Shown here: in pieces, positions 1 through 64,000 of the stretch
Layout of the letters: each line of letters begins with the position of its first letter
How positions within the stretch are numbered: position 1 is the stretch's first letter
Source: an uncultured Eubacteriales bacterium
Lineage (GTDB): Bacteria > Bacillota > Clostridia > RGIG6154
DNA length: 64,000 nt
Assembly (NCBI GenBank): GCA_964492155.1
Contig: CAZBJD010000001.1
Coordinates: 5,729-69,728 of the forward strand
Direction: 5' to 3'
Position numbers and translations under genes: made by a program
Notes under the pieces: generated by a model
Told to the model about the DNA's origin: nothing
What the model saw: only the letters and a program-made list of their open reading frames with translations
Database searches by the model: none

Positions 1-1
1 A

Positions 2-505
2 AAATTTGTAACAGGGTCATTGAAAATAGGGGCGTTTGAGTTACCATACCTGATTATATATCTGGTGGTTATCGCCGCGATAATGTGGTTTATCTGGAAC
101 AAAACTGTTTTGGGACGTAATATGTTTGCAATTGGCGGAAATCCTGAGGCGGCTGCTGTGTCAGGTGTAAAACTTTCAACAAATATTATTTTGATATTTT
201 TAATCTCAGGAATTTTGTATGGATTGGCTGGTTTTTTAGAAGCAGGACGCGTAGGGTCAGCGACAAGTAACAGCGGTATAAACTATGAGCTTGATGCCAT
301 ATCTGCTTGTGTTGTGGGAGGTGTATCCTTTGCAGGCGGCGTTGGAACAATCCCGGGTGTATTGATTGGAACAATAATACTCCAATTTATAAATTACGGT
401 TTGAACTTTATTGGTGTCAGTCCGTATTTGCAGTATATTATAAAAGGTGTAATAATTATTTTGGCAGTTTCTATCGACGTAAGAAAGTATCTTGAAAAGA
501 AATAA
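2..505 (+). CDS. Sugar ABC transporter permease (RbsC/XylH-like). C-terminal fragment; the 5' end lies outside the window.
   Basis: The frame is open from the window edge. The translation shows a polytopic membrane profile with the GGxSxxGGxG-type motif typical of monosaccharide ABC permeases. It sits next to the hexuronate genes. Confidence 0.65.
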   Translation, partial: KFVTGSLKIGAFELPYLIIYLVVIAAIMWFIWNKTVLGRNMFAIGGNPEAAAVSGVKLSTNIILIFLISGILYGLAGFLEAGRVGSATSNSGINYELDAISACVVGGVSFAGGVGTIPGVLIGTIILQFINYGLNFIGVSPYLQYIIKGVIIILAVSIDVRKYLEKK

Positions 506-541
506 AAAAATATACCTGATTAAATCAGGTATATTTTTTTC
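504..541. terminator. Bidirectional intrinsic terminator shared by the convergent permease and AraC-family genes.
   Basis: Perfect palindrome A7-tatacctgat-taa-atcaggtata-T7: a 10-bp stem flanked by an A-run and a T-run. Confidence 0.7.
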
Positions 542-1334
542 TGTATTCAGCAGGAGTCATTGACATATATTTTTTAAAAACATTTGTAAAATATGCCGGC
601 GAGTTAAAACCGCAACAGTAACAAATATCCGTTATTGTCATATCAGTTTCTATCATAAGATTACAAGCGTGCTTAAGCTTGATTTTGTTCAGGTAAGTGA
701 CTAGTGAAATACCTGTTTCTTTTTTAAAAAGTCTGCAAAGATGATATTTGGTTACATAAATTTGATCTGCAATTTCTTCAATTTCATTGATTGTCCGATA
801 GTTTTCGTTGATATATTCGATAATGGTTTTAATTTTTTGATTAATTGAATTGTCAATATATTCACTTTTTTCACAATTATTAAGTTCATTAAGTAATTCA
901 GCTATATAAACATAAGCAAAACCTGTATCCGGCTTTTTATATTCGTCAAGTATTTTGTAAAGAAGTTTTTTAAAATTTTGACTTGCATTGTCAGAAGGTC
1001 GCACTAATGTGGCGCTGAAACAATTTTTTAAAAGCTGGACAGACAGAGGCGAAAAGTATTTTTGTAAGAATTCTTCCTTAAAATCAATAAGTATTCTTGT
1101 AACAGTATCACCCCCGGTTTTGTGTATATATCCCGGAGGAATAAGCACAAAATCGCCCTCTTTTAACATAAAAAATTTATCTTCAATAAAATAGTTTCTT
1201 ACTCCTTTTTCAAGATAGTATATTTCATAACTGTAATGATAGTGCATAGAAACCATTTCATAATTTGTTTCGTTTCTTCCGACTTTAATGCATTCGGTTT
1301 TGTTGGTCTGGACAAGCTTTGCCACAAATAACAC
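525..1334 (-). CDS. AraC-family transcriptional regulator with an N-terminal cupin sugar-binding domain and a C-terminal HTH.
   Basis: 269 aa. C-terminal AraC-type HTH (…DICYCCGFNSPAYFTNVFKKYMSMTPAEYR). Divergent from the uxa operon. Confidence 0.85.
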   Translation of the reverse strand: MLFVAKLVQTNKTECIKVGRNETNYEMVSMHYHYSYEIYYLEKGVRNYFIEDKFFMLKEGDFVLIPPGYIHKTGGDTVTRILIDFKEEFLQKYFSPLSVQLLKNCFSATLVRPSDNASQNFKKLLYKILDEYKKPDTGFAYVYIAELLNELNNCEKSEYIDNSINQKIKTIIEYINENYRTINEIEEIADQIYVTKYHLCRLFKKETGISLVTYLNKIKLKHACNLMIETDMTITDICYCCGFNSPAYFTNVFKKYMSMTPAEYRKKYT

Positions 1335-1459
1335 CTCGCTTATATCAATATTTTACAATAAATCATAAAAATAAGCAATATATTAAAATGTTTTTTAGGA
1401 AAAGTGTCACCCATCATTGAGAATTGCACAAGAAATTAAAATAATTTTACAAATTTGTA

Positions 1460-1488
1460 TTGAAAAAGATTTTTGTTTGTGGTAAAAT
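1460..1488 (+). promoter_or_regulatory. SigmaA-type promoter for the uxaBAC operon.
   Basis: TTGAAA - 17 nt - TAAAAT, with a TGg extended -10. Confidence 0.45.
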
Positions 1489-1567
1489 GAATAAAATATG
1501 ATTTATACGGAATAGATGTAATGTTTATCCCTGTATGTTATTTATTAAAACGAACGGAGTAGTGGCA

Positions 1568-2878
1568 ATGGAAAAAATTAACGAGAAGTTCAAAAAGGTT
1601 GAAAGACCCGAAAAAGTAATTCAGTTTGGCGAAGGTGGTTTTTTAAGAGGCTTTGTTGACTGGATGCTTCAGAAATTGAATGAAAGCGGCAAATATAACG
1701 GTAGTGTTGTTGTAGTTCAGCCAATTGAACAGGGAATGTGTGACAAATTGTCTGAGCAAGACTGTATGTATACTCATGTTATGCGTGGTATTGAAAACGG
1801 CGAAGCTGTAGTTCGTAAAGATGTTATAGACGTTATCTCAAGATGCGTTAAACCTTATGATAATTATGACGAATATTTAAAACTGGCTCATAATCCTGAT
1901 TTTAGATTGGTGGTTTCCAATACAACTGAGGCAGGTATTGCATATGTGGAAGGTGATAAATTGGATGATGCTCCTCCTAAATCTTTCCCTGCAAAAGTAA
2001 CAGCTCTCTTATATGAAAGATTTAAAGCAAAACTTCCCGGATTTATTTTCATCCCTTGCGAGCTTATTGATAACGCAGGCGATAATTTAAAACGTATCGT
2101 TCTTCAGTATGCAAGTGACTGGAATTTACCTGAAGATTTTGTTTTATGGGTTAATAATGATAATATATTCTGCAATACTTTGGTTGACAGAATTGTTACC
2201 GGTTATCCCAAAGACGAGGATATGGAGCTTGGTTATATAGATAATATGGTTAACACATCTGAAGTGTTTCATTTCTGGGCAATTGAAGGACCGGCCTGTC
2301 TTGCTGATGAGCTTCCGTTTGATAAAATAGGTCTTAATGTTATCTGGACAGATAATCTTGCAATGTATAAAAAAAGAAAGGTAAGAATTTTGAATGGTGC
2401 ACATACATCGTTAGTGCCATATGCTATGCTTAATGGCTTTGATACCGTCAAGTCATGCATTGATGATGAAAAAATGCTTGCTCACCTCAAAAAATGCGTG
2501 TACGACGAAATTGTTCCTACGCTTGACCTCCCTCGTGAAGAACTGATTGAATACGCAGATGCTGTTGTTGAAAGATTTGCAAATCCGTATATAAAGCATT
2601 ATCTTTCTTCCATTGCACTTAATTCTGTAAGTAAATTTAAAGTAAGAGTATTGCCTTCAATTCTTGAATATATTAAAAGATATGATAAAATGCCTGATGA
2701 ACTTATACTTTCTTTTGCTGCTTTGATAAAATTCTATAAAACCGATATGAAAAATGATGATAAAGATGTCGAAGAATTTATGGCAAAAGCTACTACGGAA
2801 GAAATCCTTGCGAAAACCGAGTATTGGGACCAGGATCTTTCTTTCTTGCTTAATGAGGTGAAAAAGTATGAAAATTAA
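1568..2878 (+). CDS. uxaB: Tagaturonate reductase (altronate oxidoreductase).
   Basis: N-terminal …VIQFGEGGFLRGFVDWM… mannitol-dehydrogenase-family signature. Start chosen at MEKINEK (ORF-track start 1535). Followed by uxaA and uxaC. Confidence 0.8.
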   Translation: MEKINEKFKKVERPEKVIQFGEGGFLRGFVDWMLQKLNESGKYNGSVVVVQPIEQGMCDKLSEQDCMYTHVMRGIENGEAVVRKDVIDVISRCVKPYDNYDEYLKLAHNPDFRLVVSNTTEAGIAYVEGDKLDDAPPKSFPAKVTALLYERFKAKLPGFIFIPCELIDNAGDNLKRIVLQYASDWNLPEDFVLWVNNDNIFCNTLVDRIVTGYPKDEDMELGYIDNMVNTSEVFHFWAIEGPACLADELPFDKIGLNVIWTDNLAMYKKRKVRILNGAHTSLVPYAMLNGFDTVKSCIDDEKMLAHLKKCVYDEIVPTLDLPREELIEYADAVVERFANPYIKHYLSSIALNSVSKFKVRVLPSILEYIKRYDKMPDELILSFAALIKFYKTDMKNDDKDVEEFMAKATTEEILAKTEYWDQDLSFLLNEVKKYEN

Positions 2879-4247
2879 TAAGCTTGATAATGTTGAGGTT
2901 AATCTTGAAACGGGTCACAAAATTGCTGTAGCTGATATAAAAGAAGGCGAAAACGTTATTAAATACGGTTGCCCGATTGGTCACGCTACTTGTGATATTA
3001 AAATCGGCGATGCGGTACATACACATAATGTGAAAACAAACTTAAGTGATATTCTGGAATATCAGTATAACCCGAAATTCTACGACATTCCCGAAGTTAA
3101 TGATGGTATTACTTTTAAGGGATATGTTAGAGAAAATGGGGATGTGGGTATCAGAAATGAAGTTTGGATTGTTAATACTGTAGGGTGTGTTAACAAAGTT
3201 TCTGATAAGATCGCTTCTCTTACAGGAGCAATCAGCATCACGCATCCTTTTGGCTGTTCACAGCTCGGTGATGATCAGGCAACAACACAGAAAATTTTAA
3301 GAGGTCTTATTAACCATCCTAATGCTGCCGGCGTACTCGTTCTTGGTTTAGGATGCGAAAATAACAATATTGAAACCTTTAAAAGTGTGCTTGGTGAGTA
3401 CAATCCCAAGCGTGTTAAATTTTTGATTGCTCAGGAGTCTGAGGATGAAATAGCAGAAGGCGTTAAGATTGTAAACGAACTTAAAGCATATGCTGATACA
3501 TTTAAAAGGGAAGATGTTCCGATTTCCAAATTAAAAGTTGGTCTAAAGTGCGGCGGAAGTGACGGATACTCAGGCATTACAGGCAATCCGTTGGTAGGTG
3601 CATTTTCAGATATGCTTATAGCACGCGGAGGAACAAGCGTTTTAACTGAAGTTCCGGAAATGTTTGGAGCAGAGCAGCTTTTGATGGAACGTTGCGAAAG
3701 TAAAGAAGTTTTTGACAAAACCGTTGATTTAATCAATAATTTCAAAAAATATTTTATTAAACATGATCAGGTTGTATACGAAAATCCTTCGCCGGGTAAT
3801 AAGGCAGGAGGGATTACTACTTTAGAGGAAAAATCTCTCGGTTGCGTGCAAAAGGGTGGTTTGTCAAAGGTTGTTGACGTTCTCGATTATGGTGATACAC
3901 TGCAAAAGAGCGGCCTTAATCTTTTGAATGGCCCGGGTAATGATATTGTTGCAATTACTAATCTTGCGGCATGCGGTGCACATATTATCTTGTTTACAAC
4001 AGGTAGAGGAACACCGGTCGGTTCGCATGTGCCTACAGTAAAGATTTCTACAAATTCTTCGCTTGCCGAAAGAAAACCGACATGGATTGATTTCAATGCA
4101 GGTAAGCTTTTGGAAAATGGTGATATGGAAGGTAATGCAAAAGAATTGTTTGATTACATTATTTCTGTTGCAAACGGCGAACTTACAAACAACGAAAAAA
4201 ATGGCTACAGAGAAATTTCTATATTTAAGGATGGTGTTACATTATGA
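2868..4247 (+). CDS. uxaA: Altronate dehydratase.
   Basis: 459 aa. N-terminal SAF domain (MKINKLDNVEV…), sitting between uxaB and uxaC. Confidence 0.85.
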   Translation: MKINKLDNVEVNLETGHKIAVADIKEGENVIKYGCPIGHATCDIKIGDAVHTHNVKTNLSDILEYQYNPKFYDIPEVNDGITFKGYVRENGDVGIRNEVWIVNTVGCVNKVSDKIASLTGAISITHPFGCSQLGDDQATTQKILRGLINHPNAAGVLVLGLGCENNNIETFKSVLGEYNPKRVKFLIAQESEDEIAEGVKIVNELKAYADTFKREDVPISKLKVGLKCGGSDGYSGITGNPLVGAFSDMLIARGGTSVLTEVPEMFGAEQLLMERCESKEVFDKTVDLINNFKKYFIKHDQVVYENPSPGNKAGGITTLEEKSLGCVQKGGLSKVVDVLDYGDTLQKSGLNLLNGPGNDIVAITNLAACGAHIILFTTGRGTPVGSHVPTVKISTNSSLAERKPTWIDFNAGKLLENGDMEGNAKELFDYIISVANGELTNNEKNGYREISIFKDGVTL

Positions 4248-5611
4248 GTTTTATTAATGATAACTTTATGCTTCAGAATGAAACTGCAAAGAAGCTTTAT
4301 AATGATTATGCAAAAGATATGCCGATTATTGATTACCATTGTCATATCAGTCCTAAAATGATTGCTGAAGATGCAAAATTTAAAAATATTACCGAGCTGA
4401 TGCTTGGTGGTGATCACTATAAATGGCGTCAGATGCGTTCAAACGGTGTTGATGAAAAATATATTACAGGAGATTCAACCGATTACGAAAAATTTGAAAA
4501 GTGGGCTGAAACCCTTCCTTATGCGATCGGAAATCCTCTTTATCATTGGACACATCTTGAACTTAAACGTTATTTTGGTATTGATGAAACCTTGTCACCC
4601 AAGACAGTAAAGTCTATTTGGGACAGATGTAATGAACTTTTGGCGAAAGATGATTTTTCTGTTCGCAGTTTGATTTCCAAATCCAATGTTGATACCATTT
4701 GTACTACCGACGACCCGATGGATACACTGGAGTATCATAAAGCTATCAAAGAAAGCGGCTTCAACACCAAAGTTCTTCCGACATTCAGACCTGATAAGGC
4801 TGTAGAAATCGGAAAAGAAACTTTTATACCATACCTTGACACTATGGGTGTAAAATCTTTCAAGGAATTTTGTGATAAATTAGTTGAAAGACTTCATTTC
4901 TTCCACGAAAACGGATGCAGACTTTCTGACCATGCACTTGAATATGTTCCGTACGCCGAAGGAGATGCCGAAGCGGTTTATAATAAAAAAGTTGCAGGTG
5001 CTGAACTTTCAAAAGAAGAAATTGATGTATTTAAAACATTTGTTTTACAGCTTTGTGCTAAAGAGTACACCAAGCTTGATTGGGCAATGCAACTTCATAT
5101 TGGCGCACTCAGAAATAACAACTCAAAGATGTACGAAAAAATGGGTCCTGATGTTGGTTTCGACTCAATCAACGACCTTTGTATTGCAGAAGCATTATCA
5201 GCCTTCTTAAATTCTCTCGAGGCTATTGATTCCTTACCAAAAACTATTCTCTATACATTAAATCCGAAGGATAATTATGTGTTGGGAACAATGCTTGGCA
5301 ACTTCCAGAAGGCACCTACACCCGGCAAAATACAATTTGGCTCAGGTTGGTGGTTTAATGACCAAAAAGATGGTATGCAAGAACAAATGAAGGCTCTTGC
5401 AAACCTTGGCTTACTCGGCAGATTTGTTGGTATGCTTACAGATTCAAGAAGCTTTGTTTCATATACAAGACACGAATATTTCAGAAGAATTTTCTGCAAT
5501 TTAATTGGTACTTGGGTAGAAAACGGAGAATATCCTGCAGATTACGATATGTTAAAAACAATCGTTGAAGGTGTTTCTTACAGGAATGCAAAAGAATACT
5601 TTAAACTTTAA
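4244..5611 (+). CDS. uxaC: Glucuronate (uronate) isomerase.
   Basis: 455 aa with the IIDYHCH motif. Its start overlaps the uxaA stop. Confidence 0.9.
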   Translation: MSFINDNFMLQNETAKKLYNDYAKDMPIIDYHCHISPKMIAEDAKFKNITELMLGGDHYKWRQMRSNGVDEKYITGDSTDYEKFEKWAETLPYAIGNPLYHWTHLELKRYFGIDETLSPKTVKSIWDRCNELLAKDDFSVRSLISKSNVDTICTTDDPMDTLEYHKAIKESGFNTKVLPTFRPDKAVEIGKETFIPYLDTMGVKSFKEFCDKLVERLHFFHENGCRLSDHALEYVPYAEGDAEAVYNKKVAGAELSKEEIDVFKTFVLQLCAKEYTKLDWAMQLHIGALRNNNSKMYEKMGPDVGFDSINDLCIAEALSAFLNSLEAIDSLPKTILYTLNPKDNYVLGTMLGNFQKAPTPGKIQFGSGWWFNDQKDGMQEQMKALANLGLLGRFVGMLTDSRSFVSYTRHEYFRRIFCNLIGTWVENGEYPADYDMLKTIVEGVSYRNAKEYFKL

Positions 5612-5613
5612 TA

Positions 5614-5647
5614 AAAATCACCCGTTCGCAGAGCGGGTGATTTTTTT
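5614..5647 (+). terminator. Intrinsic terminator of the uxa operon.
   Basis: Stem atcacccg/cgggtgat, loop ttcgcaga, then T7. Confidence 0.75.
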
Positions 5648-5722
5648 GTGCTATTAATTAATATCGTTATTGGGACTTGCAAAAGTTGCGAATAGAAACA
5701 TATACTTTTAGAAAGGAGGAGT

Positions 5723-6412
5723 ATGATGTTTCTTTTTTTTAGTTCTGCATTGAGTCAGGTTATGTTTCTTTTATCCTATGTTTCTTCATCGAATTCATTT
5801 CCAAAACCCTTATCTGTACGTGAGGAAAACGAAGCATTGGAAAAACTTAAATCAGGAGACAATGGTGCAAGAAATTTACTTATTGAAAAGAATTTAAGAT
5901 TAGTTGCTTATATAGCTAAAAAATATTCATCATCTAACATTGATGCAGACGATTTAATATCCATAGGTACGATTGGGCTTATAAAAGCAATCAATACGTT
6001 TAATTCCGATAAGGGTATCAGATTAGCTACATATGCATCGAGATGTATTGAGAATGAGATTCTTATGGTAATTCGTAATTCAAAAAAGTTGACGAATGAA
6101 ATTTCTTTAGAAGAACCGATAGGGGTGGATAAAGAAGGAAACGAAATAAGCTTCCTGGATATTGTGTCACAAGATGATGAAGACGTAATCGAGTCAGTGG
6201 AAATAAATACTCAAGTTAAAAAAATGTATTCAGCAATTGAAAGTCTGCTGGATGATCGTGAAAAATCAGTTTTGCTTTACAGATATGGCTTAAATGGTGT
6301 TGAGGAAAAAACTCAACGGGAAATTGCGTCGTTGCTTGGAATATCAAGGTCATACGTATCCCGTATTGAGAAAAAGGCATTAAAAAAACTAAGAGCATTT
6401 TTAGAAAAATAG
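5723..6412 (+). CDS. sigK: Pro-sigma-K, the late mother-cell sporulation sigma factor. Intact, with its pro-sequence.
   Basis: Near-colinear with B. subtilis SigK (LRLVAYIAKKY…[15 protein letters not shown]…[14 protein letters not shown]…TQREIA..LGISRSYVSRIEKKAL). N-terminal hydrophobic pro-peptide ending …NSFPKPLS. The preferred start may be the second ATG, at 5726. Confidence 0.85.
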   Translation: MMFLFFSSALSQVMFLLSYVSSSNSFPKPLSVREENEALEKLKSGDNGARNLLIEKNLRLVAYIAKKYSSSNIDADDLISIGTIGLIKAINTFNSDKGIRLATYASRCIENEILMVIRNSKKLTNEISLEEPIGVDKEGNEISFLDIVSQDDEDVIESVEINTQVKKMYSAIESLLDDREKSVLLYRYGLNGVEEKTQREIASLLGISRSYVSRIEKKALKKLRAFLEK

Positions 6413-6457
6413 TGAATATTTGCGTTCTGTTTACGAATACTAACAATTGGATGGGAT

Positions 6458-7135
6458 GTGTATGCATTGTTAATTTCGTTAATAAGAACGCTGATATTAT
6501 ATTTTGTAATAATTATTGTCTTTCGATGTATGGGAAAAAGGCAAATTGGTGAGTTGCAACCAAGCGAACTAATTTTGGCTATAATGCTGTCTGATATTGC
6601 AACTGTTCCGATGGAATCAACTGAAATGCCGCTTTTAATTGGTATTATACCGGTCATAGCATTAATGACCGCAGAGATTGCGTTATCGTTTTTGTCGCAA
6701 AAAAGTGAAAAAATCAGAAAAATGCTTACAGGTTCTGCCAGCTTGTTAATTAACAGAGGAAAAATTGACATTAAGGAATTAAAAAGGCTGAGAATTAACA
6801 TTGATGACTTGTCTGAGGAATTGCGTATGAGTGGTTATTCAACTGTTGCAGAAGTTGAATATGCTATTTTGGAGACAAATGGGGAGATAAGTATTATTCC
6901 TAAGTCTAATCTGCGACCGCTTTGTGCAAGTGATATAGGGATACAAGTAGAATCTGCCAGTTTACACAAAAATATTATAAAAGACGGGAAAATTGATAAA
7001 ATAAGCCTAAAAGAAATCGGGCGTGACGAAAACTGGTTAAAAAAGGTCTTGAGTAGTGAACAGACAACATTAAACAAGGTGTTTCTGATGTCATCGGACG
7101 GCAATTCGTATTTTTTGCAAAATAAGGAGAAGTGA
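6458..7135 (+). CDS. DUF421 (YetF-like) membrane protein.
   Basis: 225 aa, N-terminal transmembrane helices plus the conserved DUF421 C-terminal domain. Confidence 0.6.
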   Translation: MYALLISLIRTLILYFVIIIVFRCMGKRQIGELQPSELILAIMLSDIATVPMESTEMPLLIGIIPVIALMTAEIALSFLSQKSEKIRKMLTGSASLLINRGKIDIKELKRLRINIDDLSEELRMSGYSTVAEVEYAILETNGEISIIPKSNLRPLCASDIGIQVESASLHKNIIKDGKIDKISLKEIGRDENWLKKVLSSEQTTLNKVFLMSSDGNSYFLQNKEK

Positions 7136-7515
7136 TGAAAAGTTTTATTAGTTCACTTGTAGTTTTTTTGTTAATGCTTACAGGAGTAATATACTATCAA
7201 AATATTGTAGAAATCAAGATTGATGAAATTAATAATATAATTAATGATGCGGAAAATTTTATATTAAATCATGAAAAACTGCCGGAAAACAAACAAATTG
7301 AACAACTTAAAACAACATTTTCAGATATGAAGGAATGGATAATGATATTTGAGAATCATGATAAAATCTATTCAATGGAACAATGTATGGAAAGTATGAT
7401 GACTTATTGTAACTCCTCAGACACTAGTGATTTTTTGTCAGAATTAAAAAATCTTAAGTATTTAATTAACAATTTTTCTGATAGCGTGAAACCGACAATT
7501 AAAAATATTTTCTAA
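7135..7515 (+). CDS. Small membrane-anchored protein, possibly DUF4363-like.
   Basis: 126 aa with one N-terminal transmembrane helix. ATGA overlap with the DUF421 gene. Confidence 0.35.
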   Translation: MKSFISSLVVFLLMLTGVIYYQNIVEIKIDEINNIINDAENFILNHEKLPENKQIEQLKTTFSDMKEWIMIFENHDKIYSMEQCMESMMTYCNSSDTSDFLSELKNLKYLINNFSDSVKPTIKNIF

Positions 7516-7526
7516 TAGCTGCAATG

Positions 7527-7567
7527 ATATGCGGCTTTTTTGTTCTATTGTTGTACAAGCCGCATAT
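7527..7567 (+). promoter_or_regulatory. Hairpin overlapping a CATATATT box upstream of spoIIIAA.
   Basis: 11-bp perfect inverted repeat atatgcggctt/aagccgcatat with a 19-nt loop. The right arm runs into CATATATT (7563-7570), which is a -10-like box for sigmaE. Confidence 0.4.
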
Positions 7568-7594
7568 ATTTAAATATATCACTTAGGAGGCAAA

Positions 7595-8473
7595 ATGATC
7601 TATAAATATTTTCCTGAAGATATCAGACATATTATAAAACAGGCTGTTAAAAAAACGCGTTGTCTGGAAGAAATAAGAATACGATGCGGACAAAAAATTG
7701 TTTTTTGCGAAGCTCAAGGAAAATTTTTTGTTAATTCGCAAGGAAATTTAACACAAAACAAATGTGACGGTATTACTATGTGCAAAAGGCAAATGGAAGA
7801 AATGCTAAGGCTTATCACAAAAAACTCAATGTATGCAGTACAAGCCGAGATAAAAAAAGGTTTTGTAACATTGCCGGATGGATCACGTGTAGGTTTGTGC
7901 GGTAAATGTGTGACTACAAACGGGAAGGTTGAGTACATAAGAGATATAACGAGTTTAAATATCAGAATTTCCCGCGAAGTTAAGGAATGTGCGACAAAAA
8001 TTTATAGTGAACTACTTATTTCTGATAAAAACATTTTGATTATGTCACCTCCGGGACACGGTAAAACAACTTTTTTGCGTGACCTGGTTCGATTGGCTTC
8101 CGAAGATGGTAAAAACGTAGTTATTATTGATGAAAGATGTGAAATAGCTCCATTTGTTGACGGATACAGTATTTACGATTTAGGCAATAATACGGATGTG
8201 CTTTGCGACTTGCCGAAATCACTTGGAATTGATATGGCTTTAAGGACAATGAATCCGCAAATGATCGCAGTTGATGAAATAAGTACAATTGATGACTTTG
8301 ATGCCATAATACGTGCTATGTATTCAGGTGTAAAGATTTTGGCTACTTTTCATGGAACCAACAAAACAGATTTTCATAATAAGGTTTCAGAAAAATATGT
8401 GTCCAAACTTAATTTTGATAATTTTATTTATATAAATAAAAGTGCATCTTGTCGCAAGATTTGGTATGAATAA
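7595..8473 (+). CDS. spoIIIAA: Stage III sporulation protein AA (secretion-ATPase-like).
   Basis: Walker A motif MSPPGHGKTTFLRDLVR. First gene of an eight-gene operon. Confidence 0.85.
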   Translation: MIYKYFPEDIRHIIKQAVKKTRCLEEIRIRCGQKIVFCEAQGKFFVNSQGNLTQNKCDGITMCKRQMEEMLRLITKNSMYAVQAEIKKGFVTLPDGSRVGLCGKCVTTNGKVEYIRDITSLNIRISREVKECATKIYSELLISDKNILIMSPPGHGKTTFLRDLVRLASEDGKNVVIIDERCEIAPFVDGYSIYDLGNNTDVLCDLPKSLGIDMALRTMNPQMIAVDEISTIDDFDAIIRAMYSGVKILATFHGTNKTDFHNKVSEKYVSKLNFDNFIYINKSASCRKIWYE

Positions 8474-8484
8474 AGGAGATATAA

Positions 8485-8988
8485 ATGAAAATATTTGGTG
8501 CAATATCTGTTGTGCTTGCATGTGCGTTACTGGGATATGATATATACATAAAGGCTGTAAATAAATTAAAGTTTACCGAAGGCCTGATATCGGGATTTGA
8601 ATTTTGCAGGTGCGAAATATCATTTACGCATTTAACATTAGGTGATACTTTGATTAAATGCAGTAATTTTGCAGGTGAAGCAAGTGTTTTTTTTAATACA
8701 ATGGGTAATGCGTTAAATGCAGAAGGTGCTATACTTGAAAAAGTCTTTAGCAACTACTCAAATGTACTTAAACAATCTGTAAGTGAAGATGTTTTCGCTA
8801 TTATCAAAGATACAACGCTTCAACTTGGAACAAATGATGTTGACAATCAAGTAAATTTGATAGACAGCACCATTGAAAAATTAAATAATTGTAAATTACG
8901 CCAACGGGTGTTTTGTGATAAGGAAGGAACAATGTGTAAAAAAGTCAGTATAATTGTAGGTATAGCAATTTCACTTATGCTTTTCTGA
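8485..8988 (+). CDS. spoIIIAB: Stage III sporulation protein AB.
   Basis: 167 aa membrane protein in the second operon position. Confidence 0.6.
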   Translation: MKIFGAISVVLACALLGYDIYIKAVNKLKFTEGLISGFEFCRCEISFTHLTLGDTLIKCSNFAGEASVFFNTMGNALNAEGAILEKVFSNYSNVLKQSVSEDVFAIIKDTTLQLGTNDVDNQVNLIDSTIEKLNNCKLRQRVFCDKEGTMCKKVSIIVGIAISLMLF

Positions 8989-9005
8989 TACAAAAGGAGA
9001 AAAAT

Positions 9006-9200
9006 ATGGATGTTGATTTGATTTTCAAGATTGCGGCACTTGGTATCATAGTAGCGGTACTTAACCAATTACTGTCAAAATCCGGTAGGGACGAACAGGC
9101 AATGCTTGTAACACTGGCAGGTTTAATAGTCGCGTTGCTGACAATGGTGAGTGAAGTAAAAAATCTGTTTGATGTAGTAAAAGATACATTTGGATTTTAA
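9006..9200 (+). CDS. spoIIIAC: Stage III sporulation protein AC.
   Basis: 64 aa with two transmembrane helices, typical of AC. Confidence 0.65.
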   Translation: MDVDLIFKIAALGIIVAVLNQLLSKSGRDEQAMLVTLAGLIVALLTMVSEVKNLFDVVKDTFGF

Positions 9201-9201
9201 A

Positions 9202-9588
9202 ATGAATATTATACCGATGTTAGTATTTGCAATTATAACTATTATACTTGCCGCAATAATCAAGGAATACAGACCCGAGTTTACTGCATTAATTATTGTG
9301 ATGTCCGGGATTATATTTTTTACATACATTTGTTCCGGCGTGATAAATATTTTCGATTATTTCAGAGATTTATGTAATTATGTTGGTATAGATATCGTAT
9401 ACATAGAAGTGATGTTTAAGATTATTGGTATATCTTACATGAGCGAATTTGTATCATCTTTGTGTAAGGATGCCGGGCAAAGTTCCGTAGCGGTTAAGGT
9501 TGACATTGTAGGTAAGCTGGTAGTTTTATCTGTTTCGCTGCCTATATTTAAAGAATTATTAAATCTGATTGTCAATATTATTACATAG
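9202..9588 (+). CDS. spoIIIAD: Stage III sporulation protein AD.
   Basis: About 129 aa, polytopic. ATG at 9202 (the ORF track gives TTG at 9190). Confidence 0.65.
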   Translation: MNIIPMLVFAIITIILAAIIKEYRPEFTALIIVMSGIIFFTYICSGVINIFDYFRDLCNYVGIDIVYIEVMFKIIGISYMSEFVSSLCKDAGQSSVAVKVDIVGKLVVLSVSLPIFKELLNLIVNIIT

Positions 9589-9596
9589 GAGAAATA

Positions 9597-10721
9597 ATGA
9601 GTAAAAATTTTTTAAAAATATTTATATTTCTTTTTATAATTGTATTTGCAAAAAAGGTGTGTGCAGAAAACAATTTGATTTTGGAACAATATAACAATAT
9701 GGAAATTGATGGTATATTTTATGCAGCGGAGGAGGCTTTGCCTGAATTTAACAGCAGAAAGATAGTTGAGATGCTGACAAGCGGAACCGCTTTTGAAACT
9801 GAAAACATTTTTCATATTGTTATTAATTATTTATTTGCAAACGCGAGGGAATTAATAAAGATTTGTTTATTAATTATTACTATCGGATATATAATCAGCA
9901 TAATTAATGTAACTCAAGAATCGTTTGGCGGTAACAGCACTCAAACGGCATTTTTGGTTGGATACTGTATATTTGCAGGAATACTTGGTTCATCATTTAG
10001 TACTGTTATTACGCCGGCAAAGGACGCAATTCAGATGCTGATAAGTATGATAAAGACGTCTATACCAACACTGCTGACATTGCTAACACTTGGTGGAGGA
10101 ATAAACACTTCTGCATATATGTCATCTTCGTTAATATCTATGATTAACATTATAGCACTGATATTAGGAGAATTTTTAATTTCAGTGGTCACTGTTATAG
10201 TGGCATTATCTGTTGCGGATAGAATGTCTAACAGGATTAATGTCACTTCAACAGTAAAGTTTTTAAAGCAATTTGTACGTTGGATTATGATATTTTGTAT
10301 GGCGATATACAGCGGGATTTACGGGGTATATGGTTTGGCAGGGACTGCACTCGATAGCAGAATTGGTAAAGCAACAAAATTTGCTGTAGGTAGCAGTGTA
10401 CCAATAGTAGGCGGCGTAGTCTCAGACTCAATTGAAGTTGTTCTTGGTACTGTCAGTGCCGTCAGGAGTATTACGGGGATAGTTGGTATAATATCAATAT
10501 GCGCACTGGCTTTGCAGCCTCTTGTAAAAACCGGTATGGTTATGTGGTCGCTACGGTTATGTGCTGCTATTTTAGAGCCGGTTTCGGATCAAAGACTTGT
10601 ACAACTAACATCAGATATTGCAGATTGCGTTTCGTTGATTTTTGCAATTCTTGTTTCAGTAAGTCTTTTGTTGGTTGGTTGCATTGGCATAATTCTTATA
10701 TGCGGTAATTTTTTGTTGTGA
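9597..10721 (+). CDS. spoIIIAE: Stage III sporulation protein AE.
   Basis: 374 aa with a signal peptide and a polytopic C-terminal region. Confidence 0.7.
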   Translation: MSKNFLKIFIFLFIIVFAKKVCAENNLILEQYNNMEIDGIFYAAEEALPEFNSRKIVEMLTSGTAFETENIFHIVINYLFANARELIKICLLIITIGYIISIINVTQESFGGNSTQTAFLVGYCIFAGILGSSFSTVITPAKDAIQMLISMIKTSIPTLLTLLTLGGGINTSAYMSSSLISMINIIALILGEFLISVVTVIVALSVADRMSNRINVTSTVKFLKQFVRWIMIFCMAIYSGIYGVYGLAGTALDSRIGKATKFAVGSSVPIVGGVVSDSIEVVLGTVSAVRSITGIVGIISICALALQPLVKTGMVMWSLRLCAAILEPVSDQRLVQLTSDIADCVSLIFAILVSVSLLLVGCIGIILICGNFLL

Positions 10722-10729
10722 GGTGTAAA

Positions 10730-11164
10730 ATGAGTAAAGCACTTCTTTTAATTGCAGAAACTGTAGTAGTTATAAATATTATATATGTTCTGTTGCCAAA
10801 TGGTACTTTTGAAAAATACAGCAGACATATCTTTGGGTTGATACTTATGCTGGTTTTTGCAGGCACTGTTACAAAAGTGGATATTTCAAGTGATATTCTT
10901 TACTTTGATAAAAATATCCCTGTTTACAACCAACAAAAAATCATAGATGTTGTTGAACACCAAACAAAAGATATCATTGAAGAGAAGATTGTTGAACAAC
11001 TCACAAATGAAGGTGTTAGCATCAAAAATGTTACGGTATCTCTTGAAAATGATACGCTAAATGGTATAGAAATTGTTTCAGGCAATAATACCAATAATGA
11101 AAAAATAATAAGTCTTGTTGCAGAGTATTGTGGTGTAAATGATAATATTATTGTAGTAAAATAG
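10730..11164 (+). CDS. spoIIIAF: Stage III sporulation protein AF.
   Basis: ATG at 10730 after GAGGTG (the ORF track gives GTG at 10718). Two N-terminal transmembrane helices. Confidence 0.55.
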   Translation: MSKALLLIAETVVVINIIYVLLPNGTFEKYSRHIFGLILMLVFAGTVTKVDISSDILYFDKNIPVYNQQKIIDVVEHQTKDIIEEKIVEQLTNEGVSIKNVTVSLENDTLNGIEIVSGNNTNNEKIISLVAEYCGVNDNIIVVK

Positions 11165-11173
11165 GGAGAATAT

Positions 11174-11638
11174 ATGAAACTTAAAAGTACTATCGAAAAA
11201 CTTTTGAACAAAAAGAACTTATTGATATTATTGTTTTTGGGAATTGCATTAATGGTTTTTCCGGATATTCTTGGAAAAAATGAACAGGCGTGCGAACAAC
11301 CCGCATTGCAAAATGAACGAATAGATGAAAAAGCCTTAGAAAAAATTCTTATAAAATTGGACAGCGTAGAAAAAGTTGATGTTTTTGTTACATACAATGA
11401 CAACGGCAATACAAATTACGCTTATGATGTAACAAGCGATACTGACAGGCAGGAACTAAAAATCAAGATGAGTAAAGATACTCCGCTGGTTACTCATACC
11501 GATAATCCTCGTATTAATGGCATATTAGTAGTTGTGCAAGGGAAAAATTTAAGCACACTTGAACTGTGTAATATTGTTAAAGCTGCAACAGGTGTTCCTT
11601 TGCATAGAATTTGTGTAGTTGTATCGAAAGGAGAATGA
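11174..11638 (+). CDS. spoIIIAG: Stage III sporulation protein AG.
   Basis: N-terminal transmembrane helix. Conserved C-terminal NGILVVVQG…AATGVPLHRICV. Confidence 0.6.
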   Translation: MKLKSTIEKLLNKKNLLILLFLGIALMVFPDILGKNEQACEQPALQNERIDEKALEKILIKLDSVEKVDVFVTYNDNGNTNYAYDVTSDTDRQELKIKMSKDTPLVTHTDNPRINGILVVVQGKNLSTLELCNIVKAATGVPLHRICVVVSKGE

Positions 11639-11640
11639 AA

Positions 11641-12150
11641 ATGAAAAAAATTTTTAACAGGAAATACATTACTGCCGTTATGATAATAGTGTTGCTTTTG
11701 GCAGGAGCTATTAATAGAAATTATTCTCAGAGTAATAAAGAAGAAACAACAAAAATTCTTGGTGAAGCAGCTTATGTCAATAACGATGTTGCAATTGAAG
11801 AAAATTCAGAATACAATATTGCTATGAATGCACGTGATAAAGCAAGAGATGAAGCAAAAGAAACTTTGCAGGACATCATTAAAAACCCAAATACAACAGG
11901 AGAGGGCAGGAAATCTGCCGAACAAGAGTTGATATCGTTGGTTAAAATAAGTAAAAATGAAGCAGATTGCGAAATGATATTAAAAGAAAAGGGATTTGAA
12001 AATGTTGTAGTTACAATCACAGATGCCGGTGCAAATGTTTCAGTGTCAATTGAAAATCCTATGAATACAGAAATTGCACAAATTACGGAAACCGTATCTT
12101 CGGTTACAGGTATAGCTGCAGAAAAAATAAAAATTTTATCGGGTGATTGA
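11641..12150 (+). CDS. spoIIIAH: Stage III sporulation protein AH.
   Basis: ATG at 11641 after AAAGGAGAA. N-terminal transmembrane helix plus a YscJ-like C-terminal domain. Confidence 0.6.
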   Translation: MKKIFNRKYITAVMIIVLLLAGAINRNYSQSNKEETTKILGEAAYVNNDVAIEENSEYNIAMNARDKARDEAKETLQDIIKNPNTTGEGRKSAEQELISLVKISKNEADCEMILKEKGFENVVVTITDAGANVSVSIENPMNTEIAQITETVSSVTGIAAEKIKILSGD

Positions 12151-12175
12151 TATTCATAAAAGTTTGTGATATAAT
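12147..12175 (+). promoter_or_regulatory. SigmaA-type promoter upstream of the Asp23-family gene.
   Basis: TTGATA - 17 nt - TGaTATAAT (extended -10). It overlaps the spoIIIAH stop codon. Confidence 0.45.
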
Positions 12176-12228
12176 ATTAACTGCAGTATGACAGACAACT
12201 TTATATATTTACCCAGGAGGAACAAAAT

Positions 12229-12579
12229 ATGATTGAAAAACAAAACGATTTTGGTGAAGTTAGAATTTCTGATGAAGTTATTTCCGTTGTTTCATCAATT
12301 GCTGTCGGAGATGTCGACGGTGTTGTTGGAATTTATGATTCCGGGAAGTCAGGAATTTTTGGGATGAAAAACAATTCTAAAGGTGTATCTGCTGAAATGA
12401 AAGACAATGTTATTTCCGTTGATATTGACATTGTAGTAAAGTATGGCGTAAAAATGCAGGATATTTCTTGGGAAATTCAAAGTAAGGTGAAAAATGCTGT
12501 TGAAACTATGACAGGACTTTTGGTTCAGAAAGTTAATGTCAACATAAAAGGGATTGAAGTTCCGGAAGTTTCTGAATAA
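12229..12579 (+). CDS. Asp23/Gls24-family envelope stress protein.
   Basis: 116 aa. The same family, YqhY, follows spoIIIAH in B. subtilis. Confidence 0.8.
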   Translation: MIEKQNDFGEVRISDEVISVVSSIAVGDVDGVVGIYDSGKSGIFGMKNNSKGVSAEMKDNVISVDIDIVVKYGVKMQDISWEIQSKVKNAVETMTGLLVQKVNVNIKGIEVPEVSE

Positions 12580-13797
12580 ATGGGGTTATTCAATACAAAA
12601 CGTCCTATAGCAATGATTATTCTGATTAATTTAGCCGGATATGCGTTGCTTTCCTTTTTTAAACACAGTTATGATGTTGATATGCTTTATGTAGGGCTTG
12701 CCGTAATTGGTATGCTCTGTTTTTCGTATGTTTTGACATCTAAATTTGGCGTTCAGGATGGTTATATTTTTTTAATCGTTGCAATGCTGTTTTCAATTGG
12801 CGAAATAATGCTCTACAGAATTGATAGCTATTTTGGACATAGACAACTGAAGTGGCTGGCAATTAGTCTGGTGTGTTTCTTTATTATATATTTTATGGTA
12901 ATGAAATTAAATTTTTGGACAAAACTCGGATGGGTTTATTATTTTGCAACGATAGGACTTTTGGTACTTACCATAATTATCGGAACAACCCGTGGCGGTG
13001 CTAAAAACTGGATAGTATTCGGTAATTGGGGATTTCAGCCATCTGAAATTGCAAAACTTTTGGTTGTATTTTTTCTTGCCGACAGATATAACCGACCTGA
13101 AAGATACAGGCTCAAAGGAATAAATGAAGGCATTGTAACTTCTGTTTTGGTATATTTTGCAATAGGATTAATGATTTTACAAAAAGAATGGGGAACTTCT
13201 GTTCTTATTTTTATGGTGCATTTGGCACTAATGTATATTTTCGGTGAAAAAAAACGCATTATATTCAGCAACTTGTTGTTTGGCATTGTCGGATGCCTGC
13301 TTGGAGCCATTTTAGTATCTCATATAAAAGTACGAATAGATGTATGGCTTGACCCTTGGTCGGATATGACCGGGAAGGGGTATCAGATAACTCAGTCATT
13401 GTTTGCAATTGGCTCAGGCGGCTTTTTTGGAAGCGGTATCGGACTGGGCAGTCCTGAGTACATACCGGAAGTACATTCAGATTTTATTTTTTCTGCAATA
13501 TGTGAAGAACTTGGACTATTCGGCGGTGTTGCAGTAGTTATGCTATACTTTCTTTTGGTGTACAGAGGCATAAGGATTGCGATGAAATCCAACCACATTT
13601 TCTACAGATGTGTAGCTGCGGGAATTAGTATTTTATTTGGCTTTCAAACATTTATAATTCTTGGAGGCGTAATTAAACTAATTCCTTTGACAGGAATAAC
13701 GCTGCCATTTATCAGTTACGGCGGCAGTTCATTGCTAATCAGCTTTTCGGCGGTTGCGGTCCTCGAGGCTATTGCTAACAGGCGGGAAAATGTGTAA
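12580..13797 (+). CDS. SEDS-family peptidoglycan glycosyltransferase (FtsW/RodA/SpoVE).
   Basis: 405 aa, polytopic, with the family C-terminal GGSS…S region. Contiguous with the Asp23 gene. Confidence 0.85.
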   Translation: MGLFNTKRPIAMIILINLAGYALLSFFKHSYDVDMLYVGLAVIGMLCFSYVLTSKFGVQDGYIFLIVAMLFSIGEIMLYRIDSYFGHRQLKWLAISLVCFFIIYFMVMKLNFWTKLGWVYYFATIGLLVLTIIIGTTRGGAKNWIVFGNWGFQPSEIAKLLVVFFLADRYNRPERYRLKGINEGIVTSVLVYFAIGLMILQKEWGTSVLIFMVHLALMYIFGEKKRIIFSNLLFGIVGCLLGAILVSHIKVRIDVWLDPWSDMTGKGYQITQSLFAIGSGGFFGSGIGLGSPEYIPEVHSDFIFSAICEELGLFGGVAVVMLYFLLVYRGIRIAMKSNHIFYRCVAAGISILFGFQTFIILGGVIKLIPLTGITLPFISYGGSSLLISFSAVAVLEAIANRRENV

Positions 13798-13830
13798 TTG
13801 CTTATAAAATATACAGATAGGAGGGGAGAC

Positions 13831-15273
13831 ATGAGAAAAAGTGATTTGGATAAAGGCGGAAGTATATACAGAGAAGAGACAAGGCTAATTGTTGTTCTTT
13901 GTACTATCGGCATTATGTTCTTGTGTCTCGTTGGATATCTTACTTATATTGAAATTTATTCAAAGGACAAGTTTATCAGCAATTCCTTCAATCAGCGGCA
14001 ATGGAAACTTGAAGAAAGTACATTACGCGGAGAAATATATGACCGTGACGGAGTTGTTCTTGCCCACAGTGTTATGAATGATAATAATACACAAATAAGA
14101 GAATATCCATATAAGGAGTTATATACTCATGTTATTGGTTATACTTCAAAAATATATGGGAAATCACAAATTGAACTTGCTTATAATAAAGAATTAGCCG
14201 GATTAGCTGATTCCAACGGGTTAACGGGCATTACCGAACAAATCAGCGGTAATAAGGAAGGTAATTCCGTAACTTTGACGATTTCAAATCAACTTCAACA
14301 GGTTGCGTCTGCAAAAATGGGCGGACGAAAAGGTGCTGTTGTAGCCATACAACCGCAAACCGGTGAAATACTTTGTATGTTAAGCAATCCATCGTTTATG
14401 CCTGACGATGAATCCCTGCAGGAAAAGTGGTCAGACTTAAATGACGATACGTCATCACCTTTTGTAGCAAGAGCCACCAATGGGTTATATGCTCCGGGAT
14501 CTATTTTTAAAACTATTATGTTATGTGCTGCTCTTGATAATGGCTTGCAGGATGAAGTTATTAATGATACCGGTGAATATGTTGTTGGAAATAAAGCCTT
14601 TAAGAATAGCGGAAATCGTTCATATGGTGAACTTTCTTTGATGAAAGCGTATTCTGTTTCAAGTAATGTTGCTTTTATGCAAATTGGAGATAAACTCGGG
14701 CAAGATGCTGTCAAGGATTATATGAAAAAATTTAAAATAGGCGACAGTATTCCGTTTGAACTCGCTGCCTCTAAAAGCAGGTTTGATTATAATGATAAGA
14801 TGGGAAAAGGTGATTTCGCCCAATTGTGCATCGGACAAGGTAAGTTGTTGGTGACGCCACTTCAAATGGCATTAATGACGGCAACAATTGCCAATGATGG
14901 TATCATGCAAAAGCCGTATTTGGTAAGTAAGGTTACAAATAGTCTGGGTATAACTGTCGAAAGCACAAGACCGCAAATATTTGATAGGGTTATTTCTTCC
15001 AATACCGCTGCTCAAGTTACAGATTATATGATAAATGTTGTGGAAAACGGAACAGGTTATAACGCACGTATCAATGGTGTCAAAGTTGCCGGTAAAACCG
15101 GTACCGCCGAAAATGAAATTCCAGGTAAAGAACATACATGGTTTATTGGTTTTGCTCCTGCCGACAATCCTACCATTGCAGTTGCGGTTTTGTGTGAATA
15201 TAGCGGCAACACCGGCGGAGCTGACGGTGCACCGATTGCTGCGGCATTAATTAAAGAATGGCTTAATAATTAA
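13831..15273 (+). CDS. Class B penicillin-binding protein (transpeptidase) with no PASTA domains.
   Basis: Motifs SIFK (SXXK), SSN (SXN) and KTGTAE (KTG). Start at MRKSD after AGGAGGGGAG (ORF-track start 13798). Confidence 0.85.
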   Translation: MRKSDLDKGGSIYREETRLIVVLCTIGIMFLCLVGYLTYIEIYSKDKFISNSFNQRQWKLEESTLRGEIYDRDGVVLAHSVMNDNNTQIREYPYKELYTHVIGYTSKIYGKSQIELAYNKELAGLADSNGLTGITEQISGNKEGNSVTLTISNQLQQVASAKMGGRKGAVVAIQPQTGEILCMLSNPSFMPDDESLQEKWSDLNDDTSSPFVARATNGLYAPGSIFKTIMLCAALDNGLQDEVINDTGEYVVGNKAFKNSGNRSYGELSLMKAYSVSSNVAFMQIGDKLGQDAVKDYMKKFKIGDSIPFELAASKSRFDYNDKMGKGDFAQLCIGQGKLLVTPLQMALMTATIANDGIMQKPYLVSKVTNSLGITVESTRPQIFDRVISSNTAAQVTDYMINVVENGTGYNARINGVKVAGKTGTAENEIPGKEHTWFIGFAPADNPTIAVAVLCEYSGNTGGADGAPIAAALIKEWLNN

Positions 15274-15303
15274 AAACGGCTTTTTATAATTGGAGGAATT
15301 TTT

Positions 15304-16722
15304 ATGTATAATGCTAAATCTATGAAAGCGGAAGAGTTTATATCTCACGACGAGATAGTTGAAACTTTAAAATATGCTGAGGACAATAAGACCAATATTG
15401 AATTGGCAAGAGAAATATTAAAGAAAGCTCAACAGTGTAAAGGTCTTTCTCATCGGGAGGCGTCAGTTCTTCTTGCGTGTGAAGATAAAGATATTATCAA
15501 TGATATTTACGCACTTGCTAACAAAATCAAGAAAGATTTTTATGGCAACAGAATTGTAATGTTCGCACCATTATACCTTTCTAATTATTGTGTTAATGGG
15601 TGCGTATACTGCCCGTATCATGCAAAGAACAAACAGATACCAAGAAAAAAATTGTCACAAGAAGAGGTTGAACGCGAAGTTATAGCTTTGCAAGATATGG
15701 GACATAAAAGACTTGCTATTGAGGCGGGTGAAGACCCGGTCAATAATCCTATTGAGTATATCTTGGAATGTGTTAAAACTATTTATGGTGTTAAACATAA
15801 AAACGGTGCAATCAGACGTGTTAATGTCAATATTGCAGCTACAACTGTAGAAAATTACAGAAAACTTAAAGAAGCTGAGATTGGAACTTACATATTGTTC
15901 CAAGAAACTTACCATAAAGAAAGTTATGAAAAATTACATCCTACAGGTCCCAAACACGATTATGCATATCACACTGAAGCGATGGATAGAGCGATGGAGG
16001 GCGGAATTGATGATGTCGGCCTCGGCGTATTATTCGGATTGGAAATGTATAAATATGAGTTTGCCGGTTTGTTAATGCACGCCGAGCATTTAGAAGCTGC
16101 ACATGGCGTTGGCCCGCACACAATCAGCGTTCCGAGAATTAAGCGTGCAAGTGACATAGATCCAAGTGCATTTGATAATGGAATTGATGATGATACTTTT
16201 GCTAAAATTATTGCTTGTATCAGAATTGCTGTTCCGTATACAGGTATGATTATTTCAACCCGTGAAAGTAAAGAATGCAGAGAGAAAGTGTTGCCGTTGG
16301 GAATTTCTCAGATTAGCGGCGGTTCCAGGACAAGTGTTGGTGGATATTATGAACCCGAACCCGAAGATGATAACTCTGAACAATTTGATGTTAGCGATAA
16401 GAGAACATTGGATGAAGTTGTAAGATGGCTTATGGAACTTGGTTATATCCCGAGTTTTTGCACAGCCTGTTACAGATTGGGCAGAACAGGTGACAGATTT
16501 ATGCAATTATGTAAAGCAGGTCAAATTCTTAATTGCTGCCATCCTAATGCATTAATCACTTTGAAAGAATTTCTTGTTGATTATGCTTCTGCTGAAACAA
16601 AATCTATTGGAGATAAATTGATAGATAAAGAAATCGAACTTGTACCAAATGAAAAAGTTAAGAAGTTTGCAAAACAAAACCTTCTCGAAATAGAAAATGG
16701 TATGCGAGATTTTAGATTTTAA
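15304..16722 (+). CDS. hydG: [FeFe]-hydrogenase H-cluster radical-SAM maturase HydG.
   Basis: CVNGCVYC radical-SAM motif and a C-terminal CX2CX22C (CTAC…NCC). 472 aa. Confidence 0.8.
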   Translation: MYNAKSMKAEEFISHDEIVETLKYAEDNKTNIELAREILKKAQQCKGLSHREASVLLACEDKDIINDIYALANKIKKDFYGNRIVMFAPLYLSNYCVNGCVYCPYHAKNKQIPRKKLSQEEVEREVIALQDMGHKRLAIEAGEDPVNNPIEYILECVKTIYGVKHKNGAIRRVNVNIAATTVENYRKLKEAEIGTYILFQETYHKESYEKLHPTGPKHDYAYHTEAMDRAMEGGIDDVGLGVLFGLEMYKYEFAGLLMHAEHLEAAHGVGPHTISVPRIKRASDIDPSAFDNGIDDDTFAKIIACIRIAVPYTGMIISTRESKECREKVLPLGISQISGGSRTSVGGYYEPEPEDDNSEQFDVSDKRTLDEVVRWLMELGYIPSFCTACYRLGRTGDRFMQLCKAGQILNCCHPNALITLKEFLVDYASAETKSIGDKLIDKEIELVPNEKVKKFAKQNLLEIENGMRDFRF

Positions 16723-16780
16723 TTAATAACTCCGTAATTTTTCGGAGGATTTATACAAATAAAATTAAATGTCCTCAACG

Positions 16781-17122
16781 TCAAAATAAAGGGCAAAGAG
16801 GGTATATTAACTTAAATATAAAAAAGATTATTACACAAAGAACTATTACAAATGCAGAGAATATAAGAGCTGCAGCTGCATAGTTCTTTTTGTTTATGTT
16901 TGTTTTTGAAGAACAACACCAAGTAACAAAAGAAATTAAATTTACCAGTGGTATTATTGACAAAGCAAACATTAGCAAATAGTCGGAAATTTTAAGCATT
17001 CGTATCTTTTTAGTTTGTGGTAATGTTGAATAAGCTCTTTGCTTCGCAGTGAGAGGAGAACCGCAATTCTTGCAGTATGTATCATTTTCATTTATTTGTT
17101 TTCCGCATATAGGACAATTCAT
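16781..17122 (-). CDS. Zinc-ribbon membrane protein of unknown function.
   Basis: CPICG…CKNCG zinc ribbon followed by two transmembrane segments. Confidence 0.5.
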   Translation of the reverse strand: MNCPICGKQINENDTYCKNCGSPLTAKQRAYSTLPQTKKIRMLKISDYLLMFALSIIPLVNLISFVTWCCSSKTNINKKNYAAAALIFSAFVIVLCVIIFFIFKLIYPLCPLF

Positions 17123-17124
17123 AA

Positions 17125-17592
17125 TTATACTCCTTTAATAATATCTAAACCAAATTTTCCGTCATCAATTTCAATGACACCATATGAACAATAAGTGTCT
17201 CTTGGCCTCGAAATACTGCCCGGGTTTAAGAGCGTAATTCCACTATCGGTAATTTTCTCACTTCTGTGCGTGTGTCCCCGAAGAATAATCGAACAGCCTT
17301 CATCTTCAGCAATCTTAAACAATGTTTCTTGCTTATACATATGACCATGGCAACAAAATATTTTCACATCGTCACATTCAACTACGGTTTCCAATGGAAC
17401 AGTATAGTTAAAATCGTTGTTACCACGAATTTTTATCATTTCAATATCAGGATATAGATAGCTGATATTTTCCGCATCGGAAATGTGATCGCCCAAATGG
17501 ATAATCATATCAACGTCAATCAGGTTATCCAGAATTCGCATACAGTTATTTATATCTCTGTGTGTATCTGAAAAAACTACTATTCTTTTCAA
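17125..17592 (-). CDS. YfcE/MJ0936-family metallophosphoesterase.
   Basis: VVFSDTH…GDH…GHTH motifs. A TTG start with GGGTGA 6 nt upstream gives MKRIVVF (the ORF track extends to 17637). Confidence 0.8.
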   Translation of the reverse strand: MKRIVVFSDTHRDINNCMRILDNLIDVDMIIHLGDHISDAENISYLYPDIEMIKIRGNNDFNYTVPLETVVECDDVKIFCCHGHMYKQETLFKIAEDEGCSIILRGHTHRSEKITDSGITLLNPGSISRPRDTYCSYGVIEIDDGKFGLDIIKGV

Positions 17593-17646
17593 ACAAATCA
17601 CCCATATAAGTTTATTATATAAATATGATTTTGTCAAGAAACAGTA

Positions 17647-17674
17647 ACAAGATATTAATTTTATTCATAATATA
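17647..17674 (+). promoter_or_regulatory. Candidate mother-cell (sigmaK/sigmaE-class) promoter.
   Basis: AC - 17 nt - CATAATATA, close to the sigmaK -10 consensus CATAnnnTA. It lies upstream of the mini-ORF. Confidence 0.3.
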
Positions 17675-17716
17675 AAACGAGGACACAAGTTCCAATAATT
17701 AATAGGAGGAGTTATT

Positions 17717-17800
17717 ATGTTAAACTGTAATTCTGAAAAAGGTATGGATACCGGTATTTTATTCTTTATTCTGGTATTTTTGATTTTGTTTGCTTGCTAA
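17717..17800 (+). CDS. 27-aa hydrophobic peptide, MLNCNSEKGMDTGILFFILVFLILFAC. Possibly YjcZ-like.
   Basis: Perfect AGGAGG 7 nt upstream of the ATG. It is not in the ORF track because it is short. Confidence 0.4.
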   Translation: MLNCNSEKGMDTGILFFILVFLILFAC

Positions 17801-17814
17801 CATATTTTTAATCC

Positions 17815-17846
17815 GAGTGCCATACAATTATCTTAGTATGGCACTC
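17815..17846 (+). other. Perfect stem-loop, stem 11 bp and loop 10 nt.
   Basis: gagtgccatac-aattatctta-gtatggcactc. No U-tract on either strand. Located 10 nt upstream of the RBS of the next ORF. Confidence 0.6.
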
Positions 17847-17871
17847 CGCCTTGGAAAGGAGTAAAACAGCT

Positions 17872-18114
17872 GTGGATATATTAGGTAAAAACATTGACCC
17901 CGAGGTACTGCAAAAGATTGCTGATGTTCTGAAAACGCCCGAAGGAAATAAACTGAAATCACAAATGCAAAACGTAGACAAAGAATCTTTGATGAAGTTG
18001 CTCACACAAATGAATATGTCGCAGCAGGATATTGTTGAAGCAAGTAATAAAATTAAAGAACTTTCGCAAGCAGAGTTGATGAATAAAATATTTGAAAAAT
18101 TGAGAAGGAGCTAA
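17872..18114 (+). CDS. Hypothetical small protein, helical and K/E-rich.
   Basis: GTG at 17872, 10 nt after AGGAG (the ORF track gives TTG at 17851). I recognise no domain. Confidence 0.4.
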   Translation: MDILGKNIDPEVLQKIADVLKTPEGNKLKSQMQNVDKESLMKLLTQMNMSQQDIVEASNKIKELSQAELMNKIFEKLRRS

Positions 18115-18116
18115 AA

Positions 18117-18500
18117 ATGGATAGCAATGCTGTTAATATGTTCAATAGCCTGTTGTCAAACCCGGATGCATTAAATAATATAAAAGATATGTTTAATAAT
18201 ATTAATGGGGAAAATAAACTTGACGGGAATTTCGCTGAAAAAACATCAGGTAACGATGATAATAAATCTAATCAACCTGATATGACATTTATTATTGACT
18301 TAATCAACAAAAATCAAAATAAGGAGTTGTTGCGAAAAGTCAGCAATGCATACAGTGCTTATTCAAGCAATTCATCGCCGGGAATTGGACTGCTTGAAGC
18401 ATTATCACCTTATTTAAGCAGTAAACGCTCAGCCAATCTTGAAATGGTTAAAAATGTCATAAGAATGACAAATGCAGTTTCCGAATTTAACCGAAAATAA
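18117..18500 (+). CDS. Hypothetical N/S-rich low-complexity protein.
   Basis: 127 aa. Its start is 3 nt after the previous stop, suggesting translational coupling. Confidence 0.4.
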   Translation: MDSNAVNMFNSLLSNPDALNNIKDMFNNINGENKLDGNFAEKTSGNDDNKSNQPDMTFIIDLINKNQNKELLRKVSNAYSAYSSNSSPGIGLLEALSPYLSSKRSANLEMVKNVIRMTNAVSEFNRK

Positions 18501-18512
18501 TATTAGGAGGAT

Positions 18513-18767
18513 ATGATGGAGCGAAGGTATTACAGGCAATATGAGAATTTTGATACTGTGGTTCCAAGAATTGACGATTTTCCTGTTCTTGATGCACACA
18601 CTGCCGCCAGTACAAAGTGTGATGATAATTCGGCAATTTTATCCGGTATTAAGGCAGATGATATAATCCTGCTGGGGATATTGATATTGCTGCTGTTAGA
18701 AGATGAAAAAGACATTACTGCAATACTCGGCATTGCTTTTTTGTTCTTGGCCGAGTACATATTTTAA
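18513..18767 (+). CDS. Hypothetical small protein with a C-terminal hydrophobic segment.
   Basis: 84 aa, RBS AGGAGG. Convergent with yihY. Confidence 0.3.
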   Translation: MMERRYYRQYENFDTVVPRIDDFPVLDAHTAASTKCDDNSAILSGIKADDIILLGILILLLLEDEKDITAILGIAFLFLAEYIF

Positions 18768-18776
18768 AGCCGCACA

Positions 18777-19574
18777 TTATGTGTGGCTTTTTAATTTACC
18801 GATGTAAGCATTAATATAACCGCCGAAAATTATTACAAATGAACACAAGTAAAGCCACAGCAAAAGGACAATTACGCTTCCCATAGTTCCATATAATTTT
18901 GAATAATCTGCAATTTGGCTGACATAGTACGAAAAAAATATCGATGACAAAGATAAGCCTGCAGTTGCAAAGATTGCTCCGGGTATTGCTTCGGAAAATT
19001 TAAGACGTTTTGGTGGCAAAATCATATACAGAAGCACCATATCTACTATTATTATTACAATTGTTGCCAACATTGTTAAGGTGTGCGAAAAATAGGTAAT
19101 GTCAATATATCGTGATATAAAACTCAGGCATATATTTACTAACAATGTAGCAAAAAATGAAAACACAATGAGAAACAGGACTACAATAGTTACGGCGATA
19201 GATACCACTCTTGAAATTAATGGGTTTTTCGGGATGTCGGTCTGATAATTTTCAGCAAGTGTTACTTTTAGAGAGTTAAAAAGCATTGATGATGACCACA
19301 AAGCAATTATGATATATACAACTGTATGAGTCGAAGATGAATCAACCGTTATTGTTAAAAAAGTGTTATATATTATGTCATATGTCATTGAAGGAAATAT
19401 ATAATGCAAGCTATCCAGGAAATTAACAACAGATAAAGAAAAAACAGATAGTAATTTTGTAATTATATAAATGAACGGAAATAAAGAAAGCAGAAAATAG
19501 AAAGCTGCCTGAGCAGAATGCATAAATATATTCTTTTTTATAATATTAGTAATAAATTTTTTTACGTGTAGCAT
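18777..19574 (-). CDS. YihY/BrkB-family membrane protein.
   Basis: …AAFYFLLSLFPF… signature. Likely start at MLHVKK (19574). The ORF track extends to a TTG at 19616. Confidence 0.75.
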   Translation of the reverse strand: MLHVKKFITNIIKKNIFMHSAQAAFYFLLSLFPFIYIITKLLSVFSLSVVNFLDSLHYIFPSMTYDIIYNTFLTITVDSSSTHTVVYIIIALWSSSMLFNSLKVTLAENYQTDIPKNPLISRVVSIAVTIVVLFLIVFSFFATLLVNICLSFISRYIDITYFSHTLTMLATIVIIIVDMVLLYMILPPKRLKFSEAIPGAIFATAGLSLSSIFFSYYVSQIADYSKLYGTMGSVIVLLLWLYLCSFVIIFGGYINAYIGKLKSHT

Positions 19575-19588
19575 ATTTACCCCATCTC

Positions 19589-19625
19589 TTGACATAATTT
19601 CAAATATATAGTACAATATATAGTA
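19589..19625 (+). promoter_or_regulatory. SigmaA promoter carrying a tandem 11-bp direct repeat.
   Basis: TTGACA - 17 nt - TACAAT. The repeat aatatatagta occurs twice (19603-19613 and 19615-19625), overlapping the -10 and +1 positions. Confidence 0.4.
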
Positions 19626-19715
19626 TAATATAATGTGTTAATTGTTGCTTTATATGTATATTATAAACATAAAAGGAAATAAAATCAAGATAAATTGAAA
19701 GGTGTTGAATTCTGC

Positions 19716-21680
19716 GTGAAAAAAGCGGAGTATGGTAATGAGAGTATAACATCTCTGAAAGGAGCTGACAGAGTCAGACTGAGACCCGGAGTTATGTTTG
19801 GCTCTGACGGTATTGAAGGATGCCAGCATTCTGTTTTTGAAATATTATCCAATTCAATTGATGAAGCAAGAGAGGGTTATGGTAATTTAATAACACTTGA
19901 AAGGTTTGACGATAATTCCATTAAAGTTACTGATAAAGGTAGAGGCGTACCTGTTGATTATAATGAAAAAGAAGAACGATATAACTGGGAACTTGTTTTT
20001 TGTGAATTGTATGCCGGTGGTAAATATAAGAACAATTCTGAAGATAATTATGAATTCTCGTTGGGTTTAAATGGTCTTGGTGCATGTGCAACTCAGTATG
20101 CTTCTGAATATATGGATGTTGTTGTGCATCGTGACGGATTTAAATATTCTCTCCACTTTGAAAAAGGTGAAAATATTGGCGGGCTTTTTAAAGAAATATC
20201 TGAAAGCAAGCTTACCGGTACGCAAATTACATGGAAACCGGATAATCAAGTGTTTACAGATATTAATATTCCGTCTGAGTATTTCATAAATGTTATGAAA
20301 AAGCAGGCGGTAGTCAATAAGGGGCTAAAATTTAAGTTTATTGATCATAAAGAAAATACAAATTTTGAATTTGTTTACCCTGATGGCATTGTTGATTATA
20401 TAAAAGAAATTGAAAACGAAAAAAGTTTTTCGGATATAAAGTTAATTGAAACCGAAAGAAAAGGCCGCGACAGAGAGGATAAGCCTGAATATAAAGTTAA
20501 ATTGTCATGTGCGTTTTGTTTTAATAATGAAGTTAATTTAATTGAATATTATCATAATTCAAGCTTTCTGGAGCATGGCGGTTCTCCCGATAAAGCGGTT
20601 AAAAATGCTTTTGTTTATTCTATTGATAAATTAATAAAAAATTCTAATAAATATAAAAACAACGAAGCTAAAATCAGTTTTGTTGATGTTGAAGACAGCT
20701 TGATTTTTGTTTCTAACAGTTTTTCAACGATTACCAGCTATGAAAATCAGACAAAGAAAGCAATCAGTAATAAGTTTATTCAAGACACTATGACTGAGTT
20801 TTTAAAGGAGCAACTTGATATTTTCTTCATTGAAAATAAAGCTGTTGCCGATAAAGTTGCTGATCAGATATTGCTTAATAAACGTTCAAGAGAAAACGCT
20901 GAAAAAGCCAAAATTTCTTACAAGAAAAAATTGAGTGGTAACACCGATGTTACAAATAGAGTTCAAAAATTTATTGATTGCCGTACAAAAGATGTAACAA
21001 GACGTGAAGTATATATCGTAGAAGGCGACTCTGCGATGGGGTCTTGTAAACAGGGAAGAGATGCAGAGTTTCAGGCAATTATTCCTGTCAGAGGTAAGAT
21101 ATTAAACTGCCTGAAAGCGGATTATCCAAAAATATTTTCAAGTGAGATAATTACCGATTTGCTGAAAGTATTGGGATGCGGCGTTGAAATCAAAACAAAA
21201 CATTCCCAGGAAATGTTTGACTTAAATGCGCTCCGCTGGAATAAAATTATAATCTGTACCGATGCCGATGTTGACGGATTTCAGATCAGAACTCTTATTC
21301 TTACTATGCTCTATACTTTAGTTCCGACTCTTATAAAAGAAGGAAAGGTTTTTATTGCAGAATCGCCTTTGTTTGAAATAACATCTAAAGGTGAAACTTA
21401 TTTTGCTTATAACGAAGCTGAAAAGGTGGAAATTCTCAAAAAACTTGATGGGCAGAAATGCTCTATTCAGCGTTCAAAGGGTTTGGGTGAAAATGAACCT
21501 GAAATGATGTGGCGCACGACCATGAATCCCGAAACAAGGAGATTGATAAAGGTTATGCCGCAGGATGAAGAAACTACACGCAGAATGTTTGATATTTTAT
21601 TGGGAGATAATCTTCAGGGCAGAAAAGATTACATTGCTGAGTTTGGCGGCAAGTATTTGGAACTTGCTGATATTTCATAA
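19716..21680 (+). CDS. Type IIA topoisomerase ATPase subunit (GyrB/ParE family).
   Basis: EGDSAMGS…QAIIPVRGKILN TOPRIM motif. Divergent N-terminal CQHSVFEILSNSIDEA. GTG start at 19716 after AAAGGTG. Confidence 0.85.
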   Translation: MKKAEYGNESITSLKGADRVRLRPGVMFGSDGIEGCQHSVFEILSNSIDEAREGYGNLITLERFDDNSIKVTDKGRGVPVDYNEKEERYNWELVFCELYAGGKYKNNSEDNYEFSLGLNGLGACATQYASEYMDVVVHRDGFKYSLHFEKGENIGGLFKEISESKLTGTQITWKPDNQVFTDINIPSEYFINVMKKQAVVNKGLKFKFIDHKENTNFEFVYPDGIVDYIKEIENEKSFSDIKLIETERKGRDREDKPEYKVKLSCAFCFNNEVNLIEYYHNSSFLEHGGSPDKAVKNAFVYSIDKLIKNSNKYKNNEAKISFVDVEDSLIFVSNSFSTITSYENQTKKAISNKFIQDTMTEFLKEQLDIFFIENKAVADKVADQILLNKRSRENAEKAKISYKKKLSGNTDVTNRVQKFIDCRTKDVTRREVYIVEGDSAMGSCKQGRDAEFQAIIPVRGKILNCLKADYPKIFSSEIITDLLKVLGCGVEIKTKHSQEMFDLNALRWNKIIICTDADVDGFQIRTLILTMLYTLVPTLIKEGKVFIAESPLFEITSKGETYFAYNEAEKVEILKKLDGQKCSIQRSKGLGENEPEMMWRTTMNPETRRLIKVMPQDEETTRRMFDILLGDNLQGRKDYIAEFGGKYLELADIS

Positions 21681-21692
21681 ACGGAGGGAAAT

Positions 21693-23867
21693 ATGAATTT
21701 TACTGAACAAAAAATTGCAGATACGCTTGAAACTAACTATATGCCATATGCAATGAGTGTTATTGTTTCGCGTGCTATTCCTGAAATTGACGGATTTAAA
21801 CCTTCCCATAGAAAATTACTGTATACAATGTATAAAATGGGACTTCTTACCGGAGCAAAAACAAAGTCAGCAAATGTTGTTGGACAAACTATGCGTCTCA
21901 ATCCTCATGGTGATATGGCAATTTATGAAACTATGGTACGTCTCACCAGGGGTAATGCAGCACTTTTGCATCCTTTTGTTGATTCAAAGGGCAACTTCGG
22001 TAAACAATTTTCACGGGATATGGCATTTGCGGCATCGCGTTATACTGAAGTAAAACTTGATGAAATTTGCAAGGAACTGTTTTCGGAAATTGACAAGGAT
22101 TCCGTAGATTTTCAGGATAACTATGACGCTACGATGAAAGAACCCAAATTACTTCCTGTGACTTTCCCGAATATTTTGGTAAATCCAAATGAAGGTATTG
22201 CTGTTGGTATGGCAAGTAAAATTTGCAGTTTCAATCTTCGTGAAGTTTGTGATGCCACAATTGCATATATGCGTGACGAAAATGTGGATTTAATTCCTAT
22301 ATTGAAAGCACCGGATTTCCCGGGCGGCGGCCAGATTTTGTATGACGAAAAGGAAATGCGCGAAATTTACGAAACAGGCAGAGGCAGTTTTAAAATCCGC
22401 TCAAAATACAATCACGATAAAAAGAATAACGTTATCGAAATTACAGAAATTCCTTATTCGACAGCTGCTGAAGTTATTATTGATAAAATTATAGAATTGA
22501 TTAAAGCAGGTAAGATTAAGGATGTGACAGATGTTCGTGATGAAACAGATCTTTCGGGCTTAAAAATTACACTTGATATAAAACGCAGTACTGACGTTGA
22601 GAAACTGATGTCAATGTTGTTCAAAACTACCACACTTCAGGATACATTCAGTTGTAATTTCAACTTGTTGATTGATGGTATGCCCAAAGTGCTTGGCGTA
22701 AAACAGATTCTTGGCGAGTGGGTCAGATTTCGTATTAATTGCGTAAAAAGGACTTTGAAATTTGATTTATCTAAAAAGGAAGCTCGGTTGCACCTGCTAA
22801 AGGGACTTGAAAAAATTCTTTTGGACATCGACAAAGCCGTAAAAATCATCAGGGAGACGGAAAAAGATTCTCAGGTTATTCCTACACTTATGGAAGGTTT
22901 TGGAATTGATGAAATTCAGGCAAATTTTGTTGCTGAAATCAAACTCAGAAATCTGAATAAAGAATATATTCTCAAAAACATTGTTGATATTGCTGATTTA
23001 GAAAGAGAAATCGATGATATCAAGTTAACACTTGACAGCGAAAGACGAATTAAAAATCTTATTTCCAAGCAATTACAGGAAATATCTAAAAAATACGGGA
23101 AGGACAGGCAGACTGAAATTATTTCTGCCGAAGACAATCAAATTGAATATGTCCCTGAAAAATTTATCGATGATTTCGCACTTAAAATTTTTGTTACCAA
23201 GCAAGGTTATATCAAGAAGATATCATTGGTTTCATTACGAGCCAGCAATGTGCAAAAATTGAAAGAAACTGATGAAATAATGACAGAATTGGAAACATCA
23301 AACAAAGAAGAACTACTTTTGTTTTCTAATCAGTGTAATGTTTACAAACTGAAAATTTATGAAATTCCTAATGCCAAAGCCAGTGATTTAGGTGAATATA
23401 TGTCTAATATTTTGGGCTTGAACGAAGGTGAAATGATAGTTAATGCTGTTGTTGCCGGCGACTATAAAGGTTATATGGTTTTTGGATTTGAAGACGGAAG
23501 AACATGTAAGGTTCCGCTTTCAGCATATGTTACCAAGACTAACAGAAAGATGTTAACAAAAGCATATTCCGATCATTGTTTAATGGTATCCTCTGTGTTT
23601 ATTCCTGAAGAATCTGATTTGGTGGCATTTGGCAGCAATGAAAAAGCTTTAGTATTCAACACTACTATGATTCCCGAGAAAGTAACAAGAAGTTCACAAG
23701 GCGTTAAGACCTTTAATCCCGGTAAGAGAGGTAAAATGATTAACCTCATTTTGCTTGAAAACTCCGGAATTTCCGATCCGAAGCCATACAAGTCGAGAAA
23801 TCTGCCTGCTGCAGGTGCAAAGTTATCTGCTGAAGACAAAGACGGCGAGCAGCTTTCTTTAATTTAA
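21693..23867 (+). CDS. Type IIA topoisomerase A subunit (GyrA/ParC family).
   Basis: YAMSVIVSRAIPEIDGFKPSHRK and the active-site AASRYTE. 724 aa, with no recognisable GyrA-box. Confidence 0.85.
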   Translation: MNFTEQKIADTLETNYMPYAMSVIVSRAIPEIDGFKPSHRKLLYTMYKMGLLTGAKTKSANVVGQTMRLNPHGDMAIYETMVRLTRGNAALLHPFVDSKGNFGKQFSRDMAFAASRYTEVKLDEICKELFSEIDKDSVDFQDNYDATMKEPKLLPVTFPNILVNPNEGIAVGMASKICSFNLREVCDATIAYMRDENVDLIPILKAPDFPGGGQILYDEKEMREIYETGRGSFKIRSKYNHDKKNNVIEITEIPYSTAAEVIIDKIIELIKAGKIKDVTDVRDETDLSGLKITLDIKRSTDVEKLMSMLFKTTTLQDTFSCNFNLLIDGMPKVLGVKQILGEWVRFRINCVKRTLKFDLSKKEARLHLLKGLEKILLDIDKAVKIIRETEKDSQVIPTLMEGFGIDEIQANFVAEIKLRNLNKEYILKNIVDIADLEREIDDIKLTLDSERRIKNLISKQLQEISKKYGKDRQTEIISAEDNQIEYVPEKFIDDFALKIFVTKQGYIKKISLVSLRASNVQKLKETDEIMTELETSNKEELLLFSNQCNVYKLKIYEIPNAKASDLGEYMSNILGLNEGEMIVNAVVAGDYKGYMVFGFEDGRTCKVPLSAYVTKTNRKMLTKAYSDHCLMVSSVFIPEESDLVAFGSNEKALVFNTTMIPEKVTRSSQGVKTFNPGKRGKMINLILLENSGISDPKPYKSRNLPAAGAKLSAEDKDGEQLSLI

Positions 23868-23874
23868 AAAACTA

Positions 23875-23903
23875 TTGATATTATTTACATTTTATGGTAA
23901 AAT
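23875..23903 (+). promoter_or_regulatory. SigmaA promoter for yajC.
   Basis: TTGATA - 17 nt - TGgTAAAAT. Confidence 0.45.
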
Positions 23904-23938
23904 ATTTAACATAAACATATTAAGGAGGTGCATTCATA

Positions 23939-24274
23939 ATGCCAATGGACCAGTTTATCGCCAAATATGGTATGTGGATTTATCTGATTTTCATCATTGC
24001 AATTTTTTATTTTATTCTTATCAGACCACAGAAAAAAAAGGATAAAGAGCACAAAGATATGATTTCGTCTCTGAAAAAAGGCGACCAGATTGTTACAATC
24101 GGCGGCTTCTACGCTAAAGTTGTTTCTCTTAAAGATCAAACACTTACAGTTATGTTAGGTGATTCTAAAGTGAAAATTGAACTTAGTGCTGTTAAAGCAG
24201 TTGTAAAAACTAACGACAACGCCGAATCTGTTATTGAAGAAGAAACTGCAGCTACAGAAGAAACAGAAGAATAA
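23939..24274 (+). CDS. yajC: Preprotein translocase subunit YajC.
   Basis: 111 aa. Transmembrane helix, then …GDQIVTIGGFYAKVV…. Confidence 0.8.
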   Translation: MPMDQFIAKYGMWIYLIFIIAIFYFILIRPQKKKDKEHKDMISSLKKGDQIVTIGGFYAKVVSLKDQTLTVMLGDSKVKIELSAVKAVVKTNDNAESVIEEETAATEETEE

Positions 24275-24343
24275 TCGAAACGAATATTAAACACACTTCA
24301 CGCATACTATTTAGTAACTTGAGTAAGCGGGGAGTGTGTTTTT

Positions 24344-24763
24344 TTGGATAAAATAAAATATATTAAAACAAGTGACTATAAAATTTCAGAACGCATTAAT
24401 TTAAGAAAAATTATAAAAAATGTCTTTTGGGGACTTTTTGCGGTAGGTGTATTATTGCTGTTATGTTCAATAATTTTTACTTATACTGATTTTGACGCAA
24501 AATATATCTCAATCGTTGCCAAAGTTATTCTATATCTTGGGGCAACATCGGTTGGTATTTTCTCAAGCTTAAAGGCAAAAAGTAACGGCTGGCTTATGGG
24601 CGGAACATCAAGTGCAATTTATATAGTAATTTTGGCAATAATCAGATTAATATTTTGTCCGGGCAAAACAATCGATGCTTCTGTGTTAATTTCTTTGGTT
24701 GGCACAATATTCTTTGGTGTGCTTGGAGGAATATTAGGTATAAATCTTAAATTAAAAAAATAA
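24344..24763 (+). CDS. Small four-transmembrane-helix membrane protein, possibly TIGR04086-like.
   Basis: TTG start lying inside a T-tract. Hydrophobic profile only. Confidence 0.35.
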   Translation: MDKIKYIKTSDYKISERINLRKIIKNVFWGLFAVGVLLLLCSIIFTYTDFDAKYISIVAKVILYLGATSVGIFSSLKAKSNGWLMGGTSSAIYIVILAIIRLIFCPGKTIDASVLISLVGTIFFGVLGGILGINLKLKK

Positions 24764-24796
24764 GAAAGTCGCACATTGTGACTTTCTTATTTTTTT
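24762..24796 (+). terminator. Intrinsic terminator.
   Basis: Stem aagaaagtc/gactttctt followed by T8. Confidence 0.65.
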
Positions 24797-24830
24797 ACTA
24801 ACTCAATAATACTTGATTTATTGATTATGC

Positions 24831-24859
24831 TTGAATTGTGGAATGTTATATGTTATAAT
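24831..24859 (+). promoter_or_regulatory. SigmaA promoter for ireB.
   Basis: TTGAAT - 17 nt - TATAAT. Confidence 0.45.
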
Positions 24860-24889
24860 AATATAAATAGTTAGAGAGGAGCAGTAACT

Positions 24890-25141
24890 ATGAATCAAAA
24901 TGAAACTGTAAAATTTAAAGTAACAAAAGATACAAAAGACAGAGCCAGAGAAATTATGAATACTGTTTATGACGCATTAAAAGAAAAAGGTTATAATCCT
25001 GTTAATCAAATTGTCGGCTATTTTCTTTCGGGTGACCCATCGTATATAACAGGTCATCAAAACGCACGTGCTATTATTACAAAGCTTGAACGTGATGAGT
25101 TGCTTGAAGAAATTGTTAAGTATTATATTGCTGAGGAATAA
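24890..25141 (+). CDS. ireB: IreB/UPF0297-family regulatory protein.
   Basis: …[20 protein letters not shown]…, close to B. subtilis YrzL. Confidence 0.8.
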
Positions 25142-25149
25142 TACATTTT

Positions 25150-26682
25150 ATGTTAAATAAATCTATCAAAACTGTGTCCGGTATGTTCATCATAATGATG
25201 TTCGCAAAAATTTTAGGACAAGTTCGTGAAATAATGCTTGCCGGATATTATGGAACAGGTGCTGAAGCATCAGCATTTTTAACTGCGTCGCAAATACCTT
25301 TAAATTTCTTTGATATGATTTTGGGACTTGCGATTGTATCTGCCTTTGTTCCTGTTTTTAATGAATATTACCAAAAATACGGAAAAGATGAGGCTAATTC
25401 TTTTGCCAATAACTTCATTGGCGTTGTATTGTTGATTTCGGTAGTTATATCGCTTTTAGGAGTTGGTTTCTCCCGTAATCTTGTTGGATTGTTGGCTAAT
25501 GGATTTGATACAGATACTGTTGTTTTGACATCCCGATTGCTGAAAATAATGTTTCCTTCACTTATTTTCACTGCATTAGCTTATTCCTATGCCGGAATTG
25601 TTCAATCATACGGCGAGTTCAAGATTCCTGCGGCCATGAGCATTGCATCGAATCTCGTAGCAATATTGTACTTTTTAATTTTTAACAAAAACAGCGGTAT
25701 CTATGGATTAGCATTTGCGATGCTTTTTGGATGGGGATTACAACTGCTGATTTTATTGCCATCACTATTTAAGTTTAATTATAAATTTGGACTTAAATTT
25801 AACTTTTGGCATCCCGGAATGAAAAAAGTGTATAAACTCGCACTTCCTATTCTTTTGAGTTCGTGGGTTCAGCCGCTTAATGTGATGGTAAATTTATATC
25901 TTGCCTCATTTATTGATGGTGGTAATGCAGTTAGTTACATCAATTACGCTAATAAATTATATCTGATAATCGTTGGCGTATTTACCATGTCGGTAACTAA
26001 TCTTATTCTGCCGGAACTTTCAAGGTTGTTTGCTGCCAACAGGAATACAGACTGTGCCGGTGTAATTACCGCTTCGCTAAAAGCTACGATAATTTTTATT
26101 ACACCAATTATGTTGCTGTTTTTGGCATTTTCCCGCCCAATTGTGGAAGTTATATATATGCGAGGTGCTTTTGACACCGAGTCTGTACGTATGACTTCGA
26201 TAGCATTGTTTTTCTACAGTTTTGGTATGCTGGGTTACGGACTGCAGGAAGTATTGAATAAAAGCTTTTATTCAATGCAAAATTCTGTTGTCCCAATGAA
26301 AAATGCACTTTTTACAATAACCGTAAATATTGTTTTAAGTTTCTTGCTCTATGAAAAAGCAGGTGTTGCGGGATTGGCTTTGTCATCTGCATTTGCAGCG
26401 ATATGCAGTGCTGTCAATCTTATTCATAAGATTAAGAGAGCTGTACCATTGATTGACGTAAAATCGAATGTAATATTGTTGATAAAAACTTTAACTTCAT
26501 CAGCAATATCAGTCGTTGTTGCAAGAATTGTTTATACGGCACTTGAAGGTTTTATCAATGGTTTCCTGATAAAATTTGTTATTCTTGCTTTATGTGTGTT
26601 ATGTGCGTTATTAATATATTTTGTTCTTTTAGTTTTGATGCGTGTTAAGGACATTAGTAATTTGATTAAGAAAGGGGAGTAG
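25150..26682 (+). CDS. murJ: Lipid II flippase MurJ (MviN).
   Basis: 510 aa, 14 transmembrane helices, MurJ N-terminal signature. Confidence 0.85.
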   Translation: MLNKSIKTVSGMFIIMMFAKILGQVREIMLAGYYGTGAEASAFLTASQIPLNFFDMILGLAIVSAFVPVFNEYYQKYGKDEANSFANNFIGVVLLISVVISLLGVGFSRNLVGLLANGFDTDTVVLTSRLLKIMFPSLIFTALAYSYAGIVQSYGEFKIPAAMSIASNLVAILYFLIFNKNSGIYGLAFAMLFGWGLQLLILLPSLFKFNYKFGLKFNFWHPGMKKVYKLALPILLSSWVQPLNVMVNLYLASFIDGGNAVSYINYANKLYLIIVGVFTMSVTNLILPELSRLFAANRNTDCAGVITASLKATIIFITPIMLLFLAFSRPIVEVIYMRGAFDTESVRMTSIALFFYSFGMLGYGLQEVLNKSFYSMQNSVVPMKNALFTITVNIVLSFLLYEKAGVAGLALSSAFAAICSAVNLIHKIKRAVPLIDVKSNVILLIKTLTSSAISVVVARIVYTALEGFINGFLIKFVILALCVLCALLIYFVLLVLMRVKDISNLIKKGE

Positions 26683-26685
26683 ATT

Positions 26686-28563
26686 GTGACTGTCAAATCA
26701 ATAATAATCACTTTGTTCATAAAAGCATACACTGCAATTGGCAGCTTGATTCAAAAAAGTGCCATATGGCATTTTCTTACAACATTGAATGATAAATTCA
26801 ATGAAAAAGTGAAATCCAGTGCCATAGTTTATGCGTTTTCTGCACATGACAAGTTTGATGATGATTACTCGAAGTGTAAGCGATATGACATATCTATATT
26901 GGATAGATTTGCAAATAAAATATTTGCTTCGATAAGAGAGTTTTTAGATAAAAGTGCTATTATTACTTATTTTTCTAACTTGTGTGCTGATTTAATTAGT
27001 GTACCATTAGTATTCCCGGGAATTGTGCTGACTCTATGGGGTGGAATTGGGATTATTGGTTCTTTTCTTAAGAATGCCGGTACAGTTGCCACTTTGATTT
27101 GTGCTGCACTTCTTACTATTGGAGTTGTGTTGGCTATAGCAGGGCACAGTATTGTTACAACGCTTAACAATTCTTTTACTATTAGATATATACTTAAAAA
27201 GTTTCATATTGCTGTTCCTGACGATAAGCCCTTGAAAAACATATATAATTATGGGTCGTATGCTTTTGTCGGTGCGTTGCTTGGCATCTCAACGCTTATT
27301 TTCGGTTTGATACCTACCGCTTTGGTTATAATCTTGATAATTGCAACCGTAATATTCTTTAGATATACGGTTTTTGCAGCATGGTTGTACGTTTGTATCC
27401 TGCCATTTATGCCGACAATGGCGATGGTTTTGTACGGGATTGCTTTATTTGGCAGTGTTGTTGTCAAATGTTGCTTGGGATATAAAAACAATTTATTCGC
27501 GGACAAGTATGCCTTTAATATGTTGTTGCTGTTTATGGGGATTTCCTTTGCAATTGCAGCTATGTTTTCTTTTGCAAAAGCATCAAGCGTTAAGATTGCT
27601 ATGGTGTATATAGCATTTTTGTGTTCAAGTTATGCTTTGGTTAAATTGTTTTCTACCAAAAAAGTTATCGTTTCGGTTTTAAATGGAATTTCTGCTTTTT
27701 CCTTGCCTGTATCATTGTTTGGTATTTACCAACATTTTAGTGGGTTTGATAATCAAAATACATGGATTGATACCGAGATGTTTGATGAGATTTCAGGTCG
27801 TGTCGTGTCCTTCTTTGGCAATCCGAATGTTTTTGGTGAATATCTTATTCTTGTTATAATTACATCTGCCGTTTGCTTCTTTATTTCAAAAAATATGTAT
27901 GCAAAAATTATACATTTAGCAGCGGTTGCTTTTTCCGGTGTAGCTTTGGTTTTCACATATTCGCGCGGTTGCTGGATTGGGTTGATTTTTGCAGTTGTGA
28001 TTTTCCTTTTTATGAGCAAGCGTAAAATGTTTGCAGTTTTTTGCATCCTTGGACTTGCTTCAATATTCTTTTTACCGGATAGTATAATATCCAGAATAAC
28101 TAGTGTCGGCAACTTAGCTGACAGTTCCACGTCCTACAGAGTTTATATTTGGGAAGGCACAATCAATATGTTAAAAGATTTTTGGATTACGGGAATTGGG
28201 CTTGGCTCTGATGCTTTTAATTCAATATATCCGCTGTATGCCTATTCAGCTATTACTGCACCACATCCGCACAATCTGTACCTCGTTATTTTGACAGAAA
28301 CCGGCATTGTTGGTGCTGTGGCCTTCATTTTGATTATTATATTCTATTATAAACGACTATTTTCAATTGTAAGGAGTTCAAATGATGCAACCCTGAAAAC
28401 TATAGCTTCAGGTTTGATTGCAGCCATAAGCGGCTATTTACTGCAAGGTATGTTTGATAACGTTTGGTACAACTACAGAGTTTTTCTTATGTTTTGGATA
28501 TATATAGCTATCGGATTAGCCGTTGACATTGTTGCAAGGAGGAAGTTAGATGGGAAAAATTAA
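26686..28563 (+). CDS. O-antigen-ligase-like polytopic membrane protein (Wzy_C family).
   Basis: GTG start after AAAGGGGAG. Wzy_C core around …YSRGCWIGL…. 625 aa. Confidence 0.65.
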   Translation: MTVKSIIITLFIKAYTAIGSLIQKSAIWHFLTTLNDKFNEKVKSSAIVYAFSAHDKFDDDYSKCKRYDISILDRFANKIFASIREFLDKSAIITYFSNLCADLISVPLVFPGIVLTLWGGIGIIGSFLKNAGTVATLICAALLTIGVVLAIAGHSIVTTLNNSFTIRYILKKFHIAVPDDKPLKNIYNYGSYAFVGALLGISTLIFGLIPTALVIILIIATVIFFRYTVFAAWLYVCILPFMPTMAMVLYGIALFGSVVVKCCLGYKNNLFADKYAFNMLLLFMGISFAIAAMFSFAKASSVKIAMVYIAFLCSSYALVKLFSTKKVIVSVLNGISAFSLPVSLFGIYQHFSGFDNQNTWIDTEMFDEISGRVVSFFGNPNVFGEYLILVIITSAVCFFISKNMYAKIIHLAAVAFSGVALVFTYSRGCWIGLIFAVVIFLFMSKRKMFAVFCILGLASIFFLPDSIISRITSVGNLADSSTSYRVYIWEGTINMLKDFWITGIGLGSDAFNSIYPLYAYSAITAPHPHNLYLVILTETGIVGAVAFILIIIFYYKRLFSIVRSSNDATLKTIASGLIAAISGYLLQGMFDNVWYNYRVFLMFWIYIAIGLAVDIVARRKLDGKN

Positions 28564-29668
28564 GGTTATAAATGTTTCCAGTGATCATAATATTGGTGGC
28601 GCGGGACGTTGTATATTGACATTTTTGCAACATTACGACAGAGAATTGTTTGATATAAGCGTTGTTCTTCCTAAAGGCAGCGAATTAATTCCGCATATTG
28701 AATTGACAAAGACAAGAATAATTGAAGTTGATGGACTTGAAAACCAATCTTTTTCGAAAGTTGGCGTTAAGGAATTATATCAGGTTTTTAAAACCGAAAA
28801 ACCTGACGTTGTTCACACTCACGCAAGTTTCTCTGCGAGAATTGCCGCTAAAATTTGCGGGATTCCTGTTGTCTATACAAGGCATAGCGTTTTTCCTAAT
28901 TCACCAAAAGTTACAAAAGGCATTGGCAAAATGGTAAACGGTTTTGCAAACAACATTACATCAAATCGAATTATAGCTGTTGCACAAGCTGCAATGGATA
29001 ATCTCACAGAGGCAGGGGTATCTTCAAAAAAAATTACTGTTATTAAAAATGGCGTTAAACCTGTTGCCAGATACACAGAATCTGAACTGGCTAAAGCACG
29101 TGATTTTTTTGGTTTAGATAGCGAATTCGTTTTTGCGATGGTTGCGCGCGTCGAAGATATCAAAGGACATGATTTTTTCATTGATGCTGCAAAGAACATT
29201 GTTAAGGATTACAACAATGTTAAGTTTATGATATGCGGTACAGGCGGGTATCTCGAACATATTAAAGAACGAATTGCTTCAGAAAAAATGGAGGAGCATA
29301 TTATTGTTACGGGGCATATAAAAGATGTCACTTCAGTTATGAATGTTATTGATGTCAACGTTAATGCTTCTTTTGGAACTGAAGCAACAAGTTTATCGTT
29401 GCTCGAGGGAATGAGTGTTAGCAAGCCTATCATTGCGTCTGATTACGGCGGAAATCCTGAATTAGTTGTTGATGGAGTCAATGGCTTGTTGTTTAAAAGT
29501 AAGGACAGTCTTGCTCTCGAAAAGTGTATGAGAAAAGTTTTAGATGATAAAGCATTATACACTTCTCTGTCTGAAGGGGCTGAAAAACTATATAACCAAA
29601 AATATACTGCAAGCATTAATGCACAGCATATACAAGATGTGTATACTTCATTAGTCAGGAGGAAATAG
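28550..29668 (+). CDS. GT4-family glycosyltransferase.
   Basis: EGMSVSKPIIASDYGGNPELVVDGVNG: the E-X7-E region of retaining GT-B enzymes. Confidence 0.85.
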   Translation: MGKIKVINVSSDHNIGGAGRCILTFLQHYDRELFDISVVLPKGSELIPHIELTKTRIIEVDGLENQSFSKVGVKELYQVFKTEKPDVVHTHASFSARIAAKICGIPVVYTRHSVFPNSPKVTKGIGKMVNGFANNITSNRIIAVAQAAMDNLTEAGVSSKKITVIKNGVKPVARYTESELAKARDFFGLDSEFVFAMVARVEDIKGHDFFIDAAKNIVKDYNNVKFMICGTGGYLEHIKERIASEKMEEHIIVTGHIKDVTSVMNVIDVNVNASFGTEATSLSLLEGMSVSKPIIASDYGGNPELVVDGVNGLLFKSKDSLALEKCMRKVLDDKALYTSLSEGAEKLYNQKYTASINAQHIQDVYTSLVRRK

Positions 29669-29669
29669 T

Positions 29670-30140
29670 ATGAAAATAAATAAAATTAAATTTAATATCA
29701 TTGATATTCTTATAATATTAGTCATATTAGCAATTGTTGCTTTGGGATATGTATATATCAACGGTAAAGCCGTGGATTCGAATTCTTCCGATTTCACTTA
29801 TGATATTTTATTCAAAGAGGTCACGGCTGAGTTTGCTGATGCTATTCAACCCGGTGCCGCAATTTTTGACGGCATTAAAATTATTGAAATTGGTAATATT
29901 TCTGATTATAGTGAAAAAGATGCCGTCAGATATGAATTCAGCAGTCAAGCAGGCGAATATGTTGAAACTTCTATTCCGGGCAAATATGACGTAACAGTGA
30001 CGGTTTCTGCCGCAGGAAATTGCGATGAATTAGCATGCTTTGTCAATGATTATGAAGTGTATATCGGAAAAACAGTTGATGTAAAAAGTGCTGGTCTGGT
30101 TGGACATGGTGTTGTTGTAGCAATTAACGAGGTGGAATGA
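29670..30140 (+). CDS. Membrane-anchored protein of unknown function, possibly DUF4330-like.
   Basis: N-terminal KFNIIDILIILVILAIV transmembrane anchor. Paralogous to the next gene. Confidence 0.5.
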   Translation: MKINKIKFNIIDILIILVILAIVALGYVYINGKAVDSNSSDFTYDILFKEVTAEFADAIQPGAAIFDGIKIIEIGNISDYSEKDAVRYEFSSQAGEYVETSIPGKYDVTVTVSAAGNCDELACFVNDYEVYIGKTVDVKSAGLVGHGVVVAINEVE

Positions 30141-30141
30141 A

Positions 30142-30603
30142 ATGAAAAAGAAATTTAATATTGTAGATGTAATAATTGCTGTGTTTGTTATTGCTGTTGT
30201 AGTGTTTTTGGTTCAAAAATTTTCCCAGACCTCGGTTTTAAGAAACGAGACTGACGGTTCTTTGGATGTTATATACACTTTAAAAGTCAGTGAACTTATG
30301 AACATAACCGCCGATGCTGTCCCTTCTTCCGGAAAGCTGTATGACGACGAAGGGAATTTCCTCGGTACAATATCAGATAAAAAAATAGCTAATGCAGAAG
30401 TGCTTAAACTCAAAGCTGATGGACAATATACTAAAGTAACAAACCCCGATAAATTTGATGTATATCTTACTGTTGAGTCTAAAGCCACGTTGAAAGATGA
30501 GGGGTATTTCTTAAACGGAAAGAAGAACATTGGTGTAGGCAGCGTTCTGAAGGTAAGAGGCTCTAAAATTGAATTCGAAGCATATGTTGTTGAAATTAGC
30601 TGA
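30142..30603 (+). CDS. Paralog of the preceding gene.
   Basis: KFNIVDVIIAVFVIAVV anchor. Shared KYDV/KFDV and C-terminal GxVGxG blocks. Confidence 0.5.
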   Translation: MKKKFNIVDVIIAVFVIAVVVFLVQKFSQTSVLRNETDGSLDVIYTLKVSELMNITADAVPSSGKLYDDEGNFLGTISDKKIANAEVLKLKADGQYTKVTNPDKFDVYLTVESKATLKDEGYFLNGKKNIGVGSVLKVRGSKIEFEAYVVEIS

Positions 30604-30630
30604 TAATTACACACTCACTAGGTGAATATA

Positions 30631-30673
30631 AAAAAGCAGACACATGTAAAGTCAACATGTATCTGCTTTTTTC
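30631..30673 (+). terminator. Intrinsic terminator of the envelope gene cluster.
   Basis: aagcagacacatg/catgtatctgctt followed by T6. Confidence 0.6.
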
Positions 30674-30745
30674 TTTGAGCGTTAGTATATATGAAGTTCG
30701 CCACGACGTGGAAGAACGATATAATTTTACTGTGAGTGATAACTG

Positions 30746-30786
30746 AAAAAGAGATAATCTTACCGACAGCAAAATTATCTCTTTTT
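30746..30786 (-). terminator. Hairpin 3 nt downstream of tRNA-Arg(CCT). Terminator or processing structure.
   Basis: 13-bp perfect stem aaaaagagataat/attatctcttttt with a 15-nt loop. Symmetric, so it can act bidirectionally. Confidence 0.5.
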
Positions 30787-30788
30787 CA

Positions 30789-30865
30789 TGGCGCACCCAA
30801 AGGGATTCGAACCCCCGACCTGCGGTTTAGGAAACCGTCGCTCTATCCTGCTGAGCTATGGATGC
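30789..30865 (-). tRNA. tRNA-Arg, anticodon CCT.
   Basis: 77 nt cloverleaf with encoded CCA, D-arm GCTCAG…GGATAGAGC, loop TT-CCT-AA. Confidence 0.65.
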
Positions 30866-30921
30866 AAACTAGATAAATTATAATATATTTTGTGAATTTT
30901 GTCAATTGATAAGTGAATATT

Positions 30922-30947
30922 GAGAGCATCCTTTTACAGATGCTCTC
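30922..30947 (-). other. Hairpin abutting the 3' end of tRNA-Arg(CCG).
   Basis: 9-bp stem gagagcatc/gatgctctc, loop cttttaca. Confidence 0.5.
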
Positions 30948-31024
30948 TGGAGCGCCCGATGGGATTCGAACCCACTACCTTCAGAGTCGGAGTCTGATAC
31001 TCTATCCAAGTGAGCTACGGACGC
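30948..31024 (-). tRNA. tRNA-Arg, anticodon CCG.
   Basis: 77 nt with encoded CCA. Anticodon stem TCAGA/TCTGA, loop CT-CCG-AC. Confidence 0.75.
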
Positions 31025-31069
31025 AGACATAAGTATATTTTATGATAAAATCATCCTGATGTCAAGCAT

Positions 31070-31768
31070 TTACTCTATTAATTTGCTGATTTCGTTTTTT
31101 AATCTTAAAATTATTCTTTTTTCTAGACGAGAAATGTAGGATTGTGATATCCCTAACATATCTGCCACTTCTTTTTGGGTTTTTTCATCTTCGTTTTTCA
31201 ACCCAAAACGTAGTTGCATAATTGTCTTTTCTCGTGCAGAAAGTCTTTCAATTGCTTGTGCCAGTAATTCTTTATCGGTTTCATCATCCAGTGATTTTTG
31301 TATCATATCAACATCTGAGCCAAGTATGTCCGATAATAGTAATTCATTGCCGTCACTGTCTGTGTTTAATGGTTCATCTATAGAGATTTCCTGGCGTTGT
31401 GAGCTTACTTTTCTTAAATGCATTAATATTTCATTTTCAATACATCTTGATGCATAAGTAGCCAGCTTAATATTTTTATCCGGATTGAAAGTGTTAATTG
31501 CCTTTATCAGTCCTATCGTTCCGATTGATATTAAATCTTCGATATTAATCCCTGTATTTTCAAACTTTTTCGCTATGTATACTACAAGTCTTAGATTATG
31601 CTCGATTAATATTTTTTTCACCTTATCGTCGCCAATGCTTTGCAAAAGCGTCTTTTCGGTTTCTTTGTCAAGTGGTGCCGGTAAATTTTCACACCCACCG
31701 ATATAAAAAATGTTTTGCTCGTCGCAGAAAAATATTTTCTTCAAATATTCCAATAATGATTTAAACAT
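31070..31768 (-). CDS. sigE: Pro-sigma-E, the early mother-cell sigma factor.
   Basis: Colinear with B. subtilis SigE ([18 protein letters not shown]…[38 protein letters not shown]…[14 protein letters not shown]). Starts 8 nt inside the spoIIGA end. Confidence 0.9.
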
Positions 31769-32579
31769 ATAAATTCTCCGTTTCTGTATTTTTTGAATTT
31801 AGATTATCAGTAAATATATCTTCAGTTAATAACAAATCATAATCATTATTAAACTCAAAGTCGCTTATGCCTATCATAGCCTGTATACTTCTGCTTTCTA
31901 CCATAATATTATCTGGCTTAAATACTTTAATTTTCCCTATCCCGGATACAGTTCGACATTCCATTGTTTTTGTGTATTCAATATCAGGGATTTTGCTGAG
32001 AATTCCACTTGTGGCTACAAATATCGGACACATATTTTCGTAATCATACATGGTATTTCCACTATCACAAAATCCAATTAAATTGATGGTTGTGCTACTA
32101 TAGAAAATAGTGACTGCTTTATAATTCTCCGGATTCTTAAGTTGCCGCGATAAAAATTTACGAATAATCAATATCAAAAGCAGCATCATAGCTACCGATA
32201 AAAGCACACCCGCACCGGATACATATGAATAATTGACACCATTTATGCTTATAGTCTCTGTAATGGTATTAATAGATAACACTATACCCGCCAACATATA
32301 TGAATATAAATAATATACACAAACAAACTTGATTTTTAATTTGTAGCTACCCTTGAATAAAATTATTGCAATCAAAAATATCACTGCGAATTTTGCAGGT
32401 ACTATGTAAAATTTGCTGAACATTATGAATACTGACAGAAAACTGCTCACAACAGATGCAATAATTATCTTGTATAATTTAACCGCAATTTTGCTTGTAA
32501 ATAAACTTAGAGTCATAATTAAAAAGTTAAAAAAGATATTGATTAATATATATATATCTAAATACAGTACTGTGTTCAA
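31761..32579 (-). CDS. spoIIGA: Sigma-E processing peptidase SpoIIGA.
   Basis: Polytopic N-terminal region plus the DSG aspartic-protease motif (GFCDSGNT). Directly upstream of sigE. Confidence 0.8.
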
Positions 32580-32607
32580 TTTAAATCACCCTATCTATGT
32601 TGACATA

Positions 32608-32657
32608 ATTATATCATACATATTAAGCTGATTTTGTCAGTTTTACCGAGGTGACAA
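32608..32657 (-). promoter_or_regulatory. Candidate spoIIG promoter and inverted repeat.
   Basis: On the minus strand: cTGACA - 21 nt - TGaTATAAT, a long spacer as in B. subtilis spoIIG. TTGTCA/TGACAA 6-bp inverted repeat at 32634-32657. Confidence 0.3.
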
Positions 32658-33587
32658 AATTTCTTTAATATTTGAAATAGTTGTCCCCGGATAATACTTA
32701 TCCAAAATTTCCAAATAACTCATCCCGATTTTTGCATATTCATTTGCACCGGACTGACTCATACCAACGCCATGACCATATCCAATCACATCAAATATAA
32801 CATTATCAGAATTTTGAGTTATGGTGAAATTCGCCGAACGTAAATTGAGCTTTTGCCGCACGTCTTTACCATCGTAATTTTCTCCAAAAATCTTAATTTC
32901 TTTAACAGAACCGCCTGCAGTCCGAGATAAAATTTTAATATCGTCACTATTATCACCAGAACCAAAAATATCTTTAAGCTCAGGAACTGAATAGTCAACT
33001 GAACTATGATAACCATTAACCGCTTTATCTAAGTTGCTTTCAACATTTGTAAGGTAGGGGAGTTGCTTAACCCAAACATCGGATGATTTTTCGGTAATAC
33101 CCGAAGATATGGCATGAAACACCGCGAGGATTGGTTCGCCTTCATAAGTTAATATTTGATTTTTTGTTTGAGATACTAATAAAGATATCCTTTCACAGAT
33201 TTTGTCTTTTTCTTCCCCGAAACTATTTGTTTCTTCGCCCGGTATCATAAAAGCAGTACAATGGTTAAAATCTGTGCATACGTCTGCACCTTTATGTTCA
33301 GGTATCTGTACGCCGATTTTTCGTGCGGCATAGGTTCGCACTGCAACTGCTTGAGCTTTCAATGCATCATCTGAAAAAGTATTAGGCATTTCCTTTGCCG
33401 TAGCTCTCCACACATATTCTTCAAGCGGCATTTTAACAATGCTGTTGGTTGTAGTTTGGAGTACACTTATAATAATATTACTCTCTGTGACATTATCTCT
33501 TTTTTTATCATCACATAAATGTATAGCTATAGGTGTTATAACTATACATAAAATGCAACAAAGAAATATCAAACTTGCATTTTTCAT
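32643..33587 (-). CDS. spoIID: Stage II sporulation protein D (lytic transglycosylase).
   Basis: SpoIID/LytB domain: …LKAQAVAVRTYA…GYGHGVGMSQSGA…. Confidence 0.85.
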   Translation of the reverse strand: MKNASLIFLCCILCIVITPIAIHLCDDKKRDNVTESNIIISVLQTTTNSIVKMPLEEYVWRATAKEMPNTFSDDALKAQAVAVRTYAARKIGVQIPEHKGADVCTDFNHCTAFMIPGEETNSFGEEKDKICERISLLVSQTKNQILTYEGEPILAVFHAISSGITEKSSDVWVKQLPYLTNVESNLDKAVNGYHSSVDYSVPELKDIFGSGDNSDDIKILSRTAGGSVKEIKIFGENYDGKDVRQKLNLRSANFTITQNSDNVIFDVIGYGHGVGMSQSGANEYAKIGMSYLEILDKYYPGTTISNIKEILSPR

Positions 33588-33637
33588 AATTTTGCAACCT
33601 CTGAGAAAAAAGACGTTTTATAATAATTAATATGCTA

Positions 33638-33666
33638 TTGACAAATTATTTAGAAATATGTATACT
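33638..33666 (+). promoter_or_regulatory. SigmaA promoter for citrate synthase.
   Basis: TTGACA - 17 nt - TATACT. Confidence 0.45.
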
Positions 33667-33719
33667 AATATTATGAATTTTTTGAATATCAAAAATTGCG
33701 AAATATAGGAGATATTGTA

Positions 33720-35093
33720 ATGAACAATAAGTTTTTGGAAAGAAAAGAAATTGATGAACATTTAGAGAATTTAATGAAGCTTACGGAAGAGATGAACATT
33801 ATTCCAATGGAACTGTATAATAAGTATAATGTTAAAAGAGGCTTGAGAAATTCAGACGGAACCGGCGTTTTAGTTGGACTTACTTCTATTGGTGAGGTTC
33901 ATGGGTACACAATAGAAGATAGCGATAAAATTCCGGCTGATGGTAAATTGTTATATCGAGGTCTGGAAGTCAAAGAGCTTGTATCCGCGTGTCTGAAAGA
34001 AGATAGACATGGATTTGAAGAGATTTGTTTCCTGATACTGTTTGGTGTCCTTCCAACAAAAGAAGAATTGACAGATTTCAAGGCGTTGCTTACCGAATTA
34101 AGAACCTTACCCGGCAATTTCATTGAAGATATGATATTAAAAGCCCCAAGTCCTAATATCATGAACAAACTTGCTCGTTCGGTTTTGGCGTTATATTCAT
34201 ATGACTCTAACCCTGATGATCTTTCGGTAAAAAATACATTAATCCAGTCAATTGGTTTAATTGCCAAATTCCCGGTTTTAATTGCTAACGCATATGCAGT
34301 TAAAAGACACGCATATGATGGTGACAGCCTTTATATTCATATTCCAAACCCGAAACTTGATATAGCAGAAAACTTTTTATATATGATGAGACCGAACAGG
34401 GAGTTTACAAAAGAAGAAGCTGATATTCTTGACCTTTGTCTTATGATACACGCGGAACATGGCGGCGGTAACAACTCTGCTTTCACTACACACGTAGTAT
34501 CTTCAACAGGTACGGATACATATTCAGCAATTTCGGCAGCAGTTGGCTCACTAAAGGGACCTAAGCACGGCGGTGCTTCACTTTCTGTCGCTGAGATGTT
34601 TGATGATATCAAAAAACACGTTTCAAACTGGACTGACGAAACAGAAGTTGAGCAATATCTTACCAAGATTGTTAACAAAGAAGCTTTTGACAAGTCAGGT
34701 CTTGTATATGGTATGGGACACGCGATTTATACTCTTTCTGACCCACGTGCAGTAATGTTAAAAGAAAAAGCCAGAGAGTTAGCCCGTTTGAAAGGCAGGG
34801 AAGATGAATTCGCTCTGTATGATTTGGTTGAAAAACTCACCCCTGTGGTTTTCGCCAAAATCAAAGGAAATACAAAAGTGTTATGTGCAAATGTGGACTT
34901 TTACTCGGGATTTGTTTATAGTATGCTGGGAATAGAGAAAGATTTGTTTATTCCTCTGTTTGCTATGTCAAGAATAGTTGGATGGTGTGCACACAGAATT
35001 GAAGAAATTGTTTCCGGTGGCCGTATTATGCGCCCTGCTTATAAAAGTGTAACCCACAGAACAAATTATACTTCGCTTGAAGACAGAAAGTAA
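33720..35093 (+). CDS. Citrate synthase.
   Basis: …GMGHAIYTLSDPRA… and catalytic His/Asp blocks. Start at MNNKF after AGGAGA (ORF-track start 33696). Confidence 0.85.
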   Translation: MNNKFLERKEIDEHLENLMKLTEEMNIIPMELYNKYNVKRGLRNSDGTGVLVGLTSIGEVHGYTIEDSDKIPADGKLLYRGLEVKELVSACLKEDRHGFEEICFLILFGVLPTKEELTDFKALLTELRTLPGNFIEDMILKAPSPNIMNKLARSVLALYSYDSNPDDLSVKNTLIQSIGLIAKFPVLIANAYAVKRHAYDGDSLYIHIPNPKLDIAENFLYMMRPNREFTKEEADILDLCLMIHAEHGGGNNSAFTTHVVSSTGTDTYSAISAAVGSLKGPKHGGASLSVAEMFDDIKKHVSNWTDETEVEQYLTKIVNKEAFDKSGLVYGMGHAIYTLSDPRAVMLKEKARELARLKGREDEFALYDLVEKLTPVVFAKIKGNTKVLCANVDFYSGFVYSMLGIEKDLFIPLFAMSRIVGWCAHRIEEIVSGGRIMRPAYKSVTHRTNYTSLEDRK

Positions 35094-35165
35094 TAATCGA
35101 TAACCTCTTGATTTTTTTCCCATTTAAGTGTAAAATATATATATTAATTTGTTATCGAGGTAAAT

Positions 35166-35879
35166 TTGATGAGAATACAAAAGTATCTTGCCGATTGCGG
35201 TGTTGCTTCAAGAAGAGCTTCTGAAAAAATTGTAGAGCAAAGCAGAGTTATGGTTAATGACGTTGTTGCCGTTATCGGACAGGATGTTGATGAAAATTCC
35301 GATATCATTAAAGTTGATGGAAATATCGTAAAACGTGCTGACAAAAAAATATATATTATGTTATATAAGCCAATAGGTGTTGTTTCTACTTCAGATGATG
35401 ACCGTGGACGAAAAACGGTAATTGATTTAATTAAAACTGATATAAATGAACGTGTTTTTTGTGTTGGCAGACTGGATTATAACACTGAGGGTTTACTCAT
35501 TTTGACTAATGACGGTGATTTTGCCAACAAGGTTACGCATCCTAAAAACAAAATTCCCAAAACGTATCTTGCCAGAGTTAAAGGCGGAATGGTCACACGT
35601 GAGGATATAAATAAATTGCGTACAGGTGTTGTGCTCGAAGACGGTATGACTATGCCCTCAAAAGTTTATATTGAAGACGTATACAATGATAACACTACAC
35701 TTGTAAAGATAACAATTTTTGAAGGCAAAAACAGGCAGGTAAGGCGAATGTTTGAAGCTGTAAATCACCCGGTTATAGATTTGAAGCGAATTGAGTTGGG
35801 TGGCATTTCACTGGGTAATTTACCCTACGGGAAGTGGCGTCATCTTTCGCCAAGTGAAGTTGCTAAAATTTTAAAATAG
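35166..35879 (+). CDS. rluB: Pseudouridine synthase, RsuA/RluB family (S4 domain plus catalytic domain).
   Basis: S4 domain (RIQKYLADCGVASRR…) and catalytic GRLDYNTEGLLILTNDG. Confidence 0.85.
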   Translation: MMRIQKYLADCGVASRRASEKIVEQSRVMVNDVVAVIGQDVDENSDIIKVDGNIVKRADKKIYIMLYKPIGVVSTSDDDRGRKTVIDLIKTDINERVFCVGRLDYNTEGLLILTNDGDFANKVTHPKNKIPKTYLARVKGGMVTREDINKLRTGVVLEDGMTMPSKVYIEDVYNDNTTLVKITIFEGKNRQVRRMFEAVNHPVIDLKRIELGGISLGNLPYGKWRHLSPSEVAKILK

Positions 35880-35894
35880 ATTGCAGGGGAAAGT

Positions 35895-36761
35895 ATGGAT
35901 AATGTTTTAAAACAAATTGAGGAATCGTATTCTTCTTTCAGTAAAGGGCAGAAAAAAATTGCAGATTATGTCACGACCCAGTATGATAAAGCTGCGTATA
36001 TCACTGCCGCCAAGCTTGGAAAGGAAGTAGATGTCAGCGAATCTACCGTTGTCAGGTTTGCCGTAGCTCTTGGTTATGAAGGTTTTCCTGAGCTTCAGTC
36101 TGCTCTGCGCGAAATAATAAAAAACAAGCTTACTTCACTTCAAAGATTTGAAATTGTATCTGACAAAATGGATAACGAAGACATCTTGTCCAAAATTATG
36201 TCCGCAGATATTTCTAAATTAAAAACAACTATGGAGAATGTAGACAAAAAGGCTTTTGCCGGAGCAGTCGATACTATTTTAAAAGCTAAAACAATTTATA
36301 TTCTCGGTGTAAGAAGTGCATCTGCTTTGGCGTCTTTTATGGGTTTTTATTTTAACTTATTATTTGAAAACGTGAAAATTGTGCAAACAACAAGCATCAG
36401 CGAAGTGTTTGAGCAAATACTTAGAGTTAACTCCAATGATGTTGTAATTGGTATTACTTTTCCCAGATATTCAAGACGAACTGTGAAAGCATTGGAATAT
36501 GCAAAAAACAGAAATGCCTCAGTCGTGTCAATTACCGATACCTGCAAATCACCCATTGTAGCCTATTCCGATTTTAATCTGTATGCCAAAAATGACACTG
36601 CTTCATTTGTGGATTCTTTGGTTGCACCTATGAGTATTATTAATGCTTTAATTGTTGCTTTAGGTATGCGTAAGAAAGAGGAAACTTCCATGATTTTCAA
36701 TGAATTAGAACAACTCTGGGATGAATACGACGTTTATAATAAGGAACACAACGATGAGTAA
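35895..36761 (+). CDS. RpiR/MurR-family regulator (HTH_6 plus SIS).
   Basis: N-terminal HTH (…SESTVVRFAVALGYEGF…) and a C-terminal SIS domain. Confidence 0.85.
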   Translation: MDNVLKQIEESYSSFSKGQKKIADYVTTQYDKAAYITAAKLGKEVDVSESTVVRFAVALGYEGFPELQSALREIIKNKLTSLQRFEIVSDKMDNEDILSKIMSADISKLKTTMENVDKKAFAGAVDTILKAKTIYILGVRSASALASFMGFYFNLLFENVKIVQTTSISEVFEQILRVNSNDVVIGITFPRYSRRTVKALEYAKNRNASVVSITDTCKSPIVAYSDFNLYAKNDTASFVDSLVAPMSIINALIVALGMRKKEETSMIFNELEQLWDEYDVYNKEHNDE

Positions 36762-38001
36762 CAACCATTTTGATATAGCTGTTATCGGCGGCGGTGCAGC
36801 AGGTATGATGGCTGCTATTTCTGCAGCTATGTACGGTGCAAATGTTGTAATTTTGGAAAAAAATCACATTCTTGGCAAGAAAATGCGAATCACGGGAAAA
36901 GGTAGATGTAATATCACCAACGCTTGTGAAGATACTGTTTTTTTCGAGAATATTCCTGTAAATTCAAAATTTATGTATAGTGCATACTATAATTTTAATA
37001 ATTTTGCATTACAAAAGTTTTTGGCGGATAACGGGCTTGAATTAAAGACCGAACGCGGCGGACGTGTTTTCCCGAAATCCGACAAAGCTATTGACGTCGT
37101 GAATGTATTTATTAAAATTCTGCAAGACTTAAATGTTGATGTACTCTTTTCAAGAGTCCGAAATATTCAAAAAAACAGTTCCGGCTTTTTTGAAATAAGT
37201 TTGGTTGATAATAAAATCACTTCAGTTGCTGTTATATTGGCAACAGGGGGTGTTTCTTACCCTCTTACAGGTTCTACAGGCGACGGTTATAAATTTGCAC
37301 AAAAATTTGGTCACCACATAACCGATTTGAAACCGTCTTTGGTTCCAATTGAAATTTCTGAGCAATACTGCACTGAATTACAAGGATTATCACTTAAAAA
37401 TGTCGGTATCAAAGTTTGTGATAACGAAAAATGTGTTTATTCTGATTTTGGTGAAATGATGTTTACACATTTTGGCGTTACCGGCCCGATTGTGCTCAGT
37501 TCCAGCTCACATATTAAATCCGATAAGAATTACAAACTTTATATCGATCTTAAGCCCGCACTTTCAGCTGAAATGTTGGACAAGCGGTTACTGCGAGATT
37601 TTTCACAATTTATTAATAAAAATTTTTCAAATTCACTGGATTTATTATTGCCAAAAAAGCTCATTCCTGTTATAATAGAGTTATCGGGCATTCATCCTGA
37701 TAAGAAAGTAAATTCTATAACTAAGGCTGAACGTGAAAATCTTGTTGCTTTAATGAAGGGATTTCCTATTTCTGTAAAGGGATTAAGACCAATTGAAGAA
37801 GCTATAATTACTTCCGGTGGTGTTCAATTACAGGAAGTTAATCCTTCAACTATGGAATCTAGGCTTTGCAACAATTTATATTTTTGCGGTGAGGTCTTGG
37901 ATGTTGACGCGTATACAGGCGGTTTCAATTTGCAAATTGCTTTTTCTACCGGCTATCTGGCCGGCGAAAAAGCTGCACAAAAGTGCATAGGAGGTTTTTG
38001 A
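36754..38001 (+). CDS. HI0933/BaiN-family NAD(P)/FAD-dependent flavoprotein.
   Basis: DIAVIGGGAAGMMAA…TGKGRCNITN. Start at MSNNHFD after AAGGAA. Its stop overlaps the cmk ATG. Confidence 0.85.
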   Translation: MSNNHFDIAVIGGGAAGMMAAISAAMYGANVVILEKNHILGKKMRITGKGRCNITNACEDTVFFENIPVNSKFMYSAYYNFNNFALQKFLADNGLELKTERGGRVFPKSDKAIDVVNVFIKILQDLNVDVLFSRVRNIQKNSSGFFEISLVDNKITSVAVILATGGVSYPLTGSTGDGYKFAQKFGHHITDLKPSLVPIEISEQYCTELQGLSLKNVGIKVCDNEKCVYSDFGEMMFTHFGVTGPIVLSSSSHIKSDKNYKLYIDLKPALSAEMLDKRLLRDFSQFINKNFSNSLDLLLPKKLIPVIIELSGIHPDKKVNSITKAERENLVALMKGFPISVKGLRPIEEAIITSGGVQLQEVNPSTMESRLCNNLYFCGEVLDVDAYTGGFNLQIAFSTGYLAGEKAAQKCIGGF

Positions 38002-38669
38002 TGAAAATTGCTATTGATGGGCCATCCGGGGCCGGCAAAAGTACAATCTCAAAATGTGTAGCAAAAAAATTTGGCTTTGTATATATTGATACCGGTGCTA
38101 TGTATCGAACTATCGGTTTATATGCTCTCAATAACAACCTTGATACAAAACGCGATATTTCACAGATAATTGCCTTGCTTGACGGTCTAAAAATTGATAT
38201 ATCACTTGATACAGCAGGTCAAAGAATGTTTTTGAACGATGAGGATGTCACTGATAAAATCCGTACTCCCGAGGTTTCAATGGCTGCATCGGATGTTGCC
38301 GCTATTCCCGAAGTAAGAATTAAGCTTGTCGAGCTGCAAAGAAATCTTGCAAAAGGAAAAAATGTTGTTATGGATGGCAGAGATATTGCAACTTATGTTT
38401 TGCCTGATGCTGAAATTAAAATTTTTCTTACAGCTTCTGCCGAGAGCAGAGCACAACGCAGATATGATGAATTGATTGATAAAGGCATCAAAACTACATT
38501 TGAGCAAGTCCTTCAAGATGTGATTAACAGAGACACTAATGACAGCAAAAGAGAATTTAGTCCTTTGCGTATTGATGAGTCTGCCAAGGTTATAGACACT
38601 ACAGGTAACACGCTGGACGAATCTATTAGTGTTGTTGAAAAATATATTATGCAAGAAATGGTAAAGTAA
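38001..38669 (+). CDS. cmk: Cytidylate kinase.
   Basis: MKIAIDGPSGAGKST P-loop. AGGAGG 6 nt upstream. Confidence 0.9.
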   Translation: MKIAIDGPSGAGKSTISKCVAKKFGFVYIDTGAMYRTIGLYALNNNLDTKRDISQIIALLDGLKIDISLDTAGQRMFLNDEDVTDKIRTPEVSMAASDVAAIPEVRIKLVELQRNLAKGKNVVMDGRDIATYVLPDAEIKIFLTASAESRAQRRYDELIDKGIKTTFEQVLQDVINRDTNDSKREFSPLRIDESAKVIDTTGNTLDESISVVEKYIMQEMVK

Positions 38670-39245
38670 ATGTTTAGAAAGTTTATTGTATGTGTTGTTG
38701 ATTTGTTTTTAAAATTTATATACAAAGTGAATGTTATAGGTGAGGAAAATCTGGAGATTGACGGAGGGTATGTATTAACTGCCAACCACAGAAGTAATTG
38801 GGATGTTGTTGTATTATATGTCTTATTAAAAAGGCAACTTAATTTTATGGCAAAAGCTGAATTGTTTGAAAACGCATTTGCCGGATGGTTCCTGAAAAAA
38901 TTCGGCGCTTTTCCTGTGAAAAGAAATTCAAATGATATCAATGCCATTAAACAGGCAATACATATTTTGAATGATAATAAAATTTTAGCTATTTTTCCTC
39001 AAGGAAAACGTAGCAGCGATTTAAATGTCGATGATGCAAAAGCAGGTGCCGTTTTACTTGCTTCAAGATGTCAAAAGCCGATAGTTCCCATTGCTATTAC
39101 CGGTGAATATAAATTCAGAAGTAAGATTAATATCATTATCGGTGATCCTATGTATTTTGAAGGTCGTAAGCTTTCTCAGGATGAATTAAATCAAAACACC
39201 GTAAATGTTATGCAAAGAATTAAGGAGCTGTCAGAATTGTTATGA
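38670..39245 (+). CDS. plsC: 1-acyl-sn-glycerol-3-phosphate acyltransferase.
   Basis: HxxxxD motif (ANHRSNWD) and PQG(K/T)R. Confidence 0.85.
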   Translation: MFRKFIVCVVDLFLKFIYKVNVIGEENLEIDGGYVLTANHRSNWDVVVLYVLLKRQLNFMAKAELFENAFAGWFLKKFGAFPVKRNSNDINAIKQAIHILNDNKILAIFPQGKRSSDLNVDDAKAGAVLLASRCQKPIVPIAITGEYKFRSKINIIIGDPMYFEGRKLSQDELNQNTVNVMQRIKELSELL

Positions 39246-41191
39246 AAATAATTGTTGCTGAAACTGCCGGTTTTTGCTATGGTGTAAACAGAGCTGTTAA
39301 TATGCTCAATGATGAAATTTCCAAATCTGACAACCTTAAGACATACGGACCTATTATTCATAACTCTGCTGTTGTTGATTCTTTTTCTGCACGTGGCGTC
39401 GAAGTTATCAGTAGTGTGGATGAAATATCACCTGATGACACTGTTTTAATTCGTTCTCATGGCATTTCTAAATTTGAAATGGAAGAAATAAGTAAGCGGG
39501 CAAAAAAAATAATTGATGCAACTTGTCCTTTTGTAAAAAAAATTCATAATGTAGTTGAAAAATATTATAATTTAGGGTATAATATATTTGTTGTGGGTGA
39601 CATAACTCATCCCGAAGTGTTGGGAATACTCGGTTGGTGTGATAATAATGCAACAGTTTTATCTGATTTGAAAGATATTCCCAAAGAGATTTCTTCACTT
39701 GATAATGTTTGCGTTGTTTCACAGACAACATTTGAACGACGTAAATGGGAAGAAATATCTAAAAAAATTCTGCAATCCAAGCATGATTCCGTTATTGTAG
39801 ATACCGTATGTAACGCGACTTTGGACAGGCAGAACGAAGCTATAAATTTATCCGAAATCTGTGACGCTGTTGTTGTTATAGGCGACAACAAGAGTTCAAA
39901 CAGCAAACGCTTAGCTAATGTTGCTGAAAAGAAATGCGCTAACGTTTTCTTTATTCAAAACAAAAATGAATTATTGTTTAATTCGGATAAATTTGATGTT
40001 GTTGGTGTTACTGCAGGTGCTTCAACACCTGCGTGCATAATAAAGGAGGTAGTAAACATGTTAGAAGAAAAAGAAATGAATTTTGAGGAGGCAATTGAAA
40101 GCACTTTAAAACCTTTAAATACAGGGGATATTGTTAAGGGTACTGTTATTAAAATAACACCTACTGAAGTGTATGTTGGACTTGACGCAAAAGCTGATGG
40201 TATTATTCCTGCTGATCAGGTTACAATTAAACCTAACGTAAACATCGAAGATGTTTTATCAGTGGGACAGGAAATTGAAGCATTCGTTGTTCGTGTTAAC
40301 GATATGGAAGGTTATGTTACCCTCTCAATGAGAAAGCTTGAATCTATTGCTGCACAGCGTGAAATTAATGAAGCTTTTGAAAACAAGACCCCTATTAGCG
40401 GTATTGTTACAGAAGTTGTAAAGAGCGGCATTATTGTTGTGGCCTTGGGAACCAAGGTTTTTGTCCCGGCTTCTCTTGCTACTGAAAGATATTCAGAAGA
40501 TTTGTCATCAATGATTGGTCAGGAAGTTACTTTACGTCTTATCGATTTCGATAGAAGAAGACGCAAAGTTGTAGGCTCTATTAAGGAATTGTTACTCGAA
40601 GAAAGAAGAAGAAAGTCTGAAGCTTTCTGGAGCACAATTGAAGAAGGACAGACAATCAAGGGTGTTGTTAAGTCAATTACCAATTTTGGTGTATTTGTTG
40701 ATATTGGCGGTGTTGATGGTTTAGTACATATTACCGAACTTTCATGGAAACACATCAAGCATCCTTCTGAAGTTGTTAATGTTGGTGACATCATTGAAGT
40801 TACCGTATTAAGCTTCGATAAAGAAACGAAGAGAATTTCTTTGGGTCACAAGAAAGCTGAAGATAATCCATGGAATAAAGTAATTGAAACAATTCACGAA
40901 GGAGATATCGTTGATTGTAAAATAGTAAGACTTCTTCCGTTTGGTGCATTTGCCGAAATCATTCCGGGTGTTGATGGCTTGATTCACATTTCACAGATTG
41001 CAAATAAACGTATTGCAAAGCCTGCTGACGTGCTTGAACTTGGACAGGAAGTACAGGCTAAAGTTGTTGATATCAATGCAGAAACTCAGAAGATTGGCTT
41101 AAGTATGCGTGCTCTCATTGAAGAAGAAACTGTGGCAGCAGAAGAAATTCCTGCTCAAAATGAAGAAGAAGTAATTTCTGAAGAAGAATAA
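39242..41191 (+). CDS. ispH: Bifunctional IspH (HMBPP reductase) / ribosomal protein S1-domain fusion.
   Basis: N-terminal LytB fold (MKIIVAETAGFCYGV…), then four S1 repeats (…GVFVDIGGVDGLVHISE…). Confidence 0.85.
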   Translation: MKIIVAETAGFCYGVNRAVNMLNDEISKSDNLKTYGPIIHNSAVVDSFSARGVEVISSVDEISPDDTVLIRSHGISKFEMEEISKRAKKIIDATCPFVKKIHNVVEKYYNLGYNIFVVGDITHPEVLGILGWCDNNATVLSDLKDIPKEISSLDNVCVVSQTTFERRKWEEISKKILQSKHDSVIVDTVCNATLDRQNEAINLSEICDAVVVIGDNKSSNSKRLANVAEKKCANVFFIQNKNELLFNSDKFDVVGVTAGASTPACIIKEVVNMLEEKEMNFEEAIESTLKPLNTGDIVKGTVIKITPTEVYVGLDAKADGIIPADQVTIKPNVNIEDVLSVGQEIEAFVVRVNDMEGYVTLSMRKLESIAAQREINEAFENKTPISGIVTEVVKSGIIVVALGTKVFVPASLATERYSEDLSSMIGQEVTLRLIDFDRRRRKVVGSIKELLLEERRRKSEAFWSTIEEGQTIKGVVKSITNFGVFVDIGGVDGLVHITELSWKHIKHPSEVVNVGDIIEVTVLSFDKETKRISLGHKKAEDNPWNKVIETIHEGDIVDCKIVRLLPFGAFAEIIPGVDGLIHISQIANKRIAKPADVLELGQEVQAKVVDINAETQKIGLSMRALIEEETVAAEEIPAQNEEEVISEEE

Positions 41192-41211
41192 TAAAAAGAA
41201 TTTAAATAGTA

Positions 41212-41240
41212 TGGGTGGGTTTTTACCCGCCCAACTTTTT
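41212..41240 (+). terminator. Intrinsic terminator.
   Basis: tgggtgggt-tttt-acccgccca followed by a T-run. Confidence 0.6.
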
Positions 41241-41269
41241 AAATAATTAATAGTTGGAATGGTGTTAGT

Positions 41270-42508
41270 ATGAGTATTATCAGAGATATTAATTTACATG
41301 AACATGGCAGAATGAAAATAGATTGGGTAAAGAAAAATATGCCTCTTTTAAATAACATTGAAAAAGATTTTTCTGACTCGCAATGTTTAAAAGGTATTAA
41401 AATAGCAATGTGTATACATGTAGAAGCAAAAACTGCATATTTGGCTGAAGTGCTGAAAGCTGCGGGTGCCGAAGTAAGACTTACCGGATGTAATCCGCTT
41501 TCTACACAAGATGATGTTGCAGCTGCTCTTGTTAAAAACGGTCTTGAAGTTTTTGCATGGCATAATGCTACTGAAGAAGAATATAACTATCATTTAAGAA
41601 AAACTTTGGAATTCAATCCTAATATTTTTCTTGATGATGGAGGAGATATAACGAACTTTTTACACGATGAATTTTTAGATATGCAGGTGTGGGGGGGGAG
41701 TGAGGAAACCACTACCGGTATTCACAGACTTCGTTCACGAGAAAAAGCCGGAAAATTACGTTTCCCTGTTGTTTCGGTTAATGATGCCGATTGCAAGCAT
41801 CTTTTTGATAACAGATACGGAACCGGTCAATCAGTATGGAATGCTATTAATAAAACTACCAATCTGATTGTTGCCGGCAAAAACGTTGTAATTGCCGGAT
41901 ATGGTTGGTGCGGCAAAGGATGTGCTATGAGAGCAAAAGGTCTTGGTGCAGATGTTATAGTTTGTGAAATAGATCCAATAAAAGCTATTGAAGCTGTCAT
42001 GGACGGATTTAAGGTTATGACAATGAATGAAGCGAGCAAAATTGGCGATATATTTGTTACTGTTACTGGCTGTGAGCGGGTTATTCATAAGGAACACTAC
42101 AAAAATATGAAGAACGGTGCAATTCTTTCAAATGCCGGTCATTTCGATGTAGAAGTTAACATCCCTGAGTTGGAAGAAATGGCTGTTGAAATTAAATGTG
42201 TCAGAGATAATGTTATGGGATATAAAATGCCGGATGGCAGATGGATTAATGTTTTGGCTGAAGGTCGCCTTGTCAATCTTGCCTCAGGCGATGGTCATCC
42301 CGCTGAAATAATGGATATGAGTTTTGCTATACAGGCACTTACAATGAAATATATTGCTGAGCACCACAACGAAATGACAAATATGGTATATGAGGTTCCG
42401 GCAGAACTTGATAGCTATGTTGCAAATCTTAAATTATCCACTATGGGGATAAGTATTGACAAACTTACTAAAGAGCAAGAAGAATATTTAAATTCTGCAG
42501 AGCACTAA
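41270..42508 (+). CDS. ahcY: Adenosylhomocysteinase (short archaeal/clostridial type).
   Basis: 412 aa. NAD-binding GYGWCGKGCA and conserved catalytic blocks. Confidence 0.9.
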   Translation: MSIIRDINLHEHGRMKIDWVKKNMPLLNNIEKDFSDSQCLKGIKIAMCIHVEAKTAYLAEVLKAAGAEVRLTGCNPLSTQDDVAAALVKNGLEVFAWHNATEEEYNYHLRKTLEFNPNIFLDDGGDITNFLHDEFLDMQVWGGSEETTTGIHRLRSREKAGKLRFPVVSVNDADCKHLFDNRYGTGQSVWNAINKTTNLIVAGKNVVIAGYGWCGKGCAMRAKGLGADVIVCEIDPIKAIEAVMDGFKVMTMNEASKIGDIFVTVTGCERVIHKEHYKNMKNGAILSNAGHFDVEVNIPELEEMAVEIKCVRDNVMGYKMPDGRWINVLAEGRLVNLASGDGHPAEIMDMSFAIQALTMKYIAEHHNEMTNMVYEVPAELDSYVANLKLSTMGISIDKLTKEQEEYLNSAEH

Positions 42509-42526
42509 TTTGAATGGAGAAATATT

Positions 42527-44839
42527 TTGATTATTTATGATATACCTGTACTTCCTTTGAGAGGAATTGTTGTTTTTCCCGGAATTCAGATACATTTTGA
42601 CGTTGAAAGAAAATCAACCATAGCTGCTATCAAAGAAGCGTTGAAAAATGAACAAATGGTTTTTTTAGTATCACAGAAAGATCCGGTCGTAGATAAACCT
42701 CTTTCCGATGATATATATTCCTGTGGTACTTTAGCAAAAATTTCGCATTTTCTCAAATCGTCAGAAAATACATATCGTGTTGTTGTAACCAGCTTATACA
42801 GAGTAAATGCCACTGATATAAAAAACACCAAAGGATTTTTAACATGTAATGTTGAAAAAACAAGCGTTACAAACGACTTTAACCTTGATATTCCTGAAGA
42901 TTTGCAAAAATACAGGGAATTAAGAAATAAATCTTATTTGTATTTCACTACTGCTAACAACAATGTACCGAATGTGGTGGCTAATTCATTTGACTCACAT
43001 AAGCCTTTGTTAAATATATGCGATAATATCAGTTCAAATCTTGTTATAGAGCACAATGAACTGCAGTCACTTCTGGATATTACAGATGTTAGAGAATTGT
43101 TTGGCAAGTTGATTGCTTTTTTAGACAGAGAAATCAGAATTAATGAAATTGAGTCGGAAATCCAAGGTAAAGTTAAACAAAAAATTGATAAAAATCAAAG
43201 AGAATATTATTTAAATGAACAGTTGAAAACAATCAAAAACGAGCTTGGGGATGCCGAAGATTTTGATAGCATATGTGATGAGTATTATGATAAAATCATT
43301 AATTTAAAATTGCCTGAAATCAGTGAAAAAAAATTAATTAAAGAAATAGACAGACTCAGCAATATGAATCTTCATTCCTCGGAAGCCGGAGTGATTATAT
43401 CTTATCTTGATTTAGTTTTGGATTTACCGTGGAATTATTCTACGAATGATAATCTTGATGTGAACAATGCAAAGAATATTCTTGATGAACATCATTTTGG
43501 TTTAAATGATGTTAAAGAGAGAATTTTAGAGTATATTGCAGTCAGACAACTTGGTGGAATTGGGAATGGAAATATAATATGTCTCGTGGGACCTCCCGGT
43601 GTAGGTAAAACTACTATTGCGGAATCTTTGGCAGCGGCACTTGGAAGAGTATACACAAGAATTTCATTGGGCGGTCTTAAGGATGAAAGTGAAATTCGCG
43701 GTCACAGGAAGACGTATATTGGAGCTATGCCCGGACGTATAATTAACGCATTTAAGCAAACTGAAGTTAACAATCCGTTAATTTTACTTGATGAAATCGA
43801 TAAAATTGCTTCTGATTTCAGAGGTGATCCGTCGTCTGCATTGCTTGAAGTTCTTGATAATGGACAAAACAAGGAATTTAAAGATAATTACCTGGAAATT
43901 CCTTTTGATATTTCTAATGCAATTTTTATCGCTACAGCTAATGATGTTTCATCTATTCCTTCGGCATTGATTGACAGAATGGACATTATTTCAATTCCCG
44001 GATATACTTTCGAAGAAAAATTGCAAATTGCAAAGCAGCACTTAATTCCCAATGAAATTTTCAAACATGCTATAAAAGGTGTATCTTTTGCAGATGACGC
44101 TTTGGAAAAAATAATACTTTCTTACACCAGAGAAGCAGGTGTTAGAAATCTCGACAGATGCATTCAAAAGATATGTCGTAAATGTGCGGTAAAAATCGTT
44201 GAAAGCAATTCAAAAAGGACAAAAATTACTGCAAATACTGTTAAAAAGTATTTGGGAACAGAGGCATATTCTAATTCTGACGTTTTATCATTAGATAAGT
44301 GCGGAATAGTAACAGGTCTTGCCTGGACACAATATGGCGGCGAGGTTCTTAATATTGAAGCAGTTTTGATGGAAGGCAAAGGGAAATTACAATTAACCGG
44401 CAATTTGGGTGAGGTAATGAAAGAATCAGCACAGATTGCTTTCTCATATGTTAAGTCCAACTGCAAAAAATATGGAATTGATATATCTCAAATTAATGAA
44501 AAAGATGTGCACATACACGTTCCTGAAGGTGCTGTACCCAAAGATGGACCATCCGCAGGCGTCACTATTGTTACTGCATTGATATCCGCTTTTACAGGTA
44601 AGCAGTTTAAACAAGGATTTGCTATGACCGGAGAGGTTTCTCTGACAGGGAAAGTTCTTCCTATTGGCGGATTAAGGGAAAAAAGTTTAGCGGCACTCCA
44701 AAATAATATTAACACTGTACTTATACCTTATGGTAATAAACGTAATCTTAATGATGTATCGGAAACCGTAAAACAAAAAATTAAATTTATTACTGTTAAT
44801 GATGTATCTGAGATTATAAAAATTGCGTTAAATTCATAA
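42527..44839 (+). CDS. lon: ATP-dependent Lon protease.
   Basis: GPPGVGKTT Walker A and the PKDGPSAGVTI catalytic Ser. TTG start. Confidence 0.9.
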   Translation: MIIYDIPVLPLRGIVVFPGIQIHFDVERKSTIAAIKEALKNEQMVFLVSQKDPVVDKPLSDDIYSCGTLAKISHFLKSSENTYRVVVTSLYRVNATDIKNTKGFLTCNVEKTSVTNDFNLDIPEDLQKYRELRNKSYLYFTTANNNVPNVVANSFDSHKPLLNICDNISSNLVIEHNELQSLLDITDVRELFGKLIAFLDREIRINEIESEIQGKVKQKIDKNQREYYLNEQLKTIKNELGDAEDFDSICDEYYDKIINLKLPEISEKKLIKEIDRLSNMNLHSSEAGVIISYLDLVLDLPWNYSTNDNLDVNNAKNILDEHHFGLNDVKERILEYIAVRQLGGIGNGNIICLVGPPGVGKTTIAESLAAALGRVYTRISLGGLKDESEIRGHRKTYIGAMPGRIINAFKQTEVNNPLILLDEIDKIASDFRGDPSSALLEVLDNGQNKEFKDNYLEIPFDISNAIFIATANDVSSIPSALIDRMDIISIPGYTFEEKLQIAKQHLIPNEIFKHAIKGVSFADDALEKIILSYTREAGVRNLDRCIQKICRKCAVKIVESNSKRTKITANTVKKYLGTEAYSNSDVLSLDKCGIVTGLAWTQYGGEVLNIEAVLMEGKGKLQLTGNLGEVMKESAQIAFSYVKSNCKKYGIDISQINEKDVHIHVPEGAVPKDGPSAGVTIVTALISAFTGKQFKQGFAMTGEVSLTGKVLPIGGLREKSLAALQNNINTVLIPYGNKRNLNDVSETVKQKIKFITVNDVSEIIKIALNS

Positions 44840-44858
44840 ATGGATTGGAGGTAATTAT

Positions 44859-45437
44859 GTGAATTTTCATTTAGCTCAATTTATTGTATCTGCTGTAAAA
44901 GATTCTCAATATCCCGTTGGGAATTTACCTGAAATAGCTATGGTTGGGCGTTCAAATGTTGGCAAATCTTCTTTAATTAACAAAGTTTTAAACAGGAAAA
45001 ATTTTGCAAGAACCAGTTCCAAACCCGGAAAAACTGCAACAATTAATTTTTACAATATAGATAAGAAATTAAACATTGTTGATTTGCCCGGATATGGATA
45101 TGCAAAAGTTTCCAAAAATGAACAAGCGGCATGGGCTGAAATGATTAACTATTATCTCGAAAATCGTCCCCAATTAAAAACAATTTTCTTACTGATTGAT
45201 GCACGGCATCTGCCTACAGATGATGATTTTATGATGTTGGAATGGATTGAACATTATAACATTGATTATTTTGTAATTGCTACCAAAACCGACAAACTGA
45301 AACCTTCACAAAAAAAGCAACAACTTGACGATATCTTTAACGCTTTAGGCGTAGAAGAAAGCAAATTTATCCCATTTTCCGCGGAAAATGGGGAAAACAA
45401 AGATAAAATTCTTTCAATTTTTTCTTCATACGAATAG
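44859..45437 (+). CDS. engB: Ribosome-biogenesis GTPase YsxC/EngB.
   Basis: GRSNVGKSSLIN. GTG start after GGAGGT. Conserved lon-ysxC arrangement. Confidence 0.9.
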   Translation: MNFHLAQFIVSAVKDSQYPVGNLPEIAMVGRSNVGKSSLINKVLNRKNFARTSSKPGKTATINFYNIDKKLNIVDLPGYGYAKVSKNEQAAWAEMINYYLENRPQLKTIFLLIDARHLPTDDDFMMLEWIEHYNIDYFVIATKTDKLKPSQKKQQLDDIFNALGVEESKFIPFSAENGENKDKILSIFSSYE

Positions 45438-45458
45438 ATTGCATATTGAGGTGATATT

Positions 45459-46109
45459 ATGAATTCAAACAAATTTTTTGTATATACTGTTGGATTAATC
45501 TTTCTTATTGCAGGTTTAGGCACAATTTTGGAAATGCTCAGCATTCCATTTTCTTCTATTATTTTGCTTTTAATCGGTGCTGCTTTTCTATGTTGTTACT
45601 ATAAATTCAATAATAATGTTTTTAAGTATTTATCTTGCTTTTTTATTCCTACCGGCATTTCATATTTAATAATTTCTGCGTTTAACGTTGTTGGTGGTGC
45701 TAACTTCCTTTTAATCTATTTTGCATTGGCGTGTGCCTTTTTACTTCTGTATCTTACTTCAAAACGGAAATTATTCATCTATATTTCTGTTGCTATCGCT
45801 TTTTTTGCACTGCATGTATTTACTGCAGCAACATCTTCGATGAGCGAACTACTAATCGGGTATGACTGCTTTTACATTGGAATTTTAGCTGTTATTGTAT
45901 TTATATTTGAAAATAAAAATTTAGGATATTTTCCTATATGGATATCAATAATTGCTTATTTATGCGGAATTTTAAACTTTTTAAGTTTTTATAATATTAT
46001 TGCTCCCGTGATTTTCAAACTATCTGTTTCACTTGTTTTGCTGTTAACCGGAGCCTCAATTATTTTATTTAACTTTTTAAAGTCCAGAAATCACCAAAAG
46101 GAGAATTAA
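45459..46109 (+). CDS. Polytopic membrane protein of unknown function.
   Basis: 216 aa with 6-7 predicted transmembrane helices. Confidence 0.45.
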   Translation: MNSNKFFVYTVGLIFLIAGLGTILEMLSIPFSSIILLLIGAAFLCCYYKFNNNVFKYLSCFFIPTGISYLIISAFNVVGGANFLLIYFALACAFLLLYLTSKRKLFIYISVAIAFFALHVFTAATSSMSELLIGYDCFYIGILAVIVFIFENKNLGYFPIWISIIAYLCGILNFLSFYNIIAPVIFKLSVSLVLLLTGASIILFNFLKSRNHQKEN

Positions 46110-46110
46110 A

Positions 46111-47379
46111 ATGAGCAAACAAATTAAAATTTCAGCCCCAAAAGGTACACATGATATTTTACCTGCTGATGTACATATTTGGCAATATGTAGAAAAATGT
46201 ATATATGACGTATGCAAAAATTTCGGTTATAATGAAATCAGATTTCCTGTTTTTGAACAAACTGATTTGTTTAACAGAGGAGTAGGAGATACTACGGATG
46301 TTGTGCAGAAGGAGATGTACACTTTTACAGATAAGGGTGACAGAAGTATCACACTTCGTCCTGAAGGTACTGCTTCAACTGTAAGAAGTTATCTTGAAAA
46401 CAATCTATACAATGCACCTGCTCCGGTCAAACTTTTCTATATTATTACTTGCTATCGCTACGAAAGACCTCAGGCGGGCAGATTTCGTGAATTCAGACAG
46501 TTTGGGGTGGAAAATTTTGGCAGTAGCAATCCCCGTACTGACACTGAAGTAATTTCTCTTGCTATGAGTTTATTAAAAAAACTTGGAATTGAAGATTTAA
46601 CACTTTATATAAATTCTATCGGTTGTGCAGAATGTCGTAAAAAATACAATGAACTTTTAAAAACGTACTTGTCGGAACATAGCAGTGAGCTTTGCGAGTT
46701 ATGCAATGACCGCATTGGACGAAATCCTCTCCGAGTGTTGGATTGTAAGAATGGCGATTGCAGAAATGTTATAAATTATGCTCCGACTGTTGATACGGTA
46801 TTGTGCGACGAATGCAAAAATCACTTTGAAACTTTAAAAAGTTCTTTAACTGATATTGGAATTGATTTTGTTGTAGACAATACCTTGGTTAGAGGTCTTG
46901 ATTATTACACAAAAACCGTATTTGAAATCAAATCTTCTGATCTTGGTGCACAATCAACTGTTTGCGGCGGCGGTAGATATGATGGCTTGGTGGAACAATT
47001 AGGTGGTTCATCAACTCCCGGAATTGGTTTTTCTGTTGGATTAGAACGTCTGATAGATGTTTTAACCAAAAAAGGTCTTTTACCTGAACCGCAGAATGAT
47101 ATTACGTTGTTTGTAGCTTCTATTGGTGAACTCGCTACTAATTTTGCATTTAAATTAGTTACACAATTAAGAAGATTAGGTGTTTCCGCTGAATTTGATC
47201 ATTTAAATCGTTCCGTAAAAGCACAATTAAAATATGCAGATAAATTAAATGCTAAATATAGCTTGGTACTTGGTGATGACGAAATTAAATCAGGTGTCGC
47301 TGTTATTAAAAATATGTATAGCGGTGAAAACAAAGAAATTAAGATAGATGAACTATCTGCCGAAACTTTAAACTTTTAA
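46111..47379 (+). CDS. hisS: Histidine--tRNA ligase.
   Basis: Class II aaRS motifs, HisRS N-terminal …GTHDILP…RPEGTAS…. Confidence 0.9.
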   Translation: MSKQIKISAPKGTHDILPADVHIWQYVEKCIYDVCKNFGYNEIRFPVFEQTDLFNRGVGDTTDVVQKEMYTFTDKGDRSITLRPEGTASTVRSYLENNLYNAPAPVKLFYIITCYRYERPQAGRFREFRQFGVENFGSSNPRTDTEVISLAMSLLKKLGIEDLTLYINSIGCAECRKKYNELLKTYLSEHSSELCELCNDRIGRNPLRVLDCKNGDCRNVINYAPTVDTVLCDECKNHFETLKSSLTDIGIDFVVDNTLVRGLDYYTKTVFEIKSSDLGAQSTVCGGGRYDGLVEQLGGSSTPGIGFSVGLERLIDVLTKKGLLPEPQNDITLFVASIGELATNFAFKLVTQLRRLGVSAEFDHLNRSVKAQLKYADKLNAKYSLVLGDDEIKSGVAVIKNMYSGENKEIKIDELSAETLNF

Positions 47380-47394
47380 TTGTTGGAGGTTTTT

Positions 47395-47730
47395 ATGAAA
47401 ATTACAGAGGTTAAAGAAATTTTAAATGCAGAAATTGTATGTGGCGAGGAGTTAATTGATGAAGAAGTATTTTCTGCATGCGGATGTGATCTTATGAGTG
47501 ATGTTCTTGCTTTTGTCAAAAATCAAGGGTTATTACTTACCGGATTAAATAATCCGCAGGTTGTCAGGACAGCTTTTATGATGGATATGAAAGCAATTGT
47601 GTTTGTCCGTGGTAAAAATCCTGACGATGAAGTAGTACAATTGGCAAAACTTAAAGATATTATCTTATTAAAGACTGATGAACGGTTATATGCAGCTTGC
47701 GGAAAGCTTTATAATGCAGGATTAGTTTAA
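47395..47730 (+). CDS. Small DRTGG-like domain protein.
   Basis: About 112 aa. ATG after TTGGAGG. Paralogous in outline to 49489-49818. Confidence 0.5.
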   Translation: MKITEVKEILNAEIVCGEELIDEEVFSACGCDLMSDVLAFVKNQGLLLTGLNNPQVVRTAFMMDMKAIVFVRGKNPDDEVVQLAKLKDIILLKTDERLYAACGKLYNAGLV

Positions 47731-47757
47731 TATCGTTGTCAGGGAAGAGGGATAAAT

Positions 47758-48189
47758 TTGGAAAACTCAAATTTGAAACTACACTATGATATTGATAAAA
47801 AAGATTTTATAAATGCTGGCGAGGCATCAAGTTCCGTGAAAAAAGTATTGAGGAAATTAGGTGTAAATCCTGATTGCATCCGAAATCTTGCCATTGCTAT
47901 GTATGAGGCTGAAATTAATATGGTTATTCATGCCAACGGCGGAACTATCGATGTTGAAATTTCCCCGGAATGCATCCATGTTGTTTTGGCAGATAGCGGT
48001 CCCGGGATATCCGATCTTAACCTTGCTATGCAGGAGGGATACTCTACTGCAGGCGATAGCGTTAGAGAGTTGGGTTTTGGAGCCGGGATGGGGTTGCCCA
48101 ATATTAAAAAATACGCTGATGATTTAAAAATTACTACTGAAATTGGTGTTGGTACCACTGTTGAAATCAAAGTAAACATTCCTTCTTAA
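47758..48189 (+). CDS. GHKL ATPase-like protein, anti-sigma regulatory factor (serine kinase) type.
   Basis: HATPase_c N/G-box-like (…EAEINMVIHANGG…DSGPGI…GFGAGMGLPNI…). No HisKA domain. Confidence 0.6.
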   Translation: MENSNLKLHYDIDKKDFINAGEASSSVKKVLRKLGVNPDCIRNLAIAMYEAEINMVIHANGGTIDVEISPECIHVVLADSGPGISDLNLAMQEGYSTAGDSVRELGFGAGMGLPNIKKYADDLKITTEIGVGTTVEIKVNIPS

Positions 48190-48200
48190 GATAGGAGAAT

Positions 48201-49475
48201 ATGATTATGAATAAGTATTTTCACTCTGTTACTTTGGATAAGGACTTATGCAAAGGATGTACTAATTGTCTGAAACATTGTCCAACTGAAGCGATTAGAA
48301 TCAGGAATTCTAAAGCTAAAATTATAAAGGAACGTTGTATAGATTGCGGTGAGTGTATCCGCATTTGTCCATATCATGCTAAGAAGGCGATTACTGATGA
48401 GTATGATAAGATTTTTGATTATAAATACAAAATTGCTTTGCCTGCACCGGCTTTTTACGCTCAATACAATGAAATTAATATTGAAATTTTACTTTATGCT
48501 CTTGAACTTCTTGGGTTCGACGAAGTCAGGGAGGTTACACTCGGTGCAGACATTATTTCTTCCAAAACGAATGATTTATTGGCTAAAGACAGTTCTGTTA
48601 AGCCGCTGATAAGTTCATCATGTCCGGCAATCGTCAGACTTATCAAAATACGATTTCCAAGTTTAATTGATAATATTTTGCCACTGCAAAGTCCTTTAGA
48701 CATTGTTGCCAAAAAGGCAAAATTTGAAAGTGCTGAACGGCTTAAACTTGCCCCTGGCGATGTTGGAGTTTTTTTCATTTCGCCATGTGCCGCAAAAGTT
48801 ACTAGTTGTAAAGCTCCGATTGGCATTTCCGAATCTTATGTAGACGGGGTTATTTCTATCGCCGACATTGTTCGTGAAATCGCACCTTTTTATTCAAAAT
48901 TAACAACAAGTTCTCATTCTACAATTTCAACCTCGTCGGGGATTGGCTGGGCAAAAAGCGGGGGTGAAAGTCAAAAACTTAGCTCATATAACAGTATTGC
49001 AGTTGATGGCGTAAAGAACGTTATCAAAGTTCTCGAAGATTTAGAGGATGATAAAATTGTCGACATTGACTTCATAGAATGTTGTGCGTGTACCGGAGGA
49101 TGTGTTGGTGGACCATTGACTGTAAATAATACATACGTTGCCCAGGCAAATATAAAGAAACTTATGAAAAAATACGAACGTACGCCATATATTGATGATG
49201 TTAATATTGATGATATTTCGCTTACATCACAAATCGAATGTGAACCAATTTTAAAATTGAGTTCTAACATGGCGGAGTCAATAAAAATGATGGATGAGAT
49301 CGACAAACTTATAGATAAACTTCCAGGGCTTGATTGTGGCTCTTGCGGAGCACCGTCATGTACGGCTTTGGCTGAAGATGGAGTTAAAGGTTTTGCCAAA
49401 GAATCAGACTGTATATTTATTTATAAGGAAAAATTAAAATTTATAATGAACGAAATGAATCATCTTGAAGAATAA
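48201..49475 (+). CDS. [FeFe]-hydrogenase-like protein with altered H-cluster motifs. Putative sensory or regulatory.
   Basis: Two CxxCxxCxxxCP motifs. H-domain L1 SSSCP, L2 SPCAAK and L3 ECCACTGGCVGG. C-terminal CGSCGAPSC. Confidence 0.7.
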   Translation: MIMNKYFHSVTLDKDLCKGCTNCLKHCPTEAIRIRNSKAKIIKERCIDCGECIRICPYHAKKAITDEYDKIFDYKYKIALPAPAFYAQYNEINIEILLYALELLGFDEVREVTLGADIISSKTNDLLAKDSSVKPLISSSCPAIVRLIKIRFPSLIDNILPLQSPLDIVAKKAKFESAERLKLAPGDVGVFFISPCAAKVTSCKAPIGISESYVDGVISIADIVREIAPFYSKLTTSSHSTISTSSGIGWAKSGGESQKLSSYNSIAVDGVKNVIKVLEDLEDDKIVDIDFIECCACTGGCVGGPLTVNNTYVAQANIKKLMKKYERTPYIDDVNIDDISLTSQIECEPILKLSSNMAESIKMMDEIDKLIDKLPGLDCGSCGAPSCTALAEDGVKGFAKESDCIFIYKEKLKFIMNEMNHLEE

Positions 49476-49488
49476 GGGAGTATAGCGT

Positions 49489-49818
49489 ATGCTTGTTAAA
49501 GATATTATTGAAAAGCTTGGTGCACAGATTGTTAATGAAGGTGATTTACTGCAACGTGATATTACCGGATGTTACATAGGCGATCTGCTCAGTTGGGTTA
49601 TGGCAAATGCCAGAGAAGGTGATATTTGGCTTACAATTATGTCGAATGTCAATGTTGTTGCTGTTGCAACACTCACTGATATATCTTGTGTTTTAATGTG
49701 CGAAAACGTCGTGCCTGATGAAGATTGTCTTATTCGTGCCAGGGAACAGGGGATTACAATTTTAAAAACTCCGTTATCTGCATATCAGGCTGCGGTTATA
49801 CTTGGTAATATATTATGA
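49489..49818 (+). CDS. Second small DRTGG-like protein.
   Basis: 109 aa. Overlaps the PHP gene start (ATGA). Confidence 0.45.
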   Translation: MLVKDIIEKLGAQIVNEGDLLQRDITGCYIGDLLSWVMANAREGDIWLTIMSNVNVVAVATLTDISCVLMCENVVPDEDCLIRAREQGITILKTPLSAYQAAVILGNIL

Positions 49819-50507
49819 AACTTTATTATGATTTACATATACATTCTGCGTTGTCCCCCTGCGGAGATAACGATATGACACCTAACAACATTGTCAATAT
49901 GTCCATTCTCAAAGGGTTGGATGTTATTGCTGTTTCTGACCACAACAGTATTAAAAATTTGCACGCTGTTTTTGAGGTTGCAAAAAACACCAACTTAATT
50001 GTAATTCCCGCTATGGAAATTGAAACTTCAGAAAATGTGCATATGTTAACTTTATTTCGAGATATGGATGCTGCAGAAAATGCTTATAACAGGATATATA
50101 CATTGCTGCCGGATATTAAAAACGAAAAAGAAATATTCGGTGAACAGCTTGTTATTAACTCAAAGGATGAAATTGTCGATTACGAAGAAAAGCTTTTGGT
50201 TAATTCAGCCAATATTGATATTGCTGAATTAGTCGAGTTAGTAAATAGTGTTGACGGTGTGGTAATACCTGCTCACGTCGACAGAAGTTCTTATAGCATA
50301 TTATCAAATCTCGGCACCGTTCCTGACCTGGGATTTAGACGCATAGAACTGTCGAAAAATGCTGATGAGAAAATGTACGAATATCTTGGCTATGAGTTTA
50401 TAAGAAATTCAGACGCACACTATTTGTATGACATTTTTGAGGCTGAAAACTATTTGGAATGTACGGAAAAATCAATAAATTCGTTTTTTGACGCTATTTT
50501 AAAATGA
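49815..50507 (+). CDS. PHP-domain phosphoesterase.
   Basis: YYDLHIHSALSPCGD…VIAVSDHN PHP motifs. Confidence 0.7.
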   Translation: MKLYYDLHIHSALSPCGDNDMTPNNIVNMSILKGLDVIAVSDHNSIKNLHAVFEVAKNTNLIVIPAMEIETSENVHMLTLFRDMDAAENAYNRIYTLLPDIKNEKEIFGEQLVINSKDEIVDYEEKLLVNSANIDIAELVELVNSVDGVVIPAHVDRSSYSILSNLGTVPDLGFRRIELSKNADEKMYEYLGYEFIRNSDAHYLYDIFEAENYLECTEKSINSFFDAILK

Positions 50508-50535
50508 TAAAAACATTATATTTTTGCTTTTTGTA

Positions 50536-50561
50536 GATTTTTGAATAATTATGTGATATAA
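50536..50561 (+). promoter_or_regulatory. Extended -10 promoter for the hydrogenase operon.
   Basis: TGaTATAAT (50553-50561) with a weak -35. Confidence 0.35.
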
Positions 50562-50606
50562 TCTAGCTTAGACAATTATGTAAATATAATTTAAGGAGGC
50601 ATAAAG

Positions 50607-51101
50607 ATGTCAGATAAAAAACTACCTGCTTTTCAGGGGACTAAAGAGCAGGAAGCACAGCTTATGGAGGTTATTAATAAACATAAGCAGTCTAAGGGAG
50701 CCCTTATCCCGGTTTTACATGAAGCTCAGGAAATATATGGATATCTTCCGATTGAGGTTCAAACAATCATTGCAGAGGAACTGGATTTGCCGCTTGCAGA
50801 AGTATATGGTGTTGTTACATTTTATACTCAGTTCTCGCTTTATCCGAAGGGACAGTACAAAATTGCTGTCTGTCTTGGAACAGCATGCTATGTAAAAGGT
50901 TCAGGCGATCTCTTGGATAAAATCAAAGAAATCCTTAGAATTGACGTAGGGGAATGTACTCCTGACGGTAAATTTTCACTTGAAGCTACTCGCTGTATTG
51001 GTGCATGCGGCTTAGCTCCTGTATTAACTGTAAATGATGATGTTTATGGCAGACTTGTTGTTGATGATATTCCGGGCATTATTGAAAAGTATCAGAATTA
51101 A
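50607..51101 (+). CDS. hydC: NuoE-like [2Fe-2S] subunit of the bifurcating hydrogenase.
   Basis: Thioredoxin-like fold with the conserved Cys pattern (…CLGTACYVKG…CIGACGLAP…). Confidence 0.85.
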   Translation: MSDKKLPAFQGTKEQEAQLMEVINKHKQSKGALIPVLHEAQEIYGYLPIEVQTIIAEELDLPLAEVYGVVTFYTQFSLYPKGQYKIAVCLGTACYVKGSGDLLDKIKEILRIDVGECTPDGKFSLEATRCIGACGLAPVLTVNDDVYGRLVVDDIPGIIEKYQN

Positions 51102-51106
51102 TTAAA

Positions 51107-51649
51107 ATGAAAGAATTATCATTAAATATACTTGATATTGCGGAGAATTCTATAGCTGCTAATGCTACAATTGTCGAAATCAAGATATCCGAACAAGTGT
51201 CCGAAAACTTGCTTGTTATTACTATTTCAGATAACGGCAAAGGTATGAGTGAAGATTTCTTAAAAAACGTTACCGATCCTTTTTCCACCACCAGAAACAC
51301 AAGAAAAGTGGGAATGGGGATATCTTTGTTAAAACTCATAACTGAACAGTCCAACGGTACATTTAGTATATCGTCAAAAGTCGGTGAGGGGACTTGTGTT
51401 AAAGCTATGTTTCAATATAATCACATTGACAGACCTCCGCTCGGAAATATTGAACAAACAATATCTACGCTTGTTTCTTGTAATTTAAATGTTAATTTTG
51501 TTTATGAACACACTTTCAATGACAAAAAATTCACAATGAACACCAAAGAAATCGATGAAATTCTCCGGGGTATACCGCCTAATAATCCGGATGTTATATT
51601 GTGGATGCAAAGTTATATCAGGGAAGGAATTGATAGTATTTCTTTCTGA
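51107..51649 (+). CDS. Histidine-kinase-like ATPase (HATPase_c only) embedded in the hydrogenase operon.
   Basis: …ITISDNGKGM…GMGISLL… G-boxes with no phospho-acceptor domain. Confidence 0.7.
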   Translation: MKELSLNILDIAENSIAANATIVEIKISEQVSENLLVITISDNGKGMSEDFLKNVTDPFSTTRNTRKVGMGISLLKLITEQSNGTFSISSKVGEGTCVKAMFQYNHIDRPPLGNIEQTISTLVSCNLNVNFVYEHTFNDKKFTMNTKEIDEILRGIPPNNPDVILWMQSYIREGIDSISF

Positions 51650-51710
51650 AACCAATTTGTTAAATATTATTATGCTGAATGTTTTCGTTCGGCAAGATAG
51701 GAGTTTAAAT

Positions 51711-52082
51711 ATGAAAAGTTTAGCAGATTTAGAAGCGATTAGACAAAAAACAATAAATAGGGTTAATTTAAGAAATGAATCTGAAGACAGCACACGTATC
51801 GTCGTTGGTATGGCAACTTGCGGTATAGCTGCAGGTGCACGTCCTGTTATGCAGGCTTTTGTTGAAGAAATTAACAAAAGAAACTTATCAGACACATATG
51901 TAGCTCAGACAGGTTGCATTGGTCTTTGCAAGTACGAACCTATTGTTGAAGTATACACTTCTGGCAAAGAAAAAGTTACTTATGTTAAAGTAACTCCGGA
52001 AAAAGTAGCTAAAATCGTTGCAGAACATATTGTTAATGGTAAAGTTGTTGACGAATACACTATTGGCGCTGCTGAAAAGTAA
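51711..52082 (+). CDS. Thioredoxin-like [2Fe-2S] ferredoxin (HydD-like).
   Basis: Start at MKSLADL after AGGAG (ORF-track start 51555). …MATCGIAAGA…GCIGLCKYEP…. Confidence 0.7.
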   Translation: MKSLADLEAIRQKTINRVNLRNESEDSTRIVVGMATCGIAAGARPVMQAFVEEINKRNLSDTYVAQTGCIGLCKYEPIVEVYTSGKEKVTYVKVTPEKVAKIVAEHIVNGKVVDEYTIGAAEK

Positions 52083-52124
52083 TTTTACATAACGCTATTG
52101 GTGTGTTGAAATGGAGGAAAGAAA

Positions 52125-53915
52125 ATGGAACTTGTAAGATCTCATGTTTTGGTTTGCGGTGGTACCGGTTGTACATCTTCCGGATCTACACAAATCATTG
52201 ATGAATTTGAAAAACAACTTAAAAATTTTAATATTGATAACGAAGTTAAAGTTGTTAAAACTGGTTGCTTTGGTTTGTGTGCTTTAGGACCGATTGTTAT
52301 CATATATCCTGAAGGTTCATTTTATAGCATGGTTAAAACCGAAGATGTTGCTGAAATTGTTGAACAGCACTTACTTAAAGGTAAAATTGTTAAGAGATTG
52401 CTTTATAAAGAGACTATTGAAGAAGATAATATCAAGTCTCTTAATGAAGTTGATTTCTATAAAAAACAACTTCGTGTTGCTTTGAGAAATTGCGGTGTAA
52501 TTAATCCGGAAGATATTGATGAATATATTGCACAAGACGGTTATAAAGCACTTGGTAAGGTTCTTACCGAAATGACACCGGAAGAAGTTATTAATGTTGT
52601 AAAGGAATCCGGTTTGCGTGGCCGTGGAGGCGGTGGTTTCCCCACAGGTGTTAAATGGAGTTTTGCTGCACAACAAGTTAATGAACAAAAATATGTTCTT
52701 TGTAATGCCGACGAAGGTGACCCGGGTGCATTTATGGATAGATCTATTCTCGAAGGTGACCCTCACAGCTTAATTGAAGCTATGTCGATAGCAGGTTATG
52801 CAATTGGTGCTAATCAGGGTTATGTATACGTAAGAGCTGAATATCCGATCGCTGTGCACAGACTCAATGTTGCAATAAAGCAGGCTAGAGAATACGGTTT
52901 ACTTGGTAATAACATCTTTGGAACTGATTTTTCATTTGATCTTGAAATCCGTCTTGGTGCCGGTGCGTTTGTTTGTGGTGAAGAAACTGCTCTTATCACT
53001 TCTATTGAAGGACATAGAGGTGAACCTAGACCAAGACCGCCATTCCCGGCAGTTAAAGGTCTTTGGGGCAAGCCTTCAATTCTTAATAACGTTGAAACTT
53101 ATGCAAATATTCCTGTTATCTTCCTTAAAGGGGTAGATTGGTTTACTTCTATCGGTACAGAAAAGAGCAAAGGAACTAAAGTATTTGCCTTAGGTGGTAA
53201 GATTAACAATACCGGTTTGGTTGAAGTGCCAATGGGCACAACTTTAAGAGAAGTTGTATACGAAATTGGCGGTGGAATTCCTAACGGAAAGAAATTCAAA
53301 GCTGCTCAGACCGGCGGTCCCTCAGGCGGATGTATCCCTGCTGAACTAATCGATACACCTATCGATTATGATTCACTTATCAGCATTGGTTCTATGATGG
53401 GTTCAGGCGGACTTATCGTAATGGATGAAGATACCTGTATGGTTGATATTGCAAAATTCTTCCTTGAATTTACTGTTGATGAATCATGCGGTAAATGTGT
53501 TCCTTGTCGTATTGGTACAAAGAGAATGCTTGAAATTCTTACTAAAATTACTAACGGACAAGGTACTCTTGAAGATATCGATAAGTTGGAACAACTTTGT
53601 CTTTCAGTTAAGAGCAGTGCATTGTGCGGTCTTGGTCAGACAGCTCCAAACCCAATTTTAAGCACACTCAAATACTTCAGACATGAATATGAAGAACACG
53701 TTGTTGAGAAGAAATGCCGTGCAGGCGTTTGTAAGGCACTTCTCAGCTATGTAATTGATGCTGATAAATGTATTGGTTGCGGAATTTGTGCAAGAAATTG
53801 TCCTGTTTCTGCAATCACAGGAAAAATTAAAGAACCGTTTGTTATTGATACTGCTAAGTGCGTAAAATGCGGTCTTTGTGAAACAAAATGTCCTAAAAAG
53901 GCAATCAGCAAATAA
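52125..53915 (+). CDS. hydB: NuoF-like NADH/FMN-binding subunit with N-terminal and C-terminal Fe-S domains.
   Basis: GRGGGGFPTGVKW FMN site, NADH site, and C-terminal 2x[4Fe-4S] CxxCxxCxxxCP. Confidence 0.9.
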   Translation: MELVRSHVLVCGGTGCTSSGSTQIIDEFEKQLKNFNIDNEVKVVKTGCFGLCALGPIVIIYPEGSFYSMVKTEDVAEIVEQHLLKGKIVKRLLYKETIEEDNIKSLNEVDFYKKQLRVALRNCGVINPEDIDEYIAQDGYKALGKVLTEMTPEEVINVVKESGLRGRGGGGFPTGVKWSFAAQQVNEQKYVLCNADEGDPGAFMDRSILEGDPHSLIEAMSIAGYAIGANQGYVYVRAEYPIAVHRLNVAIKQAREYGLLGNNIFGTDFSFDLEIRLGAGAFVCGEETALITSIEGHRGEPRPRPPFPAVKGLWGKPSILNNVETYANIPVIFLKGVDWFTSIGTEKSKGTKVFALGGKINNTGLVEVPMGTTLREVVYEIGGGIPNGKKFKAAQTGGPSGGCIPAELIDTPIDYDSLISIGSMMGSGGLIVMDEDTCMVDIAKFFLEFTVDESCGKCVPCRIGTKRMLEILTKITNGQGTLEDIDKLEQLCLSVKSSALCGLGQTAPNPILSTLKYFRHEYEEHVVEKKCRAGVCKALLSYVIDADKCIGCGICARNCPVSAITGKIKEPFVIDTAKCVKCGLCETKCPKKAISK

Positions 53916-53931
53916 AGGAGGTAAGTTGATA

Positions 53932-55671
53932 ATGGAAAATGTTACTCTTAAAATTAATAATATAGAAGTCACAGTTCCTGCTGACTATACAATTTTACAG
54001 GCAGCAAGAAGCGCGAATATCGACATCCCTACGCTTTGCTACCTTGAAGGATTAAACAAACTCGGTTCTTGTCGTTTGTGCGTTGTTGAAATTAAAGGTG
54101 CAAGAGCTCTTCAGGCAGCTTGCGTATATCCAGTAGCAGAGGGAATAGAAGTATTCACAAATACTCCTGCTGTACGAAAAGCAAGAAAAGCTAATTTAGA
54201 GCTTATTCTTTCAAATCATGACAGAAAATGTCTCACTTGTACCAGAAACAGAAATTGTGAACTTCAGGCATTGGCTGATGAATTTGGCATTGAAGATTTA
54301 GGATTTACAGGTGAAAATGATCCGAAGCTTCCTATCGAAGATTCTTCAACATCATACATTCGCGATAACAACAAATGCGTGCTTTGCAGACGTTGTGTTG
54401 CAGCTTGTGATAATCAGGCAGTTTCAGTTATTTCATGCATAAACAGAGGTTTTGCAACAACTGTTGGTACTGCTTTTGAAAAACCTGTTTCAGAAGTTGC
54501 ATGTATTTTCTGCGGACAGTGTATCAATGCTTGTCCCACAGGTGCTTTAACAGAAAAAAGTCATATTCCTCAGGTTTTGGAAGCCATTGATAATGCTGAA
54601 AAACATGTTGTTGTGCAGACTGCTCCGGCAGTTCGTGCAGCTCTTGGCGAGGAGTTCGGATTACCGATGGGTACCCCTGTTACAGGTAAAATGGTAACCG
54701 CTCTCAAGATTCTTGGTTTTGATAAAGTTTTCGACACAGACACTGCTGCTGACCTTACAATTATGGAAGAGGGAACAGAGTTTATTGAAAGATTTACTAA
54801 ACAGGAAAAATTACCGCTTATTACTTCATGCAGCCCCGGTTGGGTCAAGTATTGCGAACACTTTTTCCCAGAATTTACTGACAATCTTTCTTCAGCAAAA
54901 TCACCTATGGAAATGTTTGGCGCTGTAATCAAATCATATTATGCCGAAAAGAATAATATTGACAAAAAAGATATTTATTCTGTTGCAGTTATGCCATGTA
55001 CTTCTAAGAAATACGAAATTCAGAGAGAAGAAATGTCAAGCAGTGGTGCAGCTGATATTGATGCTTCACTTACAACACGTGAGCTTGCCAGAATGATTAA
55101 ACAGGCAGGTATCAATTTTGCCGATCTTCCTGATTCGGAATTTGACGATCCATTTGGCAATGCTACAGGTGCCGGAGTAATTTTTGGTGCTACTGGTGGT
55201 GTTATGGAAGCTGCAATCAGAACCGTTTACGAAGTTTTGGAAGGCAAATCGCTTGAAAATCTTGAACTTGCTCCAATTCGTGGAATGGACGGAATTAAAG
55301 AAGCAACTCTTACTATAAAAGGTAATGATGTTAAGATTGCTGTAGTTCATGGCACAAAAAATGCAAAAGAATTGCTTACAAAGATTAAAGCAGGTGAAGC
55401 AAAATATGATTTCATTGAAATTATGGCTTGCCCGGGCGGTTGTGTAAATGGTGGCGGTCAGCCAATTGTTCCCGCCAAAGAACAAGCTTTAATTGATGTT
55501 AGGGTAGAGAGAGCAAAAGCACTTTATGCCGAAGACAGAAATTCTGCATTGAGAAAATCTCACGAAAATCCTGCAATCAAGAAGCTTTATGAAGAATACT
55601 TTGAAAAACCATGTTCACATAAAGCTCATGAACTTTTGCATACTCATTATACAAAGAGAAGCAAATATTAA
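53932..55671 (+). CDS. hydA: [FeFe]-hydrogenase catalytic subunit, with a NuoG-like N-terminal region.
   Basis: L2 MPCTSKKYE, L3 EIMACPGGCVNGGGQP, L1 reads TSCSPGW. Start at MENVTL (ORF-track start 53878). Confidence 0.9.
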   Translation: MENVTLKINNIEVTVPADYTILQAARSANIDIPTLCYLEGLNKLGSCRLCVVEIKGARALQAACVYPVAEGIEVFTNTPAVRKARKANLELILSNHDRKCLTCTRNRNCELQALADEFGIEDLGFTGENDPKLPIEDSSTSYIRDNNKCVLCRRCVAACDNQAVSVISCINRGFATTVGTAFEKPVSEVACIFCGQCINACPTGALTEKSHIPQVLEAIDNAEKHVVVQTAPAVRAALGEEFGLPMGTPVTGKMVTALKILGFDKVFDTDTAADLTIMEEGTEFIERFTKQEKLPLITSCSPGWVKYCEHFFPEFTDNLSSAKSPMEMFGAVIKSYYAEKNNIDKKDIYSVAVMPCTSKKYEIQREEMSSSGAADIDASLTTRELARMIKQAGINFADLPDSEFDDPFGNATGAGVIFGATGGVMEAAIRTVYEVLEGKSLENLELAPIRGMDGIKEATLTIKGNDVKIAVVHGTKNAKELLTKIKAGEAKYDFIEIMACPGGCVNGGGQPIVPAKEQALIDVRVERAKALYAEDRNSALRKSHENPAIKKLYEEYFEKPCSHKAHELLHTHYTKRSKY

Positions 55672-55679
55672 GATCAACA

Positions 55680-55736
55680 AATTCGGGCAGATACATAAAA
55701 ATCGGTGTTTGCCCGAATTTTTATGATTTTTTATAA
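55680..55736 (+). terminator. Intrinsic terminator of the hyd operon.
   Basis: aattcgggca/tgcccgaatt stem followed by a T-run. Confidence 0.6.
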
Positions 55737-55744
55737 AAAATGTA

Positions 55745-55773
55745 TTGATTTTTTGTATAAGTTGTGTTATAAT
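55745..55773 (+). promoter_or_regulatory. SigmaA promoter for rpmE.
   Basis: TTGATT - 17 nt - TGtTATAAT. Confidence 0.45.
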
Positions 55774-55805
55774 ATTCCTGTTATTTAATGAAAGAGGTGA
55801 AAATC

Positions 55806-56012
55806 ATGAAAGAAGGATTGCATCCTGATTATCAGACTGCTACTGTGAAATGCGCTTGTGGTGAAACATTTGAAACCAGATCTACTAAAAAAGATATTTC
55901 TATAGAAATTTGTTCAAAATGTCATCCGTTCTATACCGGTAAACAGAAGATTGTTGATGCTGGTGGACGTGTTGATAAATTCAGAAAGAAATTCAATTTG
56001 GAGTCTAAATAA
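55806..56012 (+). CDS. rpmE: 50S ribosomal protein L31.
   Basis: MKEGLHPDY…CxxC…C.KCHPFYTG. Start after GAGGTG (ORF-track start 55788). Confidence 0.9.
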
Positions 56013-56039
56013 TCCATTTCATTTTAAGTTGTAGCTATG

Positions 56040-56084
56040 CACCTGTTTGAAGTTTAATAACTTTAACAGGTGCTTTAAATTTAT
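56040..56084 (+). terminator. Intrinsic terminator after rpmE.
   Basis: gcacctgtt/aacaggtgc followed by a T-rich tail. Confidence 0.6.
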
Positions 56085-56155
56085 AGGGGATGACTTATTT
56101 TTAAACACGAAGTCGTCAATGTTTACAATTGTGTATTGTTAATAAGTCAAAATGT

Positions 56156-56207
56156 CCAACAGAAATTTTTTTGGCATAGATTTGATTGTTTTTAAAATTT
56201 CTGTTGG
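56156..56207. repeat. 14-bp perfect inverted repeat with a 24-nt spacer.
   Basis: ccaacagaaatttt … aaaatttctgttgg. Confidence 0.6.
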
Positions 56208-56268
56208 CTCCGACAGGGATTAATAATATAGTATATTTTTTATTCAGAATTTATGTGGGGTGTAGAGG

Positions 56269-56297
56269 TTGACATTTGATAAAATTTGTGATACAAT
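56269..56297 (+). promoter_or_regulatory. Near-consensus sigmaA promoter for the recombinase gene.
   Basis: TTGACA - 17 nt - TGaTACAAT. Confidence 0.5.
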
Positions 56298-56338
56298 TAT
56301 ACAAAATAAAAATTTTGTATAATTGAGGTGAGGGTTAA

Positions 56339-57310
56339 ATGGGGTTTAATATATCAGAACAACCATTGGTTTACAAAGAGTTTCTTATGTATATGCAAAC
56401 CATACGCGGTAAATCAATTGGTACAATTTCCGAATACGCATTAGATTTAAATATCTTTTTTAAATTTATGGTTCGTCATTTTGATACATCTGTATCATCT
56501 GAAATTGATGAAATTGACATCAGTAATCTTAACTACGATTTCGTAAAAAAAATTCAACTCACAGACATCTACGAATATCTTTCTTATATGAACACTGTCA
56601 GAAAAAATTCTGCTGCAACGCGTGCTCGCAAAGTTGCATGTTTGAGAAGCTATTTTAAGTATATGCATAGCAAAGCGAAATATATCAATGATAATCCAAC
56701 AAAAGAATTGGAATCTCCAAAGCTTAAGCAATCGCTGCCTAATTATCTGACTTTAGAGGAATCCAAAACTTTGTTGGAAACCGTTTTGAAAAACTCAAAT
56801 GGATATCGTGACTATGCGATTATTACCTTATTTCTCAATTGCGGAATGCGGTTGTCTGAGTTAGTTGGAATTAACTTGACTGATATTAAAAATGACACAT
56901 TAATTGTCACAGGTAAAGGCAACAAAGAACGAACAATATATTTAAACAACGCTTGCATTCAGGCAATCGCAAAATATTTAAAAGAGCGACCCGTGGATAA
57001 CGTTAAAGATAAAAATGCTTTATTTTTAAGTGCTCGTAACCAAAGAATAAGTAACAAGACTGTCCAGCATCTTGTAAAAAAATATTTACAGCTTGCAGGG
57101 CTTGATACAACACGCTTTTCTACTCACAAACTCAGACATACTGCAGCTACATTAATGTATCGTGAAGGAAATACCGATTTGCGGACACTGCAAGAAATCT
57201 TAGGTCATGAACACCTATCAACCACGCAGATATATACACATGTTAACGATCGGCAACAAAAAAATGCTATGGAAAATAACCCATTAGCAAATATAGTCAC
57301 AACTGAATAA
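56339..57310 (+). CDS. Tyrosine site-specific recombinase (XerC/XerD-like).
   Basis: Catalytic R…HKLRHTAAT…LGHEHLSTTQIYTHV (R-H-R-Y pattern). N-terminal SAM-like domain. Confidence 0.8.
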   Translation: MGFNISEQPLVYKEFLMYMQTIRGKSIGTISEYALDLNIFFKFMVRHFDTSVSSEIDEIDISNLNYDFVKKIQLTDIYEYLSYMNTVRKNSAATRARKVACLRSYFKYMHSKAKYINDNPTKELESPKLKQSLPNYLTLEESKTLLETVLKNSNGYRDYAIITLFLNCGMRLSELVGINLTDIKNDTLIVTGKGNKERTIYLNNACIQAIAKYLKERPVDNVKDKNALFLSARNQRISNKTVQHLVKKYLQLAGLDTTRFSTHKLRHTAATLMYREGNTDLRTLQEILGHEHLSTTQIYTHVNDRQQKNAMENNPLANIVTTE

Positions 57311-57313
57311 ATC

Positions 57314-57349
57314 AAGGAGATGATTTTTATAGTCATCTCCCTTTTTTTC
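57314..57349. terminator. Bidirectional intrinsic terminator between the recombinase and amidase genes.
   Basis: ggagatga/tcatctcc stem followed by T7. Confidence 0.65.
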
Positions 57350-57353
57350 AGGG

Positions 57354-57926
57354 CTACAATCGATTGTATCCAAAGAAATTCAATATGCCGTCGTAAATTG
57401 CAGCTGCAAATTCATATTGGTCATTTTTAAGTTTTTCTGCATCTCCCGGATTAGTTATAAATGCAAGCTCAATTAACATTGCCGGCATTTGTGTCCTTCT
57501 CAACACGAAAAATGTTTTATTAATTTTAACACCATTGTTCTTAGTTCCAAGTTGAGTGGTGATTTGTGTTAAAATGTTTTCTGCCATATAATAAATCGGT
57601 GTTCCTTCGCTATATACATATATTTCTGTACCGTTAAATACAGGATTTTCAGCAGCGTTAGCGTGTATACTGATAAAGTAGTCCGCCCCCCAGGAATTCG
57701 CCATATTGACTCTTTCTTGAAGACTGCTTGTATTGTTATATCCCAACGAATCTGTAGGTGTATTTCTTGATGTTATTGCATCAAACCGATAATCACTGTT
57801 AAGTAAATCTCTTAAAAAAATACCGACATTGTATGTTACATCTTGTTCTCTGAGCCCGTTACCTTCTGCGCCGGCATTAACATTTTCAGGATTATGCCCC
57901 TGATCAATAAAAATTTTAATTGCCAT
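57354..57926 (-). CDS. N-acetylmuramoyl-L-alanine amidase (Amidase_3), CwlD-like.
   Basis: …IFIDQGHNP…ISIHANA… Zn-ligand blocks. Start at MAIKIF after GGGAGAG (the ORF track extends to 57968). Confidence 0.75.
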   Translation of the reverse strand: MAIKIFIDQGHNPENVNAGAEGNGLREQDVTYNVGIFLRDLLNSDYRFDAITSRNTPTDSLGYNNTSSLQERVNMANSWGADYFISIHANAAENPVFNGTEIYVYSEGTPIYYMAENILTQITTQLGTKNNGVKINKTFFVLRRTQMPAMLIELAFITNPGDAEKLKNDQYEFAAAIYDGILNFFGYNRL

Positions 57927-57980
57927 TATATCTCTCCCTTTCAATATTAATATATTTAAATTTATCAAAAAAGTGAGAAC

Positions 57981-58024
57981 AAAAAATCAGATGTCAAACG
58001 ATAGTTTGGCATCTGATTTTTTTA
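57981..58024 (-). terminator. Intrinsic terminator of the SASP gene.
   Basis: aatcagatgtcaaa/tttggcatctgatt, flanked by an A-run and a T-run. Confidence 0.6.
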
Positions 58025-58034
58025 TACTTTGTTG

Positions 58035-58235
58035 TTATTTAATTGAATTTTCATAAGATTCAATCATTTTTTTAACCATCTGACCACCTACAGAACCAGC
58101 CTGCTTAGATGTTAAATCACCATTGTAACCTTGTTTAAGATTAACACCCACTTCGTTGGCAGCTTCCATTTTAAACTGATCTAAAGCAGCTCTTGCTTCA
58201 GGAACTACGACTTTACTTTTTCTTGACATTTTCAT
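58035..58235 (-). CDS. Alpha/beta-type small acid-soluble spore protein.
   Basis: …EAANEVGVNL…GSVGGQMVKKMIE… SASP signature. Confidence 0.85.
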   Translation of the reverse strand: MKMSRKSKVVVPEARAALDQFKMEAANEVGVNLKQGYNGDLTSKQAGSVGGQMVKKMIESYENSIK

Positions 58236-58339
58236 GACACTCCTTAAATAATTTAGTGATTTTCATCACGATAATATTGTCTGCAGCATCAATTTAAATA
58301 TCCAAGAATGTTTTTCAAAAAGTAATAAATTCTGCCAAA

Positions 58340-58855
58340 TCACAATGATTTTACATAAACATTTTCAATTTCGGCAATAAACATCGTATGAACATCATCA
58401 TTAGGATACTTTTTTTCTGCAAAAACACTATCACAGAAACAATCTTTGCTCATTTTTTGCACATATAAAGTATTGCATTCAAAAACATATTTTGATTCTT
58501 TGAAAGCAATCAGATTATCATTAAATTTTATCGGCTGTAAGCTTGTTTCAGCAACTTTATCGCAATCTCTTCCTGATTTTGAGCCGCAAAAACTATATAC
58601 ATCATTGTATCCGTCTGATAAAAAATTTAGTGTAAATTTAGGGTTTTTCGTTAAATACTCATACGTATATCTTGATGGTCTGACAACAATGTTAACTACA
58701 TTTTTGTACCACATTACCCCGCAAAATCCCCAGCTTGCGGTCATCATATTAATTTTTTGTCCATCATCCACCGTTATCAAGGCATAGTCGTCGCCAATCA
58801 GTTTAAAGAAATTTTCATCAAACTCCTTAATGTCGATAGTTTTAAAATTTTGCAT
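58340..58855 (-). CDS. Flavin-reductase-like (FMN-binding split-barrel) protein.
   Basis: 171 aa with the family fold signature (…ALITVDDG…MTASWG…). Confidence 0.6.
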   Translation of the reverse strand: MQNFKTIDIKEFDENFFKLIGDDYALITVDDGQKINMMTASWGFCGVMWYKNVVNIVVRPSRYTYEYLTKNPKFTLNFLSDGYNDVYSFCGSKSGRDCDKVAETSLQPIKFNDNLIAFKESKYVFECNTLYVQKMSKDCFCDSVFAEKKYPNDDVHTMFIAEIENVYVKSL

Positions 58856-58870
58856 AAAATCAACCTTTCG

Positions 58871-61800
58871 TTAAATATTGCTTATTTCTGTTAATATTCT
58901 AAGAATATCCTTACATATATTGCTCGCTAACAATTTTTGTGGTTTAAACACAAACAAAGGTTCAGGTGTACTTGTAAGATACATTTCAACGCGATTATTA
59001 GATATATAACTAATAATTTTGTCCATCGGAGATTCTTTTGTAAGTTTGAAATAAAACACTTCTCCCTTTTGCGAAATATCAGTAATGTTTAAAGTTTTTG
59101 CTGAATTTCGTATCAAGACGCTATCTATAAGATTAATCACACTTTTGGGAGGCTCGCCAAAGCGATCAATCAACTCGTCAACCATTTTAAGTGACTCATC
59201 AAAGTCTTCAATTGATGCAATAGCTTTATATACATCCATTCTGGTGAGCTGATCTTCAATGTATGTCGAAGGAATAAAGTTACTTACCGACAAATCAATT
59301 GTAACAGGAATTTCCTCAACAATTTCCTTATTTTCCTTTAAGCGACGCACTGCAGTATCCAATAATTTACAGTACAATTCATACCCAACCTGATTCATAT
59401 GTCCATGCTGCCGTTTACCAAGAACATTTCCGGCACCACGAATTTCCAAATCACGCATAGCAATTTTTATTCCCGAACCAAATTCAGTAAACTCTTTAAT
59501 TGCTTTAAGCCTTTTTTCAGCAACTTCGTCTAAAATTTTATTCTTTCGTACCATTAAATATGCATATGCCAATCTTGATGATCTGCCAACTCTGCCTCTT
59601 AATTGATACAGTTGTGACAGTCCGAATTTATCAGCATCTTCAATTATCATAGTATTCATATTTGGAATGTCTAATCCCGTTTCAACAATTGTCGTGCAAA
59701 CCAAAACATCATATTCTTTATTGAGTACAGAAAGCATTACATTTTCCAGCTCTTTTTCACTCATTTTTCCGTGTGCATATATAATTCTGGCATCAGGAAG
59801 CATTACAGACAGCCTAACTGCAACTCTTTCTATCCCCTCTACCCTATTATACAGATAATAAACCTGACCGTTTCTGGCAAGTTCACGTCTGATAGCATTT
59901 TTTACAGTATTTTCATCATATTCCATTACATAAGTCTGAACCGGATATCTATTACTCGGCGGGTCATTTAATACGCTCATATCTCTAAGACCGGTCATAG
60001 CCATATTCAACGTTCTGGGGATGGGTGTAGCAGTTAGTGTAAGTACATCAATGTTATTTTTAATCTCCTTGATTTTTTCCTTATGAGCAACGCCAAAGCG
60101 TTGTTCTTCATCTATGATTAATAATCCCAAATCTTTAAACTCAACGTCATTTTGCAATATTCTGTGTGTTCCGATAATTATATCAACATTGCCTTTTTTT
60201 AATTCTTCTAAAATTACTTTTTGCTGATTTTTACTCTTAAACCTACTTAGCATTTCAACTTTTATCGGAAAATCTTTCATTCTTTGAACAAATGTTTCGT
60301 AATGTTGTCTTGCAAGCAATGTCGTCGGGACAAGATATGCTACTTGTTTTGAGTCAAGAACAGCCTTAAATGCTGCACGAATCGCAACTTCTGTCTTACC
60401 GTAACCGACATCCCCACACAAAAGTCTGTCCATCGGTTTACCCGATTCCATATCGCGTTTCACATCTTTAATTGCTTTCATCTGATCTTCAGTTTCGCTA
60501 TAAATAAATGTGTCCTCAAATTCATATTGATAGTCGCAGTCAGGTGAAAAAGAAAATCCGGGCGTGTTTTCTCGTTTTGCATATAAATCTATCAAATCTT
60601 TTGCAAGTGTTTCAACAGACTCACTAACCTTCTTCTTTGTGGCAGACCACTCACTTCCGCCAAGCTTGTTAACCTTAACCCCTGTCTCTGCACCAATATA
60701 TTTATTCACCATATCAAGCTGGTTAACAGGTACATATAGCATATCTGCGCCTTTATATTGAATCTTAAGGTAATCTTTTACCACATTATCAACTGTCAGT
60801 TGATGTATCCCTTTATATACACCAATTCCATGGACATAATGTACAACATAGTCACCAACACTGATATCTGCAATATTTTTTATATTGCTTTTTCTTTTTA
60901 AAATCTTTTTAGTTTTAGGTACACCGGCAACAAGTTCATTATCTGAAAAAAAAGCACACAAAGTCAAGGGATATTCAAAGCCTAATCGCAAATTACCATA
61001 GACAAGCGTTGCAATCCCCCTTTTAGGCATACCTTTCGGATTGCACTCACATTGAATATTATTTTCCGTCAACACATTTTTAAGAACCTTCATTTTAGAT
61101 TCAGTACCGCACGGAATTATCACTCTGTACAAATTATTTAAATAATGCAACAGGTCATCACATAACAAAGAAATATTACCATTATATGTTGGCATAGATT
61201 TTGCAGTTATACTATAAATTGCCTTTGGCGATAAACCACGGGAACTGGTTGAAAGATTAGATAATCCAACAATGGGATTTTTGCCGAAAGATTTAAAAAC
61301 ATCTCCATAACTATAAAAATAATAGTCTATTTTAGCGAGTTCATTTTTAGGAATAAGTCCATTATCCAAAGCCTCAGATATACTGTCAGCCACATCTTTA
61401 ACAGTGTTATTGTAATAATCTTCAATATGGTGAGGTTCGTCATAAAATGCAATGTAATCACTCATATAGTGACTCAGGATGGAAGCGTTTACGGCAGTGT
61501 TTTCGTTTGCAGGCGGGATAATAGCTTTATCAACTTTCTCAGTTGATAACTGAGTATCGGGATCATAAGTTTTAATTGAGTCTATTTCATCATCCCAAAA
61601 CTCGATACGATACGGAAGATTGTTATTATATGTGAACACATCAACTATACCGCCGCGCACTGCAAATTGCCCCTGATATTCAGCATTGGCTTCTCTTTTA
61701 TACCCGACAGCGCTAAGGCACGAAATCAGCTTTTCTATATCAAAAATGTCACCGGTTTTCACAACTATTGTATTTGCTTTAAATTTATCAATTTCACAAG

Positions 61801-62179
61801 TTTTTTGTGACAGTGCCTCAATTGTAGTAACAATCAACGGATGTTTTTCTTCCAGGACTTTACACAATGTTTTTATACGTTCTTTAGTACTATCATTACT
61901 TTTCGCGTCGATTGAATGAAAAACAATATCCCTCGCCGGGAAAAATAAAACATCATCAGTAAAAAACGATAAATCCTGAAACACAAATTTTGCAGTTAAC
62001 GAGTCCGGTGCTATATACAGCATTCCTTTTGAAAGTTCTTTGCACAAAGAAAATGCCAGATGCACTTTTTGCGTCTCGCATGTTCCTGTTATTCTGATTG
62101 GAGAAATCCCTGATTTTAAAGAATTCAGAACCGTATTAAACTGTTCCTGCTCCCTCAAAATTTCGGCATACAAATTCAT
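58871..62179 (-). CDS. mfd: Transcription-repair coupling factor.
   Basis: 1102 aa. UvrB-like N-terminal region, superfamily 2 helicase motifs ([17 protein letters not shown]), TRCF C-terminal region. Confidence 0.9.
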
Positions 62180-62751
62180 TCCTGACTCCTTATAAAATTA
62201 TACTTGTTCATTGCTGACTGAATCCCGTTAGTTATAAATTCCTCAACAGCCAGGTTTGCCTTTTCAAATGTATCAAACATTACCTTTTGTTCAGTCGAAG
62301 TAAACTTACCAAGGACATAATCAGCTAAATTATATTCTGACGGTTTTTCATTAATTCCAAGTTTAAAACGCGGAAATTCATCGCTATTTAAATTTAAAAT
62401 TATAGATTTAATACCATTATGTCCACCGGCACTCCCCTTTTCGCGAATTCTGAGGCTGCCGGCCGGCATACTGACATCATCATAAATTACAATAATATTT
62501 TTTTGTTCTACCTTGTACCAGGAAACTAATTCTCTTATACTCTCGCCGCTTAAGTTCATAAAAGTCTGCGGCTTTGCAAGAACAACTTTTTTACCTGAAA
62601 TAATTCCTTCACCAATCATAGCCTTATGTTTTAATTTCTTTATCTCTATATTGTGTTTCTGGCTAATATAATCAATTGCTAAAAAACCGGCATTGTGCCT
62701 GGTAAAAGTATATTTATCTCCGGGATTTCCCAATCCGACAATCAAATACAT
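62176..62751 (-). CDS. pth: Peptidyl-tRNA hydrolase.
   Basis: MYLIVGLGNPG…HNAGF signature. Confidence 0.9.
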   Translation of the reverse strand: MYLIVGLGNPGDKYTFTRHNAGFLAIDYISQKHNIEIKKLKHKAMIGEGIISGKKVVLAKPQTFMNLSGESIRELVSWYKVEQKNIIVIYDDVSMPAGSLRIREKGSAGGHNGIKSIILNLNSDEFPRFKLGINEKPSEYNLADYVLGKFTSTEQKVMFDTFEKANLAVEEFITNGIQSAMNKYNFIRSQE

Positions 62752-62753
62752 AG

Positions 62754-63824
62754 TTACTTACGTTCCTTTATCACAGAATTAATTACATTTAAAATTTTAT
62801 CAGTACTTTTTAATACATCGGTATTTTCCTGATTAAAAATATATTTATCTTTATTGTTATACAGTGTCATAACTTTATCAAAAAAGTTGTCAACATTGAG
62901 TTCTTCCTCCTCTATATAGTCTGCATAACCCGATTTTGAAAAAGACTTAGCATTTAATATCTGGTCTCCGCGACTCGCTTTTTTAGAAAGCGGTATTAAT
63001 AGCATAGGTTTATTTAGAGCCAGAAGTTCGAAAATAGTTGTGGAACCTGCTCGAGATACAAAAAGTTCTGTAGCAGCAAAAATATCTTTAAGTTCATCTG
63101 AAACATAATCAAGCTGGCAATATCCTTCAACATTCAACAGAGTTTCCTCAATCTTACCTTTTCCGCAAATATGACATATATTAAATATATTTAACAGCTC
63201 TTGTAAATTCGCCCGAACAACTTTATTTAAAAATGCCGAGCCCTGACTCCCGCCAATTACGGTAAGAACAGGCTTGTTATTAGAAAAACCGCAGAATGAA
63301 ATTCCGACATCCTTGCTACCGGATGTCAATTCATTTCTTACAGGCAAGCCGGTGTATACGCTTTTTTCTGAAGGAATAAACTTTGCAGTTTCCGGAAATG
63401 CATAGCAAATTCTTGTTGCAAAAGGCACACATAATTTATTTGCAAGCCCCGGTGAAAAATCAGACTCATGCAGCACCACAGGAATCTTAAGTTTAGACGC
63501 TGCCCAAACAACAGGGCAAGATACAAAACCGCCTTTGCTGAAAACCACATCCGGTTTTTCTTTCTTCAAAATTTTGTGTGCCTGAAAAAAACCTTTGCAA
63601 ATTTTAGAAATATCTTTAATATTTTCGACATCTATATAACGTCTGAGTTTTCCTGCCTCAATTTCAAAAAAAGGCACATTTTGTTCATTGATGAGTTCAA
63701 ACTCCAATCCTTTTTTTGTTCCAAGGTATATAATTTCAAATCCTTGATTTTTAAGCTCCGGGAACATTGCAATATTGGGCGTAACGTGGCCCGATGTTCC
63801 ACCACCGGTCATAGCAATTTTCAA
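62754..63824 (-). CDS. murG: MurG-like GT28 N-acetylglucosaminyltransferase.
   Basis: G-loop MTGGGTSGHV. TTG start after AAAGGAGAG. Confidence 0.75.
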   Translation of the reverse strand: MKIAMTGGGTSGHVTPNIAMFPELKNQGFEIIYLGTKKGLEFELINEQNVPFFEIEAGKLRRYIDVENIKDISKICKGFFQAHKILKKEKPDVVFSKGGFVSCPVVWAASKLKIPVVLHESDFSPGLANKLCVPFATRICYAFPETAKFIPSEKSVYTGLPVRNELTSGSKDVGISFCGFSNNKPVLTVIGGSQGSAFLNKVVRANLQELLNIFNICHICGKGKIEETLLNVEGYCQLDYVSDELKDIFAATELFVSRAGSTTIFELLALNKPMLLIPLSKKASRGDQILNAKSFSKSGYADYIEEEELNVDNFFDKVMTLYNNKDKYIFNQENTDVLKSTDKILNVINSVIKERK

Positions 63825-63839
63825 GAATATCTCTCCTTT

Positions 63840-64000
63840 TTACTTAATTCTGTCCTTAGGCTTTGTCCACCCGGTTTTATTTATCTGCCTTTCTCGTGCA
63901 ATCGCGAAGCCGTTCTCGGGCACCTCATCAGTTATAGTTGAACCCGCAGCAATAAATGCGTTGTGACCTACTTTTACGGGTGATACCAGATTTGTGTTGC
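63840..64000 (-). CDS. glmU: GlmU, C-terminal acetyltransferase (left-handed beta-helix) fragment. The 5' end lies outside the window.
   Basis: C-terminal …[37 protein letters not shown]… aligns with the B. subtilis GcaD tail. Confidence 0.75.

What the first reader, a model, noticed from the sequence alone, without database searches (positions are those of the whole stretch)
50607..55671. HydC - GHKL-like ATPase - ferredoxin-like - HydB - HydA operon
The gene order is: a NuoE-like subunit, a histidine-kinase-like ATPase with no HisKA domain, a thioredoxin-like [2Fe-2S] ferredoxin, a NuoF-like subunit, and the H-cluster subunit. This matches the NADH/ferredoxin electron-bifurcating trimeric hydrogenase loci of thermophilic Clostridia and Thermotoga. 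Such loci carry an embedded kinase-like gene of unknown role.

Two different GHKL-only proteins (47758 and 51107) are therefore dedicated to this locus. The 51107 gene has no recognisable SD sequence, so it may be translationally coupled to hydC.
Basis: partly seen in the sequence, partly recalled or inferred. Interest (0 to 1): 0.5.

Follow-up and report, generated by a model that had tools for sequence, protein, structure and literature searches.

The report
Bifurcating hydrogenase operon with embedded regulator
This is an ordinary operon for a four-subunit NADH-plus-ferredoxin [FeFe] hydrogenase of a type already known from thermophilic Clostridia. The small kinase-like gene inside it is most likely not an enzyme subunit but the last member of a widespread, uncharacterised signalling gene set, which in other bacteria sits in front of other ferredoxin/NADH enzyme operons.

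Summary
Window 50607-55671 encodes hydC (NuoE-like), a 180-aa GHKL ATPase, hydD (thioredoxin-like [2Fe-2S] ferredoxin, true start 51711), hydB (NuoF-like) and hydA (H-cluster subunit, true start 53932). A consensus extended -10 lies upstream and a strong terminator hairpin downstream.

The gene order is identical to Caldanaerobacter hydC-tte0891-hydD-hydB-hydA, and C. thermocellum Cthe_0338-0342 likewise has a histidine-kinase-annotated second gene. So the locus is a new member of a known kind. It is the tetrameric HydABCD type, not the trimeric type.

The new information concerns the embedded GHKL gene:
- It defines a compact family of about 180 aa with intact ATP-binding motifs and a family-specific C-terminal extension. 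The predicted fold is closest to MutL/GyrB ATPase domains.
- It has weak or no Shine-Dalgarno sequences across 80 loci, whereas the structural genes have strong ones.
- In 160 related loci it follows either hydC or the PHP gene of a DRTGG-GHKL-(HydS)-DRTGG-PHP cassette, which the window carries at 47380-50507.
- It precedes not only HydD/B/A but also Rnf, Bcd/Etf, NuoEF-type formate dehydrogenase and Hdr/Mvh-like operons.

Published purifications found HydABCD without it. It is most likely a low-abundance ATP-dependent regulator. The mechanism is inferred, not shown.

The parts
47380..47730 (+). DRTGG-domain protein 1, first gene of the upstream regulatory cassette. The likely ATG is at 47395. 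It abuts hisS, which ends at 47379.
   Evidence: Pfam DRTGG, E 1.8e-7. Present in 46 of 60 related loci that have at least 4.5 kb of upstream sequence. Ser40 invariant and Thr54 in 99% of sequences.
47758..48189 (+). SpoIIAB/RsbW-like GHKL protein of 143 aa. This is the 'second' GHKL.
   Evidence: Pfam HATPase_c_2, E 3.9e-12. NCBIfam spIIAB E 1.8e-14, below the equivalog cut-off. N-box and G-boxes are invariant across 92 sequences. 24% identity to the 51107 protein.
48201..49475 (+). HydS-like putative sensory [FeFe] hydrogenase. It has 2x[4Fe-4S], an H-domain and a C-terminal PF04060 FeS domain, and no PAS domain.
   Evidence: Pfam Fe_hyd_lg_C E 1e-34, Fer4, and FeS PF04060 E 6.2e-10. The P1 motif is SSSCP: the first Cys of TSCCP is replaced.
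49489..49818 (+). DRTGG-domain protein 2.
   Evidence: Pfam DRTGG, E 5.6e-8. Invariant D32, S35, T49 and N55.
49815..50507 (+). PHP-family phosphoesterase. It overlaps the DRTGG2 stop (ATGA).
   Evidence: Pfam PHP, E 3.8e-8. Candidate metal-ligand residues (H8, H10, E68, H76, H154, D200, H202) are invariant in 113 sequences. It is the immediate upstream neighbour of the GHKL-180 gene in 73 of 160 related loci.
50554..50562 (+). Candidate extended -10 promoter element, TGATATAAT, 44 nt before the hydC ATG.
   Evidence: Read directly from the sequence. This is a consensus match only. The -35 is weak, so the automatic scan did not list it.
50607..51101 (+). hydC, the NuoE-like [2Fe-2S] subunit.
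   Evidence: Pfam 2Fe-2S_thioredx, E 3.8e-52. Strong SD AAGGAGG, -11.1 kcal/mol.
51107..51649 (+). GHKL-180: a stand-alone GHKL ATPase with a family-specific C-terminal extension. It occupies the position of Tte0891 and Cthe_0339.
51711..52082 (+). hydD, a thioredoxin-like [2Fe-2S] ferredoxin subunit of 123 aa.
   Evidence: NCBIfam 2Fe-2S ferredoxin, E 1.7e-14. PDB relatives: Aquifex Fd4 (1f37) and the N-terminal domains of NfnB/HoxF. SD AGGAG. Gene call of 123 aa on Logan contigs.
52125..53915 (+). hydB, the NuoF-like FMN/NADH subunit, with an N-terminal [2Fe-2S] domain and a C-terminal 2x[4Fe-4S].
   Evidence: Pfam. End-to-end match to the HydB chain of PDB 7q4v (the A. woodii bifurcating HydABC, by my recollection), residues 4-596 against 4-598, E 5.8e-297.
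53932..55671 (+). hydA, the H-cluster subunit of 579 aa.
   Evidence: NCBIfam NF040763, 909 bits against a cut-off of 765. P1 TSCSPGW, P2 MPCTSKKYE, P3 EIMACPGGCVNGGGQP. The P1 variant is shared with 46/46 related HydA and with HydA1 of PDB 7q4v.
55672..55735 (+). Intrinsic terminator: a 16-bp stem plus 5 outer pairs, followed by a U-rich tract.
   Evidence: RNA fold -24.6 kcal/mol, z -6.3, 0 of 200 shuffles as stable. It was missed by the automatic scan because its loop exceeds 8 nt.

Best explanation
Window 50554-55735 is one transcription unit for a Caldanaerobacter-type heterotetrameric HydABCD [FeFe] hydrogenase. This enzyme couples NADH and reduced ferredoxin to H2 (electron confurcation / bifurcation).

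The second gene (51107-51649, 'GHKL-180') is not a catalytic subunit. It is the operon-proximal member of a conserved signalling gene set that starts at 47380: DRTGG, SpoIIAB-like GHKL, HydS-like sensory hydrogenase, DRTGG, PHP phosphoesterase, and then GHKL-180.

It is made in small amounts, by re-initiation 5 nt after the hydC stop, with no Shine-Dalgarno sequence. It binds ATP through an intact Bergerat fold.

The following step is inferred. It acts as a protein kinase or ATP-dependent switch which, opposed by the PHP phosphoesterase and informed by HydS (H2 or redox), sets the activity state of the NuoE/NuoF-type electron-input module, or of a DRTGG or REC intermediary.

The operon identity and the non-subunit, regulatory status are well supported. 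The kinase/phosphatase chemistry and its target are inferred.
For: Operon identity:
- Domain content and NCBIfam assignment.
- HydB matches the HydB chain of PDB 7q4v end to end, E 5.8e-297.
- HydA is closest to the HydA1 chain of 7q4v.
- Intergenic gaps are 5, 61, 42 and 16 nt, and only two weak terminator-like hits inside coding sequence were listed on the + strand.
- A strong terminator follows hydA directly.
- The order is identical to hydC-tte0891-hydD-hydB-hydA (PMC4694547) and parallels Cthe_0338-0342 (PMC3990059).

Not a subunit:
- The native Caldanaerobacter enzyme is reported as HydA-D only. The recombinant His-HydC enzyme was reported as 325 kDa (HydABCD)2, even though Tte0891 was co-expressed with a strong RBS (PMC4694547).
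- In 80 loci the median anti-SD duplex energy is -4.6 kcal/mol for GHKL-180, with 44% at or below -6. For HydC/D/B/A it is -9.6 to -11.3, with 88-100% at or below -6.

ATP binding:
- D10, N14, D42xG44xG46, G69xG71 and G95-T96 are invariant or nearly so in 157 distinct sequences.
- The AF2 model is confident and has a GHKL fold.

Membership of the signalling set:
- The upstream neighbour is PHP in 73 and HydC in 68 of 160 loci.
- The whole cassette can lie between hydC and GHKL-180, as in L002, L023 and L048.
- GHKL-180 can precede hydC (19 loci).
- It stays with the cassette when no hydrogenase follows.
- 48 of 60 loci with enough upstream sequence carry at least DRTGG plus PHP.
- One natural PHP::GHKL-180 fusion exists.

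Phospho-signalling flavour:
- The PHP candidate metal ligands are invariant.
- Both DRTGG proteins keep an invariant Ser and a Thr (99-100% conserved).
- The SpoIIAB-like GHKL has intact catalytic boxes.
- REC domains occur next to GHKL-180 in other phyla, including a REC::NuoE fusion.
Against: - No kinase or ATPase activity, substrate or phenotype has been reported for any member that I could find.
- The residue at the general-base position is Asp10 rather than Glu.
- There is no DHp/HisKA domain, and the conserved HIDRPPLG segment is predicted to be a loop.
- 12 of 60 loci have GHKL-180 with no cassette within about 8 kb, so it can work without nearby cassette genes.
- The fusion is a single 2.4-kb contig.
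- Co-transcription and translational coupling are inferred from spacing, not measured.
- That Tte0891 and Cthe_0339 belong to this exact family rests on position and annotation. Their sequences were not compared here.
- The 160 loci are the most similar hits of two searches and were annotated by tblastn with window proteins, so the counts are a biased sample.
Confidence: 0.55

Rival explanations
1. GHKL-180 is an ATP-dependent assembly or maturation chaperone of the GHL/Hsp90 type for the NuoE/NuoF/RnfC-type flavin and iron-sulfur modules of these complexes. It would not be a signal transducer.
For: The best structural neighbours are MutL, GyrB/ParE, Topo VI-B and Hsp90-family ATPase domains. 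HydABCD, Rnf and the NuoEF-type Fdh share a NuoF/RnfC-type module. Low expression fits a catalytic helper. Some loci have GHKL-180 alone in front of rnfC with no cassette: L028, L042, L068.
Against: It is tightly linked to PHP, DRTGG, the SpoIIAB-like GHKL and HydS, which are signalling-type proteins. It has no transducer or client-binding domain and no N-terminal strap; the protein starts at the N-box helix. Bcd/Etf and Hdr/Mvh-like targets lack a NuoF module.
Confidence: 0.15
2. GHKL-180 and the SpoIIAB-like GHKL act at the level of gene expression. In a partner-switching circuit, the DRTGG proteins would play the anti-anti-sigma role and PHP the phosphatase role. The circuit would control transcription of the downstream operon through a sigma factor or regulator encoded elsewhere.
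For: The upstream GHKL is SpoIIAB/RsbW-like. The set contains two GHKLs, two small DRTGG proteins with an invariant Ser, and one phosphoesterase. GHKL-180 always sits at the 5' edge of the regulated genes, with gaps of 106-444 nt before rnfC.
Against: No sigma factor or DNA-binding protein was recognised within the cassette in the window or the examined loci. In the window type, GHKL-180 lies inside the operon between two structural genes. No Rex-type operator was found above chance.
Confidence: 0.15
3. GHKL-180 is the ATP-binding half of a split or non-canonical histidine kinase. It autophosphorylates on the nearly invariant His106 and passes the phosphoryl group to a REC domain.
For: By sequence the core is closest to the NtrB/KinB/ZraS-type CA domains. 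H106-I-D-R-P-P-L resembles the HisKA H-box, H-E-L-R-T-P-L (the H-box consensus is from my own knowledge). REC genes are adjacent in L012, L102 and L089, including a REC fused to the NuoE-like subunit.
Against: The H106 segment is predicted to be a loop, not a DHp helix. There is no REC gene in the window or in most loci.
Confidence: 0.1
4. GHKL-180 is a genuine fifth, stoichiometric subunit that makes hydrogenase turnover ATP-dependent.
For: It is embedded between structural genes and lies only 5 nt after hydC. In the first sample hydD was the next gene in all 62 loci with a hydrogenase downstream.
Against: Purified native and recombinant enzymes were reported as HydABCD only (PMC4694547). SD sequences are systematically weak. 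The same family occurs with Rnf, Bcd/Etf, Fdh and Hdr/Mvh-like operons, and also with no enzyme operon next to it.
Confidence: 0.05

Closest known systems
Caldanaerobacter subterraneus (Thermoanaerobacter tengcongensis) NADH-dependent [FeFe] hydrogenase operon hydC-tte0891-hydD-hydB-hydA (Soboh 2004; Kelly 2015, PMC4694547)
   Same: It has the same five genes in the same order, with four FeS/flavin subunits. The extra ORF sits between hydC and hydD and is not part of the purified (HydABCD)2 enzyme.
   Different: The window comes from a mesophile-like, low-GC (35%) uncultured Clostridia lineage. The Tte0891 sequence itself was not compared here. The window has the full DRTGG-GHKL-HydS-DRTGG-PHP cassette directly upstream.
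Clostridium thermocellum Cthe_0338-0342 bifurcating hydrogenase cluster, with Cthe_0339 annotated as histidine kinase (PMC3990059)
   Same: A five-gene cluster whose second gene is annotated as a histidine kinase.
   Different: This is known only at the annotation and transcript level. No function has been assigned.
Structurally solved electron-bifurcating HydABC. Assignment of PDB codes to organisms is from my recollection: A. woodii 7Q4V/8A5E, T. kivui 8A6T, T. maritima 7P5H
   Same: HydB aligns end to end (E 5.8e-297 to 7q4v_B). HydA shares the TSCSPGW variant of the P1 motif with 7q4v_A.
   Different: Those enzymes are named HydABC and their deposited chains matched only the window's HydA and HydB; no chain resembling the embedded GHKL protein was found. 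A. woodii HydD is described as having no cofactor (PMC6288185), whereas the window's HydD is a thioredoxin-like [2Fe-2S] ferredoxin. That domain is described as fused to the C-terminus of HydA in T. maritima (PMC6163223).
Putative sensory [FeFe] hydrogenases: HydS; HydDB group C1 'histidine-kinase-linked'; the PAS-less M2e type such as Thermoanaerobacter mathranii HydS (PMC8163306); and the Vallitalea guaymasensis Rnf-linked sensor (PMC6163223)
   Same: The window has a HydS-like gene without a PAS domain next to histidine-kinase-like ATPase genes and upstream of a bifurcating hydrogenase. The association of such a sensor plus 'kinase' with an rnf operon has already been remarked on for Vallitalea.
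   Different: Those papers do not separate the two GHKL families. They do not describe the DRTGG/PHP partners or the wider range of target operons. HydDB classification was not run here.
SpoIIAB-SpoIIAA-SpoIIE / RsbW-RsbV-RsbU partner switching
   Same: Small stand-alone GHKL Ser-kinase-like proteins, small partner proteins with an invariant Ser, and a dedicated phosphoesterase.
   Different: The partners are DRTGG rather than STAS, and the phosphoesterase is PHP rather than PP2C. No sigma factor is encoded nearby. GHKL-180 does not match HATPase_c_2.
Mitochondrial PDK/BCKDK with their phosphatases (GHKL kinases that switch redox multienzyme complexes)
   Different: GHKL-180 has no N-terminal four-helix bundle and no demonstrated phosphorylation. 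This is an analogy, not homology beyond the shared fold.
MutL/GyrB/Topo VI-B N-terminal ATPase domains (GHL branch)
   Different: GHKL-180 has no transducer domain, no N-terminal strap and no DNA-related context.

Membership tests
Multimeric NADH/ferredoxin-dependent (group A3-type, HydABC(D)) [FeFe] hydrogenase | HydA with an H-domain carrying the P1, P2 and P3 cysteine motifs, plus an N-terminal [2Fe-2S] and [4Fe-4S] F-domain. | tested here: met
   Fe_hyd_lg_C E 2.2e-104, Fe_hyd_SSU, Fer2_4 and NADH-G_4Fe-4S_3. NF040763 above its cut-off. P2 MPC..K..E and P3 E.M.C..GC..G.GQP are present. P1 is TSCSPGW, as in HydA1 of PDB 7q4v.
Multimeric NADH/ferredoxin-dependent (group A3-type, HydABC(D)) [FeFe] hydrogenase | HydB: a NuoF-like FMN/NADH module with the extra N-terminal [2Fe-2S] and C-terminal 2x[4Fe-4S] domains of bifurcating enzymes. 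| tested here: met
   Pfam domains at residues 5-81, 159-330, 441-525 and 542-595. Full-length alignment to the HydB chain of 7q4v. The number of FeS centres is named as a discriminating criterion in PMC7311640.
Multimeric NADH/ferredoxin-dependent (group A3-type, HydABC(D)) [FeFe] hydrogenase | HydC: a NuoE-like [2Fe-2S] subunit encoded with HydA and HydB. | tested here: met
   2Fe-2S_thioredx, E 3.8e-52.
Multimeric NADH/ferredoxin-dependent (group A3-type, HydABC(D)) [FeFe] hydrogenase | H2 evolution requires NADH and reduced ferredoxin together (confurcation). | not testable with these tools
   This needs an enzyme assay.
GHKL (Bergerat-fold) ATPase superfamily (protein at 51107) | N-box Asn, G1 DxGxG, G2 GxxGxG and a Bergerat alpha/beta sandwich. 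| tested here: met
Two-component sensor histidine kinase (protein at 51107) | A HisKA/DHp dimerisation domain with a phospho-accepting His N-terminal to the CA domain. | tested here: not met
   No HisKA match. The protein begins at the N-box helix. The H106 segment is predicted to be a loop.
Two-component sensor histidine kinase (protein at 51107) | An adjacent cognate response regulator. | tested here: not met
   There is none in the window between 42.5 and 58 kb. REC genes are adjacent only in a minority of distant loci.
SpoIIAB/RsbW anti-sigma Ser kinases (HATPase_c_2) | A match to HATPase_c_2 or the spIIAB/rsbW models. | tested here: inconclusive
   The protein at 47758 matches HATPase_c_2 (E 3.9e-12) and spIIAB (54 bits), but below the equivalog cut-off of 135. 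The protein at 51107 does not match HATPase_c_2 and hits spIIAB only weakly (35 bits).
MutL/GyrB-type GHL ATPases (protein at 51107) | An ATPase domain followed by a transducer domain that supplies a Lys to the gamma-phosphate, and an N-terminal strap for ATP-driven dimerisation. | tested here: not met
   The 180-aa protein ends after the ATPase domain and has no N-terminal extension. Only the ATPase domain aligns, about 140 residues.
Sensory [FeFe] hydrogenase HydS (protein at 48201) | An H-domain that retains the cluster-binding Cys residues but has lost the first Cys of the TSCCP motif. | tested here: met
   SSSCP in the window and SSACP in most relatives. SPC and CxxGC motifs are present. 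The role of that Cys as a proton relay is from my own knowledge and PMC8163306.
Sensory [FeFe] hydrogenase HydS (protein at 48201) | A C-terminal PAS domain (the T. maritima / R. albus / HfsB type, M2f). | tested here: not met
   There is no PAS match. The C-terminus is a PF04060 FeS domain instead. It resembles the PAS-less type described in PMC8163306.

The most novel reading that the evidence does not exclude
GHKL-180, the PHP phosphoesterase, the two DRTGG proteins and the SpoIIAB-like GHKL may form a widespread and so far uncharacterised post-translational control system. Optional inputs would be HydS, small FeS proteins or CBS domains. The system would control the enzymes that set the ferredoxin/NAD(H) balance in anaerobes: HydABC(D), Rnf, Bcd/Etf, NuoEF-type formate dehydrogenase and Hdr/Mvh-like hydrogenases. 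Functionally this would be a bacterial counterpart of pyruvate-dehydrogenase kinase/phosphatase control, with H2 or redox state as the signal.
Probability: 0.25. Interest if true: 0.7.

Novelty: new member of a known kind. Interest (0 to 1): 0.4.

Why it matters
The hydrogenase itself adds nothing new. The embedded gene is present in at least 597 species representatives and in industrially studied H2 and ethanol producers (C. thermocellum, Caldanaerobacter). It has been carried along in synthetic operons without any assigned role.

If it is the output element of an H2- or redox-responsive switch acting on several ferredoxin/NADH complexes, it would explain how fermenters re-route electrons between H2, NADH and ion-gradient formation. 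It would also give metabolic engineers a handle on H2 and ethanol yields.

The comparative data here turn 'kinase-like gene of unknown role' into specific, cheap experiments.

Tried and rejected
1. Hidden DHp/H-box. The conserved H106-IDRPPLG looked like the HisKA H-box, but AF2 predicts a loop and a single compact domain. I rejected it as a DHp and kept it only as a minor rival.

2. C-terminal extension as a domain known elsewhere. There is no Pfam or PDB sequence match. A phmmer search of residues 101-180 against 1.84 billion representatives found 510 hits. Virtually all of the 150 listed are at the same position of proteins of about 180 aa, or in shorter fragments. The domain is therefore family-specific.

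3. Rex operator upstream of hydC or the cassette. The pattern TTGTTAANNNNTTAACAA with up to 3 mismatches gave 18 hits against 20 expected, and none lies in the promoter regions.

4. Equivalence of the upstream cassette with hfsABCD of Thermoanaerobacterium. The architecture is different (PAS-HydS, a serine phosphatase, HydA2; PMC11837493), so I rejected this.

5. Internal terminators or promoters that split the operon. There are only weak consensus hits inside coding sequence.

6. Zheng et al. 2014 (R. albus HydS) could not be read because it is not held.

7. P0141 (HtpG N-terminus joined to a GHKL-180 body) and P0121 (repeat protein) were judged chimeric or spurious.

Full report
**1. What is in the window**

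ORF listing and domain searches show five co-directional genes:
- hydC, 50607-51101: NuoE-like, 2Fe-2S_thioredx, E 3.8e-52.
- A 180-aa GHKL protein, 51107-51649: HATPase_c E 4.6e-16 and HATPase_c_3 E 3.7e-9, with no HisKA, sensor or membrane domain.
- hydD: a thioredoxin-like [2Fe-2S] ferredoxin.
- hydB, 52125-53915: NuoF-like, with an N-terminal [2Fe-2S] and a C-terminal 2x[4Fe-4S].
- hydA: the H-cluster subunit.

The mechanical ORF starts of hydD and hydA are too long. ATG 51711 (AGGAG upstream) and ATG 53932 (AAAGGAGG upstream) are the plausible starts. Independent gene calls on two Logan contigs that carry the identical GHKL protein agree for hydD and call the same genes from the HydS-like gene onward.

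HydA scores 909 bits against NCBIfam NF040763, 'NADH-dependent [FeFe] hydrogenase, group A6' (cut-off 765). HydB aligns end to end with the HydB chain of PDB 7q4v, which I recall as the A. woodii bifurcating enzyme (E 5.8e-297).

**2. Operon boundaries**

- A perfect extended -10 (TGATATAAT, 50554-50562) lies 44 nt before hydC. This is a consensus match only.
- Internal gaps are 5, 61, 42 and 16 nt. The only + strand terminator-like hits inside the operon are two weak ones within coding sequence.
- A hairpin of -24.6 kcal/mol (z -6.3) followed by a U-tract comes directly after hydA.
- The next gene, rpmE, has its own promoter-like site.
- No Rex-type operator stands out above chance.

**3. The 'no SD' claim**

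The hydC stop is followed by 5 nt and then ATG 51107. The anti-SD duplex energy upstream is +0.2 kcal/mol, against -6.8 to -13.1 for the four structural genes.

This holds more widely. In 80 related genomic loci the GHKL gene has a median of -4.6 kcal/mol, with 44% at or below -6. HydC, HydD, HydB and HydA have medians of -9.6 to -11.3, with 88-100% at or below -6. This fits a low-abundance product made by re-initiation, not a stoichiometric subunit.

**4. The GHKL protein as a family**

- A search of 5.8 billion proteins gave 4662 homologues. Nearly all of the 120 listed are 178-186 aa, aligned over at least 96% of the query.
- At least 597 GTDB species representatives encode one. Most are Clostridia, but Deferribacteres, Chloroflexota and Nitrospirota also occur.
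- The N-box (D10, N14), G1 (D42xG44xG46), G2 (G69xG71) and G3 (G95-T96) are invariant or nearly so. So is a C-terminal H106-I-D108-R109-x-P111-x-G113 segment.
- By sequence the core is nearest to KinB/ZraS/AtoS-type CA domains.
- The AF2 model (pLDDT 88.7, pTM 0.85) is one compact domain. Residues 115-179 add helix-strand-strand-helix-helix.
- A search with residues 101-180 alone found 510 cluster representatives. Virtually all of those listed carry the segment at positions of about 101-178 of proteins of about 180 aa, or are shorter fragments. The extension is therefore family-specific.

**5. Genomic context in 160 related loci**

Counts come from two samples of 80 loci each: a genome sample and a metagenome sample.

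| Neighbour of GHKL-180 | Genome sample | Metagenome sample |
|---|---|---|
| Upstream HydC | 52 | 16 |
| Upstream PHP | 24 | 49 |
| Upstream other | 3 | 5 |
| Upstream contig edge | 1 | 10 |
| Downstream HydD | 62 | 34 |
| Downstream HydC | 0 | 19 |
| Downstream RnfC | 11 | 2 |
| Downstream Bcd-EtfBA | 1 | 0 |
| Downstream other | 3 | 13 |
| Downstream contig edge | 3 | 12 |

The PHP gene belongs to a cassette, DRTGG - SpoIIAB-like GHKL - (HydS) - DRTGG - PHP, which the window carries at 47380-50507.

Of 60 genomic loci with at least 4.5 kb of upstream sequence:
- 40 have the full cassette.
- 6 have it without HydS.
- 2 have only DRTGG plus PHP.
- 12 have none.

The arrangement is shuffled repeatedly:
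- The cassette lies upstream of hydC (the window type).
- The cassette is inserted between hydC and the GHKL gene (L002, L023, L039, L048, L053, L058, L065, L077).
- The cassette is divergent.
- PHP-GHKL-hydC-hydD-hydB.
- PHP-GHKL-hydD-hydB-hydA-hydC.

A neighbour-joining tree suggests that the PHP-GHKL-hydD order arose at least three times. In most loci (141 of the 150 whose upstream flank is not cut by a contig edge) the GHKL gene directly follows PHP or hydC, and most often it directly precedes genes of a redox complex.

**6. Targets other than HydABCD**

Pfam scans confirm the following:
- RnfC-D-G-E-A-B (L007, L008, L011, L020, L028, L042, L062, L063, L068, L072, L079, L108, L112). In L028, L042 and L068 the GHKL gene stands alone before rnfC.
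- Acyl-CoA dehydrogenase plus EtfB and a ferredoxin-domain EtfA (L026).
- NuoE/NuoF-type formate dehydrogenase (L012, L105 and others).
- An HdrA-like protein plus FlpD/MvhD and a NiFe small subunit (L152, L143).

All are ferredoxin/NAD(H)-linked, bifurcating or ion-translocating complexes. The Vallitalea genome paper had already remarked on a sensory hydrogenase and a 'sensory histidine kinase' next to rnf (PMC6163223).

**7. Hints of phospho-signalling**

- The PHP candidate metal ligands are invariant in 113 sequences.
- DRTGG1 and DRTGG2 share an invariant D-[LM]-[LM]-S motif and a Thr (99-100% conserved).
- The SpoIIAB-like GHKL has intact catalytic boxes.
- One natural PHP::GHKL-180 fusion exists, in a FeS-DRTGG-PHP::GHKL locus. 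It comes from a single short contig.
- In Chloroflexota the SpoIIAB-like GHKL is fused to a CBS pair (L027).
- REC domains occur next to the GHKL gene in L012, L102 and L089, including a REC::NuoE fusion.

**8. Literature**

- Kelly et al. 2015 (PMC4694547) give the native Caldanaerobacter order as hydC, tte0891, hydD, hydB, hydA. They call Tte0891 hypothetical and state that the native enzyme comprises HydA-D. They found a 325-kDa recombinant enzyme, which they interpret as (HydABCD)2, although Tte0891 was co-expressed.
- C. thermocellum Cthe_0339, inside Cthe_0338-0342, is annotated as a histidine kinase (PMC3990059).
- hfsABCD is a different system (PMC5707799, PMC11837493).
- I found no paper that assigns a function to the embedded GHKL, or that links DRTGG or PHP proteins to hydrogenases.

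**9. Interpretation**

Shown:
- The operon, its gene content and its family assignment.
- Conservation of the GHKL gene.
- Its intact nucleotide-binding motifs.
- Its weak translation signals.
- Its linkage to the cassette and to several kinds of target operon.

Taken from the literature:
- It is not part of the purified enzyme.

Inferred:
- It binds ATP and acts as a kinase or switch within a DRTGG/PHP/HydS module.
- Its target is the NuoE/NuoF-type input module or an intermediary.
- It is co-transcribed with hydC and translationally coupled to it.

**10. Caveats**

- The two locus sets are the 80 best-scoring hits of each search. They were annotated by tblastn with window proteins, and with Rnf, Bcd/Etf and FdhA queries taken from other loci. 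Flanks are limited to 7-8 kb.
- The Tte0891 and Cthe_0339 sequences were not aligned here.
- The Thermotoga comparison was not tested.

**11. Verdict**

The locus is a new member of a known kind. The embedded GHKL belongs to a large uncharacterised family for which this analysis gives a concrete, testable regulatory hypothesis.

Noticed in passing
window about 54.8 kb (HydA P1 motif); HydA genes in L001-L080: HydA carries TSCSPGW instead of the textbook TSCCPGW of C. pasteurianum CpI. The second Cys of the pair, which I recall as a [4Fe-4S] ligand of the H-cluster, is Ser. The same variant is in 45 of 46 related HydA (one has TSCSPAW) and in the HydA1 chain of PDB 7q4v, so it is a clade trait rather than a defect. 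I did not resolve what replaces the ligand.
   Followed up: partly
L012:1579-3359; L102:3995-4768; L089:6356-6733: Response-regulator receiver domains sit next to the GHKL-180 gene in some non-Clostridia loci. They include a REC+GCV_H-like protein, a REC fused to the NuoE-like subunit, and a stand-alone REC just upstream.
   Followed up: partly
L152:7528-12345 and L143:1881-6707: [quoted passage not shown] This is another flavin-based bifurcating type of complex.
   Followed up: partly
L081:921-2216 (protein P0252): A natural fusion of the PHP phosphoesterase and GHKL-180 (431 aa), in a locus that reads FeS(PF04060)-DRTGG-PHP::GHKL. It is seen on one 2.4-kb contig only, so a lost stop codon or an assembly error cannot be excluded.
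   Followed up: partly
L027:5439-6374: In a Chloroflexota MAG the SpoIIAB-like GHKL of the cassette is fused to a CBS-domain pair and HydS is absent. This suggests that an adenine-nucleotide input replaces H2 sensing.
   Followed up: no
window 47380-47730 and 49489-49818: The two DRTGG proteins share an invariant D-[LM]-[LM]-S motif (Ser40 and Ser35) and a conserved Thr (Thr54 99%, Thr49 100%) across 91 sequences each. These are candidate phosphorylation sites.
   Followed up: partly
window 46111-47395: hisS (histidyl-tRNA synthetase) ends at 47379, directly abutting the first cassette gene, with no room for a terminator. The cassette may be read through from hisS.
   Followed up: no
window 55745-57968 and the GC-skew profile at 56-58 kb: After the hydA terminator come rpmE (55807-56012, with its own TG-extended promoter-like site), a Xer-like tyrosine recombinase (56339-57310) and a convergent amidase gene. 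Coding strand and GC skew both change sign at about 57 kb. This is either a simple strand switch or a replication-terminus-like point.
   Followed up: no
protein P0141: A 217-aa protein joins the first ~50 residues of an HtpG/Hsp90-like N-terminus (including its N-box) to the body of GHKL-180. It is probably an assembly chimera.
   Followed up: no

What the first reader, a model, noticed from the sequence alone, without database searches (positions are those of the whole stretch)
53932..55671. Catalytic HydA reads TSCSPGW at H-cluster motif L1
Direct translation gives …PLITSCSPGWVKY… at the position of motif L1. L2 (MPCTSKKYE) and L3 (EIMACPGGCVNGGGQP) are canonical. In canonical numbering (C. 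pasteurianum CpI), the first Cys of TSCCP is the proton-relay residue and the second ligates the [4Fe-4S]H subcluster. Here the second position is Ser. This could be a genuine lineage-specific variant, a sequencing or assembly error, or a shifted alignment. The upstream sensory paralog carries the reciprocal arrangement, SSSCP.
Basis: seen in the sequence. Interest (0 to 1): 0.55.

Follow-up and report, generated by a model that had tools for sequence, protein, structure and literature searches.

The report
Natural serine ligand in HydA hydrogenase
The hydrogenase gene really does encode serine where textbooks show an iron-sulfur-binding cysteine, but this is a conserved natural variant that is already described and shared with the solved Acetobacterium woodii enzyme, not an error or a new kind of enzyme.

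Summary
Window 53932-55671(+) encodes a 579-aa HydA whose L1 motif reads T298-S299-C300-S301-P302-G303-W304. The S301 codon is AGC at 54832-54834. L2 and L3 are canonical.

Ungapped alignments put S301 on CpI Cys300 and T. kivui Cys299, the [4Fe-4S]H ligand. They put C300 on CpI Cys299, the proton relay.

It is not an error:
- All 120 closest database proteins (73-93% identity) read TSCSPGW.
- All 80 species-level genomes (57-91% identity) read TSCSPGW, using all six Ser codons.

It is not new:
- The best solved-structure match, A. woodii HydA1 (PDB 7Q4V, 60% identity), has the same motif.
- Katsyv et al. 2023 report Ser301 replacing that cysteine ligand, with normal FTIR signatures and activity.
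- Kertess et al. 2017 note Ser at this position in about 20% of putative hydrogenase sequences. I find 17 Ser against 95 Cys among 50%-identity cluster representatives.

The gene sits in an A. woodii-like hydC-HATPase-hydD-hydB-hydA operon, preceded by a group D sensory paralog (SSSCP) cluster.

One question stays open: why the equivalent engineered Cys-to-Ser change destroys algal HydA1 while natural Ser scaffolds work.

Verdict: real, conserved, already known, low interest.

The parts
53932..55671 (+). hydA: catalytic [FeFe]-hydrogenase subunit, 579 aa. It has the M3-type N-terminus (2Fe-2S plus 4Fe-4S domains), an H-domain and a small-subunit-like C-terminus.
   Evidence: Pfam hits are Fe_hyd_lg_C at 2e-104, Fe_hyd_SSU, Fer2_4 and NADH-G_4Fe-4S_3. 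NCBIfam NF040763 'NADH-dependent [FeFe] hydrogenase, group A6' scores 909 bits against a cut-off of 765. The best PDB match is A. woodii HydA1 7q4v_A at E 4.6e-230, with 60% global identity.
54823..54843 (+). H-cluster motif L1, TSCSPGW (T298-W304). C300 (54829-54831, TGC) is at the proton-relay position. S301 (54832-54834, AGC) is at the [4Fe-4S]H ligand position.
   Evidence: Sequence. The alignment to CpI C299/C300, T. kivui C298/C299 and A. woodii C300/S301 is ungapped. The motif is conserved in 120 of 120 homologs and 80 of 80 genomes.
54991..55017 (+). H-cluster motif L2, MPCTSKKYE. C356 corresponds to CpI C355, M354 to M353 and K359 to K358.
55417..55464 (+). H-cluster motif L3, EIMACPGGCVNGGGQP. 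C500 corresponds to CpI C499. C504 corresponds to CpI C503, the cysteine that bridges to the 2Fe subsite.
   Evidence: The bridging role of the last L3 Cys is taken from Kertess 2017.
52125..53915 (+). hydB: NuoF-like flavoprotein subunit, 596 aa. It has an N-terminal 2Fe-2S domain, an FMN/NAD domain and two C-terminal 4Fe-4S clusters.
   Evidence: The best PDB match is A. woodii HydB 7q4v_B at E 5.8e-297. Pfam hits are Complex1_51K, NADH_4Fe-4S and Fer4. It lies upstream of hydA in 61 of 61 related loci with enough flank.
51711..52082 (+). hydD-like small thioredoxin-like 2Fe-2S ferredoxin, 123 aa from the ATG at 51711.
   Evidence: Pfam 2Fe-2S_thioredx and NCBIfam fdxn_Clost. It resembles the N-terminal domains of HydB/NfnB-type subunits. 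The ATG is preceded by AGGAG. The start is inferred.
51107..51649 (+). Histidine-kinase-like ATPase gene between hydC and hydD.
   Evidence: Pfam HATPase_c at 4.6e-16. It is conserved at this position in most related loci.
50607..51101 (+). hydC: NuoE-like thioredoxin-like 2Fe-2S subunit, 164 aa.
   Evidence: The best PDB match is A. woodii HydC 7q4v_C at E 1.8e-57. Pfam 2Fe-2S_thioredx at 3.8e-52.
48201..49475 (+). Putative sensory [FeFe]-hydrogenase paralog, 424 aa, M2e/group D-like. L1 reads SSSCP at 48612-48626, and the C-terminus carries a Cx2Cx4Cx16C motif starting at 49335.
   Evidence: Pfam hits are Fer4 x2, Fe_hyd_lg_C at 1e-34 and a C-terminal 'FeS' PF04060 domain, with no PAS domain. 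SSSCP aligns with TSCCP. The architecture matches the description of M2e/group D TamHydS.
47758..48189 (+). RsbW/anti-sigma-like HATPase_c_2 gene flanking the sensory paralog.
   Evidence: Pfam HATPase_c_2 at 3.9e-12. It co-occurs with the paralog in related loci.
49489..50507 (+). DRTGG-domain gene (49489-49818) and PHP-domain gene (49815-50507), lying between the sensory paralog and hydC.
   Evidence: Pfam DRTGG and PHP. Their order is conserved in 37 of 49 related loci with at least 6.5 kb of upstream flank.

Best explanation
This is the catalytic subunit of an A. woodii-type HydABC(D) NAD- and ferredoxin-linked (electron-bifurcating or confurcating) [FeFe]-hydrogenase. It belongs to a large natural lineage in which the L1 cysteine that normally ligates the [4Fe-4S] part of the H-cluster is a serine.

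Shown by sequence: S301 sits exactly at the ligand position. C300 and the rest of the proton relay (E280, E283, R287, S320), the other three cluster cysteines (C356, C500, C504) and the second-sphere residues M354, K359 and M498 are all canonical.

Inferred by homology to the A. woodii structure and spectroscopy: the Ser301 side-chain oxygen takes the place of the cysteine thiolate as fourth ligand of [4Fe-4S]H. C300 still shuttles protons to the azadithiolate bridge. The enzyme is a normally active, bidirectional hydrogenase.

Inferred from gene content: in this AT-rich gut or rumen-type Clostridia genome it most likely disposes of NADH and reduced ferredoxin as H2, under control of the adjacent group D sensory hydrogenase cluster.
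For: - Motif and codons were read directly.
- Position equivalence: the alignments to CpI, T. kivui and A. woodii HydA1 are ungapped, and numbering was checked as CpI C299/C300, Tk C298/C299 and Aw C300/S301.
- A. woodii HydA1, the best PDB hit (E 4.6e-230, 60% identity), has the identical ITSCSPGW.
- Katsyv et al. 2023 (PMC10021017) state that the Cys299Tk ligand of cluster A1 is replaced by Ser301Aw. [quoted passage not shown]
- Conservation: 120 of 120 nearest proteins and 80 of 80 species genomes carry the motif. All six Ser codons are used, with at least 5 AGY/TCN family switches on the tree. The window and A. woodii fall in an all-Ser clade of 89 sequences.
- All other catalytic residues are conserved.
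- HydB and HydC best match the A. woodii subunits. HydB is adjacent in 61 of 61 loci.
- NCBIfam NF040763 scores above its cut-off.
- Ser at this position in about 20% of putative hydrogenases was already noted. I find 17 Ser against 95 Cys among 50%-identity representatives.
Against: - No structure or assay exists for this protein. Direct Fe-O(Ser) ligation is transferred from a 60%-identical homolog solved by cryo-EM, whose coordinates I could not inspect.
- The equivalent engineered change in C. reinhardtii HydA1 (C115S) loses the [4Fe-4S] cluster and all activity. Ser ligation is therefore not tolerated in every scaffold.
- The AlphaFold model made here has low confidence (mean pLDDT 61) and contains no cofactors.
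- Read-level support for the window itself could not be checked, and no identical protein is on record elsewhere.
Confidence: 0.9

Rival explanations
1. Sequencing or assembly error, or a strain-private inactivating mutation. A single A-for-T change would turn TGC (Cys) into AGC (Ser).
For: AGC is one substitution away from TGC. Read support could not be inspected, and no identical protein is on record.
Against: All 120 nearest proteins and all 80 species-level genomes have Ser at this codon. The Ser codons include TCN types that are unrelated by single error to the window's AGC. The closest genome, L001 at 91% identity, has the synonymous AGT. The ORF is otherwise intact, with all catalytic residues present.
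Confidence: 0.01
2. Register shift at the active site. The single remaining L1 cysteine (C300) moves to ligate the [4Fe-4S]H cluster, as proposed for the neighbouring Cys in the CrHydA1 C115A variant. The proton relay is then served by a serine or by water.
For: [quoted passage not shown] C300 is invariant in the Ser clade, which fits either role. Cryo-EM resolution may not discriminate well between the two arrangements.
Against: The depositors of the A. woodii structure describe Ser301 as the ligand replacing Cys299Tk, and they report a typical H-cluster with normal FTIR states and activity. The whole proton relay (E280, E283, R287, S320) stays conserved together with C300, as expected if C300 still heads it. 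Sequence alignment is ungapped around L1.
Confidence: 0.05
3. Another cysteine is recruited as the fourth ligand. The candidate is Cys308, which is Cys in 85 of 89 members of the window's clade but rare in canonical enzymes.
For: Column 308 is Cys in 81% of Ser-type sequences in the sample, against 9% of Cys-type sequences. It is invariant among the 34 close homologs.
Against: A. woodii HydA1 is active and Ser-ligated yet has Ile at this position. Among independent 50%-identity representatives, Cys308 is no more frequent in Ser-type (3 of 17) than in Cys-type (9 of 95), p = 0.39. It is therefore a clade trait. Residue 308 lies seven residues downstream of S301, within the predicted helix 303-311. 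By helix geometry that is roughly two turns from the cluster end, which is an inference.
Confidence: 0.02
4. The Ser variant marks a catalytically crippled or sensory hydrogenase rather than a working enzyme.
For: Engineered C115S in CrHydA1 is inactive. Di Rienzi et al. 2013 contrast their two TSCSPGW hydrogenases, which also carry a Cys-to-Ile replacement in motif 3, with the one enzyme that has all necessary residues.
Against: A. woodii HydABC with the same motif is an active bidirectional, bifurcating hydrogenase. L2, L3 and the proton pathway are intact here, unlike in sensory groups C and D. The gene is the terminal gene of a complete hydCDBA operon, and a separate sensory paralog is present.
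Confidence: 0.02

Closest known systems
Acetobacterium woodii HydA1 in HydABC(D) (PDB 7Q4V, 7Q4W, 8A5E; Katsyv et al. 2023, PMC10021017)
   Same: Same L1 motif ITSCSPGW, with Ser301 at the [4Fe-4S]H ligand position. Same domain architecture and length (579 aa here; the solved chain is 583 residues and matches over its positions 1-581). HydB and HydC of the window also best match the A. woodii subunits. Both fall in one all-Ser clade.
   Different: Only 60% identical. The window enzyme has Cys308 where A. woodii has Ile, and Met326 where A. woodii has Gln. The host is an uncultured, AT-rich (35% GC) gut or rumen-type Clostridia lineage, probably a fermenter rather than an acetogen, which is an inference. 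The window operon is preceded by a group D sensory hydrogenase cluster. I did not check whether A. woodii has one.
Canonical group A [FeFe]-hydrogenases with TSCCPxW (C. pasteurianum CpI; Thermoanaerobacter kivui HydA1, PDB 8A6T)
   Same: Same fold and domain order, 46% (CpI) and 53% (T. kivui) identity. L2, L3, the proton-relay residues and the second-sphere Met and Lys residues are identical.
   Different: The L1 ligand is Cys (CpI C300, Tk C299) instead of Ser. CpI is monomeric and ferredoxin-dependent, with no HydB or HydC partners.
Engineered C. reinhardtii HydA1 C115S (Kertess et al. 2017, PMC5855289)
   Same: Same chemical change, Cys to Ser, at the same L1 ligand position. That position is the Cys next to the proton-relay Cys114 in that paper's numbering.
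   Different: The engineered variant loses most of its [4Fe-4S] cluster, does not take up the 2Fe subsite and shows no activity. The natural Ser scaffold of A. woodii is fully functional. The permissive features are unknown.
Thermoanaerobacter mathranii HydS (TamHydS), M2e/group D putative sensory [FeFe]-hydrogenase. This comparison is for the upstream paralog only.
   Same: Two N-terminal [4Fe-4S] motifs, an H-domain lacking the C299 proton-relay Cys, a hydroxyl residue at the M353 position (SPC), a C-terminal Cx2Cx4Cx16C motif, no PAS domain and a flanking histidine-kinase-like ATPase gene.
   Different: The window paralog has Ser at the C299 position (SSSCP). Most paralogs in related loci have Ala: SSACP, NSACP or STACP in 26 of 37. 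No biochemical data exist for it.

Membership tests
[FeFe]-hydrogenase group A, HydABC-type catalytic subunit (NCBIfam NF040763 / TIGR02512; Pfam PF02906 + PF02256) | Curated profile HMM scores above the family cut-offs | tested here: met
   NF040763 scores 909.3 bits against a cut-off of 765. TIGR02512 scores 545 against 406. PF02906 scores 349 bits and PF02256 96 bits.
[FeFe]-hydrogenase group A, HydABC-type catalytic subunit | Textbook L1 motif TSCCPxW, with both the proton-relay Cys and the ligand Cys | tested here: not met
   The motif is TSCSPGW. The relay Cys300 is present and the ligand position is Ser301. The strict motif is not family-defining. The structurally solved member A. woodii HydA1 has the same Ser, and about 15-20% of sequences do too.
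[FeFe]-hydrogenase group A, HydABC-type catalytic subunit | L2 (MPCxxKxxE) and L3 (ExMxCxxGCxxGGGxP) with the three remaining cluster cysteines | tested here: met
   MPCTSKKYE with C356, and EIMACPGGCVNGGGQP with C500 and C504.
[FeFe]-hydrogenase group A, HydABC-type catalytic subunit | Group A proton-transfer pathway (CpI E279, E282, R286, C299, S319) | tested here: met
   E280, E283, R287, C300 and S320 are all present.
[FeFe]-hydrogenase group A, HydABC-type catalytic subunit | H-cluster assembled and H2 turnover | not testable with these tools
   Known only for the A. woodii ortholog.
HydABC electron-bifurcating hydrogenase complex (A. woodii / T. kivui / T. maritima type) | NuoF-like HydB and NuoE-like HydC encoded with HydA | tested here: met
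   HydB matches 7q4v_B at E 5.8e-297, and HydC matches 7q4v_C at E 1.8e-57. The gene order hydC-HATPase-hydD-hydB-hydA is contiguous. HydB is adjacent in 61 of 61 related loci.
HydABC electron-bifurcating hydrogenase complex | Coupled NAD+ and ferredoxin reduction by H2 (bifurcation or confurcation) | not testable with these tools
   Inferred from orthology only. NCBIfam names the family 'NADH-dependent'.
Group D (M2e) putative sensory [FeFe]-hydrogenase (upstream paralog 48201-49475) | Two N-terminal [4Fe-4S] motifs, an H-domain, a C-terminal Cx2Cx4Cx16C motif and no PAS domain | tested here: met
   Pfam Fer4 x2, Fe_hyd_lg_C and C-terminal PF04060, with no PAS hit. The motif CGSCGAPSC...C starts at 49335. 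The definition is from Land et al. 2020.
Group D (M2e) putative sensory [FeFe]-hydrogenase (upstream paralog) | Proton-relay Cys299 absent, and M353 replaced by Ser or Thr | tested here: met
   SSSCP aligns with TSCCP, and SPC stands in place of MPC.
Group D (M2e) putative sensory [FeFe]-hydrogenase (upstream paralog) | Phylogenetic placement within group D rather than group C | not tested
   No tree with group C and D references was built.

The most novel reading that the evidence does not exclude
Serine at the [4Fe-4S]H ligand position is actively selected in this HydABC lineage rather than merely tolerated. It is kept through at least five switches between the two Ser codon families, with no Cys among about 200 relatives, even though Cys is one mutation away.

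On this reading Ser tunes the H-cluster, for example its [4Fe-4S]H potential, catalytic bias or oxidative robustness, for NADH- and ferredoxin-coupled operation. It would depend on permissive scaffold features such as an aliphatic residue instead of Phe before the motif, and Gly303. Those features would explain why the same substitution destroys algal HydA1.
Probability: 0.25. Interest if true: 0.45.

Novelty: already known. Interest (0 to 1): 0.15.

Why it matters
- Annotation: strict TSCCPxW matching would wrongly flag roughly one in six HydA-like cluster representatives as defective. This includes an abundant gut and rumen Clostridia clade. Earlier metagenome work set TSCSPGW enzymes apart from the one with all necessary residues.
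- Enzymology: this locus adds one more natural Ser-ligated scaffold. It could be compared with the failed CrHydA1 C115S variant to learn what lets an oxygen ligand hold the H-cluster cubane.

Neither point changes current understanding.

Tried and rejected
- Independent assemblies. I looked for other assemblies encoding the identical protein as a proxy for read support. None is on record for either start codon.
- Cys308 as compensating ligand. This was rejected. It is Ile in A. woodii, and it is not enriched among independent Ser-type representatives (3/17 against 9/95, p = 0.39).
- Second-site residues co-varying with Ser301. I scanned 375 H-domain columns using only 50%-identity representatives. 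Gly303 (14/17 against 34/95, p = 4e-4) and non-Phe297 (12/17 against 23/95, p = 3e-4) are suggestive. Only Val250 passes Bonferroni correction, and CpI has Val there too. None of the tests corrects for phylogeny, so no robust signature is claimed.
- Single origin of the Ser state. On an NJ tree the window's clade (89 sequences) is uniformly Ser. Other Ser-type representatives are scattered among Cys types, with a Fitch minimum of 19 changes. The deep NJ topology is too coarse to tell recurrent exchange from noise.
- AlphaFold2 model, to judge geometry. Only the secondary structure was used: strand 296-299 and helix 303-311.
- Literature. A full-text search for 'TSCSP' plus 'hydrogenase' returned one relevant paper. 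A search for 'serine ligand' plus 'H-cluster' returned only the A. woodii paper.
- Met326 in place of CpI Gln325. I checked whether this is unusual. The position varies freely (Q, M, H), so I dropped it.
Full report
**Observation**

Window 53932-55671 on the + strand is an intact ORF of 579 codons. Its ATG follows a strong Shine-Dalgarno sequence (AAAGGAGG) and the hydB stop codon. The closest database homologs have the same length.

The codons at 54820-54843 are att act tca tgc agc ccc ggt tgg. These read I297-T298-S299-C300-S301-P302-G303-W304. L2 (MPCTSKKYE, 54991-55017) and L3 (EIMACPGGCVNGGGQP, 55417-55464) fit the canonical patterns.

**Which position is the serine?**

HMMER alignments against solved structures are ungapped for tens of residues on both sides of L1. 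I rebuilt the numbering from the aligned chains:
- CpI TSCCPGW starts at 297, giving C299 and C300.
- T. kivui HydA1 TSCCPSW starts at 296, giving C298 and C299.
- A. woodii HydA1 TSCSPGW starts at 298, giving C300 and S301.

C299 (CpI numbering) heads the group A proton-transfer pathway (Land et al. 2020). Cys299 of T. kivui is a ligand of the [4Fe-4S] cluster of the H-cluster (Katsyv et al. 2023).

**Error or real?**

- All 120 best hits in the 5.8-billion-protein collection (73-93% identity) read TSCSPGW.
- A scan of one genome per species returned 80 loci at 57-91% identity. All 80 read TSCSPGW.
- The Ser codon in those loci is TCA 31, AGC 19, TCT 12, AGT 6, TCC 6 and TCG 6. Both Ser codon families are used, which cannot interconvert by one substitution.
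- At least five family switches are needed on a neighbour-joining tree.
- The nearest genome (91% identity) has the synonymous AGT where the window has AGC.

A sequencing or assembly error is excluded for practical purposes. Reads could not be inspected, and no identical protein is on record elsewhere.

**What it is**

The best solved-structure match is A. woodii HydA1 of the electron-bifurcating HydABC complex (7q4v_A, E 4.6e-230; 60% global identity). It carries the identical ITSCSPGW.

The neighbouring genes match the same complex. HydB matches 7q4v_B at E 5.8e-297, and HydC matches 7q4v_C at E 1.8e-57. A histidine-kinase-like ATPase gene and a small 2Fe-2S ferredoxin (hydD-like) lie between them. 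NCBIfam files the protein under NF040763, 'NADH-dependent [FeFe] hydrogenase, group A6', with 909 bits against a cut-off of 765.

HydB lies next to hydA in 61 of 61 related loci with enough flank. The whole upstream regulatory block recurs in 37 of 49 loci with at least 6.5 kb of flank. That block comprises an RsbW-like ATPase, a sensory hydrogenase paralog, a DRTGG gene and a PHP gene.

Flanking genes are ordinary chromosomal ones: Lon, HisRS, an IspH-S1 fusion, and a long ORF downstream that I read as Mfd-like from its translation alone. The window has 35% GC. The related genomes are gut and rumen Clostridia MAGs.

**How it most likely works**

Every other catalytic element is canonical:
- the proton relay E280, E283, R287, C300 and S320;
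- the ligands C356, C500 and C504;
- M354, K359, M498 and F418.

For the A. woodii enzyme, Katsyv et al. state that one cysteine ligand of cluster A1 (Cys299 in T. kivui) is replaced by Ser301. [quoted passage not shown] They also report that the complex shows similar signatures and activities to the Cys-type T. kivui complex.

By homology, Ser301 of the window enzyme supplies an oxygen ligand to [4Fe-4S]H. C300 keeps its proton-relay role, and the enzyme is an active HydABC-type hydrogenase. The sequence facts are shown here. The ligation and the activity are inferred from a 60%-identical ortholog.

One caveat on that paper. Its text names Cys356Aw (the L2 cysteine) as the residue that also binds the di-iron site. 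Kertess et al. and the usual CpI description give the last L3 cysteine as the bridge. This does not affect the Ser301 statement.

**Rivals**

- Register shift, with C300 becoming the ligand. This has a precedent only as a suggestion for CrHydA1 C115A. It conflicts with the A. woodii description and with the conserved relay.
- Cys308 as substitute ligand. Cys308 is strikingly conserved in the window's clade (85 of 89). But it is Ile in A. woodii, and it is not enriched among independent Ser-type representatives (3/17 against 9/95, p = 0.39). It lies within the predicted helix 303-311, seven residues beyond S301.
- A crippled or sensory enzyme. This is contradicted by the activity of the A. woodii complex and by the presence of a separate sensory paralog.

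**Distribution**

I searched the 1.84-billion-protein representative library and took the 131 best-scoring 50%-identity cluster representatives that cover the H-domain. Of these, 17 have Cys-Ser and 95 have Cys-Cys at the two L1 positions.

On a neighbour-joining tree built without the Ser column, the window and A. woodii fall in an all-Ser clade of 89 sequences. Other Ser-type representatives are interspersed with Cys-type ones. The deep topology is too coarse to decide how many times the exchange happened.

**Comparison with what is known**

The variant is in the literature in three places:
- Kertess et al. 2017, citing Winkler, Esselborn and Happe 2013, remark that serine occupies this position in about 20% of analysed putative hydrogenase sequences. 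They note this suggests serine as an alternative ligand.
- Di Rienzi et al. 2013 noted TSCSPGW in Melainabacteria hydrogenases.
- Katsyv et al. 2023 showed the Ser ligand structurally and spectroscopically.

My figure of 17 against 95 agrees with the published 20%. One point stays unexplained. The same substitution engineered into algal HydA1 (C115S, next to Cys114) gives little [4Fe-4S] cluster, no 2Fe insertion and no activity. My search for co-varying permissive residues gave only suggestive, uncorrected signals: Gly303 and a non-Phe residue at 297.

**The paralog**

The 424-aa protein at 48201-49475 aligns SSSCP with TSCCP. It has:
- two N-terminal [4Fe-4S] motifs;
- SPC in place of MPC in L2;
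- a C-terminal Cx2Cx4Cx16C motif;
- no PAS domain;
- a flanking ATPase gene.

This is the M2e/group D architecture described for TamHydS. It simply reflects the known loss of the relay cysteine in sensory groups.

**Verdict**

The feature is conserved, functional by homology and already described. Interest is low. The residual interest lies in whether the serine is adaptive, and in what makes it tolerable in this scaffold.

Noticed in passing
window 48612-48626 (paralog 48201-49475); related loci L007-L080: The group D-like sensory paralog has Ser at the proton-relay position (SSSCP). The corresponding paralogs in related genomes mostly have Ala there: SSACP 19, NSACP 4 and STACP 3 of 37. The other 11 were not matched by my pattern.
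   Followed up: partly
window 47758-55671: There is a nine-gene block: RsbW-like ATPase, sensory hydrogenase, DRTGG, PHP, hydC, HATPase, hydD-like, hydB and hydA. It recurs in 37 of 49 related loci with enough flank. In some loci the regulatory half is inverted or hydC is relocated.
   Followed up: partly
window 54853-54855 (Cys308 of HydA): Cys308 lies seven residues after Ser301. It is Cys in 85 of 89 members of the window's clade but Ile in A. woodii, and it is rare elsewhere. It looks like a clade trait of unknown role, and probably not a ligand.
   Followed up: yes
window 51555-52082: The mechanical ORF for the hydD-like ferredoxin starts at 51555 and overlaps the HATPase gene by about 95 nt. 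An ATG at 51711 with an AGGAG 7 nt upstream is the more likely start.
   Followed up: partly
window 56339-57310: A tyrosine recombinase (Phage_integrase family, XerC/D-like) lies about 670 nt downstream of hydA. It is followed by an N-acetylmuramoyl-L-alanine amidase on the opposite strand. I did not examine whether this marks a mobile-element boundary.
   Followed up: no
protein P0121 (representative library, not in the window): The top-scoring representative is a 4122-aa protein with seven separate hydrogenase-like stretches, at 44% identity. It is either a giant multi-H-domain fusion or a gene-call or assembly artefact.
   Followed up: no
literature: PMC10021017 against PMC5855289: Katsyv et al. 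name Cys356Aw/Cys354Tk (the L2 cysteine) as the residue that also binds the di-iron site. Kertess et al. give the last L3 cysteine, equivalent to CpI C503, as the bridge. This is probably a slip in numbering.
   Followed up: no
window 39242-41191: A single 649-aa ORF combines an IspH/LytB domain with four S1 RNA-binding repeats.
   Followed up: no
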